A stretch of 64,000 nucleotides of DNA. It comes from Dehalococcoidia bacterium (GTDB lineage: Bacteria; Chloroflexota; Dehalococcoidia; Bin125). The notes below the pieces were generated by a model. It made no database searches and was not told the DNA's origin. It worked only from the letters and a program-made list of their open reading frames with translations. The DNA is taken from assembly GCA_963663235.2 (NCBI GenBank), contig CAXXNO010000004.1:640001-704000 (forward strand), read 5' to 3'. The position numbers were made by a program, and so were the translations under genes. Of this stretch, positions 1 to 64,000 are shown piece by piece (position 1 is the stretch's first letter; each line of letters opens with the position of its first letter).

Positions 1-2
1 AG

Positions 3-377
3 GTGATCGCGCCCGGCGCCATCGGCGAACTCGGCGTGCTGCCCAATCACGCTCCGCTGGTCACCTCGCTCAAGCCCGGTGAGCTGCGCGTCAAGAAGGA
101 GGGCCGCGAGGAGCCGTACTTCATCAGCGGGGGCTTCCTGGAGGTCCGCAGCGATGCCGTCACCGTGCTGGCCGACTCCGCCGAGCGCGGCGACGAAATC
201 GACCTCGAGCGCGCCGAAGCCGCCCGTACCCGCGCCATGGAGCTCTTGCGCGGCGAGATCGACGTCGACCGCGTGCGGGCGGAGGGGGCCCTGCAGCGCT
301 CCTTGCTGCGCCTCCGCGTGGCCGAGCGCCGCCGCCGCCGCACCGATCTCCGCGCCGGGGAGCCCCCCGCCCGCTGA
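3..377 (+). CDS. atpC: ATP synthase F1 epsilon subunit (5' end outside window)
   Basis: GELGVLPNHAPLVT and SGGFLEV..VTVLAD motifs followed by a C-terminal helical hairpin. Confidence 0.95.
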   Translation: MIAPGAIGELGVLPNHAPLVTSLKPGELRVKKEGREEPYFISGGFLEVRSDAVTVLADSAERGDEIDLERAEAARTRAMELLRGEIDVDRVRAEGALQRSLLRLRVAERRRRRTDLRAGEPPAR

Positions 378-452
378 GGCGGGGAACCTTGTCAGGGTCG
401 CCGACGCCTCTCTAGAGTGGCCGCGATTCCGTGGTGAGGGCGGCCCCGCTGG

Positions 453-1739
453 GTGCACGTGAACGACGCGATCTATCAGATCCAGGGTGGTTCTCGCCTG
501 CAGGGCGCGGTGCCCATCAGCGGCGCCAAGAACGCCGCCATGCCCTGCATGGCGGCCGCGCTGCTCACCCCCGAGCCCTGCACCATCCACAACGTCCCGC
601 TGATCGGCGATGTGCAACTCTTCAGCGATGTGCTGCGCAGCCTCGGTGTGGTCGTGCAGCACCAGGAAGCGGGACACCGAGTCCGCATCACTGCCGCCGG
701 CCCGCTGGCTGAGGCGCCGCCCGATCGCTTGGTGGCCCATCAGCGCGCATCGTTCCTGGTCATGGGACCGCTCCTCGCCCGTCTCGGACGCGCCGCCTGC
801 GCGGCGCCCGGCGGCGACCTCATCGGCCAGCGTCCCCTGGATGTCCATCTCCGGGGCTTCAGCGCCCTGGGCGCCGACGTGCGCGAGGAGGGGGCGGGGT
901 TCGTCGCCTCCGCCGCTCGGCTGCGCGGCGCCCGCGTCGTTTTGGACTATCCCAGCGTGCTGGGGACGGAGAATCTGCTCCTGGCCGCCGTGCTCGCCGA
1001 TGGCCACACCACCATCGTCAACGCCGCGGCTGAGCCGGAGGTGGTCTGCCTGGCCGCCATGCTCACCGCCATGGGAGGGCGCATCGAGGGCGCCGGCAGC
1101 CACACCATCGAGGTCGACGGTGTCTCCGCACTCCACGGCGCGGAGCATGCCCTGATCCCTGACCGCATCGAGGCCGGCACCTTCGCCATCGCTGCGGCCA
1201 TCACCGGCGGCGACGTGGAGTTGCACGGCGCCCAGCCCCGGCATATGGACGCGCTCCTCGCCAAACTGCGCGAAATCGGCGTGCAGGTGGAAGAGCGCGA
1301 TACCGGCATCCGCGTGCGCGCGGAGGGGACACTGGCGGCGACCACCATCCAGGCCGTGCCCTACCCCGGCCTCGCCACGGACCTGCAGGCGCTGATTGCC
1401 ACCCTGCTCACCCAGGCCGACGGCGCCAGCGTCGTCCACGAGCGGGTCTTCGAGTCGCGGCTCCAGTACGTGGGCGAGTTGCGCAAACTCGGCGCGCGCA
1501 TCGAGACGGCCGGCGCCACTGCCATCGTCCAGGGGCCCACGCCGTTGCACGGCGCCATCGTGCGCGGCCTCGATGTTCGCGCTGCCGCGGCCCTGGTGCT
1601 CGCCGGGCTGGCGGCCTCCGGCCGGACCACACTCCTCGATGTGTCGCACTTAGAGCGTGGCTATGAGTGCTTGGATGTGAAGCTGCGCGGATTGGGCGCA
1701 CAGATCGAGCGCCGCGTGGAACCCGGCCGCAAGGAATAG
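453..1739 (+). CDS. murA: UDP-N-acetylglucosamine 1-carboxyvinyltransferase
   Basis: [53 protein letters not shown] and HLERGYE motifs. Confidence 0.96.
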
Positions 1740-1840
1740 CCTCTCGCTGTATCGCAGACGTTCCGCCGGATACACTGACGGCCGATCGGCCCTCTCTCCA
1801 ACGGCAGGCGCGCGCGCTCAACGGCGCTAAGGATGCGGGC

Positions 1841-2866
1841 GTGTTCGGGAAGAAAATCGGCATCGATCTGGGCACGGCGAACATCCTGGTCTCGGTCCGG
1901 GGCCAGGGGGTGGTGCTGAACGAGCCCGCCGTGGTCGCGCTCGCCCATCGAGATAACACCGTGGTGGCCGTCGGCGCCGACGCTCGCGCCATGATCGGCC
2001 GCAGCCCGGACAGCATCTCGGTCGTCCGGCCCATGCGCGACGGCGTCATCGCCGATTACGTGGTCACGGAGGCCATGTTGCGCTACTTCATCGGCAAGGT
2101 GACGGGCCGCCTCAATCTCCTCAAGCCGGAGGTCATGGTCTCCATCCCCGCCGGCGTCAATTCCGTCGAGCAGCGCGCCGTCCGCGACGCCGCCGAACAG
2201 GCCGGCGCGCGCCGCCCCACGCACTTGATTCCGGAGCCCTTGGCGGCCGCCATCGGCGCTGGCCTGCCGGTCTCCACGCCGCGCGGCAATTTCGTCGTCG
2301 ATATCGGCGGCGGCCGCGCCGAGGCGGCCCTGATCACGATGTACGGCATGGTCATGTGGGAGTCGGCCCGGATCGCCGGCGACCGCTTCGATGAGGCCAT
2401 CGTCTCCTACCTCAAGCGGCGCCACAACTTGATCGTCGGCGAACGCACAGCCGAGGACCTCAAGATCGCCATCGGCTCGGCGCTGCCCATTGAAGACACG
2501 CTCCGCACGCAGGTGCGCGGCCGGGATCATCTGACGGGCATGCCCCGCACCATCACCGTCACCTCCAACGAGATCGCCACCGCCCTCCAAGGGTCGCTCG
2601 CGGCCGTGATGCAGGTCATTAAGGCCGTGCTGGAGCAGACGCCGCCGGAACTCTCCGCGGACGTCATCGATCGCGGCATCGTCTTGACGGGGGGCGGCGC
2701 GCTCTTGCGCAACCTGCCCACCCTCATCACGGAGGAGACGGGCATCCCCTGTCATCTCGCTGATCATCCCGTCGAGTGCGTCGCCCAGGGCGCCAGCCTG
2801 GCGCTCGAATACCTCGACGTGATCGAGCGCAACCTCCCGAGCTTTGAGGGGTTGCTGGCGGGCTAG
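1841..2866 (+). CDS. mreB: Rod shape-determining actin-like protein MreB/Mbl
   Basis: [26 protein letters not shown] and LTGGGALL motifs; GTG start at 1841 after AAGGA. Confidence 0.94.
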
Positions 2867-3528
2867 GCCGGCTGACGCGTGATGGGGCCCGCTTCGCCCG
2901 GCGGTCCGCCCTTGAGATGGTAGGTCATGCTCTCCAGCGCCAGGACCGGGTCCACCTGCCGCAGACGCACGCCGGCGGCCACCCGCGCGGCGATCGGCGC
3001 GTAGTTGAGAATCGCCCGGACGTCGTTGGCGACCAGTTCATCGATCACCGCCTGCGCCGCGCTGGCCGGCACCGCAACGATCCCGATATCCACCGGCGCG
3101 GCGCGCAGGCTCGGCCCCAGCCTCCCCACGTCCTCCACCACCAGCCCTTCCACAAAAACGCCCACCAGCTCGGACTTGGAGTCGAAGGCCTTGACCACGC
3201 GAAAGCCCTGCGGGGCGAAGCCCGCGTAGCCCAGGATCGCTTGCCCCAGCCGGCCCATGCCGATCAGCGCCATCCGCCATTGCCGGTCCAGACCCAGGAT
3301 GCTGCGGAGCTGGTCCAGGAGTTGAGCGATGTTGTAGCCGCGGCCCTGCTTGCCGAACCGGCCGAAGTAGGAAAGATCCTTCCGGATCTGCGCGGGCGTC
3401 ACGCCCAGCTCCTGCCCCAGCTCCTTGGAGCTCACCACCTCACGGCCGTCCTTCGCCAGCAGCGCCAGCGCGCGCACGTACACCGGCAGCCGGTCGATCA
3501 CCACCTCCGGGATCTCGGCGGGGACCAC
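2863..3528 (-). CDS. rex: Redox-sensing transcriptional repressor Rex
   Basis: [43 protein letters not shown] and ILNYAP motifs; AGGAG RBS before GTG 3528. Confidence 0.95.
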
Positions 3529-3644
3529 GGATCTGCTCCTCGGGATGTGCGTGCTCCAGTCCCGACCGCGGCCTACATTAGCGGGCCACCTGCTTGTGCG
3601 GAACCCGGCGCCTTGGGCCGCGGTGCCGGAACGGCCGCTCCCAC

Positions 3645-4287
3645 CTAGGCGGCGGACTGCCCCTCTTCCTGCACGATCTGGGCATCGACGACCGACCCGC
3701 TGAGCCGGTCCCATTCCAGTTCCACGCACCGGCCATCCGCCGTCCGCGCCGCCGCCAGCCAGCGACCCAAGATCCGCTCCAAGTCCTCCTTGTCCGCGTC
3801 GTGGTACGGGTCCTCAATGAGCCGTTCCAGGTCGGTCGGGCTGCACCGCGCCGCGCCCCGTGCCGGCCCGCTGTCCCAACTGGCCAGCGCGCCGCGCAGC
3901 TTCTGCATCTGCCCCGTCAGGTCGGCGGCGATGGCCTCGGCCTTGCTGGGCGTGCCGCCGTGGCTCTCCCGGGTCCGCATGTTGGCCAGGCGGTTCTCCA
4001 CAAGGATCAGGGCATAACGCAAGGCCTTGCCCTGGTGGTACCAGGTCTCCCGACGCGCGGCGCCCAACCGTGCTTTGATCGACTCCTCCAGCGCCTCAAG
4101 GGCGCCGGCGAGCGCCCCGCGGTCCTCCAGCGGAGCGTCCCGGGACAAGGATGGCGCACTCCTCGCCCAGCAAGCCGGGCAGCGCCTCGTCGATGGGCAG
4201 ATCGCGCAGCTCTTGACCCACCTCGCGCCAGCGCAGATAGCGCGCGTGCGCCAGTTGGAGTTCGCGGGATGCCTGGTGCAGGTCCAC
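3645..4287 (-). CDS. Hypothetical helical protein with an apparent 1-nt frameshift near 4140
   Basis: ORF 4096-4287 (MDLHQASRELQL...ILVP, GGAG RBS) joins the coding-like C-terminal part of ORF 3645-4331 (DAPLEDRGALAGALE...) if one base is removed at CCCGGG 4139-4144. Confidence 0.55.
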
Positions 4288-4422
4288 GTTCGCTCGGCTC
4301 CCTCGTCGCGCTCGCTTCCGTGATCAATCAATCATCGACGCACTGCCGTTGGGCGGAGAGGGTGCGCCTCGTCTGGCTCTCCCTCGGCGGGTGCATCCGT
4401 GATCGCCTGCGGCACGGTCAGG

Positions 4423-4431
4423 TGTTAAAAT
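4423..4431 (+). promoter_or_regulatory. Putative extended -10 promoter of gyrA
   Basis: TGTTAAAAT (TGn-TAAAAT) in a GC-rich intergenic region about 100 bp upstream of the gyrA start. Confidence 0.5.
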
Positions 4432-4532
4432 CGGGAGCAAGCCCCCCATCGCCCGCCAACCATGCGTCGGCTGGCCGCCTGATCGGCTAGGCTTTCGCGC
4501 TCGCTGGCTCGCTGAGGAGAGGACCGCTGTCC

Positions 4533-6983
<2,451 letters not shown>

Positions 6984-7070
6984 CCTCGCCCGCGCGCCCG
7001 GTGCGCTACCCTGGCCCTACCCTCGGGGACGCTCGATGAAACGTCCCCGGGCCGGCCGGAAGGACGTCAC

Positions 7071-7499
7071 GTGCAGCGCAGGACGGACTTGGGCGCGTAC
7101 GAGCGCCGCCAGCAGACGGAAGTCCGCATCGTGTGGGGCCGCACCGTCGCCGCCCCCGATCCCGGCTTTCGGCAGCTGGGCAGCCGCTACCACGAGCCCC
7201 CGGCCGATGTGATGGAGAGTTCCGACGCCGTCGTCGTCGTGGTGGACGTGGCCGGGCTGCCCCGGCAGAAGTTTCAGCTTGAGGTCCGCGGTAACATCCT
7301 GCGCATCTCCGGGGATCGCCCGTCCCTCGATCATCCACCGGGCTCTCAGTACCACCAACTGGAGATCTGGAGCGGCGCCTGGCAGTGCGACGTGGAGCTG
7401 CCCGCCCCCGTCGATGTCGATGGGCTGACCATCCGCTACGACCGCGGGCTCCTGCGCCTCGAGTTTCCCAAACCGGCTCGCCGTCCCAGCCGCGACTAG
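7071..7499 (+). CDS. Hsp20/alpha-crystallin family small heat shock protein
   Basis: PPADVME..VVVVDVAGL, LRISGDR and YDRGLLRLEFPK motifs; directly upstream of lon. Confidence 0.88.
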   Translation: MQRRTDLGAYERRQQTEVRIVWGRTVAAPDPGFRQLGSRYHEPPADVMESSDAVVVVVDVAGLPRQKFQLEVRGNILRISGDRPSLDHPPGSQYHQLEIWSGAWQCDVELPAPVDVDGLTIRYDRGLLRLEFPKPARRPSRD

Positions 7500-7512
7500 G
7501 GAGCGACGAAGC

Positions 7513-9990
7513 ATGGCCCCGGAAGGCAAGACCTTCGACATCGACCTGCCCGCCGCTGAGCAGGACGACGAGCGCGCCTCTGACCACGAGCACCCCATCG
7601 GGCCGCAAGCGCCGCCGGTCCCGGCCCACGAACACGAGATCCCGGAAGAGTTGCCGCTGCTGCTCACGGGCGAGGCCGTGATGTTCCCCGCGCTGGTGGT
7701 GCCCATCACCGTGCTGCCCGACAGCCCCGGCGCGCGCGCCTTGGACGCTGCCGCCGGCGCGCACGAAAAACTCATCGTGCTGGCGGCGCAGCAACACGGC
7801 GAGGACGAAGAGGCGAAGGCCGCGCCGCCGTACGGCGTCGGGGTGGTCTCGCGCATTGTGCGGCTGGCCAAGGCGCCCGGCGGCCCCATGCAAGCCGTCC
7901 TCCAGGGCGTCATCCGCGCACGCCTCGATGTCATCGGTTCCGGCGACCCCTACCCGCGGGCTGCGGTCTCCGCGCTCGAAGACGACCTCGGCGGCGCAAA
8001 CCTGGAGGCGCTCCAACGGGAAGTGCTGAACAGCTTCCGCGAGCTCGTTACCGGCAGCGAGCAGCTGCCCGATGAGCTGGCGGCTGCCGCGGCCAATATC
8101 GATTCGCCCGCTGAGTTCGGTGACTTCGTCGCCGCCAATTCGCCCACCAAGCCCGAGGATCGCCAGGAGATCCTCGAAACCTTGGATGTCGCCGAGCGCC
8201 TCCGCAAGGAGCTGACGCTGCTGCTGCGCGAGGTGGAAGTGGTGCGCGTCGGCGCCGAGATCCGGGAAGCCGTGCAGAAGGAGACGGAGAAGCGCCAGCG
8301 CGAATTCATCTTGCGGGAGCAGCTGAAGGCCATCCAGCGCGAGCTCGGCGAGGGCGCCGATGGCGAGGACCTGTCCGCTCTGCGCGAGCGGCTGGCCGCC
8401 GCCGACCTCCCCGATCCGATCCGCCGCGAGGCGGACCGCGAGCTCGATCGGCTGAGCACCATCAACGCCATCTCGCCCGAGTACCACACGACGCGCACCT
8501 ATCTCGAATGGATCGCGGATCTGCCCTGGCGCAAATCCTCCCAGGACCGGTTGGATATCGCCGCTGCGCGGACCGTCCTGGACCAGGATCACTTCGACCT
8601 GGACAAGGTCAAGGAACGCATCCTGGACTACCTCGCGGTGCGCAAGCTCCGCGCCGATACCCGTGGCCCCATCCTCTGCTTCGTCGGCCCGCCCGGCGTG
8701 GGCAAGACCTCGTTGGGGCAGAGCATCGCCCGGGCCTTGGGGCGGGAGTTCCTGCGCCTCTCACTCGGTGGCCTGCGCGACGAAGCCTCCATCCGCGGGT
8801 TCCGGCGCACGTATGTTGGCGCCTTGCCCGGCCGCATCTTGCAGGAGATCAAGCGGGCGGGCACCGACAACCCCGTCTTCATGCTCGATGAGGTGGACAA
8901 GATCGGGTCCGACTTCCGCGGCGATCCTGCCTCCGCGCTCCTGGAGGTCCTGGATCCGGCCCAGAATCACGCCTTCGTGGACCACTACCTCGACCTCCCC
9001 TTTGACCTCTCACGCGTGCTCTTTATCTGCACCGCCAACCAGACCGACACCATCCCGCCGCCCCTGCTCGACCGCATGGAACTGATCGAGATCCCCAGCT
9101 ACACGGCGCGGGAGAAGGTGGAGATCGCTCGGCGCTACCTAGTGCCCCGCCAGATCACCGAGAACGGGCTCCCGGACGGCGTTCTCACCATTCCCGACGA
9201 CACCCTCGCCGCCCTCATCGATGGCTACACCCGCGAGGCCGGGGTGCGACAGTTGGAGCGCCAGGTCGGCGCCCTGGCCCGCTGGGTGGCCCGGCGCGTC
9301 GCCGTCGGCGAGACTGACCCGGTCACCGTCACGCCCGATCAGTTGGAGCCCATCCTCGGCCCGCGCAAGTTCCGCGAAGACCTCGCCGAGGAACACGACG
9401 AAGTGGGCGTCGCCACCGGCCTGGCCGCCACCATCTTTGGCGGCGATGTCCTCTACGTCGAGGCGGCGATGCTGCCCGGCGCCGGCAAGCTCACGCTCAC
9501 CGGTCAGCTCGGCGAGGTGATGCGCGAGTCCGCCACCGCGGCGCTCACCTACGCCCGCGGCCGCAGCGACGCGTTGGGCCTCGCCGCCGGCTACTTCGAC
9601 AAACACGATCTCCACGTCCACGTGCCCGCCGGCGGGATCCCCAAGGAAGGCCCCTCCGCCGGGATCACCATGGCCACGGCCATCATTTCCGCTGCCACCG
9701 GCCGCAAGGTGCGCAAGCGCGTGGCCATGACCGGCGAGATCACGCTCCACGGGAGGGTGCTCCCGATCGGCGGCTTGAAGGAGAAGACGCTGGCCGCGCA
9801 TCGCCTCGGCATCCGCGAGATCATCGTGCCTAAGGCCAACGAGCCCGACTGGCAAGAGGTGCCGGAGGAAGTGCGCGACGAGATGAACCTGCACCTGGTC
9901 AAGAGCTTGGACCAGGTGCTGGAATGCGCCCTCCATGCGCGGAAGGAGGAGCCGGCGGCGCGAGTGGGCGTCCCGGCCGGCGGCCTCTAG
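7513..9990 (+). CDS. lon: ATP-dependent Lon protease
   Basis: Walker A GPPGVGKTS, LDEVDK, RRTYVGALPG, catalytic PKEGPSAG and IGGLKEK. Confidence 0.97.
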   Translation: MAPEGKTFDIDLPAAEQDDERASDHEHPIGPQAPPVPAHEHEIPEELPLLLTGEAVMFPALVVPITVLPDSPGARALDAAAGAHEKLIVLAAQQHGEDEEAKAAPPYGVGVVSRIVRLAKAPGGPMQAVLQGVIRARLDVIGSGDPYPRAAVSALEDDLGGANLEALQREVLNSFRELVTGSEQLPDELAAAAANIDSPAEFGDFVAANSPTKPEDRQEILETLDVAERLRKELTLLLREVEVVRVGAEIREAVQKETEKRQREFILREQLKAIQRELGEGADGEDLSALRERLAAADLPDPIRREADRELDRLSTINAISPEYHTTRTYLEWIADLPWRKSSQDRLDIAAARTVLDQDHFDLDKVKERILDYLAVRKLRADTRGPILCFVGPPGVGKTSLGQSIARALGREFLRLSLGGLRDEASIRGFRRTYVGALPGRILQEIKRAGTDNPVFMLDEVDKIGSDFRGDPASALLEVLDPAQNHAFVDHYLDLPFDLSRVLFICTANQTDTIPPPLLDRMELIEIPSYTAREKVEIARRYLVPRQITENGLPDGVLTIPDDTLAALIDGYTREAGVRQLERQVGALARWVARRVAVGETDPVTVTPDQLEPILGPRKFREDLAEEHDEVGVATGLAATIFGGDVLYVEAAMLPGAGKLTLTGQLGEVMRESATAALTYARGRSDALGLAAGYFDKHDLHVHVPAGGIPKEGPSAGITMATAIISAATGRKVRKRVAMTGEITLHGRVLPIGGLKEKTLAAHRLGIREIIVPKANEPDWQEVPEEVRDEMNLHLVKSLDQVLECALHARKEEPAARVGVPAGGL

Positions 9991-10994
9991 TAGCCGCGCG
10001 CCGGATCGACGACGCTCTCCAGCGGCTGCCCGGCGACGTAGCGGCGCAGGTTCTCGACGAACACCCCACCCGCCCCATCCATCCAGTTCGGGAAGTAGCC
10101 GCTGCTGTGCGGGGTGATGTACAGGTTCGGCGTCCCCCACAGCGGGTCGCCGTCCGGCAACGGCTCCGGGACCATGACGTCTGTGTAGGCGGCTGCCGGT
10201 GTGCCGCTTGCCAGCGCCGCGGTCAGCGCCTCCTGGTCCACCACCGCGCCGCGGGCGATGTTCACCAGCGCGCTTCCCGGCTTCATCGCACCGAGCTCGG
10301 CCGCGCCGAAGGATCCCCGCGTCTCCTCCGTCAGCGGCACGGCCAGCACCACGTAGTCCGCCTGCCTCAGCATCGCCGGCAGCTCGTCCGCCGGGTAGAG
10401 CGCGTCGCAGTGGGCGCCGCGGTCGCCGCGCCTCGCGCTCCGCCTGCTGCCGATGACCCGCGCCCCGAACGCCTGGCACAGCCGCGCCACCTCCCCGCCG
10501 ATCGCGCCCAGCCCCACCACGGCCACCGTCGCCCCGCGCAGGTTGGCTACCTCTTCCCGGCGGCTCCACGTTGCCTCCCGTTGTTGCTCCAGGAAGTACG
10601 GCATCCGTTTCGCGTGCATCAACAGGAACGTCAGCACCCATTCGGCCACCGGCGTCGCGTAGAGCGATCCGGCGTTGGTCACGGTGATGCCCTCCGGGAT
10701 CGGCTGGCGCAGCGCGTGGTCGGCTCCCGCCGAGGCCAGCTGGATCCATCGCAGCGGCCCGTGGTCGGGGATCCAGTCGTGATCGAAGCGCAGCGTGAGC
10801 CACGCCGCGGCTTCACCGACCGCTGAGCGGACCTCCTCCGCTCCCTCCTCGCCGCCGCCGCCGCGATTGCGAAACCGCCGACGCCCTTCGGCGCTGAGCA
10901 CGAGCAGCCGGATCCGATCGTCCACCTCGCGGATCGACGCCTGCGTGGCCTCGGATAGCGGGATCGCGCTGAGCACGTGGATCGGCTCGGTCAT
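9987..10994 (-). CDS. D-2-hydroxyacid dehydrogenase (NAD-binding)
   Basis: GLGAIG, VPLTEET, VNIARGAVVD, EPLP..PLW and ITPH motifs. Confidence 0.9.
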   Translation of the reverse strand: MTEPIHVLSAIPLSEATQASIREVDDRIRLLVLSAEGRRRFRNRGGGGEEGAEEVRSAVGEAAAWLTLRFDHDWIPDHGPLRWIQLASAGADHALRQPIPEGITVTNAGSLYATPVAEWVLTFLLMHAKRMPYFLEQQREATWSRREEVANLRGATVAVVGLGAIGGEVARLCQAFGARVIGSRRSARRGDRGAHCDALYPADELPAMLRQADYVVLAVPLTEETRGSFGAAELGAMKPGSALVNIARGAVVDQEALTAALASGTPAAAYTDVMVPEPLPDGDPLWGTPNLYITPHSSGYFPNWMDGAGGVFVENLRRYVAGQPLESVVDPARGY

Positions 10995-11088
10995 CGTCGC
11001 CTCGCGCTCTGTCCGGCGCCCGGCGATGATACCAGCGTCGCCGCGAACGACGGCTCCTAGCAGGGCTCCGACATATACTGCGGGCGGA

Positions 11089-11598
11089 ATGGCCGAATCG
11101 GCTGAGTGGTGCACCGCGACGCATTCGGCGGATGAGACCCGCGCCCTTGGCGAGCGCTTGGGCCGTCTCCTCTCGCCCGGCTCCGTGGTCCTGTTGTCCG
11201 GCGATCTCGGCGCGGGCAAGACGGTGCTGGCGCAGGGGATCGGCCGCGGCCTGGACACCCCGACGCCCGTGCGCAGCTCCAGCTTCGTCATCCTGTCGGA
11301 GCATCGCGGCGGCCGCCTGCCGCTGCTCCACGCCGACCTCTACCGCATCTCGGCGATGGAGGAGATCGACGAGTTGGCTTTAGAGGAAGAGGCCATGGGT
11401 GGCGTCCTGCTGGTTGAGTGGGCGGAGCGCTGGAGCGGCCACGGCCCGCCTGACCATCTCGCCGTCCGCTTCGACGCCGGTCCGGCCGAATGCGACCGCG
11501 CCATCACCTTTCGCGCCGCCGGTCCGGCGCACGCGGCGCTGCTCCAGCGGATTCGCGCGGGCGCGGCGGCGGAGGTGGCCGGGCGCGACGGTCGCTGA
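11089..11598 (+). CDS. tsaE: tRNA threonylcarbamoyladenosine biosynthesis ATPase TsaE
   Basis: LSGDLGAGKT, HADLYR and LVEWAE motifs; overlaps the tsaB start. Confidence 0.93.
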   Translation: MAESAEWCTATHSADETRALGERLGRLLSPGSVVLLSGDLGAGKTVLAQGIGRGLDTPTPVRSSSFVILSEHRGGRLPLLHADLYRISAMEEIDELALEEEAMGGVLLVEWAERWSGHGPPDHLAVRFDAGPAECDRAITFRAAGPAHAALLQRIRAGAAAEVAGRDGR

Positions 11599-12321
11599 TG
11601 GAACTCGCCATCGACACGGTCGGCCCGGCGTCCAGCGTTGCGGTCAGCGATCACGGGCGCCCGCTTGTGGAGATCGACTGGCCGACGGGCCGCCGCCACA
11701 CCCCTTCGCTTATCCCCACCATCGATCACGCCTGCCATCTGGCGAAGGTCGATCGTGCGGATCTGACCGCCGTCTTCGTCGACGTGGGCCCCGGCGCATA
11801 TGGGGGCATCCGCGCCGGGATGGCCGCTGCGATGGGCCTGGCCGTCGCTCTTGATCTCCAGGCCGTGGGCGTAGGCCGCCTGGAGATCGAGGCGTACGCT
11901 CACGCCGCAGGCGGCGGCGCGAGTCGCGGCGCTGCACGCGGCCGGCCGCGCGCAGTGGGCGCTGGCGCTGTACCGCGGTCCCACGGACGGCTGGGTGGAA
12001 CTGGCGCCCCCACGGCTGCTGTCTCGGCACGATCTGCTCGCCGAGCTCGGCGGCCTCGACCATCCCGGCGTGCTCACCGGCGAAGTCGACGCGCTCGGCG
12101 ACGACGACCGCCTCGCGCTGCGCACGGTCGGCTGGCGCATCGCCGGGGCGGCGGCGGGCATGCGACGCGCTGCCGTGCTGGCCGAGATCGGGTGGGCGCG
12201 GTTGAGCGCCGGCGGCGACTTCAGCCCCGCGCGCCTGGAGGCCTTGTACCTGCGGGAGCCGGCCATCGGCCCGCAACCCCCGGTCCCTCAGGAGCAGGTC
12301 TCTCAGAAGGAGGAGCGATGA
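11598..12321 (+). CDS. tsaB: TsaB (t6A37 biosynthesis), interrupted by a +1 frameshift near 11910-11920
   Basis: N-half MELAIDT...GPGAYGGIRAG; C-half in the next frame (VAALHAAGRAQW...LEALYLREP) ends at 12321. Confidence 0.85.
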
Positions 12322-12773
12322 GCGTGCAACGGAGCTTGATCCTGGTGAAGCCCGACGCGGTGCAGCGCGGGCTGGTCGGAACCCTGCTGGGCCGGCTGGA
12401 GGCCCGTGGCCTGAAACTGATCGGCCTCAAACTCATGCGCGTCGATGAGGCGCTCGCCCGCAAGCACTACGCCGAGCACGTCGAGAAGCCGTTCTTCCCT
12501 GGGCTGCTCGCCTTCATCACCGGTAGCCCGGTCGTCGCCGCTGTCGTGGAGGGGCCCAACGCCGTCGACGCCGTCCGCGCCACGATGGGCGCTACCGACC
12601 CCATCGCCGCGGCGCCCGGGACGATCCGCGGCGACTTCTCCCTGGAGATTGGGCGCAACTTGGTCCACGGGTCCGATTCGCCGGAGGCGGGCGAGCGCGA
12701 GGTGGCGCTCTTCTTCTCCCCGGCGGAGCTGCTTCCGTGGGAGCGTGACACCGACCGCTGGATCATCGAGTAG
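12318..12773 (+). CDS. ndk: Nucleoside diphosphate kinase
   Basis: LILVKPDAVQRGL, PGTIRGDF and NLVHGSDS motifs; AGGAGGAG RBS. Confidence 0.97.
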   Translation: MSVQRSLILVKPDAVQRGLVGTLLGRLEARGLKLIGLKLMRVDEALARKHYAEHVEKPFFPGLLAFITGSPVVAAVVEGPNAVDAVRATMGATDPIAAAPGTIRGDFSLEIGRNLVHGSDSPEAGEREVALFFSPAELLPWERDTDRWIIE

Positions 12774-12783
12774 CCCGCCCCCC

Positions 12784-12853
12784 CCTACAAGCCCCCCCAC
12801 CTACAACCCCAACGCCTACAAGCCCCCCACCTACAATCCCAGTGCCTACAATC
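12784..12853. repeat. Tandem ~15-bp repeat (CCTACAA core, 5 copies)
   Basis: cctacaagccccccca / cctacaaccccaacg / cctacaagcccccca / cctacaatcccagtg / cctacaatc between the converging ndk and rsfS genes. Confidence 0.85.
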
Positions 12854-12865
12854 AGTGGGAGCGCG

Positions 12866-13210
12866 CTACTCGATGCGCAGCAACTGTTTGCCGCGCCCCC
12901 ACAGCTGTTCTAGCTCGTAGTAGGCGCGCTCTTCGGGGGTAAACAGGTGCACGATCACGTCGCCGAAGTCCAACAGGAGCCAGCCCGCCGCCGGCGTCCC
13001 TTCCCGGCGCGGCCGCTGCGCTCCGGCCCGCGGCGCCTCTCGCGTGATCGCCTCGGCCAGCGCCTCGAACTGCCGCGGCGAGACGGCGCTGGCAATCACG
13101 AAGTAATCGGTGAATCCGGCGATGCCGCTGATGTCCAGCAGGACGATCGCCTCCGCTTGCAGATCGGCCAGCGTATCCGCAATCTGCCGGGCCAGTTCGG
13201 ATCCCTGCAG
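12866..13210 (-). CDS. rsfS: Ribosome silencing factor RsfS (start uncertain, possibly CTG at 13210)
   Basis: [23 protein letters not shown] and [10 protein letters not shown] motifs. Confidence 0.93.
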
Positions 13211-13310
13211 GCCGCCCCCCTCCCCTGTCTTCTTGCCGGCGCACGGAACGGCCGCGAGTATACCATTGCGACTTCGCGGCCGGCGGCCGCGTGCGCGTCG
13301 GAGCGCACCA

Positions 13311-14447
13311 ATGACTGAACGCGTGGTGGTGGCCATGAGCGGCGGCGTCGATTCTTCCGTCGCGGCCGCCCTGCTCAAGGAGCAGGGCTACGAGGTGATC
13401 GGCATCACCATGCGCCTCTGGACGGAGCCCCGCGCACAGGCGCTCAGCGGCCGCAACCGCTGCTGCGGCGTTGAGGACATCGACGACGCTCGTCGTGTCG
13501 CCCACCGCCTCGATATCCCGCATTACGTGCTCAACTTGGAGAAGCCGTTCCGCCGCGCCGTGGTGGAGCCGTTCGTCCAAGCCTACGCCGCCGGGCGCAC
13601 GCCCAATCCCTGCCTGGAGTGCAACACCTTTATCAAGTTCGACCAATTCTTCGACCGCGCCATGGCCTTGCAAGCCGATTACATCGCCACCGGCCACTAC
13701 GCCCGCCGCGTCATGGGCCCGGATGGAATCGAGCTGCACCGCGCGGCCGACTCAAACAAGGATCAGTCCTACGTGCTGTATACGCTGCCCCCGGCGGTGC
13801 TGGCGCGGACCCTCTTCCCGCTCGGCGACCTGACTAAGAGCGAGGTGCGCGCGCTCGCCCAGCGCCACGGCCTGTCGGTGGCGCAGAAGCCGGACAGCGC
13901 CGACATCTGCTTCGTGCCCGCGGGCGATTACCGTGACTTCGTGCGCCGCTGGATCCCCGACCGGCCCGGCGTCTTCGTGGACGCCACGGGCCGGGTGCTG
14001 GGGAGCCACGCCGGCGCTCAGCATTTCACCATCGGCCAGCGCCGCGGCTTGGGCCTGACCTTGGGCCGCCCGACCTACGTCACCGCCATCGACGCGGATA
14101 GCAACCAGGTCCGCCTCGGCTCAATGGACGATCTGCGCATCGAGGCGCTGGAGGCGCGCGACTGGCGTTGGCTGCTGCCGCCCCCCTCCGGGGTGCTCCC
14201 CGTTCACGTCAAGCTCCGCTACCGCGCCACGCCCATCCCGGCGACGATCCGGCAGCACGCCGGCGACGGCGCGCTGCTCCGTTTGCATGACCCGTCCCCT
14301 GGGAGCGTCGGCGCCGTGGCCCCCGGCCAGGCGGCCGTCTGTTACCAGGGAGATCGGGTAGTGGCCGGCGGAACGATTGAGCGCACCTTCCGCTCCTGGC
14401 GCCGGGCCTCTCTGTCGGCCGCCGTCGTGCCGGCCTCCCGTGCGTGA
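13311..14447 (+). CDS. mnmA: tRNA 2-thiouridylase MnmA (CXXC-containing type)
   Basis: [45 protein letters not shown] and APGQAAV motifs. Confidence 0.96.
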
Positions 14448-14534
14448 TATACTCCCGCCCGCCGCGCGTCCAGGCTGGCGGGAGGCTGTATCGTTCTCTC
14501 TACGCTGTCCACGCTGACCGATATCCGCGACGTC

Positions 14535-14822
14535 GTGCTGATCGTCTTCGCCATCACCGCCGTGCTGATGTTCATCGTCACGATGATCTTCACCGTGCTG
14601 ATCGGCTACGGCCTCTTCGCCCTCATCCGCGGCAGCCGCCGCACCGTGAGTGACAGGCTCGGGCCGCTGCTGGACAGCGCCCAGGCGACCATGCACAGCG
14701 TCCGCGTCACCAGCGAGTACATGTCGGACGCGGCGGTCTCGCCGGTCGTTGGCGCCTACGGCTTGTTCGCCGGGCTGCGACGCGCCGTGGACGTCCTGAT
14801 CCGGCGAGGGAACGGCCGATGA
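14535..14822 (+). CDS. Small membrane protein (start may lie slightly upstream)
   Basis: Hydrophobic N-terminal helix; GGAGG at about 14481; stop overlaps next ATG. Confidence 0.6.
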   Translation: MLIVFAITAVLMFIVTMIFTVLIGYGLFALIRGSRRTVSDRLGPLLDSAQATMHSVRVTSEYMSDAAVSPVVGAYGLFAGLRRAVDVLIRRGNGR

Positions 14823-15049
14823 GCCTGCGCCGCGGCCTCTTCTTCGGCTTGCTGGTGGGGCTCGTCGCGACGGCCGCGCGCCGCTCCGGCCGGTTCGAGA
14901 CCGTCACGCGCCGCGCCACTCCACTGGCGGGCGCCATCGATGCCGGTCGCCGGGAGGCGGCGGCCGTGCGGACGCGAGAGCGGCGGCGCTTCCAGGAGGC
15001 GCGACGCCGGGGTGCCTTTTCCGAGGAGGACTCGCCCGGCAGCGGCTAG
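14819..15049 (+). CDS. Small membrane-anchored hypothetical protein
   Basis: ATGA overlap with the previous gene; GLFFGLLVGLV anchor followed by a charged helix. Confidence 0.55.
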   Translation: MSLRRGLFFGLLVGLVATAARRSGRFETVTRRATPLAGAIDAGRREAAAVRTRERRRFQEARRRGAFSEEDSPGSG

Positions 15050-15068
15050 CGCCGCTTGTGGCGGCGGC

Positions 15069-15158
15069 TGGCGGAGAGGGTGGGATTCGAACCCACGAGG
15101 GGCTTGCGCCCCCACACGCTTTCCAGGCGTGCCTGTTCAGCCACTCCAGCACCTCTCC
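15069..15158 (-). tRNA. tRNA-Ser(GGA)
   Basis: GGAGAGG acceptor stem, anticodon arm CACGC-CTGGAAA-GCGTG, long variable arm, GGTTCGAATCC and encoded CCA. Confidence 0.97.
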
Positions 15159-15186
15159 GTGGACGAACTGCCCGGCGCAGATACAG

Positions 15187-15277
15187 TGGCGGAGAGGGTG
15201 GGATTCGAACCCACGAGGGCCTTGTGAGCCCTACCGATTTTCGAGATCGGCACCTTCAACCACTCGGACACCTCTCC
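15187..15277 (-). tRNA. tRNA-Ser(CGA)
   Basis: Anticodon arm CCGAT-CTCGAAA-ATCGG, long variable arm, GGTTCGAATCC and encoded CCA. Confidence 0.97.
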
Positions 15278-15388
15278 GGTGGGGCTGTCAGTATATCAGC
15301 GCTCGCCCCGGCCTTTCGCACGCGGAGGCCGGCGGCGCACGACTGACGCCGTTGGCCCCGCCGCCGCGATGCCGTACGCTCCCCCGCG

Positions 15389-16018
15389 ATGCCTCTCCGC
15401 TTGCTGTTGTCGGCGTTGATCCTGATCGCCGCCGTCGCGCCGCTCTCCCCCACGGACGCGCAGGCGCCCGATGACGAAGCCGGTCCGCCCGCGACGCTGA
15501 TCAGCCCCGTGGCTGGCGGCTGGACCTTGTTGGTCAACCTCGGCGACGCCGGCCCCCCGGCGGCCGTGCTGGGACTGCTGCGCGACTTCGTCACCGCCGC
15601 CTTCGCCCGCGACGACTCTCTCCGACGCTTCCGCACCTACGGGCCCGGCTTCCCCGGCCTCAGCGACCTGGCGGAGATCGCGGCCGGGCAGCCGTTCTGG
15701 GTCCGCGTCCCCGCGGATCGGCTCCAGGACGATCTCTACCTCTGGGAGCAGCCCGCCACGCAGGCCGATCTCGCCGTGCCCCTGCGGCCCGGATTCAACC
15801 TGGTCCCCTGGACCGGAACCGATGGCCTGTCCGTCAGCGCGGCGACGGCGGGCATCGCCGTGCGGCGCGCCTACCTCTGGGATCTGTCGCAGCAGCGCTA
15901 CCGCGTCTGGGGCTCCGACCTGCCGCCCTTCGTCCGCGACGACTTCGAGTTGGAGTACGGCGCGGCGATCTGGCTGGACCTCGCCGGCTCGATGTCCGTG
16001 ACCTGGGAGCAGTCCTAG
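15389..16018 (+). CDS. Secreted hypothetical protein with two internal repeats
   Basis: Signal peptide; repeats GWTLLV...PFWVRV and GFNLVPW...AIWLDL. Confidence 0.7.
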   Translation: MPLRLLLSALILIAAVAPLSPTDAQAPDDEAGPPATLISPVAGGWTLLVNLGDAGPPAAVLGLLRDFVTAAFARDDSLRRFRTYGPGFPGLSDLAEIAAGQPFWVRVPADRLQDDLYLWEQPATQADLAVPLRPGFNLVPWTGTDGLSVSAATAGIAVRRAYLWDLSQQRYRVWGSDLPPFVRDDFELEYGAAIWLDLAGSMSVTWEQS

Positions 16019-16302
16019 CGCCCGCGCCCGACGCCTGGCCCCGTTCGTCCTGAGCTTGTCGAAGAGTGATCGCGGCTCGGCTCCCCCTCTCCATGGCTTT
16101 GACATGGAGAGGGGGCCGGGGGGTGAGGTCACCGCCACCGTCCGCTGGGAGCAATCCAGCGCCGGCGCCCGACGCGCGGCCCCGTTCGTCCCCAGCTATC
16201 GAACGGCGAGCGGGGCTCGGCTCCCCCTCTCCATGGCTTTGACATGGAGAGGGGGCCGGGGGGTGAGGTTCACCGCCACCGTCCGCTGGGAGCAGTCCTA
16301 GC
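16003..16302. repeat. Tandem ~141-bp duplication carrying REP-like hairpins
   Basis: ctgggagca(g/a)tcc at 16003, 16145 and 16286; two copies of CCCCCTCTCCATG-gctttga-CATGGAGAGGGGG followed by ggtgagg. Confidence 0.9.
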
Positions 16303-17155
16303 CGGCCGCTCCGCCCTCCACGAACTCTGTGCCCGCCGGCAACCGGCCCCGCATGCAGGCCACGGCCTCCGCGTTGTTATCGATCAGCAGGAAGGCGCGT
16401 CCCAGCCGTGCCGCCACCGCCCCCACCGTGCCGCTCCCCGCGAAAGGGTCCAGCACCAGGTCGCCCGGGTTGCTCCCGGCGCGAATGATCCGCTCGGCCA
16501 GCGCTTCCGGCTTCTGGGTCGGGTAGCCGCTGCGCTCGGCGCTGCGCGTCCCGACGATCGTGTGCCACCAAGTGTCGGTGGGCAGCTTCCCCACGGCCGC
16601 CTTCTCCGGCCCCACCAGCCCCGGCGCCATGTACGGAATCCGGTCGATGTCGTCCTGGTTGAAGGTGTAGCCGTTCGGATCCTTCACGTAGACCAGGATG
16701 GTGTCGTGCTTGGCAGGCCAGCGCCGCTTGGGGCGGCCTCCGTAGTCGTACGCCCAGATGATCTCGTTGAGGAAGCGGTCGCGACCGAAGATGCCGTCCA
16801 GCAGCACCTTGCAGTAGTGCGCCTCACGATAGTCGAGGTGTAAATACAGCGATCCCGACGGCGAGAGCACCCGATGGATCTCCCGCAGCCGCGGTTCCAG
16901 AAAGGCGAGGTAATCGTCGAACTGGTCCGCGAACGCCTGCGTGCCCAGCGTCGTGCTGCGGTACCGCCGTCCCGTGAAGCCGCTGCGGTCGCCGTTCGGG
17001 TCGGCCGCGACGCGGATCCGCGTGCGACGCTGCGTCTTTCCCGTGTTGAACGGCGGATCCGTGTAGACCAGTTGCACCGACTGATCGCCCAGCGCCTGCA
17101 GCACCGGCAGGTTGTCCCCGAAGACCACCGTGTCCCGCGGGCTCTCGGCCTCCAT
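16298..17155 (-). CDS. Orphan beta-class N6A/N4C DNA methyltransferase
   Basis: YTDPPFNTG, YPTQKPEAL and VLDPFAGSGT motifs in beta order. Confidence 0.92.
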   Translation of the reverse strand: MEAESPRDTVVFGDNLPVLQALGDQSVQLVYTDPPFNTGKTQRRTRIRVAADPNGDRSGFTGRRYRSTTLGTQAFADQFDDYLAFLEPRLREIHRVLSPSGSLYLHLDYREAHYCKVLLDGIFGRDRFLNEIIWAYDYGGRPKRRWPAKHDTILVYVKDPNGYTFNQDDIDRIPYMAPGLVGPEKAAVGKLPTDTWWHTIVGTRSAERSGYPTQKPEALAERIIRAGSNPGDLVLDPFAGSGTVGAVAARLGRAFLLIDNNAEAVACMRGRLPAGTEFVEGGAAG

Positions 17156-17169
17156 CCGCCCCCGCCCCG

Positions 17170-17337
17170 CTAGCGCCCGCGCATGCCCCGTTTGCCCCCG
17201 CCCAGCAGGCGGAAGGGCAGCCCCACCACCGTCCCGATCAGCGTAACCGCGCTGACCGCGGCCTGCGCCAGCAACTGCACCAGCGCGCTCATCAGCCCCA
17301 TCAGCAGGGTCACGGGCATCATCAGCATCCCGATCAT
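17170..17337 (-). CDS. Small 55-aa hydrophobic protein (not in ORF track)
   Basis: MIGMLMMPVTLLMGLMSALVQLLAQAAVSAVTLIGTVVGLPFRLLGGGKRGMRGR; ATGA overlap with the upstream stop and GGAG-rich RBS. Confidence 0.6.
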   Translation of the reverse strand: MIGMLMMPVTLLMGLMSALVQLLAQAAVSAVTLIGTVVGLPFRLLGGGKRGMRGR

Positions 17338-18083
17338 GGCTCCGCCTCTCCCTCTTGCCGTGGTCGTGGCGTCGATGCGGGCGCGACCTCGTGTTCGCCC
17401 CGCCGCTCCTCTTCGTAGCGCGCCTCTTCCGCCTCTTCGCGCTTCCGGCGTCGCTCCTCCTCGGCCTCCTCCAGCTCCTTGCCGAACCCCTCTTCTTCCA
17501 TCTGCTCCGCCGGCCGCTCGTCCACCTCGGCGTCGAACAATTCCGCGAGCAGGGCGTACGTGCGGCCACCCAGGTAATGCAGCGGCTTGTAGTCGTCATC
17601 CTCCAGCGACCAGATCAGCCGCTCGCTGTCGAAGGCGTCGGTGTCGACCTGGCAGCGCAGCACCTTGCCCACGAAGAGCGTGTGGTCGCCCAGCGTGTAG
17701 CGGTCCTGCACGCTGCACTCGATCCAGCCCACGCACCCCTCCAGCAGCGGCGCGTCGATCTCTTTGGCGTTGAAATGCGGCAGTCGCGACACATCCAGCT
17801 TGTCGGCCTGGAGACCGCTGACCATCCCCAGCCATTGCGTGTGGTTGAGCAGGAGGCGGGAGGGAACGTTGATGGCGAACTCCTCCCCGTACTGGATCAT
17901 GTCGTGGCTGTGACGGGTGGGGTGCACCGCAATCGCCACCAGCGGCGGGCGCACGCTCACCGGCATCGCCCACGCGATCGGGAAGACGTTGCTGACCGCC
18001 TGCCAGCTCGACGTCACCAGCAGCACCGGCGCGCCCCCCAGCAGGCGCCGCGCCTCCGTCTCGTCGATTTTCTTGCGCACCAT
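17334..18083 (-). CDS. Flavin reductase-like (DIM6/NTAB) family protein
   Basis: PVSVRPPLVAIAV, EFAINVP, APLLEGCVGWIEC and GDHTLFVGKV motifs; Glu/Arg-rich tail. Confidence 0.88.
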   Translation of the reverse strand: MVRKKIDETEARRLLGGAPVLLVTSSWQAVSNVFPIAWAMPVSVRPPLVAIAVHPTRHSHDMIQYGEEFAINVPSRLLLNHTQWLGMVSGLQADKLDVSRLPHFNAKEIDAPLLEGCVGWIECSVQDRYTLGDHTLFVGKVLRCQVDTDAFDSERLIWSLEDDDYKPLHYLGGRTYALLAELFDAEVDERPAEQMEEEGFGKELEEAEEERRRKREEAEEARYEEERRGEHEVAPASTPRPRQEGEAEP

Positions 18084-18196
18084 CGCTCCGTGAGCGTATC
18101 GAGGAAGGCCCGCGCGCGCATCCGCCCGCGTCGGCTAGAATCGGGCCGCCGGTGGCGATCGAGAGCCGGGCCACCGAGAGCGGGAGCAGGCGCCCT

Positions 18197-19399
18197 GTGG
18201 TCGATTTCCACGACACGCCCGACGAAACCGCGTTCCGCGGCCAGGTGCGTGACTTCCTCCAGGCCGAATACACGCCCCTCCGCGAGGCGCTGGACGCGGA
18301 GCGTCCCGAGGGCTCCGATAAGTTCGCCCTCACCCCCACTACCCGCGTCTGGTTCCGCAAGCTGGCGCAGCGCGGCTGGATCGCCCCCTCCTGGCCCCAG
18401 CAATACGGCGGCGGCGGCATGTCGGTGATGCAGCAATTCGTCTTCAACGAGGAGATGGGCGAGGCTCGCGCCGTCCAGCCCGGCGTCATCACGGTCGGGA
18501 TCGTCGGCCCCACGATCATCGCCCTCGGCACGGAGGAGCAGAAGGCCCAGCACCTCCCGGGCATCCTCAGCGGCGAGGTGATCTGGTGCCAGGGCTACTC
18601 CGAGCCCGGCGCCGGCTCCGACCTGGCCTCCCTTCAGACCCGCGCCGTCCGCGACGGCGACGACTGGCTCATCAGCGGCCAGAAGATCTGGACCAGCGGC
18701 GCCCACGTCGCTTCCTGGATCATCCTCCTCGCCCGCACCGACCCCGACGCCCCCAAGCACAAGGGCCTCACCTACTTCATCGTCGATATGAAGGCCCCCG
18801 GGGTATCGGTGCGGCCCCTGGTGCAGATGACCGGCTCTTCCGAGTTCAACGAGGTCTTCTTCGAGGACGTGCGCGTGCCCGCCGGCAACATCCTGGGCGA
18901 CGTCGACCGCGGCTGGTACGGCGCGGTCCAGACGCTCGACATCGAGCGCAGCAGCATCGGCGCGTTGGTGGGCCAGCGCCAGGCGGTGGAGGACTTGATC
19001 GCCTACGCCAAGGAACACCGCGCCGACGGCTCCTCCCGCCTCGACCCCAACCCCCTCGTCCGCTACGACCTGGCCGACCGCTACATCGAGACGCTGGCGG
19101 GCCGCATGCTCGCCTACCGCATCGTGAGCATGCAGGCCCGCGGCCAGACCCCCAACTACGAGGCCTCCATGGCCAAGCTCTACACCAACGAGGTCAACCA
19201 GCGCATCTACCGCACCGCCATGCAGGTGATCGGCCTCTACGGCCAGATCACGGGGCAGATGCCGGAGCGCGCCCCCAAGCGCGGCCGCTACGCGTACATG
19301 TACCTGCGCTCCGTCGCCAACACCATCGAAGGCGGCACCAGCGAGGTCCAGCGCAACATCATCGCCACCCGCGGCCTCGGCCTCCCCCGCTCCTACTGA
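18197..19399 (+). CDS. Acyl-CoA dehydrogenase family protein
   Basis: WCQGYSEPGAGSDLASL, GQKIWTS, FNEVFFEDV and TIEGGTSEVQRNII motifs. Confidence 0.94.
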   Translation: MVDFHDTPDETAFRGQVRDFLQAEYTPLREALDAERPEGSDKFALTPTTRVWFRKLAQRGWIAPSWPQQYGGGGMSVMQQFVFNEEMGEARAVQPGVITVGIVGPTIIALGTEEQKAQHLPGILSGEVIWCQGYSEPGAGSDLASLQTRAVRDGDDWLISGQKIWTSGAHVASWIILLARTDPDAPKHKGLTYFIVDMKAPGVSVRPLVQMTGSSEFNEVFFEDVRVPAGNILGDVDRGWYGAVQTLDIERSSIGALVGQRQAVEDLIAYAKEHRADGSSRLDPNPLVRYDLADRYIETLAGRMLAYRIVSMQARGQTPNYEASMAKLYTNEVNQRIYRTAMQVIGLYGQITGQMPERAPKRGRYAYMYLRSVANTIEGGTSEVQRNIIATRGLGLPRSY

Positions 19400-19547
19400 C
19401 GTGCTTCAATACTCTTCGGGCTTGCGACGTTAGACGCGGCGTGCTAGAACGTACGTTCGTAGGCGCTTTCCGGAGGAGCATACAGCTATAAAGACCAAGC
19501 TAAGGTCCACTGACAAGCTCAAAGAGGCTGGCAAGACTAAACCCGAC

Positions 19548-20492
19548 TTGGCTCGGTTTCTACCACCAAGCCTCACCGAGCTTCCGAACCCGCAGACCGA
19601 TCTGCCCCGCATTGCCAAGGACCGCGGTCTGACCGCAAGTATCGACGAAGCCGTACGACAAGTTCCGACTGCTCACCAGCTATGGCTACGTGACGCCCGC
19701 GAAATGAACCTTCCTTCAGACAGCGTTCATCTGGTCGTCACGTCACCCCCCTACTGGACCCTCAAGAAGTATCGAGACTGCGATGGCCAGCTCGGGGCCA
19801 TCGCCGACTATGAAGGCTTCCTATCGCAGTTAGACGCGATTTGGAGTCGGTGCTTTGATGCCCTCGTGCCGGGGGGGCGGCTAATCTGCGTCGTCGGAGA
19901 TGTTTGTTTATCGAGGAGAAAGAACGCTGGCAGGCACGTAGTAGTTCCTCTGCATTCATCGATCCAAGAGCGCTGCCGCCACATCGGTTACGACAATTTG
20001 GCTCCGATCGTCTGGCACAAAATCTCAAACGCTGCGTACGAGGTTGAGAACGGTTCCACGTTCCTGGGTAAGCCGTATGAGCCAAACGCAGTGATAAAGA
20101 ACGATATCGAGTTCATCCTGATGGAGCGGAAGCCAGGTTCTTATCGCAGCCCGACCTTGGAAGCCCGGATCTTAAGCTTGATATCTGTAGAAAATCATCA
20201 CAAGTGGTTCAGACAAATCTGGTCTGGCCTGACAGGCGCATCGACTCACCAGCATCCCGCGCCATTTCCTCTTGAGCTGGCGGAGCGGCTGGTTAGGATG
20301 TTTAGTTTCGTCGGTGATACTGTCCTCGACCCGTTCCTCGGCACCGCGACATCGAGTTTGGCTGCCGCCCGGTGGGGACGAAACAGCATTGGCTTCGAAG
20401 TAGACCCGCACTACTTTGAACTCGGCCATCAAAGAATGGCCCGAGAGACGCGGAATCTCTTCGGCAATGCAGCAATTGACGCGCTCCCGTAG
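19548..20492 (+). CDS. Beta-class DNA methyltransferase (SPPY, probably N4-cytosine)
   Basis: VVTSPPYW, HPAPFP and VLDPFLGTATS motifs; visibly lower GC than flanks. Confidence 0.92.
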   Translation: MARFLPPSLTELPNPQTDLPRIAKDRGLTASIDEAVRQVPTAHQLWLRDAREMNLPSDSVHLVVTSPPYWTLKKYRDCDGQLGAIADYEGFLSQLDAIWSRCFDALVPGGRLICVVGDVCLSRRKNAGRHVVVPLHSSIQERCRHIGYDNLAPIVWHKISNAAYEVENGSTFLGKPYEPNAVIKNDIEFILMERKPGSYRSPTLEARILSLISVENHHKWFRQIWSGLTGASTHQHPAPFPLELAERLVRMFSFVGDTVLDPFLGTATSSLAAARWGRNSIGFEVDPHYFELGHQRMARETRNLFGNAAIDALP

Positions 20493-20500
20493 CGAGTCCC

Positions 20501-21229
20501 ATGCCGGCCGCGACACTTGAGAAGCGGTTGTCCAAGGCAGTAAAGACGTTCTGGACGACTCGCAACCGCCAGATTGACGCGCAAGAAAAAAGACGCGGTA
20601 ACGGGGACCAAGGGTCCAGGGGCGCTGTCACTGGAGGTGCTCAACTCGACGGAGTGGCTGATCTCCTGAGTGAGCTTCTGGTTGAGAGCGGCATCGATCC
20701 CGCGACGATTCATAGGAAAAAGGACGTCGCTCTACCCGGATTCTTCCGCCCTTCAAAGGGGTGGGATCTGGTTGTTGTAATCGATGGCGTTCTTCTCGCG
20801 TCGATTGAGGTCAAGTCACAGGTCGGATCGTTTGGAAACAACTACAACAATCGGACGGAAGAAGCGCTCGGGAGCTCCACTGACCTGCGGACGGCTTATC
20901 GCGAAGGCGCTTTCGCCCCCTCGGCGAGGCCCTGGCTCGGCTACCTCATGTTGCTTGAGGAGGCTCCGAAATCGCTGGCGCCAGTTCGAGTTCAAGAGCC
21001 ACATTTCCCGGTGCGGGAAGAGTTTCGAGGAGCCTCTTACGCGAGGAGGTACGAACTCTTCTGTCGGAAGCTCGTGCGAGAACGCCTCTATGACGCCGCG
21101 TGCTTCATTCTCTCCGATCAAGTCGGAGGATCAAATGGTAAGTACCGCGAGCCCTCTTCCGAACTAGGCTTCCGGAACTTTGTTACCTCTTTAACCGCAC
21201 GGGCAATCACCCACCTAGGCTCGCCGTAA
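20501..21229 (+). CDS. PaeR7I/XhoI-family type II restriction endonuclease
   Basis: RGAVTGG, LPGFFRPSKGWD, IEVKSQVGSFGNNYNNRTEEALG and LVRERLYDAA motifs. Confidence 0.88.
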   Translation: MPAATLEKRLSKAVKTFWTTRNRQIDAQEKRRGNGDQGSRGAVTGGAQLDGVADLLSELLVESGIDPATIHRKKDVALPGFFRPSKGWDLVVVIDGVLLASIEVKSQVGSFGNNYNNRTEEALGSSTDLRTAYREGAFAPSARPWLGYLMLLEEAPKSLAPVRVQEPHFPVREEFRGASYARRYELFCRKLVRERLYDAACFILSDQVGGSNGKYREPSSELGFRNFVTSLTARAITHLGSP

Positions 21230-21295
21230 CGCCGCGCGGGCGGCTAACTCCGTTCCGATTGGTCCAGGTCGCAAAGCTAGCCCTCGCGCCTGTCC

Positions 21296-22594
21296 CTACT
21301 TCACCCCCACCGCCGACTCCACCTGCGGGATCGCCTGGAACCCGGTCGGCAGCGCCAGCACCGTCGCCGGCGCGCCGGTTTGCCGCTCCATCTCCGACGC
21401 CAGCTCCGCCACCGTCGCCGACACGTCCTCGCTCTTCCGCAAGTGCGCCGCCTTCGTCGTCGCCTCGTCCAGCGTCGAGTAGAGGTATACCTCCGCCTTC
21501 AACTGCGCCATCGCCTGGCACTGGATCCCCCACTGGTCGATGCGGTGGAAGTCCGGCTCCAGCAGCAGGGCAATCAGCGCCTCGGGACTCTCCCGCGATG
21601 CCAGGAACTCGGCGTAGTCTTCGTTCCCGACCCCTTCCCGGCACTCCGACGCCAGCACGATCGCCCCGCCCCGCCGCACCGCCCGCGCCGCCGCCGCCAT
21701 CCCCTTGATCGACTGGTACACGTTCAGGTCGGCCGGGTAGCCCCCGTTCGTCGTCACCACGATGTCGTACTCGTGCGGCACCGGCCGCAGCGCCGCCCGG
21801 TCCACCTCGGCCATCGCCGCGTCGTGCGCCGCCGCCAGCTCGCCGCAGAAGAAGCCCGTCACCCGACGGTCGGCGCTCAGCGTCACGTTGCACAGGAACG
21901 TCGGCTCCGACGCCAGCGCCACCGACCGCATCTCCTCGAAGATCGGGTTCCCTGCCCCCACGCAGAACGTCGCCTTGGGGTCCAGCAGGTTCGCCGCCGT
22001 GTGGTTGCGCATGATGTTGTGCGCCGCTGCGATGCCGGGCAGCACCCCTTTGCCGCCGCCGCTGTAGCCGGCGAAGATGTGCGGCTCCACGAACCCCGTC
22101 ACGATGCGCACGCTGGCCCGCATGTAGTGCGAGTTCAGGTAGATGCCGCCCCGGCGCTCTCCCGGGTAGCGCTGCAGGAACGTGAGCGAATCGGGATCCT
22201 GTGAGTCGTGCACCGCGACTCGGTAGTCCCGCACGATCTCCGGCCCCAGCAATCGCTCCAACTCGGGCCGCGACATCTGCCGGTGCAGCCCCGTCCCCAC
22301 GACGAGCGTGATCCGCTCCCGCGGCACGCCTCGACCCTCCACCACCCGCAGCAGCTCCGGCGCCGTCAGGCGGTTCGGCGCCGGCCGGGTGAGGTCGCTG
22401 AACACGATCGCGACGTGGTCGTCCGGCCCCACCAACTCGGCCAGCGGCGGCGACCCGATCGGCCCCGCCAGCGCCTCCCGCAGCGCCGCCGGCGGGGCCG
22501 CCAGCGGCGCCACGTCCTTCGGCATGATGACGTCCGTCTGCGCCGGCAGATCGACGTCCAGCCCGTTCTCGCCGTAGGACAGGTGCACCTTCAT
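21296..22594 (-). CDS. larA: LarA-family nickel-pincer racemase/epimerase
   Basis: SDLTRP, GTGLHR, VHD, PHIFAGYSGGGKGVLPG, RNH, GGYPADLNVYQSIKG and ECREG motifs. Confidence 0.9.
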   Translation of the reverse strand: MKVHLSYGENGLDVDLPAQTDVIMPKDVAPLAAPPAALREALAGPIGSPPLAELVGPDDHVAIVFSDLTRPAPNRLTAPELLRVVEGRGVPRERITLVVGTGLHRQMSRPELERLLGPEIVRDYRVAVHDSQDPDSLTFLQRYPGERRGGIYLNSHYMRASVRIVTGFVEPHIFAGYSGGGKGVLPGIAAAHNIMRNHTAANLLDPKATFCVGAGNPIFEEMRSVALASEPTFLCNVTLSADRRVTGFFCGELAAAHDAAMAEVDRAALRPVPHEYDIVVTTNGGYPADLNVYQSIKGMAAAARAVRRGGAIVLASECREGVGNEDYAEFLASRESPEALIALLLEPDFHRIDQWGIQCQAMAQLKAEVYLYSTLDEATTKAAHLRKSEDVSATVAELASEMERQTGAPATVLALPTGFQAIPQVESAVGVK

Positions 22595-22678
22595 GCGACC
22601 GAGCCTCGCACGCCCCGCAACGCGCCGTCAACGCGGACACCGCGGCGACGCACCGGCCCCTCCTCTACACTTCTTTTG

Positions 22679-22843
22679 ATGGCCGGCGAACCGTTCGACG
22701 ACCAAACCCGCAGCGAGCGCCGCGCCGACAAGCGACGCAACAAGCGCCGCGCCCTCCAGATGCACGGCGCTTCCCTCCGCCGCATCTACCCCAACGCCGT
22801 CCTCAAGCGCCTCCGCCGAGCCAAGCGCCCACGCTCCCGCTAG
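22679..22843 (+). CDS. Small basic 54-aa hypothetical protein, probably leaderless
   Basis: MAGEPFDDQTRSERRADKRRNKRRALQMHGASLRRIYPNAVLKRLRRAKRPRSR; TACACT 7 nt before ATG. Confidence 0.55.
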   Translation: MAGEPFDDQTRSERRADKRRNKRRALQMHGASLRRIYPNAVLKRLRRAKRPRSR

Positions 22844-23313
22844 TGCGTCCTAATCTCCGCCGACGACGTGATCCGGATCGCCTCCTTTACGCTCTCGTGC
22901 GCCGGGCACCCCCGCGCATGCACCTCCACCGCCCGCTGCGCCGCCTCCCGCGTCCCCGCGCTGATGTCGATGTGGTAGCTCACGTGGATCGCGGTGATCC
23001 GGATCGGCGCGCCCTTGCCCGCCGGCCCCTCGATCGTCCCCTCCACGTCGGCCGTGTAGGTGTCCGGGTCGAACTCAACGTCGCGTACTCGCAGCGCACG
23101 GGCGAGCGTCCCGTACATTCACCCCGCCACCGCCGCGACGATGTGGTCCAGCGTCGCCGCTACCGGCGGACCCTCGGGCGCACCGTAGTACTCGCGTAGC
23201 GCGCCCTGCACCCCGTACGGCACCGGCTCCGGCACGTCGCCCAGGTAGGCGTTGCGCACGCCGTCCTTGAGCACCAGCCGCGACTTGGACATGTAGGTGA
23301 ACGTGTCCGCCAT
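22840..23313 (-). CDS. OsmC/Ohr-fold peroxiredoxin-like protein with in-frame UGA (probable selenocysteine)
   Basis: ORFs 23119-23313 and 22840-23118 are in one frame, separated only by TGA at 23119-23121 in LDHIVAAVAG-U-MYGTL; second Cys in GCPAHESV; joined length 157 aa. Confidence 0.85.
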
Positions 23314-23315
23314 GA

Positions 23316-24380
23316 TCATGCTCCTCTCTCGCCCTGCTGAGCCCGCGCGTAGCTGGGGTCCTGCTGGCTCCGCTGCCCCCGTGTCCACTCCGGCGGGATG
23401 GGATACTCCCCGCTGATCGGGTCGACCCGGCTCCAGTCGTAGACGATCACCCGGTCCCCGATCCGCCACGCCTCCCCGTCCCGACGCTCCATCCGGTCCA
23501 GGTGCCGGCAGCCCACCACCTGCTCCGTCCGCCCGCTCGTCCGCGACGGCATCCGGTGATAGGCCACGCAGTACGCCTCGCTGTAGCCCACGTCGCCCTG
23601 CACTTCCACCAGCACCTGCCCGATGTAGTGCATCGTGCCCAGCATCGTGGGCAGTCCCCCGAACGCGTACTCGATGAAGCCGTCGCGGTCGCCTTGGTAC
23701 ATGCCGTGGTCGTCGGTCGCGTTGGCGTGGTAGCAGGACCGCGCCAGCTCTCTGTCCAGCCGGTCGACGGCGCGACAGTAGCGCTGCGCCACCTCAGCAA
23801 TCGCTTGCTTGTCCAGCGCCTCCTGCAGGCGGCCCTCCAGCGTGTCGGGTGGCGACCAGTCGGCGCGAAAGGCGGGCCGCTTGTACACGGCGTCCTGCCG
23901 GTCTCGCCGTCCCGTCACGTACTTCCCGTGGAAGTCCCACTGCCGCCCAACCGGCGCGATGGTGCTCCACTCCCACACCGTCCGCCGCTGCGCGATCTTC
24001 CACTCCCCCGCTCGGCGCTCCAGGCGGTCGATCCACCGCACCCCGGCCACGCCATCCTCGTCCTCGCCACTCTCGGTTACCGCCCGCTGGTACGCGGTCA
24101 CCTGCGCCTCGCTCTGCGCCCTGTCGCCGTCCAGGTCGATCAGCACGTTGGTGATGGTGTGCATGCCCAGGCTGGTCGGGGCCAGCGCCGCTTGCAGCCA
24201 GGGCACGAACCGCTCGACCGGCCCGTTGAACGCGCCGTGCTCCAGCTTCGCGCCGCCGTGGAAGCAGGACCGCGCCAGCTCCCAGTCGAAGCGATCCACG
24301 CCGCGGGCGAAGCGCGCGAGCACGTCGGTGATCGCTTGCTTGTCCAGCAGCGCCCGCGCCTGCCGCTCGTCGATCGGCAC
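23316..24380 (-). CDS. Protein with two SnoaL-like/NTF2 domains (paralog 2)
   Basis: Two copies of L.DKQAI..V..R(F/Y).R.VDR.D.EL.RSC(F/Y)H...H.(I)...R..DR.ERR. Confidence 0.88.
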   Translation of the reverse strand: MPIDERQARALLDKQAITDVLARFARGVDRFDWELARSCFHGGAKLEHGAFNGPVERFVPWLQAALAPTSLGMHTITNVLIDLDGDRAQSEAQVTAYQRAVTESGEDEDGVAGVRWIDRLERRAGEWKIAQRRTVWEWSTIAPVGRQWDFHGKYVTGRRDRQDAVYKRPAFRADWSPPDTLEGRLQEALDKQAIAEVAQRYCRAVDRLDRELARSCYHANATDDHGMYQGDRDGFIEYAFGGLPTMLGTMHYIGQVLVEVQGDVGYSEAYCVAYHRMPSRTSGRTEQVVGCRHLDRMERRDGEAWRIGDRVIVYDWSRVDPISGEYPIPPEWTRGQRSQQDPSYARAQQGERGA

Positions 24381-24404
24381 GCTGCCCCCCGTTTGGCCCT
24401 GCGC

Positions 24405-25466
24405 CTAACGGTCCGCGCCGGACCGTGCGTAGGCCAGGTCGTCCTTGTTGCGCTGTCCCCGCATCCACTCGGGGGACAGTTCCAGTTCCTGGCTGATCGG
24501 GTCGATCCGGCTCCACTCGTACGCCACCATCCGGTCCCCGAGCTTCCACTCCGCGCCGTCGCGACGCTCGAAGCGGTCCACGTACCGGCAGGCCACCAAC
24601 TGCTCGGTCTTTCCCGACTTCCGCGACGGCATCCGGTGGTAGGCCACGCAGTATGCCTCGCTGTAGGCTACGTCGCCCTGCACGTCCACCAACCGATTGC
24701 CGATGTAGTGCATGGTGCCCAACATCGTCGTCAGGCCGTCCCCGGCGTGCTGCACGAAGCCGTCTCGGTCGCCCTGGTAGGTGCCGTGGTCGTCGGTGGC
24801 GTCTGGGTGGTAGCAGGAGCGCACCAGCTCCATGTCGATCCGGTCCACGCCGCGGCAGTAACGCTGGACCACCTCGGCGATGGCTTTTTTGTCCAGCAGC
24901 TCCTGCAGCCGTCCCTCGATCGTGGTCGGGGGCGCCCAGTCCGATGCGAAGCGCGGCCGATCGTATACCGGGTCCTGCTTGTCCCGACGCCCCTTCCGGT
25001 AGTTCTCGTTGAAGTTCCACTGCCGCCCCACCGGCGTCGCGGTGCTCCACTCCCACACCACCCGCCGATGCCCGATCCGCCACGTCCCCTCCCGCCGCTC
25101 GAACCGGTCGATCCACCGCGCCCCCACCACAAAGTCCCGGTCCGGCTCCCCTTCGCCCTTGGGCGGCAGCCGGTGATAGGCGGTGACGTACGTCTCGCTC
25201 TGCGCCCTGTCGCCGTCCAGGTCGATCAGCGGGTTCGTGATGAGGTGCTGCGAGAGCGTCATCTTCCCTAGCTCCTCGCGCACCCAGGGGATGAACGCCT
25301 CGATCGGGCCGGTGAACACGCCGTGCTCGTCCATCGCCCCCTCGTGGAAGCAGGACCGCACCAGGTCCCAGTCGAAGCGATCGATCCCGCGCGCGTAGCG
25401 CGCGACCACCTCGTAGATCGCCTGCTTGTCCAGCAGCGCCTGCGCCCGCTCGGCGTCGATGCTCAT
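24405..25466 (-). CDS. Protein with two SnoaL-like/NTF2 domains (paralog 1)
   Basis: Same double-domain architecture as 23316-24380; GGAGG RBS. Confidence 0.88.
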   Translation of the reverse strand: MSIDAERAQALLDKQAIYEVVARYARGIDRFDWDLVRSCFHEGAMDEHGVFTGPIEAFIPWVREELGKMTLSQHLITNPLIDLDGDRAQSETYVTAYHRLPPKGEGEPDRDFVVGARWIDRFERREGTWRIGHRRVVWEWSTATPVGRQWNFNENYRKGRRDKQDPVYDRPRFASDWAPPTTIEGRLQELLDKKAIAEVVQRYCRGVDRIDMELVRSCYHPDATDDHGTYQGDRDGFVQHAGDGLTTMLGTMHYIGNRLVDVQGDVAYSEAYCVAYHRMPSRKSGKTEQLVACRYVDRFERRDGAEWKLGDRMVAYEWSRIDPISQELELSPEWMRGQRNKDDLAYARSGADR

Positions 25467-25553
25467 CGCGGTCCCTCCCGCCTCAACCTACCGTGGTCCC
25501 GCGCATTCTACCCGCTTCGGCGCGGCCACCGCCCGCCCCGCTACCATCCCTCC

Positions 25554-26546
25554 GTGCCGCCTCGACTCCTCCTCGCCCCGCTTCTCGCCTTGGCCTTCGC
25601 CGCCGCCTGCGCCGGCTCCGATTCCGCCTCCGGCCCGGCTGCCGCTCCGATCGACCCCGCGGCCGCCCGCGCCGCCCGCCTCGCCACGGTCGATTCCTGG
25701 CTCTACCAGCTCCAGGGCCCCGTCGACGGCGACGGCCTGCTCGACCTCGTCGCTCTGGACGCCCACGGCGCCGGCCTGCTCGTGGTGGACCACTCGCGCG
25801 ACGGTGGCGGCGCGGGCGCCTTCAGCCGGGAAGAGGTGGCGGCCGCGCAGGCCGACGGCACCATCGTCCTCGCCTACCTCAGCATCGGCGAGGCCGAGGC
25901 CGGCCGCTTCTACTGGGACGACGCCTGGGTCCGCGACGGCGCCCCCACCGACGCCGCCCCGCCCTGGCTCGCCGGCGCCAACCCGGACTTCCCCGACAAC
26001 TACTTGGTCGAGTTCTGGGACCCCGGCTGGCAGGAGATCATCCTCGGCCGGGACGCCTACCTCGACCGCATCCTTGCCGCGGGCTTCGACGGCGTGTACC
26101 TGGACCGGGTCGACGCCTGGGAGGACTGGTGGGACTTTAACAGCGGCCTGCCCCCGATCGAGGCCGAGGATATGGCCCTCTTCGTCGAGGCGATCGCCCG
26201 GACCGCCCGCGAGGCGTTCGGCCGGCCGGACTTCCTGATCTTCGTGCAGAACGCGCCCGACATCCTGGAGGCGGTGGATGCGGATTCATACCTGGCGGCG
26301 CTGGACGGCCTGGGCGTGGAGGACACCTTCTACTTCGGCGACGCCGATGAGGACAATCCCCTCGACGTCCAGGAACGGACCCTTGAGTACATCGGCCGCT
26401 TTCGCGAGGCTGGCAAGCTCATCCTCGCAGTCGACTATCTCCTCGATGCGGCCAAGCAGGCCGACTTCGTGGCCCGCGCCCGCGCCCAGGGCTTCCTGCC
26501 GTTCGTCGCGCCGCGCGCTCTGGACCGGGTCATCCCCCAGCCCTGA
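25554..26546 (+). CDS. MJ1477/TM1410 (GH114-like) glycoside hydrolase lipoprotein
   Basis: Lipobox-like AFAAAC, WLYQLQ, AYLSIGEAE..RFYW, GFDGVYLDRVD and FVQNA motifs. Confidence 0.85.
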   Translation: MPPRLLLAPLLALAFAAACAGSDSASGPAAAPIDPAAARAARLATVDSWLYQLQGPVDGDGLLDLVALDAHGAGLLVVDHSRDGGGAGAFSREEVAAAQADGTIVLAYLSIGEAEAGRFYWDDAWVRDGAPTDAAPPWLAGANPDFPDNYLVEFWDPGWQEIILGRDAYLDRILAAGFDGVYLDRVDAWEDWWDFNSGLPPIEAEDMALFVEAIARTAREAFGRPDFLIFVQNAPDILEAVDADSYLAALDGLGVEDTFYFGDADEDNPLDVQERTLEYIGRFREAGKLILAVDYLLDAAKQADFVARARAQGFLPFVAPRALDRVIPQP

Positions 26547-26759
26547 CCTGTCAGTCCTAGCGCCCCGCCACGCCGCTGCGACTGCACCGCTACACAACGC
26601 CTGTATCGCTGCTTGCACACCCGCTTGCGCCGCGTGCCTCCATGCGTCGATTCGCTTCGCTCGTTCGTTCCTTAAATAGAAGCAAGTTTCCAGCGCCTGA
26701 AATGGATTGCCCCCGCGCCGCTCGACCCGGCGGACCCGGGGAGCGAAAGGACCGCAGCG

Positions 26760-26972
26760 ATGCACCCCTACTTGGACGAGCAGATTCGAGTGATGACGGA
26801 CCACCTGGCGGACGAGGCGCGCCACGCCCCCCGTCGCTCGTTCGCGACCCGGCAGCCAGGACAGCGCGACGGGATGGCCCGCTCGCTGCGCGCGGGCGTG
26901 GCCGGTGCCTTCGTCGGCGCCGGGCTGCGGCTTCACCGCCCCGCCGCCACGGCCGCCGCCGGCTGCGACTAA
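26760..26972 (+). CDS. Small hypothetical protein (paralog A)
   Basis: GAAAGGACC RBS; C-terminal SLRAGVAGAFVGAGLRLHRPAA. Confidence 0.6.
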   Translation: MHPYLDEQIRVMTDHLADEARHAPRRSFATRQPGQRDGMARSLRAGVAGAFVGAGLRLHRPAATAAAGCD

Positions 26973-27001
26973 CTCTTCCCGTTCGCCCCACTCGCTCGCA
27001 G

Positions 27002-27033
27002 GTTCAGCGCTCGTCTTCTGAGAGGCGCTGAAC
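27002..27033. terminator. Hairpin between the two small paralogs
   Basis: GTTCAGCGC...GCGCTGAAC perfect 9-bp inverted repeat; no U-tract. Confidence 0.4.
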
Positions 27034-27201
27034 TCTGCGCGTGTATCGCCGCTGGCACTTCACCGTCCGTTAACGCGCACGCCGCAACCTTTCACGTGTC
27101 TCGACGTTACATTTAGTGAGAGGCCAAAGCCTGCGCAGGCCGGCCGGTCTGAGACGGATGCGATCAACGGCCGTCGAGCCGTGACAGAAAGGACCCGCTT
27201 C

Positions 27202-27411
27202 GTGAATATCTACTTCGAAAACCAGCTGCGAGCCGCCTCGGCCGAGCAGAATGAGCGCGCCCGCCGGGCGCAGCCTCGCTCCTTCGAGCACAGCGCGCAA
27301 CTGGAGCCGCTGCGCGCTCGCGTCGCCAGCGCTCTCGTCCGCGCCGGCTTCCGGCTCGACCGTCCCGCGGCCGAGACCGCGCTTCGCGGCGCGGCCGCGG
27401 TCGGCAACTAG
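27202..27411 (+). CDS. Small hypothetical protein (paralog B)
   Basis: GAAAGGACC RBS before GTG; C-terminal PLRARVASALVRAGFRLDRPAA. Confidence 0.6.
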   Translation: MNIYFENQLRAASAEQNERARRAQPRSFEHSAQLEPLRARVASALVRAGFRLDRPAAETALRGAAAVGN

Positions 27412-27435
27412 AGCCGCCTGTCCTTCCTGCTTCGG

Positions 27436-28020
27436 CTAGTCGCCGAGGCGGAAGGGCGGGTACTCCTCCACCAGCGAGACGTAGTAGGCCAGGACTCGGG
27501 CCACCCAAACCAGGTACCGCTCCTGGAACCGGATGATCTTTTCGGGCACAGGCTTGTTGATCAGCACGCTGACGAACGCCACGGCCGCCAGGGCCGCTGC
27601 CACGATGCCCACCAGCCCCAGAGCGATCGCGTGCGGGATCACCTTAATGAAGCGCAGCAGCGCCGACCCCACCGTCGGGCTGCCTGTGGTCCGGATCTCC
27701 AGCCGGCCGGGCCGTTGCTCCGACCACGATGGCACCTCATCCGTCCCGAGCAGCATGTATCCGCTGGCCCCCAGCAAGAAACTGAGCACCCGCTGGTATG
27801 TCCCCGCATAGCGGCTCAGGAACTCGTCGCCGCCCCGCCGAGCGATCAGCACCGCCGATACCACGGGCGAGAGGGCAATCACCGCCCCAAGCCCGAATTC
27901 CGTGATGACATACATGAGCACTCCCAGGCCGAGTCGCAGCGGGAGCCCCACGCGTCGAAACTGCTTTGAGCGCTCCAACGAGAACGTGACCGGATAGTCG
28001 CTCGCGGTGGCTTGGGCCAT
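27436..28020 (-). CDS. DUF4389-like membrane protein
   Basis: YPVTFSL, IPHAIAL and YYVSLVEEYPPFRL motifs; duplicated TM unit. Confidence 0.8.
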   Translation of the reverse strand: MAQATASDYPVTFSLERSKQFRRVGLPLRLGLGVLMYVITEFGLGAVIALSPVVSAVLIARRGGDEFLSRYAGTYQRVLSFLLGASGYMLLGTDEVPSWSEQRPGRLEIRTTGSPTVGSALLRFIKVIPHAIALGLVGIVAAALAAVAFVSVLINKPVPEKIIRFQERYLVWVARVLAYYVSLVEEYPPFRLGD

Positions 28021-28092
28021 TGCGCACTCCTCCCCGGGAAGGTCTTAGCCTCCCCCGGTCGCGGGAAATCTAGATCGCTTCGCTCCGCCGCG

Positions 28093-29577
28093 CTAGTCCG
28101 GGCCGCCGCTCTCCGCGGGCTGCCAGCGCAGGACCGGCTTGCGCGCGGCCCTCGCTTCGTCCAGCCGGCCGATCGGCGCCGTGTGCGGGGCGCCGCGCAC
28201 CGTCTCCGGGTCCTGCACCGCCTCCTGGGCGATGGCCACCAGCGCCGCGGCGTAGCGCTCCAGGTCCTCCCGGGCTTCCGTTTCCGTCGGCTCGATCATC
28301 AACGCTTCCTCCACGATCAGCGGGAAATAGACCGTGGGCGGGTGCACGCCGTGGTCGATCAGCCGCTTCGCGATGTCGTACGTGTGCACGTCGGACTCCC
28401 GCCGCTGCCGCGACCCCGAGAACACCACCTCGTGCAGCACGGGGCGGTCGTAGGGAAGATCGTAGTGGTCGCGCAGCAGCGCGCGCAGGTAGTTGGCGTT
28501 GAGGTCCGCGTTCTCCGAGACGGCCCGCAACCCTTCGATCCCCAACGAGCGGATGTAGGCGTAGGCCCGGATCAACACGCCGATGCTGCCGTGGAACTGC
28601 TGCAGCCGGCCGATGCTCTGTGCGGGTCGCGTGAGCCGGAGCTGTCCGTCGCCTGCCTCTTCCACCACTGGGGTGGGCAGGTAGGGCGCCAGCCCCTCTG
28701 TCGCGCACACGGGTCCCGCCCCCGGCCCTCCGCCCCCGTGCGGCGTGCTGAACGTCTTGTGCAGGTTCAGATGCACCACGTCGAAGCCCAGGTCGCCGTA
28801 GCGGATCCGCCCCAGGATGGCGTTGAGGTTGGCCCCGTCGCCGTAGAGGTAGGCGCCGGCTTCGTGCACGCGCTGGGCGCACTCTTCGATGCCCTGCTCC
28901 CACAGGCCCAGGGTGTTGGGCAGCGTGAGCATCAGCGCCGCGACCGATCCGTCCAGCTCACCCGCCAGCGCCGCCGCGTCCATGGAGCCGTCGCGCCCCG
29001 TGGGGATCTGGGTGACGCTGAACCCCGCCATCGCCGCCGTCGCCGGGTTCGTGCCGTGCGCGCTGTCGGGCACCAGCACCCGGCGACGCTCGCCCAGATC
29101 GCCGCGCTGCTCCAACGCTCGCTTGATCATCAGCACGCCGGCCAGCTCCCCTTGCGCGCCCGCCGCCGGCGCCAGGCTGACCGCGGCCAGTCCGGTGATG
29201 GCGCCCAGCGCTCCCTGCAGCTCCAGGAGGATGCGCAGCGTTCCGGCGGCGTCTTCCGGTGCCAGCGGGTGGGCATCGGCGAAGCCGGGCAGGCTGGCGA
29301 CGAGATCGTTGACCTTGGGGTTGTACTTCATGCTGCACGACCCCAACGGGTACGACCCCGTGTCGATGCCGAAGTTCCGCCGCGCCAGCGCGGTGTAGTA
29401 GCGCGCCAGCGCGCCCTGGCTCATCTCCGGCAGCCGCACCGACTCCCGCAGCAGCCGCGCTTCCGGCAGCGGCGTCTCCCTCCCCTCCCAGCGCGGCATA
29501 TCGACCGCTCGGCGGCCGGGCGCTCCCCGGTCGAAGGCCAGTCGCGCTCCGAAGTCCTCCCCCGGCGGTTCGATCAC
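28093..29577 (-). CDS. gcvPB: Glycine dehydrogenase (decarboxylating) subunit 2
   Basis: YPLGSCSMKYNP, SAHGTNPATA and PLP-lysine motif HLNLHKTFSTPHGGGGPG; GTGA overlap with gcvPA. Confidence 0.96.
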   Translation of the reverse strand: MIEPPGEDFGARLAFDRGAPGRRAVDMPRWEGRETPLPEARLLRESVRLPEMSQGALARYYTALARRNFGIDTGSYPLGSCSMKYNPKVNDLVASLPGFADAHPLAPEDAAGTLRILLELQGALGAITGLAAVSLAPAAGAQGELAGVLMIKRALEQRGDLGERRRVLVPDSAHGTNPATAAMAGFSVTQIPTGRDGSMDAAALAGELDGSVAALMLTLPNTLGLWEQGIEECAQRVHEAGAYLYGDGANLNAILGRIRYGDLGFDVVHLNLHKTFSTPHGGGGPGAGPVCATEGLAPYLPTPVVEEAGDGQLRLTRPAQSIGRLQQFHGSIGVLIRAYAYIRSLGIEGLRAVSENADLNANYLRALLRDHYDLPYDRPVLHEVVFSGSRQRRESDVHTYDIAKRLIDHGVHPPTVYFPLIVEEALMIEPTETEAREDLERYAAALVAIAQEAVQDPETVRGAPHTAPIGRLDEARAARKPVLRWQPAESGGPD

Positions 29578-30953
29578 CGCGACGCTCCGATCGTCCCCAG
29601 CGCCTCGACCAGCCCGTCGATGTGCTCGCGGGGGGTGGCTTCGGTGACGCAGAACAGGAGCGCGTCGCGCGCTTCCGGCTCGGGCCGCGCGGAGACGTCG
29701 AGCCCGCCTGTGATGCCGCGCTCCGCCAGGCTGCGGTGGAGGTCGGCCGCCGGCATCGGGCCGCGCACCAGGAACTCCTGGAACCACGGCCCGCGCTCCA
29801 TCACCCGGTAACCCGGCAGCGCCTCGATCCGCGCCGCCGCGTCGTGTGCCTTCTGGTAGCACAGCTCCGCCAGGTCGCGCAGCCCCTGCGGGCCCAGCGC
29901 TTGCAGGGTGATGGTGAACGCCAGCGCCAGCAGCGACTGCCCGGTGGAGAAGTTCGACGTCGCCCGCTCCCGCCGGATGAACTGCTCCCGCGCCTGCAGG
30001 GTCAGGACGTAGCCGGTGCGCGGGGCGCCTTCGCTTCCATCGGCGTGCCGCCGGCCGTGCAGCTCCTGGGTCCGTCCCACGATGCGTCCGGGCACCTGCC
30101 GCAGGAACGCCTGCCGGGCGGCGAAGAGCCCCAGCGACGGCCCGCCGAACCCCATCGGGCCCGCCAGGTCGCGCCCCTCGCCGGTGACGATGTCCGCTCC
30201 CGCGTCACCGGGAGCGCGCAGCAATCCCAACGACAGCGGCTCCGCCACCACGATGCACAGCGCGCCGGCGGCATGCGCGGCGGCGGCGATCGGCTCAAGG
30301 TCCCCGATCCCGCCCAGGTGGTCCGGTTGCTGCACTACCAGGGCGGCGTGCGCATCGCCCACCGCTTCCGCCGCCTTGATCGTGTCCACGCGGATCCCGG
30401 CCCCATACCCGTACGCCCGCACCACGTCGACCGTGTGCGGGTGCAGCGGTTCCAGAACTGCCACCGCGCTGCGCTTGCTGACTCGGGCGGCCAGCAGGCA
30501 CGCCTCGGCCGTGGCGCTGGCCGCGTCGTAGAGCCCGGTGTTGGAGACGTCCAGGCCCGTCAGCTCGCAGACGACTGATTGATACTCGAAGGCGCTTTGC
30601 AGCGTGCCCTGGCTGATCTCCGGCTGGTACGGCGTGTACGCGGTGACGAATTCCGACTGCGATGTCAGCGCCGCCGTGATCGTCGGCACGCCGCGCCGGT
30701 AGGCGCCGGCCCCCAGGAAGCAGGGGCGATCCGCGCCCGTTCGGTTGAGCGCGGCGCGACTCTCCAGCAGCCGAAGCAGCTCCATCTCCGCTAACCGCTG
30801 CGGCAGCTCGATCGCCGGGTCGCGCAGGGCCGCCGGCAGGTCCTGAAACAGCGCCGCCATGTCGGGTAGGCCGATGCGCGCCAGCATCCGCGCCCGGTCA
30901 TCGTCGGTGTTGGGGATGTACGGCGTCGGCGCGCGGCCTCCGGAGTCGGCCAC
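29574..30953 (-). CDS. gcvPA: Glycine dehydrogenase (decarboxylating) subunit 1
   Basis: FLGAGAY, EFVTAYTPYQPEISQGTLQ and LTLQAREQFIRRERATSN motifs. Confidence 0.96.
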   Translation of the reverse strand: MADSGGRAPTPYIPNTDDDRARMLARIGLPDMAALFQDLPAALRDPAIELPQRLAEMELLRLLESRAALNRTGADRPCFLGAGAYRRGVPTITAALTSQSEFVTAYTPYQPEISQGTLQSAFEYQSVVCELTGLDVSNTGLYDAASATAEACLLAARVSKRSAVAVLEPLHPHTVDVVRAYGYGAGIRVDTIKAAEAVGDAHAALVVQQPDHLGGIGDLEPIAAAAHAAGALCIVVAEPLSLGLLRAPGDAGADIVTGEGRDLAGPMGFGGPSLGLFAARQAFLRQVPGRIVGRTQELHGRRHADGSEGAPRTGYVLTLQAREQFIRRERATSNFSTGQSLLALAFTITLQALGPQGLRDLAELCYQKAHDAAARIEALPGYRVMERGPWFQEFLVRGPMPAADLHRSLAERGITGGLDVSARPEPEARDALLFCVTEATPREHIDGLVEALGTIGASR

Positions 30954-30955
30954 TG

Positions 30956-31339
30956 TTACTCGCCCGCGGTCTCGCTTCGATAGGCGGCGGCGTCCAGGAG
31001 ATCGCCCACTTCGCCGCTGTCCGCCAATCGCACCTTGATCAGCCACCCCGCATCATACGGCGACTGATTCACGATCTCCGGCGCCTCCGCGGCGGCGGCG
31101 TTTCGCTCGCTGATCTCGCCGCTCACGGGCGCGAACAGGTCCGAGACGGCCTTGACCGATTCGATGACGCCGAAGCTCTCGCCTCTGACGATGGTGCTGC
31201 CCGGCTCCGGCAGCTCCACATAGACGATGTCGCCCAGCTGGTCCTGCGCGTAGTCCGTAATGCCGATGGTCCCTTCATCCCCTTCGATCCGGATCCATTC
31301 GTGGTTGGACGTATAGAACAGTGTGTCGGGGATCTCCAT
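30956..31339 (-). CDS. gcvH: Glycine cleavage system H protein
   Basis: GITDYAQDQLGDIVYVELP and lipoyl-lysine motif IESVKAVSD. Confidence 0.97.
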   Translation of the reverse strand: MEIPDTLFYTSNHEWIRIEGDEGTIGITDYAQDQLGDIVYVELPEPGSTIVRGESFGVIESVKAVSDLFAPVSGEISERNAAAAEAPEIVNQSPYDAGWLIKVRLADSGEVGDLLDAAAYRSETAGE

Positions 31340-31350
31340 GGCGCGCTGTC

Positions 31351-32454
31351 CTAGGGCCCCGACGCCGGTCGCGTGTAGAACGGCCGTGGCACCACCTGCA
31401 TCGGCAGCGACCGCCCCCGCACGTCGACTGTGAGCGGCGTGCCGGCCTTCGCCAGAGTCGCGGGCAGATAGGCCATGCCGATGCCCGTCCGTAGCGTGGG
31501 GCTGTGCGCGCCGCTGGTCAAGGTCGCCACGGGCTCGCCGTCCGCGTCGGCGGGATCGTGGACGGCATAGCCGGTGCGCGGCACGCCCCGCTCCAGCGCC
31601 CGCAGGTGGCTCAGCTTCCGTGTCCGCGGCGCGCCCTTCAATCGCGCCAGGGCGTCGCGCCCGCTGAACGGTTCCCCGTCCTGGAGCGATACGGCCCAGC
31701 CCAGGCCCGCTTCGTATGGGGTCGTCGTCTCGTCGATGTCGTGGCCGTGCAGCGGCAGCGCCGCCTCCAGGCGGAGCGTGTCCCGCGCCCCCAGCCCTGT
31801 CGCCCGAACCCCCGCGTCCAGCAGCGCTTCCCAGAGCGCCCTGGCGGTCGCGGGGTCGCTGATGCACTCCCCCCCGTCTTCCCCCGTGTAGCCCGTGCGG
31901 GCGAAGAGGACGCGACCGCTTTGCCAAGGAACCTCCAGACACCGGTGCAGCGCCACGTCGCCCAGAGCCGGGCCCAGGACCTGCCTGAGCGCGTCCATGG
32001 CTCGCGGCCCTTGCACGGCCAGCATGACGGTCGTGCGGGTCGCCTCCGTCGCCGCGCTCCCCGCCACGGCCCGCACGCGGGCGTAGTCGGCGGCGGCGTT
32101 GGCCGCGTTGTGCACGATCAACCAGCGCTCGCCGTCGACGTGGTAGATGAACACGTCGTCCGCGATACCGCCTGCCTCGGTGCAATACAGCGAGTAGTGG
32201 GCGCTGCCCGCTTCCAGGCTGAGCACGTTGTAGGTCGTGATGGACCGGATCTGCCGCCCGGCCTCCGGCCCCGTGACCCACACCCGCCCCAGGTGCGATA
32301 CGTCGAAGACCCCGGCCTGAGTCCGCACCGCTTCGTGCTCTTCGATAATCCCCCGGTACTGGATCGGCATCGCCCAGCCGGCGAAGGGCGCGAACCGCGC
32401 CCCGAGTCTCGCGTGCTGATCTCGCAGCGCCAGCGGCCGCAGCACGCTGGTCAC
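31351..32454 (-). CDS. gcvT: Glycine cleavage system aminomethyltransferase T
   Basis: FAGWAMPIQY, FDVSHLG, RTGYTGEDG and GLGARDTLRLEA motifs. Confidence 0.96.
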   Translation of the reverse strand: MTSVLRPLALRDQHARLGARFAPFAGWAMPIQYRGIIEEHEAVRTQAGVFDVSHLGRVWVTGPEAGRQIRSITTYNVLSLEAGSAHYSLYCTEAGGIADDVFIYHVDGERWLIVHNAANAAADYARVRAVAGSAATEATRTTVMLAVQGPRAMDALRQVLGPALGDVALHRCLEVPWQSGRVLFARTGYTGEDGGECISDPATARALWEALLDAGVRATGLGARDTLRLEAALPLHGHDIDETTTPYEAGLGWAVSLQDGEPFSGRDALARLKGAPRTRKLSHLRALERGVPRTGYAVHDPADADGEPVATLTSGAHSPTLRTGIGMAYLPATLAKAGTPLTVDVRGRSLPMQVVPRPFYTRPASGP

Positions 32455-32464
32455 GGCCTGGAGG

Positions 32465-33115
32465 TCATGGGCGCGCGGCGGTCGTTTGCGCCTGGCGGAC
32501 CAGGTAGCTGCTGTGCGCTTCCAGCAGCACCCGCTCGAATTCCAGGTGCTCCGTTCGCACCAGCTTGTTCAGGTCGCGCCCGGTGATGTACCGCCGCGAC
32601 CATTTCGCGTCCTCCGGCACCGGCGCCAGCTTCGACGTCGTGGCGCACAGGAACAGGTGGAAGCGCTCGCTCCCCGGTTCGGCCTTTTCCGCTTGCGTCG
32701 TCGCGGTCAGGTGCTGCCTCCCGAACTGATACCAGTCCTTGACCACAATGCCCCAGCGCTCGCGGGCGAGCCGCTTCAGCCACCTCTCCACTTGTTTCTC
32801 GGCGCTCTTGGCGCGCCCCTTGGTCTGTTCCTCGAACGCCTCCGGTGTCTCCGCCCGCTCCACGATGGGGATCCGCCACGGCGCCCACTCGTCCCCCTCC
32901 CGCACCACCACCGGCTTGTCCCGATGCCACGTCAGCACGTGCACGCTGTCCACGAGCTCCAGCGCCGGGACGTCTGCGCTCTCCTCGAAGCGGGAGATGT
33001 ACTCCGAGCCGATCCGCTTCTCCTTCTGGTAATGCATCGACTGCATCTCCAGCTGGTAGCGCTCGACCTCGGCCTTCTGCTCCATCCAGTTCTTGAGCTG
33101 CTCGGGCTGAACCAT
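32465..33115 (-). CDS. Hypothetical protein (possibly degenerate NUDIX-like fold)
   Basis: Typical codon usage, GGAGGGA RBS, 10 bp upstream of gcvT. Confidence 0.7.
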   Translation of the reverse strand: MVQPEQLKNWMEQKAEVERYQLEMQSMHYQKEKRIGSEYISRFEESADVPALELVDSVHVLTWHRDKPVVVREGDEWAPWRIPIVERAETPEAFEEQTKGRAKSAEKQVERWLKRLARERWGIVVKDWYQFGRQHLTATTQAEKAEPGSERFHLFLCATTSKLAPVPEDAKWSRRYITGRDLNKLVRTEHLEFERVLLEAHSSYLVRQAQTTAARP

Positions 33116-33167
33116 GATGCTTGTCCCTCCGCCGCCGCGGCCCGAGCGCCGCTCCTAGACCTGCCTC

Positions 33168-34034
33168 CTAGAAAACATGAGACGCCTCCGCCACGGCTTT
33201 GACCTTCCCCTCGGTCGCCCTCAGCCGCGCGACCCCCGGGTACGCGTGGTGCGCGTAGATCAGCAACTGCCGCTGCGCCACCGCCTCCGCCACGATCCGC
33301 CGCTTCGTCTCCATGCTGACCAATGGCAGGTCGTCGAACGCGCACAGCCAGGCGACGCGTTCCAGTTGCACGAACTGATGCGCCACGTCCCCCAGGTAGA
33401 CGGCCGTCTCGCCCCCTCGGCTGATCACCACCGACGCGTGGTCCGCCGTGTGCCCCGGCGACTCGATCACGCGCACGTCCGGCGTGATCTGCGTCTCCCC
33501 GTCCAGGAACTCCACCAACCCCGCTTCTTCCAGCGGCAGCAGGTTCTCCGACAGGTACGCGCCTTTGGTCCGCTCGTTTGGGTGCGTCGCTGCCTCCCAG
33601 GCCGCGCGCTGGATGTAATAGCGTGCGTTCGCAAACGTCGGCGTCAGGGCCTCACCCTCTCGACGCGTGTTCCAGCCGCAGTGGTCGTTGTGCAGGTGGG
33701 TGTTGATGACGATGTCGACGTCGCCGGGCTGCACCCCGTTGGCGGCCAGCTCGTCCAGCAACCGGCCGTGCTCCACCGGCGCGCCCCGCTTGCGCAGCAC
33801 GTCGATGGTCTTGTCGCCCAGCCCCGTCTCGATCAGCACGGTCTTCCCGTCTGATTCCAGCAGCAGGCAGTTGAGCCCCAGAGGGATCTCGTTACGCTCG
33901 TTGATCTCCGGCGCAACGCGGGACCACAGCATCTTGGGCACGGGACCGAAGACGGCGCCGCCGTCCAGCCACATCACCCCGTCGGACAGCACCGTCAGCG
34001 TCAGCCCGCCGACTCGGTACTTGGGACTCGACAC
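33168..34034 (-). CDS. MBL-fold metallo-hydrolase (YtnP-like)
   Basis: LDGGAVFG.VPK.LW, THLHNDHCG and PGHTADH motifs. Confidence 0.92.
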   Translation of the reverse strand: MSSPKYRVGGLTLTVLSDGVMWLDGGAVFGPVPKMLWSRVAPEINERNEIPLGLNCLLLESDGKTVLIETGLGDKTIDVLRKRGAPVEHGRLLDELAANGVQPGDVDIVINTHLHNDHCGWNTRREGEALTPTFANARYYIQRAAWEAATHPNERTKGAYLSENLLPLEEAGLVEFLDGETQITPDVRVIESPGHTADHASVVISRGGETAVYLGDVAHQFVQLERVAWLCAFDDLPLVSMETKRRIVAEAVAQRQLLIYAHHAYPGVARLRATEGKVKAVAEASHVF

Positions 34035-34101
34035 GGGCGCTCCCTTTTCGGAGGGCAGCGTAGCACGGGGGCATCTGCGCTCTGCGTTCCTCCGCGTCCC
34101 T

Positions 34102-34866
34102 CTAGTAGGCGAGACGGAGGAGCCGCGTCAGGGCGGCGGTGGCGGCGATAGGGGGCGCCACCTTCCACATGTCCCACCAGGCGCTACGTCCTCCGCGATC
34201 GAACGGCGCCGCCAGGTGCCGCGACATCCGCCACATGGGTCGAACCAGGCCCCCGCTCGTCGTGCGCCGGATCGGCCGGCCGTCTGTGACGGCGGCCAGC
34301 GCCTCGGCCATCGCCTTCGTGTCGTTCGCCCATTGGGCGCGGTACAGGATGATTCCACCGCTGTCGAGCAGGTAGGCCGAGTTCGGCTTGGGGCTGAGCG
34401 CCCGGTGCAGCGTGCCGTCGATGTCGTCGGTCGCCATTTCAAAGTCGAAGCCGTGAAGATCACGCAGCAACGCCGTGTGCTCCCGCTTCGTGTCGAACTC
34501 CTTCGGCTGCGGCGTCTTTTCGCCCGGGTGCGCCTCCCGCACGTTCACGATGACGAACCGCACGCGATCCCCAAAGCGGCCCTGCAACTCCCGGATCCCG
34601 GCCGCCGCGCTGTCCGTCACGGGGCAGGTGTACGAGCCGAACACCAGAAGCACCGGGCCTCGCTCTGCAAGGTCGCTGGACTGGAAGCGGCCTCCATCAA
34701 GGGTGGGCAGATCGAAGTCTGGGACGCGGTCACCCGGGCCGGGGTCGTTCTTCTTGTAGTACATGTCCCCAAGCACCAGCCGCATCCCGAGGTGATCAAA
34801 GCGGTAGCGGCTGCCGGCCTCGCTAGGGGCCTCCGCTTGTGCGGTATTGCTGGCCATTTGCATCAC
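34102..34866 (-). CDS. Iodothyronine-deiodinase-like redoxin (Cys form)
   Basis: PGDRVPDFDL, VLLVFGSYTCP, NVREAHP and PNSAYLLD motifs. Confidence 0.82.
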   Translation of the reverse strand: MMQMASNTAQAEAPSEAGSRYRFDHLGMRLVLGDMYYKKNDPGPGDRVPDFDLPTLDGGRFQSSDLAERGPVLLVFGSYTCPVTDSAAAGIRELQGRFGDRVRFVIVNVREAHPGEKTPQPKEFDTKREHTALLRDLHGFDFEMATDDIDGTLHRALSPKPNSAYLLDSGGIILYRAQWANDTKAMAEALAAVTDGRPIRRTTSGGLVRPMWRMSRHLAAPFDRGGRSAWWDMWKVAPPIAATAALTRLLRLAY

Positions 34867-34873
34867 TCCCTAT

Positions 34874-35455
34874 CTAAGCGTCCCTGCGCGGGAGGGGAGG
34901 ATAGCGCAATCGCGCGTGGATATCCGCAAGCGCAAACGGAGCAGCGAATATCCTTCGGACCGTGGCTGTCGGGGCGATGATCGCCACCGGCCTCGTCATC
35001 GTCGCTATGAGCGAGTCCTCTCGATGGCGCGCCGATCCAGGCTGACTCAGCCCAAGCTGACGCAGCCCATGCTGACGCGGCGACGCGTGCTCCTCGGCTG
35101 CGGGCGCCGGCCTGGTCGTCGTCGCATCACGCGTGCGCCGGTAGTGATCCCGACTCATCCGTAGCGCCCGAACGTGCAGGCTAGACTCCAACACCTCCTC
35201 GGCTCCGATCACCAACGACAGCGCCAGAAGCCAGTCCAGCTGCCAGATCCAGGCGCCCGCGACGCCCGCCAGCGCCAGTCCGATGATGCCTCGCCGGAAC
35301 CCCTGCACGCCGTCCAGCGTCTTCGCCGGATCGGCGTATGGCGGCCGGAACCCGCGCCACAACCGACGGCCTCCCTGCAGCGGTGGCAGCAGCCCGGCCA
35401 CCGCGAGCGTGGTGGCCGGGTACGTCCGCCACGACAGATCGATGAGCGCCTCCAC
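34874..35455 (-). CDS. Membrane hypothetical protein
   Basis: Hydrophobic helices; lies within an operon (gaps of 21 and 7 bp). Confidence 0.65.
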   Translation of the reverse strand: MEALIDLSWRTYPATTLAVAGLLPPLQGGRRLWRGFRPPYADPAKTLDGVQGFRRGIIGLALAGVAGAWIWQLDWLLALSLVIGAEEVLESSLHVRALRMSRDHYRRTRDATTTRPAPAAEEHASPRQHGLRQLGLSQPGSARHREDSLIATMTRPVAIIAPTATVRRIFAAPFALADIHARLRYPPLPRRDA

Positions 35456-35476
35456 GCTGCGCCCCGCTCTCCGCTA

Positions 35477-37930
35477 CTACGCGGCCGTCTCCTTGGGACG
35501 CTCGAATGCGGCTGGCTCGCCCGCCGCGGACCCGGCGCCCTCCGCCATCTGTCGCATCATCTCCCACGCGCCCACCGCCCCGAACATCTTCGACGCGAAC
35601 GCCGGCGAAAGCGTCAGCAGCTTCGCCCCCGGCGGTCCCACCAGCACCTCGGCCTTGTCCCGCTTGATCGCCCGCACCACGCCCTTCGCCACGGCCTCGG
35701 GGGTGACCGGCGGGAACATGCGCGGGGGCCGCACGCCGGACCGGTCCATCGCGTCCTGAAAGATCCCCGCCCCATCGACGCCGGCCGGGCTCACGACGGA
35801 AACGCTCACGCCCGTGCCGCGGAGCTCATAGCGCAGCGACCGGCTGAACGCGATCAGGCCGGCCTTCGCCGCCGCGTAAGACACGGCGTACTTCGCGTCG
35901 ACCTTTGCCAGCATCGTCGAGACGTTGACCACGTGCCCGGCGCAGCGCTTGAGCATCTGCGGGAGCGCTTCGTGCGTGAGCAGCATCGGCGCGGTGAGGT
36001 CGATCGTGATCTCGTTCGCGACCTCACCCCGCTCCTGCTCGCTGAACGCCCCCATGTGCCCCACGCCGGCATTGTTGACCAGCACCTCGATGCCGCCGAA
36101 TATGCCGCCGAACTCGCGCTCCGCGGCTTGCAGCAGCGCCCCCCGCGCGGCGGCGTCCGTGACGTCCGTCGGCACGACCAGCGTACGCACGCCGTACTCC
36201 GCCTCGATCTCCGCGGCCGTCCGTTCCAGCCCCTCCCGCGATCGCGCCGCGAGCACCAGGTTCATCTCCTCCTTCGCCAGCGCCCGCGCGATGTGCGGTC
36301 CGATCCCCCGCGACGCTCCGGTCACCACTGCTGTTCGATTCTTCAGGTTCTTCACCGCGTCCTTTGGCTCGTGCTCGGCCTGGTTCGTCCGCATCCGCCG
36401 CGGCAGCAACAGCGCCGCCACGACCGCTGTGGCCATTAAGCCCACGCTGACCCACAGCCCGATCGCGAAGGCGTCCACGAAGGCGGTGTTCGCGGCGGCC
36501 ATCACAATCGCACCGACGTCGGGCGGGAGCGACTGTGCCGCCACCGCCGCCACGCCGATCCCTTCTCCGGCCGTTTCCACCAGTCCCTCGTCGACGAGGC
36601 CGCTGAGGTTGTCTTCGACGTTACTGGTGTACAGGCTGCCCACGATGCTCCCGGTGATGGCGATGCCCAGTGTTGCTCCCAGCTCCCGGCTCACGTCGTT
36701 CACCGCCGAGCCGATGCCCGCATCGTCGACCGGCACCGCCGCCATCACCGTGTCCGTCAGCGGCGCCTCCGCCAGGCCGCCGCCGAAGCCGAACATCATC
36801 AGGCCGATGGCTACGGTGCTGTAGTTGGTGTCGACGTCGAGCTGCGTCAGCCAGGCCAGCCCCAAGGCCATCGCGCCCGTGGCGGCCAGCAGGAGGACCC
36901 GCGGGCCCACGCGCTTGTTCAGCACCCCGGAGATGGGCGCGCCGACCATCATCATGCCCGCCATAGGGAGCAGGTAGGCGCCCGCCGTCAGCGCGCTCTT
37001 CCCCTGCACGATCTGGAAGTACTGGGTGAGGAAGAAGAACGTCACCATCAGCGAGAAGAACACCAGCCCGATGATCAGCACCGCGCCGCTGAAGTCCCGC
37101 TGCCGGAAGAACCGCAGCGGCAGCATCGGCGCGGGTGTCCGCAGCTCCACCGCCACGAACGCCGCCAGCAGCACGATGCCGATGCCGAAGGCCGCCACGA
37201 TCCCGGGCGAGGTCCAGCCGGCCTCGTTCCCCTGGATCAGGCCGTAGACCAAGGCCAGCAGCCCGCCGGTCGCCAGCAGGGCGCCCCGCAGGTCCAGCCC
37301 CAGGAAGCGGCTATCGCGGGATTCCGGCACCACCCGCAGGCCCAGCAGCACCAGCGCCACGATCGGCAGGTGCAGCCAGAACACCGCATTCCAGTTGATC
37401 TCGTCCACCAGCAAGCCGCCGAAGACCGGCCCGATCGCCAACCCCAGCGCCCCCACCCCGGCCCAGATCCCGATCGCCATGGAGCGCTCCTCGCGCGGGA
37501 AGACGTTCGTGATGATCGAGAGCGTCGCCGGCAGCACCAACGCCGCCCCCGCGCCCTGGATGCCGCGCATGAGGATCAGCGTCTCGGCGCTGGTCGCCAG
37601 CGCCGCCCCGGCGGCCCCGGCCCCGAAGATGACCATCCCCAGCGTGAAGAACCGCCGCCGCCCGAAGCGGTCGCCCATCGTGCCGCCCAGGAGCAGCAGC
37701 CCGGCCAGGATCAGGGTGTAGCCGTCCACCACCCACTGCAGCGTCGACATCGAGGCGTTCAGGTCCCGCGCGATCGACGGCAGCGCCGTGTTGACCACCG
37801 TGTTGTCCAAGAAGATCATCAAGGTCGCCAGCGACATCACCGCCAGCACCAACCAGCGGCGCGCGGACGGGCCGGCGATTGTCGGGGGGGGCATTCTTGG
37901 GTCAGGGAGTCGGAGCGCTTCGGTGCTCAT
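35477..37930 (-). CDS. DHA2-family MFS efflux transporter fused to a C-terminal SDR oxidoreductase
   Basis: LDNTVVNTALP and GDRFGRRR in a 14-TM MFS, then TGASRGIG, NNAG and YAAAK in a single 817-aa frame. Confidence 0.9.
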   Translation of the reverse strand: MSTEALRLPDPRMPPPTIAGPSARRWLVLAVMSLATLMIFLDNTVVNTALPSIARDLNASMSTLQWVVDGYTLILAGLLLLGGTMGDRFGRRRFFTLGMVIFGAGAAGAALATSAETLILMRGIQGAGAALVLPATLSIITNVFPREERSMAIGIWAGVGALGLAIGPVFGGLLVDEINWNAVFWLHLPIVALVLLGLRVVPESRDSRFLGLDLRGALLATGGLLALVYGLIQGNEAGWTSPGIVAAFGIGIVLLAAFVAVELRTPAPMLPLRFFRQRDFSGAVLIIGLVFFSLMVTFFFLTQYFQIVQGKSALTAGAYLLPMAGMMMVGAPISGVLNKRVGPRVLLLAATGAMALGLAWLTQLDVDTNYSTVAIGLMMFGFGGGLAEAPLTDTVMAAVPVDDAGIGSAVNDVSRELGATLGIAITGSIVGSLYTSNVEDNLSGLVDEGLVETAGEGIGVAAVAAQSLPPDVGAIVMAAANTAFVDAFAIGLWVSVGLMATAVVAALLLPRRMRTNQAEHEPKDAVKNLKNRTAVVTGASRGIGPHIARALAKEEMNLVLAARSREGLERTAAEIEAEYGVRTLVVPTDVTDAAARGALLQAAEREFGGIFGGIEVLVNNAGVGHMGAFSEQERGEVANEITIDLTAPMLLTHEALPQMLKRCAGHVVNVSTMLAKVDAKYAVSYAAAKAGLIAFSRSLRYELRGTGVSVSVVSPAGVDGAGIFQDAMDRSGVRPPRMFPPVTPEAVAKGVVRAIKRDKAEVLVGPPGAKLLTLSPAFASKMFGAVGAWEMMRQMAEGAGSAAGEPAAFERPKETAA

Positions 37931-37969
37931 CTCTGTGGCTCTCCTCTCGGCGTGCCTGGTTCGATTGCG

Positions 37970-38094
37970 TACCGTACGTTCGTCTTGTATGGTCGTATGG
38001 ATACCGTACGGTCGTTAGGTAAGTCAACCCATGTGGGGACATAACAACTAGGGAGGTACTTGGCCCGAGTGTTCCCTGCGTAACGGACGTTCGG
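37970..38094. promoter_or_regulatory. Divergent promoter region with repeated TetR-type operators
   Basis: TACCGTACGTTCGT (37970), TACCGTACGGTCGT (38002) and TAACGGACGTTCGG (38081); minus-strand TTGACT at 38022-38027. Confidence 0.7.
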
Positions 38095-38143
38095 TCCGGA
38101 TATCATGCGAGCGCGAGGCCGCCGCCTGCGAGAGGACCAGACC

Positions 38144-38767
38144 ATGCCTGCGAAGCTGACGGAGACCGAAGCACGGACGAAGCGCGACGAGTTGCTGGCG
38201 TTGGTCGCCCCGCTCTTCGCGGAGAAGGGCTACGAGGGCGCCACGGTCAAGGACTTAGAGCGGGCCACCGGCCTCAGCCGCGGCGGCATCTTTTTCCATT
38301 TTCCGGGAAAGCGCGAGCTGTATCTGGCGGTTCTGAGGAAGTCGCTCCTGGAGGAGCCGCTCGCCGAAGGTATGCCCTTCGTCGGCAAGATCGCCATGAG
38401 CGCCGGCTCAGCGGAGGAGTCGTTGCTGGCCACCTACCACGGGATCCTGGAGTGGCATCGCGACCATCCGGAAGGAATGCAGTTCTTTCAGCAGCTAGCC
38501 GTCCGCTCCGGTACGGAGCCCGACATCGCCGAGCTCGACCGGCAGATCACCGAATCCGTGAACGAGTTCATCGCCGAGATCGTGCGCGCCTTGCAGAACA
38601 AGCGTGTCTTCAATCCCGAGGTGAATCCGCAAGCGGCCGCCGCCATGTTCCAGGGGGTGATGGACCATCTGGTCGCGCGGGCGCATTCCCTGCCCCCCGA
38701 CCAAGCGGAGTCCATCGCGCGCGCCACCTTCAAGGTGATGGCGGAGGGACTCAAGCCCCGCGCCTAA
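38144..38767 (+). CDS. TetR/AcrR family transcriptional regulator
   Basis: LFAEKGYEGATVKDL..ATGLSRGGIFFHFPGKRELY helix-turn-helix. Confidence 0.93.
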   Translation: MPAKLTETEARTKRDELLALVAPLFAEKGYEGATVKDLERATGLSRGGIFFHFPGKRELYLAVLRKSLLEEPLAEGMPFVGKIAMSAGSAEESLLATYHGILEWHRDHPEGMQFFQQLAVRSGTEPDIAELDRQITESVNEFIAEIVRALQNKRVFNPEVNPQAAAAMFQGVMDHLVARAHSLPPDQAESIARATFKVMAEGLKPRA

Positions 38768-38862
38768 TCGGTCGACTGGCGCCCACGCCCGACCGCGTCG
38801 CTCGGCCTCTTCTGCTCGCCGCCCCTATAATGGCGCGACCCGCGGAAAGGAGCCCGCGCGCC

Positions 38863-39804
38863 ATGGCCGGTACCCCCTACGCGTTTTTCGAGGGCAAGTT
38901 GATGCCCCTCGCTGAGGCCAAGATCAGCGTGATGACGCACGCCTTCAATTACGGCACGGCCGTCTTCGAGGGCATCCGCGCCAACTGGAACGCCGAGGAC
39001 GAGCGGCTCTACCTCTTCCGCGTGCCGGAGCACTACGCGCGGCTCCGCCGCTCGGCGCACATCTTGATGATGGAGCTGCCCTATTCGGACGACGAACTGA
39101 CGCAGATCACCACGGAGATGGTCGCCAAGGCGGGGTTCCGGGAGGACCTCTACGTCCGGCCTATGGTGTACAAGGCCCAAGAGGTGCTCGGCGTTCGCCT
39201 CCACGACGTCGAGGACGGCGTCCTCATCTTTGTCACCCCCTTCGGCGCTTACCTCGACCTGGACAAAGGGATCCGCTGTTGCACCTCCTCTTGGCGCCGC
39301 GTCGACGACACCTCCATCCCGGTCCGCGCCAAGGTCACCGGCGTCTACGTCAACTCGGCCCTGGCCAAGACGGAAGCCTTCCGCCGCGGCTATGACGAGG
39401 CCATCCTGCTCAATCAGGACGGCCACGTTTCGGAAGGAAGCGGCGAAAACATCTTCATGATCGGCAACGGCCGGCTCTTCACCCCGCCCAGCGCCGACAA
39501 CATCCTTGTCGGCATCACCCGCGCGACGGTGATTGAGCTGGCGCAAAAGGAACTCGGCCTCGACGTCGTGGAAACGACGATCGACCGCAGCGAGCTCTAC
39601 GTGGCCGACGAAGTGTTCATGACCGGCACGGCCGCCCACGTGACCCCCGTGGTGGAGGTGGACGAGCGACGGGTCGGGAGCGGCGACATCGGCCCCGTCA
39701 CCGCGCGACTGCAACAGCTCTACTTCGACGCCGTTCTCGGTCGGCTGCCCCAGTACAGCGATTGGGCCATCCCGGTCCCCAGCGGCCAGCCGGTGAAGGC
39801 GTGA
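38863..39804 (+). CDS. ilvE: Branched-chain amino acid aminotransferase
   Basis: YGTAVFEGIR, AKVTGVY, EGSGENIF, LVGITR and FMTGTAA motifs; TATAAT at 38826. Confidence 0.95.
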   Translation: MAGTPYAFFEGKLMPLAEAKISVMTHAFNYGTAVFEGIRANWNAEDERLYLFRVPEHYARLRRSAHILMMELPYSDDELTQITTEMVAKAGFREDLYVRPMVYKAQEVLGVRLHDVEDGVLIFVTPFGAYLDLDKGIRCCTSSWRRVDDTSIPVRAKVTGVYVNSALAKTEAFRRGYDEAILLNQDGHVSEGSGENIFMIGNGRLFTPPSADNILVGITRATVIELAQKELGLDVVETTIDRSELYVADEVFMTGTAAHVTPVVEVDERRVGSGDIGPVTARLQQLYFDAVLGRLPQYSDWAIPVPSGQPVKA

Positions 39805-39939
39805 CGCCGCGAAACCCGCTCGTCCGTAGCCCTGATCCTGTCGCAGGGTCCCGGGGCGCTGGGGGCCGAACGGATCGCCGGTCACGGGAGACCGTCCGCT
39901 CACGGCCGTACTGAGCGTGCGACGCATGGGCCGGACCGC

Positions 39940-40563
39940 ATGCACGAGGCGCTGACGCTCATCCTGGCCTATGCCATCGGCTCGATCCCGAGCACGTGGC
40001 TCATCTTCTACTGGCGAACCGGCGCGGACTTGCGCCGCGTCGGCGACCGCAACGTGGGCTCCGCCAACGCGATCCGCGAGGGGGCGGGGTGGTTCTGGGG
40101 CCATCTCACGCTCCTGCTGGACACGGGCAAGGGGCTCCTCGCCGTGTCGATCGCCCGTTGGTTGGACCTCGACGTCGGCTGGTGGCTGGGGGCGGGCTTT
40201 GTTGTGATGATCGGGCACATGTATCCGCTCTGGCTCGGTTTCCGCGGCGGCCGCGGCGCCGCCACCGCCATGGGGGCGGCGGGCGCGTTCTTGCCCTGGC
40301 AGTTCGGCCTCACCTTCGCCGCCGGCATGGTGGCGTTCCTCGGGCTGCGTAACGCCCAACTCGGCTTGCTCCTCGTGTCGGCCCCCCTGCCGTTCCTCGC
40401 GATCGCCTTCGGCTTGCCCGCGGCCGCCATCGCCTTTTGCTTCGCCGCGCCGGTCCTCGCTGGCCTCAAGGCCGGCCTCGATCGCTGGCAGCGGCGCAGG
40501 GCGGGTCCGGCCCCGACGACGCCCGCCCTCCCGCCCGCTGGCCGGGCACGGTCCGACGCATGA
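39940..40563 (+). CDS. plsY: PlsY-family membrane acyltransferase (divergent)
   Basis: AYAIGSIP, GDRNVGSAN, LDTGKG and GHMYPLWLGFRGGRGAATA motifs. Confidence 0.75.
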   Translation: MHEALTLILAYAIGSIPSTWLIFYWRTGADLRRVGDRNVGSANAIREGAGWFWGHLTLLLDTGKGLLAVSIARWLDLDVGWWLGAGFVVMIGHMYPLWLGFRGGRGAATAMGAAGAFLPWQFGLTFAAGMVAFLGLRNAQLGLLLVSAPLPFLAIAFGLPAAAIAFCFAAPVLAGLKAGLDRWQRRRAGPAPTTPALPPAGRARSDA

Positions 40564-41756
40564 CGGAGCGATACGACTGCGTCGTCCTCGGCGCTGGCCC
40601 GGCCGGGTCCACCGCCGCGCGTCATCTCGCCGCGACCGGCGCGCGCGTCCTCCTCACGGATCGCGCCTCCTTCCCGCGCGACAAGCCTTGCGGCGGCGGC
40701 GTCCTGCTGCTCGCCGCGGCGCTCCTCCCCTTCTCGCTCGATCCCGTGACCGAGCGCGTCGTCACCGGCTTTCGCATGACCTACCGGCACGGCCGGCCGT
40801 TCATGCATCGCTACGGCGAGCCGCTGGTCCTGATGACGCAGCGCTCTCGTTTGGACGCCTTTCTTGCCGAACAAGCCGTGGCGGCGGGCGCAACCTTCAC
40901 CGACGGCCGCGGCGCGACCGGGCTGGAAATCGCCGATGCCCATGTCGCGGTCCGGCTCGCCGGCGGCGATCTCGCCACCGCGCGGACCGTCGTCGCCGCC
41001 GACGGCGCTAACGGCGTCGCGCGTCGCGCGCTGGGGATGCCGCCGCTCCGCCGCGCCGTGGCCTTGGAGGCCAACACCGGCGCTGTGCCGGACCGCTGGC
41101 GGGACGTCCTGGGGCTCGATCTCGGCAGCATGCCCGGCGGCTACGGCTGGGTCTTCCCCAAGGGCGACCACTGCAACGTGGGCGTCGGCGGCTGGCCCGC
41201 GGCGGGCCCCGGGCTGCAACGCTCCCTCGCCGCTTATGCGGCCTCGGAAGGCTTCGATCCGGGCGCGCTGCGCGACCAGCGCGGCTATACCCTCCCGCTC
41301 AGCGATCCCGCCGCGCCCGTAGTCCGTGGCCCCGTGGCCTTCGTCGGCGACGCCGCCGGCCTGATCGATCCCCTCTCGGGGGAAGGGATCGGCAACGCGA
41401 TCCGCTCCGCGCAAATGGCGGCCGAGGCGGTCGCGCGCTTTCTCGCCGGAAAGGCGCCCGACCTCGCTGGGTATCAGGTGGCGCTGGAGCGGGAGATCGA
41501 GCCCGAGCTGGCGGTGGCGCGCCAGTTCCAGGCCCTCTTTCACCAGTTGCCCTGGCCCTACGTGCAGGTGCTGCGACGCTCCGGGCGTTTCTGGCGCTCC
41601 TTCTCCCGCATGGTCCGCGGCGAAACGACCTACGTTGGCTTCAAGGGGCGGCTCGGGCCTGCCGCGCTCCTCGTCGACGCCGCCGCCTGGCAGGCCCAGC
41701 GTTCCATGGCTGCTCGCAGCGGCTGGGCCGCGTCGGAGGCCAAGGCTTCGCGCTGA
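40560..41756 (+). CDS. Geranylgeranyl reductase family FAD oxidoreductase
   Basis: GAGPAGS, FPRDKPCGGG, GYGWVFP and GDAAGLIDPLSGEGI motifs. Confidence 0.92.
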   Translation: MTERYDCVVLGAGPAGSTAARHLAATGARVLLTDRASFPRDKPCGGGVLLLAAALLPFSLDPVTERVVTGFRMTYRHGRPFMHRYGEPLVLMTQRSRLDAFLAEQAVAAGATFTDGRGATGLEIADAHVAVRLAGGDLATARTVVAADGANGVARRALGMPPLRRAVALEANTGAVPDRWRDVLGLDLGSMPGGYGWVFPKGDHCNVGVGGWPAAGPGLQRSLAAYAASEGFDPGALRDQRGYTLPLSDPAAPVVRGPVAFVGDAAGLIDPLSGEGIGNAIRSAQMAAEAVARFLAGKAPDLAGYQVALEREIEPELAVARQFQALFHQLPWPYVQVLRRSGRFWRSFSRMVRGETTYVGFKGRLGPAALLVDAAAWQAQRSMAARSGWAASEAKASR

Positions 41757-41838
41757 TCACGCACCGCGCGCTGCGAGGGCCCGGATGACGGGCTCGTGGC
41801 CGGGGCCCGGCTAGAGAGTCTGTATGGGAGGGGGAGCC

Positions 41839-42657
41839 ATGCGACTTGCGGAGCAGGTGGTAATCGTCACGGGCGCGGCCGGGTCGTTCGGGCGCGCCAT
41901 CGCTGATCGGTTCGCGGAGGAGGGCGCCGACCTGGCCCTCGCCGACGTCAACGAAGCGGGGCTGCAGGAGCCGGCGCGGCTCGTGCGGGAGCGCGGGCGC
42001 GATGCGCTGACGCTGCGCTGTGACGTCACCCAGCGCGCCGACGTCCAGCGCCTCGTCGACGAAACCGTCGCGCACTTCGGCCGGCTGACAACGATGGTCG
42101 CGAACGCGGGCGTGATTGACCTCGCGCCGTTCCTGGACCTGACGGACGAGGCCTGGAGCCGCGTGCAGGCGGTGAACCTTACCGGGGTCTTCCTCTGCGA
42201 CCAGATCGCCGCGCGCCAGATGGTGCGCCAGGGCGGCGGCGGCCGGATCGTCAACATCGCCAGCCAGATCGCCGAGATCGGGGCGCCGCTGACCGTCTCC
42301 TACGCTGCCAGCAAGGCGGGAGTCCGGAGCCTCACGAAGTCGACCGCGGCCGCGCTCGGGCCGCACGGCATCCGCGTCAACGCCATCGGCCCCGGGCCCT
42401 GCCCCACGGACCTGAACATGGAGCGCTACTCCCAGCCCGAGATCCGCGCCCACGTCGAGCGCCAGGTTGCCCTGGGGCATCTGGGCGAGCCCATCGACGT
42501 GGCCAACGTCGCCGTCTTCCTCGCCTCGGACGAGACCCGCTGGATGACCGGCGAGACCATCTTCGTGGACGGCGGCTTCCTCCTCAACGCCTACCGCGGC
42601 TCCCCGGAGTACGACGCCGCCATGCTGCGCGTGGTGGAGCGGCGGCCCGGCGGCTAA
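41839..42657 (+). CDS. SDR family oxidoreductase
   Basis: TGAAGSFG, NAG, YAASK and VDGG motifs. Confidence 0.93.
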   Translation: MRLAEQVVIVTGAAGSFGRAIADRFAEEGADLALADVNEAGLQEPARLVRERGRDALTLRCDVTQRADVQRLVDETVAHFGRLTTMVANAGVIDLAPFLDLTDEAWSRVQAVNLTGVFLCDQIAARQMVRQGGGGRIVNIASQIAEIGAPLTVSYAASKAGVRSLTKSTAAALGPHGIRVNAIGPGPCPTDLNMERYSQPEIRAHVERQVALGHLGEPIDVANVAVFLASDETRWMTGETIFVDGGFLLNAYRGSPEYDAAMLRVVERRPGG

Positions 42658-42727
42658 TCGCGGGAGCGAGGCTCGCTCCCCGCCGCCCTCTTCGGCTACG
42701 ATAAGAACTAGTCAAGAGACTCCGCGA

Positions 42728-42965
42728 ATGGAGCGCGAGCGCGTGTCCACCACGCACCGAACTCGACAGGAGGCGGCGCCGCGACGGCGCGCAGTGATCG
42801 CAACTGCGCCCCCGCGCCTGGTAATTGCCTCCCCCGCCCGCTTCCTCGGGCGGTAGCTCCGTCCGGGAAGCCGCGCCGGCCCCGGCCACCACGCCGCCGG
42901 CGCGATTCACCTCCATTCCCGATCGCAGTACAGTGACCGACGCTCACGCAGCGTCGCGGAGGCAG
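42728..42965 (+). promoter_or_regulatory. Putative ilvB leader peptide (42728-42856) and anti-SD RNA switch
   Basis: 42-aa ORF ending RLVIASPARFLGR with CTG-GTA-ATT codons; alternative hairpins; TTGCCTCC complementary to the ilvB SD GGAGGCAG. Confidence 0.65.
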
Positions 42966-42970
42966 CCAGC

Positions 42971-44650
42971 ATGAAGCGCAACGGTGCACAAATCCTGCTC
43001 GAGTGTTTGAGCGCGGAGGGCGTCGACCTCGTCTTCGGCTACCCCGGCGGCGTGGTCTTGCCTCTCTATCATCGCTTTGCCGAGTTCCCGCAGATCAAGC
43101 ACGTCTTGGTCCGGCACGAACAGGGCGCCGCCCACGCCGCCGATGGCTACGCCCGCGCCAGCGGTCGCACCGGCGTCTGCCTGGCCACCTCCGGGCCCGG
43201 CGCAACCAATCTGGTCACCGGAATCTGCACCGCCTACATGGACTCCATCCCCATGGTCGCGATCACCGGCAACGTCGCCCGCGACCTCATCGGCCGCGAC
43301 GGTTTCCAAGAGGCCGACATCACCGGCATCACCTTGCCCATCACCAAGCACAACTACCTCGTCATGCGAGCCGAGGAGATCGCAACGGCGGTCAAGGAGG
43401 CGTTCCACATCGCCTCCACGGGCCGCAAGGGACCGGTCCTGGTCGACATCCCCAAGGACGTCTTCATTGAAGAAGCGGAGTTCACAGGCTACCCGGAGCA
43501 GGTGCACTTGCGCGGCTATCCCCTGGCGGACCGCCCCGCGGACCTCGAAGTGGAACGCGCTGCCGCTCTCATCAATGAGGCGCAGCAGCCGCTGATCCTC
43601 TCCGGCCACGGCGTCATCCAGTCCGGCGCAAGCGCCGAACTGCTCGATCTGGCGGAGCGGGCCGAGGTCCCTGTGGTGACTACCCTGCTCGGCCTCTCCG
43701 GCTTCCCCGAGGATCACCGCCTCGCCTACGGCATGATGGGCATGCACGGCAACTACTACTGCAACATGGCCGCCAGCGCCGCCGATGTGGTGCTCGGCAT
43801 CGGCATGCGCTTCGATGACCGCGCCATGGGCCGCTTCAAGGACTTCAACCCCGGCGCGAAGATCGTCCACTTCGACATCGACCCCGCCGAGATCGGCAAG
43901 AACTTCGTCACCCACGCGCCCGTCCTCGGCGATGTGCGCGCTTCGCTGCAGGCGCTCCTGCCCCTGATCCAGCCTGCCTCCCACACCGATTGGCTCCGCC
44001 ACATCGACGACCTCAAGGCCAAGCACCCCACGGACTACGCGGGCGAGGGGCCCGAGTTGAGCGGCCCTTGGCTCTGCCGCGCCATCGCCGAGGAGACGCA
44101 GAGCCAAGCGACCATCGTCACCGGCGTGGGACAGCACCAGATGTGGATGGCCCAGTACTACCGCTACAACCGTCCCCGCCAGTTCGTGACTAGTGGCGGC
44201 CTTGGCACGATGGGTTTCGAGGTCCCCGCTGCCATCGGCGCCCAGTTCGCCCAGTCCGATCCGGTGTGGGCCATCTGCGGCGACGGCGGCTTCCAGATGA
44301 CCGCGCAAGAGTTGCAGACGGTCGCGGAGCACAAGCTCCCCATCCGCTACGCGATCTTTAACAACCGCTACCTGGGCATGGTGCGCCAGTGGCAGGAGCT
44401 CTTCTATGAGAACAACCTGCACTCCGTGGCCTTGGGCCAGCCGGACTTCGTCAAGCTGGCCGAGGCCTACGGGATCACCGGGCTGCGCGCCACCACCCGC
44501 GCCGAGGCGACTGAGGCCGTTCGCACCGCGGCCCGGCACCCCGGCCCCATCGTGATCGACTTCCGCATCGTCGAGGAGGAGAACGTCTGGCCCATGGTCC
44601 CCGCCGGCGCGGCGCTCTCCGAGACCATCGAGTCGGCGGAGGAGCTCTGA
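42971..44650 (+). CDS. ilvB: Acetolactate synthase large subunit
   Basis: FGYPGG, RHEQGAAHAADGYAR, TSGPGATN, GDGGFQMT and LGMVRQWQ motifs. Confidence 0.97.
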   Translation: MKRNGAQILLECLSAEGVDLVFGYPGGVVLPLYHRFAEFPQIKHVLVRHEQGAAHAADGYARASGRTGVCLATSGPGATNLVTGICTAYMDSIPMVAITGNVARDLIGRDGFQEADITGITLPITKHNYLVMRAEEIATAVKEAFHIASTGRKGPVLVDIPKDVFIEEAEFTGYPEQVHLRGYPLADRPADLEVERAAALINEAQQPLILSGHGVIQSGASAELLDLAERAEVPVVTTLLGLSGFPEDHRLAYGMMGMHGNYYCNMAASAADVVLGIGMRFDDRAMGRFKDFNPGAKIVHFDIDPAEIGKNFVTHAPVLGDVRASLQALLPLIQPASHTDWLRHIDDLKAKHPTDYAGEGPELSGPWLCRAIAEETQSQATIVTGVGQHQMWMAQYYRYNRPRQFVTSGGLGTMGFEVPAAIGAQFAQSDPVWAICGDGGFQMTAQELQTVAEHKLPIRYAIFNNRYLGMVRQWQELFYENNLHSVALGQPDFVKLAEAYGITGLRATTRAEATEAVRTAARHPGPIVIDFRIVEEENVWPMVPAGAALSETIESAEEL

Positions 44651-45249
44651 TGGCTGCCGCGAACTCCGTCCTCAACACGGTGGTGGCCTACGTCGAAGAC
44701 CGGCCGGGCGTGCTGGCCCGCGTGGCCTCACTCTTCCGCCGGCGCGGCTTCAACATCGAGAGCCTCACCGTCGGCCACTCCGACGAGCCCGGCGTCAGCC
44801 GCATGACGATCGTGGTCGATGGGCAGAACACCCAGGTCCACCAGGTCCAGCATCAACTCTTCAAGCTGATCGATGTCGTCTCCGCCGTTGACATCACGGA
44901 CCAGCCGATGGTGGCGCGCGAGCTGGCGCTGATCAAAGTGGCCTGCTCTCCGCAGGGCCGCCGCGAGATCATGGATCTCGCCACCGTCTTCCGCGCCGAC
45001 GTGGTCGATGTCGCCGAGGCCAGCCTCATCGTCCAGGTGCTGGGCGATGAAGACAAGGTCGATGCCCTCCTCGGGCTGCTGCGTCCCCACGGCGTCCTGG
45101 AGATGGTGCGCACCGGCCGCGTGGCCTTGGTCCGCGGCAGCGCCACCAGCAAGCCCGCGCCCGTCAGCGAGTCGGAGCGGCGGGCGGAGGCGGAGCGCGC
45201 CCAGCGCGGCCGCCGGCCCCAGGGCTCACTCCCCTTCGCCAGCGACTAG
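44650..45249 (+). CDS. ilvN: Acetolactate synthase small regulatory subunit
   Basis: [31 protein letters not shown] and EMVRTG motifs. Confidence 0.96.
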
Positions 45250-45304
45250 ACGGCGGCCCGCGACCCCCCTAGCCTCGGCGCCGCAGCCACCAAGGAGCAA
45301 CGAC

Positions 45305-46306
<1,002 letters not shown>

Positions 46307-46399
46307 GCGCGGCTGGCGCTCCGCTTCGGAGCCTCACTCCACGATGCCTCCCGCGCCTGGGCCTGCCCGCGCGGAGGCGCACGACAAGGAGAGAGTCGA

Positions 46400-46816
46400 A
46401 TGGAACAATCCCCTCGCCGCCCACAGCTCGCTCGGGCATTCGCCTGGCTAATCGCCCTCACCCCGCTCCTCGTCATCCTGCAGGCGTTCCTCTTTGGCGG
46501 TTTCTACGACAAGTTCAACGGCGATCTGATCGATGCGCACCAGGCGGTCGGTTTTATTTCGATGATCTTGGTGGTCGTGCTGGCATTCCTGGCATACTTC
46601 GCCCGCTTCCCCAGGGAATCGCGCATCTTCCATCTCGCAATCGCGCTCGCGCTGCTCTGGATCGTCCAGTGGATGCTGGGCAGCCTCGCCTCGAATGAGG
46701 CTCGCTGGGTGGTCGTCCTGCACGTCCCCACCGGCCTGATCGTGTTCGGCCTCGCCGCGCTGCTCGTCGGCAGGACCCACCGGACCCTGGCCGCGGGCCG
46801 GCGCGCGGCGCCCTAG
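46400..46816 (+). CDS. Four-TM membrane hypothetical protein with two His in TM helices
   Basis: AAGGAG RBS; hydrophobic helices with DAHQAVG and LHVPTG. Confidence 0.8.
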   Translation: MEQSPRRPQLARAFAWLIALTPLLVILQAFLFGGFYDKFNGDLIDAHQAVGFISMILVVVLAFLAYFARFPRESRIFHLAIALALLWIVQWMLGSLASNEARWVVVLHVPTGLIVFGLAALLVGRTHRTLAAGRRAAP

Positions 46817-46935
46817 CCTCCGGGCCCACCCCAGCGACGACGGGGGCGAGGAGTTGCGCGGGACGATGGCCCGGTTACACCAGAAGGCGGACGAGGCTGC
46901 GCCGCCCCCCGTAGGCAAGGGGCCCCCGTTTGCGT

Positions 46936-47097
46936 CATAATGAGCGCATGATGGTGAACTCGTCAGAGGGAGGAACATACCTGCGGGCTGCCTCGGCCCG
47001 TGGCGTCCTTGGACGGTAATCCTGCACCAACCGTCCGGGCGGGGCGTCCCTGTTCACCAGTCATGCCCCCTTTCCGACCCAAGGAGCGCACGTCACG
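46936..47097 (+). promoter_or_regulatory. Putative leuA leader peptide (46948-47019) and LEU-element-like anti-SD switch
   Basis: CATAAT, then ATG 6 nt later; MMVNSSEGGTYLRAASARGVLGR; CGTGGCGTCCTTGG pairs with CCAAGGA..ACGTCACG over the leuA SD. Confidence 0.65.
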
Positions 47098-48666
<1,569 letters not shown>

Positions 48667-48674
48667 ATCAATCC

Positions 48675-48813
48675 GTTCGTCCTGAACCTGCCGAAGGGTC
48701 AGGACGAACAGCCCCCGTCCCCTCTCCATCGCTTGCGATGGAGAGGGGACGGGGGTGAGGTCCTCCCGCCTCCGCGTTACATGATCGAAGGGGGACGCAT
48801 CGCGTCCCCCTTC
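48675..48813. repeat. Cluster of three REP-like palindromes
   Basis: 11-bp IR at 48675-48709, 21-bp IR at 48712-48755 and 12-bp IR at 48787-48813; same repeat families as at 16040-16270. Confidence 0.9.
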
Positions 48814-48930
48814 TGCTCTCTCGGACGCTTCTGGTGAGCGGAGGAACTCGTGGTGGCCCGTTCGACGTTCGCAGCGAGTATCCTGCTCCAACGACGGCAT
48901 CATGTCCGCCGTTGGAGATTTGGTGATCAC

Positions 48931-49993
48931 ATGCCGAGAAAGCAACGAGAGATTGCAGCGAACATCGGTCTCGATAAGCTATATCTGGACCAATTGAACC
49001 CGCGGCTTCCTGCCGGAATGCAGACCAAGAAGGAGGATGAACTCCTCCGATACATCGCGGACCGCTACAACACGATCGATGTGGCGACTTCGATCGCACG
49101 CCACGGCTACTTCATTTCAGAACCGATGATCGTCATCAAGCGGAAACAGGCGAATGGATACACGGTCGTCGAAGGAAACCGGAGGCTCGTAGCACTGAGA
49201 ATCTTGAGCGACCCAACCCTCGCTGAGGGCCTTGAAGATCAGGAGGAATGGGTGGCGCTTGCTTCACAGGCTCAGACACCCGAGGTTCTGCCTGTCGTGA
49301 AAGCAATAGACCGAAACCGCGTGGCTGCGGTTATCGGATTTAGGCATATTTCCGAGATCGAAGAATGGGAGCCGTACGCCAAGGCTCGCTTCATTGCGAC
49401 GCTGATTGACATTCAAGAAATGTCATTCGAAGGTGTCGCGGATCTAATCGGAGAGACCGTGGCCGACATCCGATCCCAGTACCGGAACTGTGGAATTATT
49501 GAACAAGCGCAGGAGTTCGGCATTGCCACCCAATTTGCTGAAGCAGCCTTCGGCGTTTTCACGCGTGCAATGACATCTACTGGTATTAGGGGACACATCG
49601 GAGCATCAGCACCGGCTCGAGTGGAATTACGGAACTGGCCTTTAGCCGACGACAAAAAAAGAAGAGCTAAAGGAAGTCTTCTCATACCTGTTCGGTGACG
49701 GCGAGCACGACAAGGTAATCGACGAATCACGGGACATCACGACACTTGGCAAGGTGCTAGCGGATACGGACGGGCTGCGAGAGTTACGTGCATCCCGGAA
49801 CTTGCAGGCGGCTGAGGAGGCGACTGGGGGCAGCCGTACGCGTCTTCGGTCAAAGCTCGTAACGGCTCGGAACTCTCTTACAGATGCGAGCCGCGATATT
49901 GCTGAATATGTTGGTGAAGACGAAGTGGTTGAGCTTCTTCAAGAGTGCAAGGATGCGCTTGATCTCTTAATCGAGTTAAATGCCGCCGCGTAG
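48931..49993 (+). pseudogene. ParB/Srx-like N-terminal domain protein, frameshifted at an A7 run (49654-49660)
   Basis: LDQLNPRL, YTVVEGNRRLVAL and RH..W.PYAKA motifs; removing one A joins ORF 49754-49993; lower GC than flanks. Confidence 0.75.
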
Positions 49994-50195
49994 GTTCAAT
50001 ACGCCTCCAATCCATCTCGATCAGGCGGGCCTCACCGACTGGGTTGAAGGGGCACTGCTCGTCGAGGGCAGGGACCGGTTCAGCAGGGCTCGCTTGAAGA
50101 AATCACTGCAGCGATTCACAGGAAGCGGTGGCGAAGACCTTGAGATCAGGAGCGACCTTATAGACGAACACAAGACCGCCGCGGCCAGACGATAG
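49980..50195 (+). pseudogene. Probably truncated partner gene of the ParB-like protein
   Basis: Overlaps the upstream stop, has LTDWVE motif and ends 9 bp before an unrelated oxidoreductase gene. Confidence 0.45.
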
Positions 50196-50204
50196 GGGGA
50201 TGGG

Positions 50205-52184
50205 ATGGTCCGCTACGCAGCCTTGTTTTCGCCCTTGTCCGTCGGCGGGATGGAACTGCGGAACCGCCTCGTGATGACGGGACATGTAACGGGCATGGCC
50301 TCGGACCATATGCCGGGCGAGCAGTTGCGCGCGTACTACCGCGAACGTGCCCGAGGCGGCGTGGCAATGATCATTTCCGAAGCATCGAGTGTGCACCCCA
50401 CTGCCGCGCACATGAACCAGACGATCTTTCTCTACGACCCGCGAATCGTCGATTCTTACAAGGTCTTGACGAAGGAACTCCACGAGCTCGGCTGCCGCTT
50501 CATTGCACAGCTTTGGCACTGCGGCACCAACACGGACGGCATGAAGACGGAAATGCCCGTATGGGGTCCATCGCCGCTGGCGGGAGTGCTGAACCACGAA
50601 CTCGCGCACGAGATGTCCCGAGCGGAGATCGAGGAGATGGTCGATGCGTATGCGAGAGCCGCCGCGTACGCGCGCGAGGGTGGCGCAGACGGCGTTGAGC
50701 TGCACATGGCGCATGGCTATCTGCTGCAGCAGTTCATGTCGCCGTTCACAAACAAGCGAACAGACGAATACGGGGGCGACCTTGAAGGCCGGATACGCTT
50801 TCCCCTGGCGGTCCTTGCCGCTGTGCGGGAGGCGGTGGGGCAGGAGTTGATCGTGGGCGCGCGATTGAGCGGCGAAGAGGGTGTCCCAGGCGGCCTCGAC
50901 CTGCTCCAGAATCTCAAGATCGCAAAGATGTTGGCTGCGACGAAGGCGGTCTCCTACTTCAGTATCAGCTTCGGGAACTATCACAACATGGAGATTCAAA
51001 CCGCCCCGATGGGGATGCCGGCTGGGCACCTGACGCACCTGGCCGGCGCTGTACGCGCGCAGGTGGACGTACCCATCCTCGCGGTGGGCCGCATCCTGAC
51101 GCCCGACGTGGCGGAGGCGGTGCTCAGCTCCGGACAGGCGGATCTGATTGGCATGGCTCGTGAGTGGATCGCCGACCCGCAGTTCGGGACGAAGGCAGAG
51201 AGCGCCCCGGCAACAATCCGTCAGTGCATCGGGTGCAACTACTGCCAGTCGCGGGTTGGGTTTGGGAAGCACGTGACGTGCATTTACAACGCGGCCGCGG
51301 GACGGGAGCGCGAACTGGGAGCGGAGACGCTGACACCGGTGGCCCAGCCAAAGCGGATTCTCGTGATCGGAGGTGGGCCGGCGGGCCTGGAGGCGGCGCG
51401 CGTGGCGGCGCTGCGCGGACACGAGGTGACGCTCTACGAGCGCGCGCCAGAGCTGGGCGGGCAGATCCGCCTTGCCGCACGCGTGAAAAGCCGCGAGGAG
51501 ATCGCGAACGTCGTCCGCTTTCTGTCGAACGAACTGCGCCGGCTGGAAGTCGATGTGCAGCTTGAAACTGACGTCACACAGGAGCTGATCGATGAATGTC
51601 AGCCGGATGCCGTGATCCTCGCGACGGGCTCGCGGGCACGCGCCGTTGGGATGAATGCGCTGCGATCGGACGTGCCTGGGATTCCTGGTATTGAGACGTG
51701 TGATGCGGTCACGCCACGGGACGTGCTGGACGAGAGCCGAGACGTGGGCCAGAACGTGCTGGTCGTCGATTTTGAAGGGCATGTTCAGGGCATGGCGACC
51801 GCCGAACATCTGCTTGATCAGGGGAAGCAGGTCGAGATTGTGACGGCAGCACCGTTCCTGGGCATGGCGATCGGAGGGACATCATGGATCAAGCTGATGC
51901 AGGACGTCTCGGGCAAAGGGGTCAAGATTACAACCGACACGATGGTTGACGGGGTCGAAGGGCGCACCGTGAAGCTGGTGCACGTATACGGTGGTGGGAC
52001 TGAAACGCGGGAAGGCATCGACACAATCGTTGTCGTGGGCGATGCGGTTTCGGAAGACCACCTCGGGCGCGAGCTCGAAGTCGCAGAGGCTGGCTACCGC
52101 GTGATCTCCGTGGGCGATTGTGTCGCGCCCAGGCACCTCGACATGGCAGTGCTGGAAGGGCATCGAGCCGGGCGGGCCGTGTGA
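50205..52184 (+). CDS. OYE-type NADH:flavin oxidoreductase with Fe-S and FAD domains (FadH/BaiCD-like)
   Basis: ELHMAHGYLLQQFMSP, CIGCNYC...C and IGGGPAGLEAA motifs. Confidence 0.93.
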   Translation: MVRYAALFSPLSVGGMELRNRLVMTGHVTGMASDHMPGEQLRAYYRERARGGVAMIISEASSVHPTAAHMNQTIFLYDPRIVDSYKVLTKELHELGCRFIAQLWHCGTNTDGMKTEMPVWGPSPLAGVLNHELAHEMSRAEIEEMVDAYARAAAYAREGGADGVELHMAHGYLLQQFMSPFTNKRTDEYGGDLEGRIRFPLAVLAAVREAVGQELIVGARLSGEEGVPGGLDLLQNLKIAKMLAATKAVSYFSISFGNYHNMEIQTAPMGMPAGHLTHLAGAVRAQVDVPILAVGRILTPDVAEAVLSSGQADLIGMAREWIADPQFGTKAESAPATIRQCIGCNYCQSRVGFGKHVTCIYNAAAGRERELGAETLTPVAQPKRILVIGGGPAGLEAARVAALRGHEVTLYERAPELGGQIRLAARVKSREEIANVVRFLSNELRRLEVDVQLETDVTQELIDECQPDAVILATGSRARAVGMNALRSDVPGIPGIETCDAVTPRDVLDESRDVGQNVLVVDFEGHVQGMATAEHLLDQGKQVEIVTAAPFLGMAIGGTSWIKLMQDVSGKGVKITTDTMVDGVEGRTVKLVHVYGGGTETREGIDTIVVVGDAVSEDHLGRELEVAEAGYRVISVGDCVAPRHLDMAVLEGHRAGRAV

Positions 52185-52233
52185 GTACTTGTAGCGGGTA
52201 ACCGACTACAAGATGGACAAGGAATGAAGGCCG

Positions 52234-52368
52234 TGACCTGCCGCCCAAAACTGATCCATCCGGAATGAGCGGATTCTGGGGATCGGGAAGGGAGCCGGCA
52301 TGGCACGCAAGCGGTACATCGCCGAAGAGATCATCGGCAAGCGCCGCGAAGCGGAGGTCGCGCTGGGC
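52234..52368 (+). mobile_element. IS3-family (IS407-like) left end and orfA fragment
   Basis: TGACCTGCC.. terminus, then MARKRYIAEEIIGKRREAEVAL, after which similarity stops. Confidence 0.75.
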
Positions 52369-52424
52369 ATGACGATCGCGTGCGACGACCGACCGGGATC
52401 ATCTGGAGCCGACCGAGAGCAATA

Positions 52425-52556
52425 CTACGGCCGGGACGTTCCCACCGTTCCCTTGCCCTTCGCAGCCTTCTTGTCCTGCTTGGCCTGCCGCTTCTCCTTC
52501 AGAGTCCGGGACGCGGCCTGCTTCGTGTTCCTGCCGCCCTTGTCCTTCGTTGGCAT
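52425..52556 (-). CDS. Small Lys-rich 43-aa protein (not in ORF track)
   Basis: GAGGAG RBS; MPTKDKGGRNTKQAASRTLKEKRQAKQDKKAAKGKGTVGTSRP. Confidence 0.65.
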   Translation of the reverse strand: MPTKDKGGRNTKQAASRTLKEKRQAKQDKKAAKGKGTVGTSRP

Positions 52557-52807
52557 CAGTGGCTCCTCGCTGACCGTCTTCGTGGCGCCATGGCACCCCT
52601 ACAGGGTAGCGGACCCGTTCCAGCTCCCGGTGCCGGCCAGACCGCGGCTCACCTGTGGGGCGCCAAAACTTCATCTGCTCTGATTTTGGGCGCCGATTGG
52701 GCCGTGCGAGGGCAAACTCCTATTCCGATCTGATAAGTGCGGTGTCACTTTCATCGTCGGCCACGGCGCTGGAGATCGAGGTCTAGCCCAGCGGAGGCGC
52801 CCGGGCC

Positions 52808-53491
52808 TCACGGGTGGCTCCTCGAAGCACCAGCGACGCGATCACCGTGACTGGCTTCGCCGTAAAGTCGAGCCGCTGTGACTGCGATCCATGTCAGGAG
52901 TGCCGCCGCGAAGATGCGCTCAACGAGGCCGTCGATGGATTCCGCTCCCGCCGCCCTGGTCGCCATGAAGCCTGCGAGGCCCACGAAGGCGACGAACGCG
53001 GCGCCGCGAGTGAATGAGGCGTGGGAATCGCCACCGCGGATCGCCCCGCCAGCGGCGCGCGAGCACGAGCATGCCCGCGATCGCTGCCACGAACCCGCCG
53101 ACGCCGCTGATATTGTGCAGCAGGCCCACCGTCGTTTGGCCGTCGCAACCGAGGTCGCATGGCAAGAGGCCGTTGGCGATCGCGCCCGACAGACCGAAAA
53201 GCCCACGAGCCCCGGTCCGAGCGGGGGCCCGCCGAGTACGCGAGCGAGCGCCCACGAGAAGCCGAGCACGAGCACGCCGATCATGATGAAATTGAAATTC
53301 TGGAGGGCAGCGTACTCGGCACCCTCCCCACCGAGCTCGCTGATCGCCTGACCGGCATGGCTGTATCCGTCGTATAAGAGGCCACCTGCGACCACGATTG
53401 GGACGAACAGCAGCGGCCCGGCCACGCCACCAAGCGCTAGCAAGCGCACCGTCCGGTTAGAGCCCGTCGCGTTTTGAACGCGCTTCTGCAT
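52808..53491 (-). CDS. DUF998-family membrane protein with two compensating frameshifts
   Basis: GYSH..QAISELG and GLVERI motifs; the middle (LPCDLGC...LLHN) lies in another frame between about 53200 and 53027. Confidence 0.75.
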   Translation of the reverse strand: MQKRVQNATGSNRTVRLLALGGVAGPLLFVPIVVAGGLLYDGYSHAGQAISELGGEGAEYAALQNFNFIMIGVLVLGFSWALARVLGGPPLGPGLVGFSVCRARSPTASCHATSVATAKRRWACCTISAASAGSWQRSRACSCSRAAGGAIRGGDSHASFTRGAAFVAFVGLAGFMATRAAGAESIDGLVERIFAAALLTWIAVTAARLYGEASHGDRVAGASRSHP

Positions 53492-53577
53492 CGTCGCCCC
53501 CTTTTATGGCATGCCGCACTAATTATTATAGTCTACTCTCTTGGATATGAGTCGCTCCTGTCAAGTATGATCGCCCC

Positions 53578-54207
53578 ATGACTGGCAGTCGCCCGTATCG
53601 ATCGACGCTTCGCGACAAGCGCGCCCGAGAGACGAGGCTCCAAATCCGCCGAAGCGCGCGGGAGCTGTTCGCGGCGCGAGGGTTCGCCGGCACGACGATC
53701 GCTCAGATCGCCGAAGAGGCCGGCGTCTCGCTGCAGACGGTCTACGCCGTATTCGGGGGCAAGGCGGGCATCGTTGGCGCGATGCTCGAAGACCTCGATC
53801 AGTCCGCGGACCAAGATGCGTGGCTCGCTCGCATAGCCGCTGAGGAGAATCCACGGCGGCAGCTTCGGCTGTTCGCGTCTTTCAACCGCACGCTGTTCGA
53901 GGCAGGAGCGCCGATTTTCCGCGCGATCATGGCAGCGAGGACCGAGGCCGATGTCGCCGCGGTCGCGGAGCGCGGGGACCGCAAGCGACGCGAAGGAACC
54001 TCCCAGCTCGTCGCCGTGCTGGCGAGTAAGGGCGCCCTCCGCGAAGGCCTGAAACCCCGCGACGCCGCCGACCGTCTCTGGCTCCTGACCAGTGCGGAGC
54101 AGTACATGCTGGCTGCGGACGGACTCAGCTGGTCGCCTTCGCGCTACGAGCGATGGCTCGGCGACCTCCTCGAGGCGGAGCTGCTAGATCCTGCTCTCCT
54201 CGACTAA
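53578..54207 (+). CDS. TetR/AcrR family regulator, probably leaderless
   Basis: ARELFAARGFAGTTIAQIAEEAGVSLQTVYAVFGGK; TATGAT 6 nt before ATG. Confidence 0.92.
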   Translation: MTGSRPYRSTLRDKRARETRLQIRRSARELFAARGFAGTTIAQIAEEAGVSLQTVYAVFGGKAGIVGAMLEDLDQSADQDAWLARIAAEENPRRQLRLFASFNRTLFEAGAPIFRAIMAARTEADVAAVAERGDRKRREGTSQLVAVLASKGALREGLKPRDAADRLWLLTSAEQYMLAADGLSWSPSRYERWLGDLLEAELLDPALLD

Positions 54208-54279
54208 CGCGCGCCCCAAACGCCATCGTCGAGCGGGTGATCGGCACGCTGGATGCAGCAGGGTGCAGTCCGTCGTCGC

Positions 54280-54617
54280 TATTACAGTCAGACTCTCGCC
54301 CGTTCACGGCCACGGCCGTGCGCGACTGGCTTGGCCGGATCGGCGTGACCACCCTCTTCATCGAGCCGGGCAGTCCCTGGGAGAACGGCTATGTGGAGTC
54401 CTTCAACGGTAAGCTGCGCGACAAGTGCCTCAACCGCGAACGCCTCGACACGCTTCTCGAAGCCCAAGTGCTCATCGAAGGTTGGCGGGGGGAATACAAC
54501 CAGATCCGGCCCCACCGTGCGTTGGGCTACCGCCCCCCGGCCCCCGAAACCCAGCAATCCCGGGGCGCCAGAGGACGGCCGACCGGGACGACTCACAAGC
54601 ACCCACACTCAATCTAA
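54280..54617 (+). mobile_element. IS3-family orfB (DDE integrase core) C-terminal fragment
   Basis: FIEPGSPWENGYVESFNGKLRD.CLN...W..EYN..RPH.ALGY.PP. Confidence 0.88.
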
Positions 54618-54651
54618 TATTCGTGCCATACCGGAACGGGAAGGAGGACTC

Positions 54652-56001
54652 ATGACGGGAGCAGCGGAGGCGGAGTTGGACCAATTTATGGGCGGCCTGG
54701 AGAAGCGGAACCCAGGCGAACCAGAGTTCCATCAGGCCGTCCGAGAGTTCGCCGAGACGATCATGCCGTTCCTCGAGGAGCATCCCGAATACCGCGATGC
54801 CCAGATCCTGGAGCGCATGACCGAGCCCGACCGAATCGTAACCTTCCGAGTGAGCTGGGAGGATCAAGCGGGCCACGTCCGCGTCAACCGGGGCACCCGT
54901 GTCCAGTTCAACAACGCGATTGGGCCGTACAAGGGCGGGATTCGCTTCCATCCCTCTGTGACGCTCAGCGTCCTGAAGTTTCTCGGCTTCGAGCAGACCT
55001 TCAAGAACTCTCTGACGACGCTGCCCATGGGTGGCGCCAAAGGCGGAGCGAACTTCAACCCGAAGGGCAAGTCCGACCGCGAGATCATGCGTTTCTGCCA
55101 GGCCTTCATGACCCAGCTCTGGCGACATATCGGCGCCAACGTTGACATTCCCGCCGGTGATATCGGGGTCGGAGCCCGCGAGGTCGGCTACCTGTTCGGG
55201 CAGTACAAGCGGCTTGCGGGCGAGTTCACTGGAGCCATCACCGGCAAGGGCCTCGCCTTCGGTGGAAGCCTCATCCGCACCGAGGCTACCGGCTACGGCA
55301 ACGTTTACCTCACCGCAGAGATGCTTGCCCGCCGCGGTGACGGGATAGAGGGGAAGACCTGCCTCGTCTCCGGCTCCGGCAACGTCGCTCAGTTCACCGT
55401 AGAGAAGGCGACGGAACTCGGCGGTAAGGTCGTCACGCTTTCGGACTCCTCAGGGTTCGTGCACGATCCGGACGGCATAGACGCCGAGAAACTTGCGTTC
55501 GTGATGGAGCTCAAGAACGTCCGCCGCGGCCGCATCGTGGAGTACGCGGATCGCTTCGGATGTGACTTCCACGAGGGCCTGCGACCCTGGGCCGTACCCG
55601 CCGACATCGCATTCCCCTCGGCGACGCAGAACGAGATCGACGGTGATGACGCCCGCAAACTGGTCAATAATGGCGTCCGCGTCGTGTCCGAGGGCTCGAA
55701 TATGCCGAGCACCGTCGAAGCCGTCCGCCAATTCCAATCAGCAAAGCTGCTCTATGCGCCGAGCAAGGCGGCGAACGCTGGCGGCGTCGCCGTTAGCGGC
55801 CTAGAACAGACGCAGAACGCCATGCGGCTGCAGTGGAGCCGCGACGAAGTGGATTCGCGGCTGAAGTCGATCATGCGAGAAATCCACGACCAGTGTGTCG
55901 AGTACGGCGATGACGGTGAACACGTTGACTATGTGCGCGGGGCCAACCTCGCGGGGTTCGTGAAGGTGGCGGATGCCATGCTTGCGCAAGGAGTGATGTG
56001 A
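54652..56001 (+). CDS. gdhA: NADP-specific glutamate dehydrogenase
   Basis: GPYKGGIRFHP, MGGAKGG, PAGDIGVG, GSGNVAQ and KAANAGGV motifs. Confidence 0.96.
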   Translation: MTGAAEAELDQFMGGLEKRNPGEPEFHQAVREFAETIMPFLEEHPEYRDAQILERMTEPDRIVTFRVSWEDQAGHVRVNRGTRVQFNNAIGPYKGGIRFHPSVTLSVLKFLGFEQTFKNSLTTLPMGGAKGGANFNPKGKSDREIMRFCQAFMTQLWRHIGANVDIPAGDIGVGAREVGYLFGQYKRLAGEFTGAITGKGLAFGGSLIRTEATGYGNVYLTAEMLARRGDGIEGKTCLVSGSGNVAQFTVEKATELGGKVVTLSDSSGFVHDPDGIDAEKLAFVMELKNVRRGRIVEYADRFGCDFHEGLRPWAVPADIAFPSATQNEIDGDDARKLVNNGVRVVSEGSNMPSTVEAVRQFQSAKLLYAPSKAANAGGVAVSGLEQTQNAMRLQWSRDEVDSRLKSIMREIHDQCVEYGDDGEHVDYVRGANLAGFVKVADAMLAQGVM

Positions 56002-56017
56002 GAGTGGGAACAGGAAG

Positions 56018-57871
56018 GTGACCTTGTCGAGAGAACTCCCGCTCGCGGCCGCGCCGGAGAGCGCCGCGAAACCCAAGATCGATCCGATTCAGCTGCTGGT
56101 GATGGCCAACCGGGTGGACGGGATCACCCGCGAGATGACCAACACGCTCGTGCGCACCACCCAATCCGCCACCCTCGCCGCCCGCGACCTCTCCACGTCC
56201 GTCTCCACCGCCCAACACGAACTGTTCACCGCCCCCGAAGGCATCCCCGTCCACGTCTACGGCTCCGGCCTCCTCTGCGAGACCATGGCCGACCTCCACC
56301 CCGACTTCAAAGAGGGCGACGCTTTCCTCCACAACGACCCCTACCTCGGCAACACCCACCCCGCCGACCACACCGTCCTCGTCCCGGTGTTTTACGAGGG
56401 TGAGCACATCTTCACCATGTGCGTCAAAGCGCACCTGGCGGATATCGGCGATGCCCTCCCCACCACCTACATGCCCAACGCGATCGACGTCTACGCCGAG
56501 GGCGCCCTCATCTTCCCCTGCGTCCGCATCCAGGAGCACTACCAGGATGTGCCGGACATCATCCGCATGTGCGAGAAGCGCATCCGCGTCCCCGAGATCT
56601 GGTACGGCGACTATGTGGCCATGATCGCGGCGGCGCGGGTCGGCGAGCAGGGCGTCAAAGAGTTCTGCGCCAAGTTCAGCCTGGAGACCGTGAAGACCTT
56701 CGTGCGCGAATGGCTCGACTACTCCGAGCGCCTCGCCACAGCCGCCATCCGACGCCTTCCCGCCGGCCGCCTCCACGCCAGCTCCACCTTCGACCCCTTC
56801 CCCTACGTCCCCGAGGGCCTGGATCTCCAAGCCGACATCGACGTCGACCCGGACGCGGGCCACGTCACCGTGGACCTCCGTGACAACCCGGACTGCGTCC
56901 CCGCAGGGCTCAACCTCAGCCGCGCCACCGCCACGAACGGCGGCATCTCCGGGGTCCTCATGGTCCTCAACTCCATGCCGGACGTGCAGACTCAGGTCCC
57001 CAACAACGCCGGCACCTTCCGCCGCATCCATGTGCTGCTCCGCGAGAGCTGCGTCGTGGGCATCCCTGTCCACCCCACCTCCTGTTCCATGGCCACCAGC
57101 AGCGTTGCCGCTCACGTCGAGAGCATGATCGAGTCCGCCTTCGCCCGCTTGCGGGACGGCATCGGCCTGGCGGAGCCCGCCCGGGGACAGGGGCCGTGGA
57201 TGGCGGTCGTCTCCGGGTTGGACCGGCTGCACAACCAGCCCTATACCCTCTCGCTGTTCACCGGCAGCGCCGGCGGCCCCGGTGGCCCCGAGTTCGACGG
57301 CTGGCTGACGTTCCTGATGGCCGGCTCGGCCGGCCTGCAATACATCGACGCCACCGAGCTGCTCGATCAGAAATACCCCTACGTCGTCTTCGACATGCGC
57401 GTCCGGCCGGACTCCGAAGGCGCGGGGCGGCAACGCGGTGCGCCCGGGGTCATCACGATCTACGGCCCGCTCTACGATCCCCAAGAGGTCCACTACTCGA
57501 TGGACGGCATGATCAACGTCCCCAAAGGCGTCCAGGGAGGCGGCCCCGCCCGCGGACCCGCCGCTCAGCTGATCGACCGCCGTGGCGTCACCCGCGACCT
57601 GCCGGACATCGTCGGTGAACAGACAGTCCAGGCCGGAGAGCGCATCGTCTCCCTCTCCTCGGGCGGGGGCGGCTACGGCGATCCCCTGACTCGTGACGCG
57701 GAGGCCGTCCTGCGCGACGTCGTCGAGGGCTTCATCACCATCGACCGCGCCCGCGCCGCCTACGGCGTCGTCATCATGGGCGATTACGAGCGGGTCGAGA
57801 CGCTCGTCGTCGATGGTGAGGCCACGGCCGCGGCACGCGTCGCACGACGCCCCCCGTTCGCCCAAGCGTAA
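56018..57871 (+). CDS. Hydantoinase B/oxoprolinase family protein (paralog 1)
   Basis: HNDPYLGNTHPAD, AHLADIG, DSEGAGRQRG and SGGGGYGDP motifs. Confidence 0.92.
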   Translation: MTLSRELPLAAAPESAAKPKIDPIQLLVMANRVDGITREMTNTLVRTTQSATLAARDLSTSVSTAQHELFTAPEGIPVHVYGSGLLCETMADLHPDFKEGDAFLHNDPYLGNTHPADHTVLVPVFYEGEHIFTMCVKAHLADIGDALPTTYMPNAIDVYAEGALIFPCVRIQEHYQDVPDIIRMCEKRIRVPEIWYGDYVAMIAAARVGEQGVKEFCAKFSLETVKTFVREWLDYSERLATAAIRRLPAGRLHASSTFDPFPYVPEGLDLQADIDVDPDAGHVTVDLRDNPDCVPAGLNLSRATATNGGISGVLMVLNSMPDVQTQVPNNAGTFRRIHVLLRESCVVGIPVHPTSCSMATSSVAAHVESMIESAFARLRDGIGLAEPARGQGPWMAVVSGLDRLHNQPYTLSLFTGSAGGPGGPEFDGWLTFLMAGSAGLQYIDATELLDQKYPYVVFDMRVRPDSEGAGRQRGAPGVITIYGPLYDPQEVHYSMDGMINVPKGVQGGGPARGPAAQLIDRRGVTRDLPDIVGEQTVQAGERIVSLSSGGGGYGDPLTRDAEAVLRDVVEGFITIDRARAAYGVVIMGDYERVETLVVDGEATAAARVARRPPFAQA

Positions 57872-58185
57872 CGGCGCCCGCGCGGACTTGCCTTCCCGTC
57901 GAAGCGGAGCGTCCATGGACAGCGCGATGGACGCCGACGGTCTCGTCGGGACGCCAAACTTTCATCTGTTCTAATTTCTCGTGCCGACGAGGCGCACGCG
58001 GACGTTCCGTCACCGCGAAATCAGAACGGATGCATTTTCCGGCTCCACTGCCTGCCGTGCTCGTGCCGGGCCCGCTCAGGCATTAGGGTGAAAGTGCGGA
58101 GTCCTAGGGCGAGAACGCGCGCTTCGATTGCGGCGTCCACTGGGACCGGGACTCGGTTGTGGGATGAGCACAGGAGGATCCGGAG

Positions 58186-58551
58186 ATGCAGATCATCCAC
58201 TCCGCCGAAGGCGAGACCGTGGAGCGTTCCACGCTCGATATCTTCGAGGGCGGCCAAGTCTGGGCGCGCGGGCTCACGGGAAGCGAGGGGAGTCGAGATT
58301 TCAACGTCACTCTCGTCCAATTCGCCGCCGGCGCCCGCACCGTCATGCATCGGCACGGCAGCGACCAGATGCTGTACGTGATCGCGGGGATCGGCAAGGT
58401 CGGGGACGCTACCGGAGAGAACGTGATCAGCATCGGCGACTCCGTCGTCATCCCTGCCAACACCGACCACTGGCACGGCGCTCACGACACGGGCTCGCCC
58501 ATGTCCCACATCAGCGTCACGGCGGCGGCAAGTGAGACCACGCTGAGCTAA
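58186..58551 (+). CDS. Cupin domain protein
   Basis: FAAGARTVMHRH..DQMLYV and HWHGA motifs. Confidence 0.9.
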   Translation: MQIIHSAEGETVERSTLDIFEGGQVWARGLTGSEGSRDFNVTLVQFAAGARTVMHRHGSDQMLYVIAGIGKVGDATGENVISIGDSVVIPANTDHWHGAHDTGSPMSHISVTAAASETTLS

Positions 58552-58606
58552 GCGGACCCGCCGGCCGTCGAATGTGCTCCGGGCGCGCGAGGATTGGGAG
58601 GAGAGC

Positions 58607-58858
58607 GTGGAGGCCTCGATTTGCATAACGGAAGAGGTGAGCCCACCGCGCGACGCCTCGCATGGCACAGCAGATCCCATGGTGTGGCGGCGCGTTGAAT
58701 TCCACTTTCCACAGGGGAAAGCCACATTCGAACAGACCGACTACGGACACCCTGGTCGGTTCAATCCCTGGGAGCCCCGAAGCATCGCCCCGGTGCTGCA
58801 GGCGCGAACCACCGAGCTGGAGTCGGTGGCGGAGAGGGTCTTCGCCCTGCTCCGCTAG
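58607..58858 (+). CDS. Small hypothetical protein
   Basis: GGAGGAG RBS before GTG 58607; FEQTDYGHPGRFNPWE. Confidence 0.6.
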   Translation: MEASICITEEVSPPRDASHGTADPMVWRRVEFHFPQGKATFEQTDYGHPGRFNPWEPRSIAPVLQARTTELESVAERVFALLR

Positions 58859-59148
58859 GCCGACGAAACGAATCAGCGTAATGGACGCGAACTCCTGACT
58901 CGGGGTTGGCCCGCGTCGAGCACGATCCGTCGCGAGTGTCTCGACCGCGCCGGTGGTGGCCGAGCAAGCGACGGCCCTGTTCGAGGGGATCGTGTGCGGG
59001 GTCGAGGGCCCGGAGCCGCTCGGCGTGCTGCTAGACTTTCCGCTCGGCGGCAACGCAGGAGCGAGTCGAGCGGCCCGACCGATTGCTCGCGTGGATTGGC
59101 CCTGGCGCGTCGGGCGCCTCGGTGCAGGCATGAGGAGGAGATCGCCCC

Positions 59149-60966
59149 ATGGCGCCGAGCGATGCGAGCGCCACGAAACCCACGCTCGATCCGGTCCAGC
59201 TCCTGGTGATGGCCAACCGCCTCGACGGCATCGGCCGCGAGATGACCAACACCCTGGTCCGCACCGCGCGCTCCGCCACCCTGGTCGCGCGCGACTTTTC
59301 CTGCGCAATCGTCGATGCCGACCACGATCTCATCTCCGCGCCCGAGGGGATCCCCGTCCACGTCTTCGGCTCGGGGCTTCTCTGCGAGTCGATGGGGGAG
59401 CTCCACCCCGACTTCCAGGAGGGCGACGCCTTTCTCCACAACGATCCCTACCTCGGCAACACCCATCCGGCCGACCACACGATCCTGGTGCCCGTCTTCG
59501 CCGAGGGCGAGCACGTCTTCACCACCTGCGTCAAAGCGCACCAGGCCGACATCGGCAACGCGATCCCCACCACCTACACCCCGAAGGCCATCGACGTCTA
59601 CGCCGAAGGCGCGCTCATCTTTCCCTGCGTCTGGGTGCAACGCGATTATCAGGACGTCGGCGACATCATCCGCATGTGTGAGAAACGGATCCGCGTCCCC
59701 GAGATCTGGTACGGCGACTACCTGGCGATGGTGGCGGGGGCCCGCGTCGGGGAGCAGCGCCTGCAGGAGTTCTGCCGCAAGTTCGGGCTGGACACCGTCA
59801 AGCGCTTCGTCGGCGAGTGGAAGGACTACTGCGAACGGCTGGCGGAGTCGGCGATCCGAGAGCTGCCGGCCGGGCGCGTCCACGCGAGCACGGCGCTCGA
59901 TCCGTTCCCGGGCGTGCCGGAAGGCATCCCGCTGCAGGCGGAGATCGACGTCGACCCGGCCGCCGGCCGCGTGACGATCGACCTGCGCGACAACCCGGAT
60001 TGCACCCCCACCGGCCTCAATCTGAGCGAGTGCACCGCGATCAACTCCGGCATCTCGGGTGTCCTGACCGTCCTCAACTCCAAGCGCGATGCCACGGCCT
60101 CCCTGGTGCCGAACAACGCGGGGGTCTTTCGCCGCATCACCGTGCTGATCCGCGAGAACTGCGTCGTCGGGATCCCGCGACACCCCGCCTCGTGCTCCAT
60201 GGCCACCAACACGGTGGCCGATCGCGCGCTGGGCATGATCTACTCCGCCTTCGGACGTCTCGCCGACGGGATCGGGCTGGCGGAGCCCTGCTGGGGGTCG
60301 TGCCCGTTTGAAGCGGTCGTCTCCGGCTTCAACCGCAAGCGCGGGGAGCCCTACGTTTTGCAACTCTTCAGCGGCACCGCCGGCGGCCCGGCGAGCGCGG
60401 AAACCGACGGTTGGGTGACCTTTTCGATCCCCGCCGGGGGTGGTCTAGCCTACGTCGACGAGACGGAGGTGATCGAACAGAAATATCCGTTTGTGGTTTT
60501 CGAGACCAAGGTGCGCCCGGACTCGGAGGGCGCGGGGCGCCGGCGCGGGGCGCCGGGGAACATTTGCATCTACGGCCCCCTCGACGGCTCCATGGAGGCG
60601 CACTATTCCTTGGACGGCATGTTCAACGTGCCCAAGGGCGTCCAGGGCGGCGGCCCCGCGCTGCGTCCTGAGGCTTGGCTGATCGAGCAGGATGGGTCCA
60701 CGCGTTTCCTCCCCGACATCGTCGGCGAGCAGCGGATCGAGGAGGGCACGCGGCTGCTCTCGCTCTCCTCAGGCGGCGGGGGCTACGGCCAGCCGCACAC
60801 CCGCGACGCCGGAGCGGTGCTCGCCGACGTCGTCGAGGGCTACGTCACCATCGAGCGCGCCGCCGACGTCTACGGCGTCGTCGTCGCCGGCGATCCGGCG
60901 AAGGTCGAGACCCTCAGCATCGATGCCGCCGCCACGGCCGCGCGTCGCGAAAACGGAGCCCGCTGA
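59149..60966 (+). CDS. Hydantoinase B/oxoprolinase family protein (paralog 2)
   Basis: Same motifs as paralog 1; GAGGAGGAG RBS. Confidence 0.92.
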   Translation: MAPSDASATKPTLDPVQLLVMANRLDGIGREMTNTLVRTARSATLVARDFSCAIVDADHDLISAPEGIPVHVFGSGLLCESMGELHPDFQEGDAFLHNDPYLGNTHPADHTILVPVFAEGEHVFTTCVKAHQADIGNAIPTTYTPKAIDVYAEGALIFPCVWVQRDYQDVGDIIRMCEKRIRVPEIWYGDYLAMVAGARVGEQRLQEFCRKFGLDTVKRFVGEWKDYCERLAESAIRELPAGRVHASTALDPFPGVPEGIPLQAEIDVDPAAGRVTIDLRDNPDCTPTGLNLSECTAINSGISGVLTVLNSKRDATASLVPNNAGVFRRITVLIRENCVVGIPRHPASCSMATNTVADRALGMIYSAFGRLADGIGLAEPCWGSCPFEAVVSGFNRKRGEPYVLQLFSGTAGGPASAETDGWVTFSIPAGGGLAYVDETEVIEQKYPFVVFETKVRPDSEGAGRRRGAPGNICIYGPLDGSMEAHYSLDGMFNVPKGVQGGGPALRPEAWLIEQDGSTRFLPDIVGEQRIEEGTRLLSLSSGGGGYGQPHTRDAGAVLADVVEGYVTIERAADVYGVVVAGDPAKVETLSIDAAATAARRENGAR

Positions 60967-62774
60967 TGACCACCGCCACCCTCGACCCGGTGCAGCTTTT
61001 TGTCATGGCGAACCGTATCGACAGCATCACCCGTGAGATGACCAACACCCTGGTCCGCACCGCCCGGTCGGGGACGCTCGCCGCGCGTGATCTCTCCTGC
61101 TCCCTCTCCACCGCCGGGCATGAGCTCTTCGCGGCGCCCGAGGGCTGCCCGGTGCACGTCTACGGATCCGGCCTCCTCTGCGAGGCCATGCAGGAGATGC
61201 ACCCCGACTTCAAAGAGGGCGACGCCTTTTTGCACAATGATCCCTACCTCGGCAACACCCACGCGGCCGACTGGACGATCCTGGTACCGGTCTTCTATGC
61301 CGGCGAGCACATCTTCACGACCTGTGTGAAGGCGCACCAGGCCGACACCGGCAACGCCATCCGCACGACCTACTCGCCCGAGGCCGTCGATGTGTACGCC
61401 GAGGGGGCGTTGATCTTCCCGTGCGTGCGCATTCAGGAGCACTACGCAGACGTCGGCGACATCATCCGCATGTGCCAGAAGCGCATCCGCATCCCGGAGA
61501 TCTGGTACGGAGACTATCTCGCCATGATCGCGGCCGCCCGGGTGGGCGAGCAGGGGATCCAGGCCTTCTGCCGCAAGTTCGGGCTGGAGACGGTGAAGAC
61601 CTTCGTCCGCGAGTGGCTGGACTACTCCGAGCGCATGACCATGGCGGCGATCCGCGAACTGCCGGCCGGCGAGGCCGAGGCGTGGAGCACGGTGGATCCG
61701 TTCCCCAGCCTCCCCGATGGCATCCCGCTGCACGCCAAGATCGCGGTCGACCCAGAGGCCGCGCGCGTCACGGTCGACTTCCGCGACAACCCGGACTGCA
61801 CGCCCACCGGCTTGAATCAGAGCCGCGCCACCGCCACGACCGCCGCCGTCTCCGGCATCCTGCACATCCTCAACGCGCGCCCGGAAGCCAAAGTGGAGGT
61901 CGCGCCCAACAACGGTGGCAGCTTCCGTCGCTTCGATGTGCTGTTACGCGAGAACTGCGTGCTGGGGATCCCGGTCCATCCCTACTCCTGCTCCATGGCC
62001 ACCTCCACGGTCTTGGAGCGCGCCATGGGCATGGTCTTCGCCGCCTTCGCTCGGCTCGCCGACGGCGTGGGCCTGGGCGAGCCGGCCTGGGGCCTGGCGC
62101 CCTACGACGGCGTGGTGTCCGGCTTCGACCGGCGGCGCGGCGAGCCCTACATGTTGCAGGTCTTCAGTGGCACCGCCGGCGGCCCCGCCGGGCCGCAATC
62201 CGACGGCTGGCTCACGCTGGTCGGCGCGGGAGCCGGCGGCGTCCTGTACATCGATTCCGCCGAGGTCATCGAACAGAAGTACCCCTACGTGCTCTGGGAG
62301 AAAAAGCTCCGCGTCGATTCCGAAGGGGCCGGCCGCCAACGCGGGGCGCCGGGCAATATTTGCAGCTACGGTCCGCTCGTGGACCCGATGGACGTCTACT
62401 ACTCGCTCGACGGGATGTTCAACCCGCCGCAAGGCGTGCGCGGGGGCGGCCCCACGCAAGGGCCCGGCGCGCACCTGCGAGAGGCAAGCGGCTCGACGCG
62501 CGTCCTTCCGGAACTCGTCGGTGAACAGCGGCTGGAGCCCGGGGAGCGGATCGTGGGCCTCTCCGCCGGCGGCGGCGGCTACGGCGATGCCCTGACTCGT
62601 GACGTGGAGGCCGTCCTGCGCGACGTCGTCGAGGGCTTCATCACCGTCGGCCGCGCGCGCGCCGTCTACGCCGTCGTCCTCACCGGCGACTCGGCGAAGG
62701 TCGAGACGCTCTCTATCGACCGCCAAGGCACCGCGGCCCGCCGCCAGGAAGACGGGCGATGCAGTACGGCCTGA
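60966..62774 (+). CDS. Hydantoinase B/oxoprolinase family protein (paralog 3)
   Basis: TGATG overlap with paralog 2; same motifs. Confidence 0.92.
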   Translation: MTTATLDPVQLFVMANRIDSITREMTNTLVRTARSGTLAARDLSCSLSTAGHELFAAPEGCPVHVYGSGLLCEAMQEMHPDFKEGDAFLHNDPYLGNTHAADWTILVPVFYAGEHIFTTCVKAHQADTGNAIRTTYSPEAVDVYAEGALIFPCVRIQEHYADVGDIIRMCQKRIRIPEIWYGDYLAMIAAARVGEQGIQAFCRKFGLETVKTFVREWLDYSERMTMAAIRELPAGEAEAWSTVDPFPSLPDGIPLHAKIAVDPEAARVTVDFRDNPDCTPTGLNQSRATATTAAVSGILHILNARPEAKVEVAPNNGGSFRRFDVLLRENCVLGIPVHPYSCSMATSTVLERAMGMVFAAFARLADGVGLGEPAWGLAPYDGVVSGFDRRRGEPYMLQVFSGTAGGPAGPQSDGWLTLVGAGAGGVLYIDSAEVIEQKYPYVLWEKKLRVDSEGAGRQRGAPGNICSYGPLVDPMDVYYSLDGMFNPPQGVRGGGPTQGPGAHLREASGSTRVLPELVGEQRLEPGERIVGLSAGGGGYGDALTRDVEAVLRDVVEGFITVGRARAVYAVVLTGDSAKVETLSIDRQGTAARRQEDGRCSTA

Positions 62775-62921
62775 TGATGCTGAGCTCGCGCGAGCCGATC
62801 TCGCGCTTCGCGACGATCGCGCGGCGGCGGCCCGTCGACACGCCCGCGCGCGCCTGGCATCATGCGGGCCCAGGGGTCGCCGTCGCGCGGCCCTGAATGG
62901 CAAGGGAAGGGACGCGCGAGG

Positions 62922-63953
62922 ATGGAGATCGGCAACCACATGGACACTCACGGCGTCGCCATTCGCAGCGACACCGAGTTCTGGCTGGAATCGATTCCGC
63001 CGCAAGACATCCAGCCGGTGAAGTATGCGCAACTCGCCGAGCGCGTAGGCTTCCATTCGCTCTGGTTCTCGGACCACGTCACCTTGCCCTTGCAGACCAC
63101 CAACGTGCACATCGCCAACCCGGAGACGGGCAAGCGGCACTACCCCACGAAGCCGGTCATGTTCGACGCCCTGACCACCATGGCGGCCGTGGCGGTGACC
63201 ACGGAGCGGATCAAGCTGGCGACCTCCGTGCTGATCTCCCCCTACCGCCCGCCCCTGCACGACGCCCGGCAGTTCGCCACCGTCGACTGGCTCTCCAACG
63301 GACGGGTGATCGCCGGCGTGGGCGCGGGCTGGGCCAAGGAGGAGTTCGAGGCGCTGGGCCTGCCCTACGACCGGCGCGGCGACATGACCGACGAATGCAT
63401 CGAGATCTACAAGCGCGCGTGGACGGACGACGTCGTCGCCTTCCACGGCGAGTTCTACAACTTCGACAACCTCTCCATGGACCCCAAGCCCGTGCAGAAG
63501 CCCCACCCGCCCATCGTCTTCGGCGGCCAGTCGATGGCCGGCGCCCGGCGATCGGCGCGGCTCTGCGACGGCTTCTACCCCCTCTTCTCCCATCCCAATG
63601 CCCGCCCCGCTGACAACGATCGCTTCCTGGATGCGATCCGGCGCGAGGCGGAACGCGTGAACCGCGACCTCTCGGACTTCATGCTCATGGGCGTCACCGC
63701 CGCCCGCATCACCGACGCCGACGATCCGGACGTCAAGAAAGACCGGCGCCCCATCTGCGTCGGCACGCCGGAGATGATCCTCTCCGACCTCCAGGGCTTC
63801 GCCGAGGCGGGCTACTCCCTCATGATCCTCTCGCAGGAGACCCGCAGCCGCACCGCCGCCGAGCTATTCGAGCGCCTGGAACAGTTCGGCAACGAGATCA
63901 TCCCCACCGCCAAAGGCTTCAAGCCCGGCGGTGAGTGGATGCCCGTGCCCTAG
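62922..63953 (+). CDS. LLM-class (luciferase-like) oxidoreductase, probably F420-dependent
   Basis: GFHSLWFSDHV, TERIKLATSVL, LSNGRV..GVGAGW..EEF and PKPVQKPHPPI motifs. Confidence 0.9.
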   Translation: MEIGNHMDTHGVAIRSDTEFWLESIPPQDIQPVKYAQLAERVGFHSLWFSDHVTLPLQTTNVHIANPETGKRHYPTKPVMFDALTTMAAVAVTTERIKLATSVLISPYRPPLHDARQFATVDWLSNGRVIAGVGAGWAKEEFEALGLPYDRRGDMTDECIEIYKRAWTDDVVAFHGEFYNFDNLSMDPKPVQKPHPPIVFGGQSMAGARRSARLCDGFYPLFSHPNARPADNDRFLDAIRREAERVNRDLSDFMLMGVTAARITDADDPDVKKDRRPICVGTPEMILSDLQGFAEAGYSLMILSQETRSRTAAELFERLEQFGNEIIPTAKGFKPGGEWMPVP

Positions 63954-64000
63954 GCCCCGCACCCACACCCGCGCCGTCGCCGGCCGCGACGAGATTTTCT

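Follow-up and report, generated by a model that had tools for sequence, protein, structure and literature searches.

Ohr and OsmC proteins are described as dimeric, two-Cys enzymes that act as thiol- or lipoyl-dependent organic hydroperoxide reductases (PMC5384416). In the catalytic cycle given there, the peroxidatic Cys is converted to a sulfenic acid, which then forms a disulfide with a resolving Cys located about 60 residues later, and this disulfide is reduced by lipoyl groups. The cycle is assisted by an Arg and a Glu residue in two subfamilies, Ohr and OsmC, and the same source distinguishes a third, "Ohr-like" group, which does not have the Arg/Glu pair and is referred to as poorly characterized (PMC5384416). 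Selenoproteins have also been assigned to this superfamily. An "OsmC-like protein" selenoprotein family (COG1765, motif UxxT) was predicted in the Sargasso Sea study of Zhang, Fomenko & Gladyshev in 2005 (PMC1088965), and the GOS study of 2008 lists the family again, with pfam02566 and UxxT (PMC2398784). The tables of a 2026 review contain one OsmC entry (PF02566, UxxT), and other families are split there into numbered forms (PMC13188914).

The window analysed here is a stretch of 64,000 nucleotides from the genome of a Dehalococcoidia bacterium. On its minus strand, from 23313 to 22840, lies a single frame of 157 codons, followed by a TAG stop at 22842-22840, and the sole interruption of this frame is a TGA at 23121-23119. 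Two minus-strand ORFs, 23119..23469 and 22840..23118, share the frame and are separated by this one TGA (plus-strand "tca", 23119-23121). When the TGA is written as U, the translation reads ...TLDHIVAAVAG-U-MYGTLARAL...HARGCPAHESVKEAIRITSSAEIRTH*, including HARGCPAHESV. Both the ORF list and the sequence agree with the layout claimed in an earlier note on this DNA, namely two ORFs in one frame, joined by a single TGA to a protein of 157 amino acids. The UGA codon (23119..23121, minus strand) is codon 65 of the 157 and occupies the place of the first active-site Cys. The second Cys, at the resolving position, is Cys136, encoded by a TGC at 22906..22908 (minus strand) in the motif GCPAHESV, 71 residues past residue 65.

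The ATG at 23313 is likely to be the start codon of this gene. A putative ribosome-binding site, GAGAGGAG, can be recognized in the minus-strand sequence at 23321..23328, with GGAG at 23324-23321, that is, 7 nt upstream of the ATG. An alternative ATG at 23319 overlaps the stop codon of the upstream gene and is without spacing to the ribosome-binding site. Furthermore, the orthologues begin at the equivalent Met, and a GGAG-like site precedes each of them. The upstream neighbour (23316..24380, minus strand) encodes a two-domain SnoaL_4 protein and ends with a TGA at 23318-23316, 2 nt before the ATG of the gene under study.

The UGA at 23121-23119 almost certainly encodes selenocysteine (Sec) at the reactive site of an OsmC-type protein. 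The full reading that we favour, with a probability of about 0.9, is that of one intact gene for a 157-residue redox protein of OsmC/Ohr fold, of which the UGA would be decoded as Sec by the organism's own machinery, aided by a downstream hairpin. The earlier note had proposed such a selenoprotein, and taken as a whole this proposal is supported by the conservation of the UGA, the existence of Cys homologues, the presence of the Sec machinery and the contigs of other studies.

The assignment to the OsmC fold, also made in the earlier note, is borne out at the level of both sequence and structure. The Pfam OsmC model PF02566 matches residues 59-153 of the joined protein (P0001), and thus runs across the TGA, with 45.1 bits (cut-off 27.5, E 1.4e-11). 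An AlphaFold model built on 28 homologues (pLDDT 88.8, pTM 0.83) has the strand and helix order that is canonical for OsmC: a hairpin (residues 4-24), a long helix (54-76) with Sec65 in its middle, strands 87-97 and 105-117, helices 119-135 and 137-142 with Cys136 at their junction, and a last strand (147-156). With this model, Foldseek returns 55 matches in the PDB at E <= 0.001, and the matches listed are all OsmC/Ohr or OsmC-like; the best is 2onf (E 1.5e-6), followed by 1lql, the E. coli OsmC 1qwi and several Ohr entries. A PDB search with the single sequence gives a chance match only (enoyl-CoA hydratase, E 0.24), so that a profile search is needed. The profile finds weak matches (E 0.03-0.8) among the PDB sequences to characterized OsmC/Ohr proteins and their relatives. 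In these alignments, weak as their E-values are (0.03-0.3), U pairs with the first conserved Cys of 2opl, of 2pn2 and of the E. coli OsmC 1qwi (Cys59 in the chain numbering), and Cys136 with the C-P Cys of 2pn2 and 1qwi. They are consistent in placing U at the first OsmC Cys, as had been suggested before, and, in 2pn2 and 1qwi, Cys136 at the "CP" Cys.

Below the level of the fold, the protein does not reach any of the curated models searched. The curated OsmC subfamily TIGR03562 scores 14.1 bits, below its cut-off of 85.8, and the search of the NCBIfam curated models gives no Ohr model at E <= 1. The closest curated model is NF041052, "OsmC-related (seleno)protein", with 27.9 bits against a cut-off of 95 (18.6 bits in a six-frame search). 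The Cys-form relatives likewise reach no curated model, and a Protein Atlas search with one of them (P0003) yields generic OsmC clusters only, with scores of 0.90-0.91. The two redox columns, 71 residues apart, are both conserved in homologues, and that of Cys136 is nearly invariant among the orthologues. Arg20 is nearly invariant as well, and an Asp (not a Glu), Asp56, is invariant 9 residues before Sec. In the structural model, Arg20 lies in the N-terminal hairpin and may be placed like the catalytic Arg of Ohr. Asp56 is a candidate only for the residue standing at the position of the catalytic Glu of Ohr and OsmC.

By analogy with the two-Cys enzymes, the protein would run through a cycle of selenenic acid and selenenylsulfide between Sec65 and Cys136. 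Sec65, in the long helix, would take the position of the peroxidatic Cys of OsmC/Ohr, and Cys136, in the "GCP" motif, that of the resolving residue. The selenolate would attack a hydroperoxide and become a selenenic acid, which would then condense with Cys136 to a selenenylsulfide; a dithiol, for example, a lipoylated protein or a reductant of the thioredoxin type, may reduce it again. From their conservation, Arg20 and Asp56 are candidates for the assisting residues, and the protein would presumably be a dimer. A peroxidase function of the OsmC-fold selenoprotein seems reasonably probable. Since the third group is without the Arg/Glu pair and poorly characterized, the peroxidase activity is something that we infer.

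It is also possible, if less likely, that the protein is a genuine selenoprotein without a role in hydroperoxide reduction. It would then belong to the third branch ("Ohr-like"/YhfA/COG1765-type) and have another thiol-redox function, such as disulfide or persulfide reduction or a redox relay. The solved structure that the profile matches best, 2opl, is an uncharacterized hypothetical protein (E 0.035), and the closest curated model is named for an OsmC-related (seleno)protein, and for neither OsmC nor Ohr. The invariant acidic residue is an Asp, of which the equivalence to the catalytic Glu is presumed, and the description of a third group without the catalytic Arg and Glu (PMC5384416) points in the same direction. 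Furthermore, an OsmC-like protein, FTN_1133, is presented in the title of its report as being without thiol-dependent peroxidase activity (PMC4069020). On the other side, both positions of a two-Cys peroxidase are conserved about 70 residues apart, and the nearly invariant Arg20 is found in the N-terminal hairpin, as is the catalytic Arg of Ohr, to which it probably corresponds. In addition, Sec at the peroxidatic position is the pattern of other Sec peroxidases as listed in the 2026 review (PMC13188914).

The reading as a single selenoprotein gene is supported by the conservation of its UGA. Among 61 related genomes, 32 carry the gene, with exactly one TGA in each match, and in all 30 of the relatives' loci compared the TGA is in the same column, ATLDHIVAAV[AG]GUM[YF]G. 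A species-genome collection (one genome per species) contains 139 relatives, and their 80 best loci (64 + 16) all have the TGA at this column; this set overlaps with that of the close relatives, and 94 sequences from the two reduce to 75 distinct ones. Judged by their record titles, the TGA-bearing loci of the species-genome collection come from Chloroflexota/Dehalococcoidia, Methylomirabilota/Rokuibacteriota, Acidobacteria, Actinomycetota, Gemmatimonadales, Bacillota/Clostridia and Ktedonobacteraceae. When 401 genomes sampled evenly across the phylum are searched, 19 give a match at E <= 1e-10, all with a TGA and with identities down to 33%. Sixteen of the 19 were fetched, and in each of these remote homologues the only U falls on this column, within the motif A[AG]GU[LM]xGT. 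Judged from these alignments, the conservation of the in-frame TGA is far beyond chance.

At this column, more distant homologues mostly have a Cys. From 148 database proteins examined, 54 were dropped, these being half-length proteins that end or begin at the TGA, and 76 of the remaining 94 representatives, which span the site, carry Cys. The other residues are S (5), G (4), W (2), A (2), D (2), V (1) and R (1), with one gap. A few of the non-Cys rows are visibly frameshifted gene calls. The homologues thus answer the question that the earlier note had put to them, whether they would have Cys or TGA at this column: TGA in 30/30, 80/80 and 16/16 loci, and Cys in 76/94 proteins.

The public gene calls present a different picture. 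They split the gene into pieces of 90-92 amino acids, named "OsmC family protein", and unnamed N-terminal pieces. Such a split could be real if translation stopped at the UGA and restarted at the adjacent AUG (UGAAUG), and if the resulting chains of 64 and 92 residues assembled without residue 65. In favour of this, the TGA is directly followed by an ATG, both in the window and in each of the 30 close orthologues, and gene callers predict the 92-residue piece with a Pfam OsmC match (P0002 and many others). However, the break would delete exactly the residue that is Cys in those 76 of 94 homologues and would interrupt the long helix of the AlphaFold model (54-76). The remote Sec-form homologues have CUC, CUG, CUA or UUG (Leu) after the UGA, and several are therefore without a possible start at this place. 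The Cys-form homologues also have Met or Leu following the Cys, which indicates that the Met is a feature of the protein. As the organism moreover retains a complete Sec system, a pair of split chains is very unlikely, and we return to the single gene with Sec at residue 65.

The Sec machinery was searched for in the genome to which the window belongs, an assembly of 2.75 Mb in 14 contigs that is 91.9% complete. SelA (445.9 bits) and SelB (359.1 bits) are found over their curated cut-offs, and SelD (357.8 bits, over the cut-off) contains an in-frame TGA of its own, in CGG-U-GSK. The tRNA-Sec is also present, with 70.9 bits, over the cut-off, and with the anticodon tca according to ARAGORN. Thus, selA, selB, selD and the tRNA-Sec gene, of which the earlier note had made the presence a point to be checked, all occur in the genome. 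TGA is at the same time the commonest terminator: in a crude count that includes non-genes, it ends 1491 of the 2959 stop-to-stop frames that are 300 codons or longer. It also terminates the adjacent upstream gene and 8 of the 30 orthologues.

These results bear on a further explanation, in which the UGA is read as Trp, Gly or Cys, either by a genome-wide reassignment or by near-cognate read-through. Two database entries (P0004, P0007) have a W at the column, as a gene caller that takes TGA for Trp would print it. The use of TGA as the commonest stop, also at the end of the neighbouring gene and of 8/30 orthologues, is at odds with such a reading, as is the joint presence of tRNA-Sec, SelA, SelB and a SelD that itself contains Sec. 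Furthermore, the homologues carry Cys, the usual counterpart of Sec, rather than Trp or Gly. We consider the decoding of the UGA as a standard amino acid most improbable.

Contigs of four other studies cover 23119-23121, and at the codon no letter differs. All of them show TGA, and not the TGC or TGG that the earlier note had named as speaking against its reading. They differ from the window only at 22741, 22798, 22865, 22937 and 23221, and one run has an insertion of 2 nt behind 23298. A pseudogene, with a nonsense mutation at 23119-23121, or an assembly error is to be given next to no credence: in one sequence, a base-call error or a nonsense mutation of recent origin would show as a single internal stop, but the same codon occupies the same column in all loci examined (30/30, 80/80 and 16/16), the protein is conserved on both sides of the TGA down to 33% identity, and the four other contigs agree at the codon, so that the TGA is not private to this assembly.

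The insertion of Sec would also involve a structure in the mRNA. According to the usual bSECISearch criteria, the apical loop of a bacterial SECIS lies about 16-37 nt after the UGA and contains a G. In the window, the candidate region is 23083..23116 on the minus strand, and three alternative hairpins can be drawn in it. These are the hairpin of minimum free energy at 23116-23096, a GCUCGC/GCGAGU hairpin at 23107-23087, and, at 23099-23083, a degenerate copy of the hairpin of the orthologues, with five of six pairs possible and a loop UGCGA, as judged by eye. Both hairpins that had been named in the earlier note as compatible with a SECIS (UGUACGGG/CCCGUGCG and GCUCGC/GCGAGU) are drawable, with -11.7 and -7.5 kcal/mol, but the fold of the window is no better than that of shuffled sequences. 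The 56 nt from the UGA onwards have -16.8 kcal/mol, with a z of +0.20, and 106 of 200 dinucleotide shuffles fold at least as well. The SECIS argument therefore does not hold for the window sequence taken alone, whereas the orthologues lend it some support by a minimum of folding energy and by covariation.

Over the 75 distinct orthologues, the mean energy of 36-nt segments has its minimum, -15 to -16.6 kcal/mol, at +3..+18 after the UGA, and it is about -5 to -14 kcal/mol elsewhere in the genes. The segment after the UGA ranks first in stability in 22 of the 75 sequences and has a median rank of 2, the sequences being related and hence non-independent. Most Dehalococcoidia orthologues have a 9-bp stem at +17..+37 that carries a loop of GUU or GAU, and a lower stem, CGGC/GUCG, flanks it. 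In the Rokuibacteriota, the Bacillota and a remote clade of Chloroflexota, there is a 6-bp stem at +22..+38 with a loop UGGCA, UGGAG or UGUCA. For the helix at +22..+38, 98.8% of the cells are paired in 28 diverse sequences, against 15-68% when the partners are slid by 1-3 columns. One pair in this helix is compensatory, with 14 sequences having G-C and 12 having C-G, and the swap couples a synonymous change at a third position with an Ala/Gly replacement. None of 500 shuffles reaches the covariation score of the helix; the covariation rests on this one pair, in sequences that were picked after the hairpin had been seen. With the 30 closest orthologues, RNAalifold gives a weak consensus of -5.46 kcal/mol and no compensatory pair. 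Such a column-wise consensus fails because the register of the hairpin shifts between clades. A search of Rfam with positions 22950-23200 at E <= 10 finds no SECIS, and only three chance-level matches to microRNAs and snoRNAs.

The surroundings of the gene vary. In the window, it follows two paralogous genes for two-domain SnoaL_4 proteins and precedes a LarA-like gene, an arrangement that is kept in 4 of 109 homologous loci, in the nearest genus only. Elsewhere, the most frequent neighbour, which shares the strand in 36 of 64 loci, appears by eye to be of the RibD_C/dihydrofolate-reductase type. In these 109 and 64 loci, there is no conserved operon partner that would hint at the substrate or the reductant. 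No RNA run is among the at least 24 runs listed for the locus.

As public annotation splits this gene, selenoproteome counts are too low for Chloroflexota and several other phyla. The label "hidden selenoprotein" in the earlier note is right in that there is a real Sec gene, which annotation divides, but it overstates the novelty, because OsmC-like selenoproteins have been in print since 2005 (PMC1088965). There is no new principle here: what is found is a known kind of selenoprotein in an uncurated and mis-annotated subfamily, which supplementary selenoproteome lists may include. The value of the family seems to lie in the combination of a large Sec clade with many Cys-form homologues. Both would share the peroxidase chemistry of OsmC/Ohr, so that they can be compared directly and form a natural test of what selenium contributes.

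The closest relative with a name is the published OsmC-like family. We take NF041052 to be the curated model of that family, since the members found carry the published UxxT motif. Members over the cut-off occur in 22 of the 401 phylum genomes, with 106-174 bits, and 23 of 24 rows have one TGA; they read ...GF-U-LLTQ... and ...GC[FY]TMQ... The window protein resembles them in its OsmC fold, in its match to PF02566, in its predicted thiol-redox function and in having one UGA-encoded Sec in the first active-site helix, at the first active-site Cys. In contrast, the similarity at the level of sequence is limited to 18 residues around the Sec helix (BLASTP E 0.31, U on U). The motifs also differ, G-U-M-Y-G-T and GCPAHES in the window protein versus GF-U-L-L-T-Q and GC[FY]TMQ in the NF041052 members. 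The Thr is at +4 from U in the former (U-M-Y-G-T), which is not the UxxT (U-L-L-T) of the latter. In four of the sampled genomes (G132, G256, G264 and G429), the two families are present as separate genes at different places, and a six-frame search of the window's genome gives no NF041052 member over the cut-off. Given the weak match, the differing motif and the separate genes, the window protein represents a sister family of the OsmC superfamily that carries Sec at the homologous position and lies outside the catalogued family.

Whether it amounts to a second OsmC-fold selenoprotein form that has so far not been catalogued is a question on which the chances seem about even. Such a form would be marked by G-U-[ML]-x-G-T...G-C-P, distinct from UxxT, and able to coexist with the UxxT form in one genome. 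It would have Sec, and not Cys, in all 126 overlapping locus rows (30, 80 and 16), from at least six phyla. With the same even chances, its SECIS hairpin would be held in a fixed +22..+38 register by coupled amino-acid and synonymous changes. If this is true, a Sec-dependent redox enzyme is widespread in Chloroflexota of soil, sponges and groundwater and in their neighbours, and has been missed by current annotation and, as far as the tables of the 2026 catalogue go, by that catalogue alike (PMC13188914).

The characterized OsmC and Ohr proteins are more distant. E. coli OsmC (1qwi/1nye) and Ohr (1n2f, 1zb9, 6eb4) have the same fold, with Foldseek E-values of 1e-5 to 5e-4 and TM values of 0.45-0.6. 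They also have two redox residues at a distance of about 60-70 positions, one located in the long helix and the other in a C-P motif downstream. They are Cys-based, whereas the first of these residues is Sec in the window protein, which does not reach their curated subfamily models; and they have a catalytic Glu, to which the invariant Asp of the window protein may be equivalent. The third branch (COG1765/YhfA-like; 2opl, 2onf, 2pn2, 1ml8) provides the best profile and fold matches among solved structures. The G-C-L-T-T of 2opl resembles the G-C/U-[LM]-x-G-T of the subfamily of the window protein. The matches to this branch are, however, marginal (E 0.035-0.27), 2opl is without the second Cys, and none of the solved entries compared is reported as a selenoprotein. 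A last likeness is that to the Sec-containing peroxiredoxins (TxxU) listed in the 2026 review (PMC13188914). In these peroxidases, Sec also replaces the peroxidatic Cys, and Cys-form homologues occur. These proteins have a thioredoxin fold and the window protein has an OsmC fold, so that the resemblance is one of analogy only.

The selenoprotein gene lies on the minus strand among genes of the same orientation. Directly 5' of it stands a tandem pair of SnoaL_4 paralogues, whose products of 353-354 aa each contain two SnoaL_4 (NTF2-like) domains; the first gene of the pair (23316-24380, minus) ends 2 nt ahead of the selenoprotein gene's ATG, and the second (24405-25466, minus) is its tandem paralogue. 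This adjacency is retained only within the nearest genus. On the other side, 245 nt 3' of the selenoprotein gene, a LarA-type gene with lactate racemase N- and C-terminal domains is found (21296-22594, minus). In one contig of another study (run X17), a 2-nt insertion (GA) occurs behind window position 23298, where it falls within the selenoprotein gene at codons 5-6, suggesting either a strain with another N-terminus or start, or an error in that contig.

Outside the window, selD of the same genome (contig C4, around 103806), encoding selenophosphate synthetase, itself contains an in-frame TGA in the motif CGG-U-GSK, with two hairpins 3' of it. Therefore, the Sec system of this organism relies on a selenoprotein. 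Within the window, the tRNA-Sec model gave two adjoining tRNA-like matches at 15072-15277 (C4:655072-655277, minus), which score 41-44 bits, below the 47-bit threshold, and are probably long-arm tRNAs, for example Ser or Leu.

Two further OsmC-like genes of this genome, both without an internal stop and outside the window (C12:335784-336122 and C9:63221-63598), bring its OsmC-superfamily paralogues to at least three. Both score 54-55 bits, below the cut-off, against NF041052, the catalogued family of UxxT OsmC-like selenoproteins. This family is common in the same phylum: members above the cut-off are present in 22 of the 401 sampled genomes, among them loci L133-L138 from genomes G196, G259, G161, G108, G401 and G120, and 23 of the 24 NF041052 rows from this sample contain one in-frame TGA.
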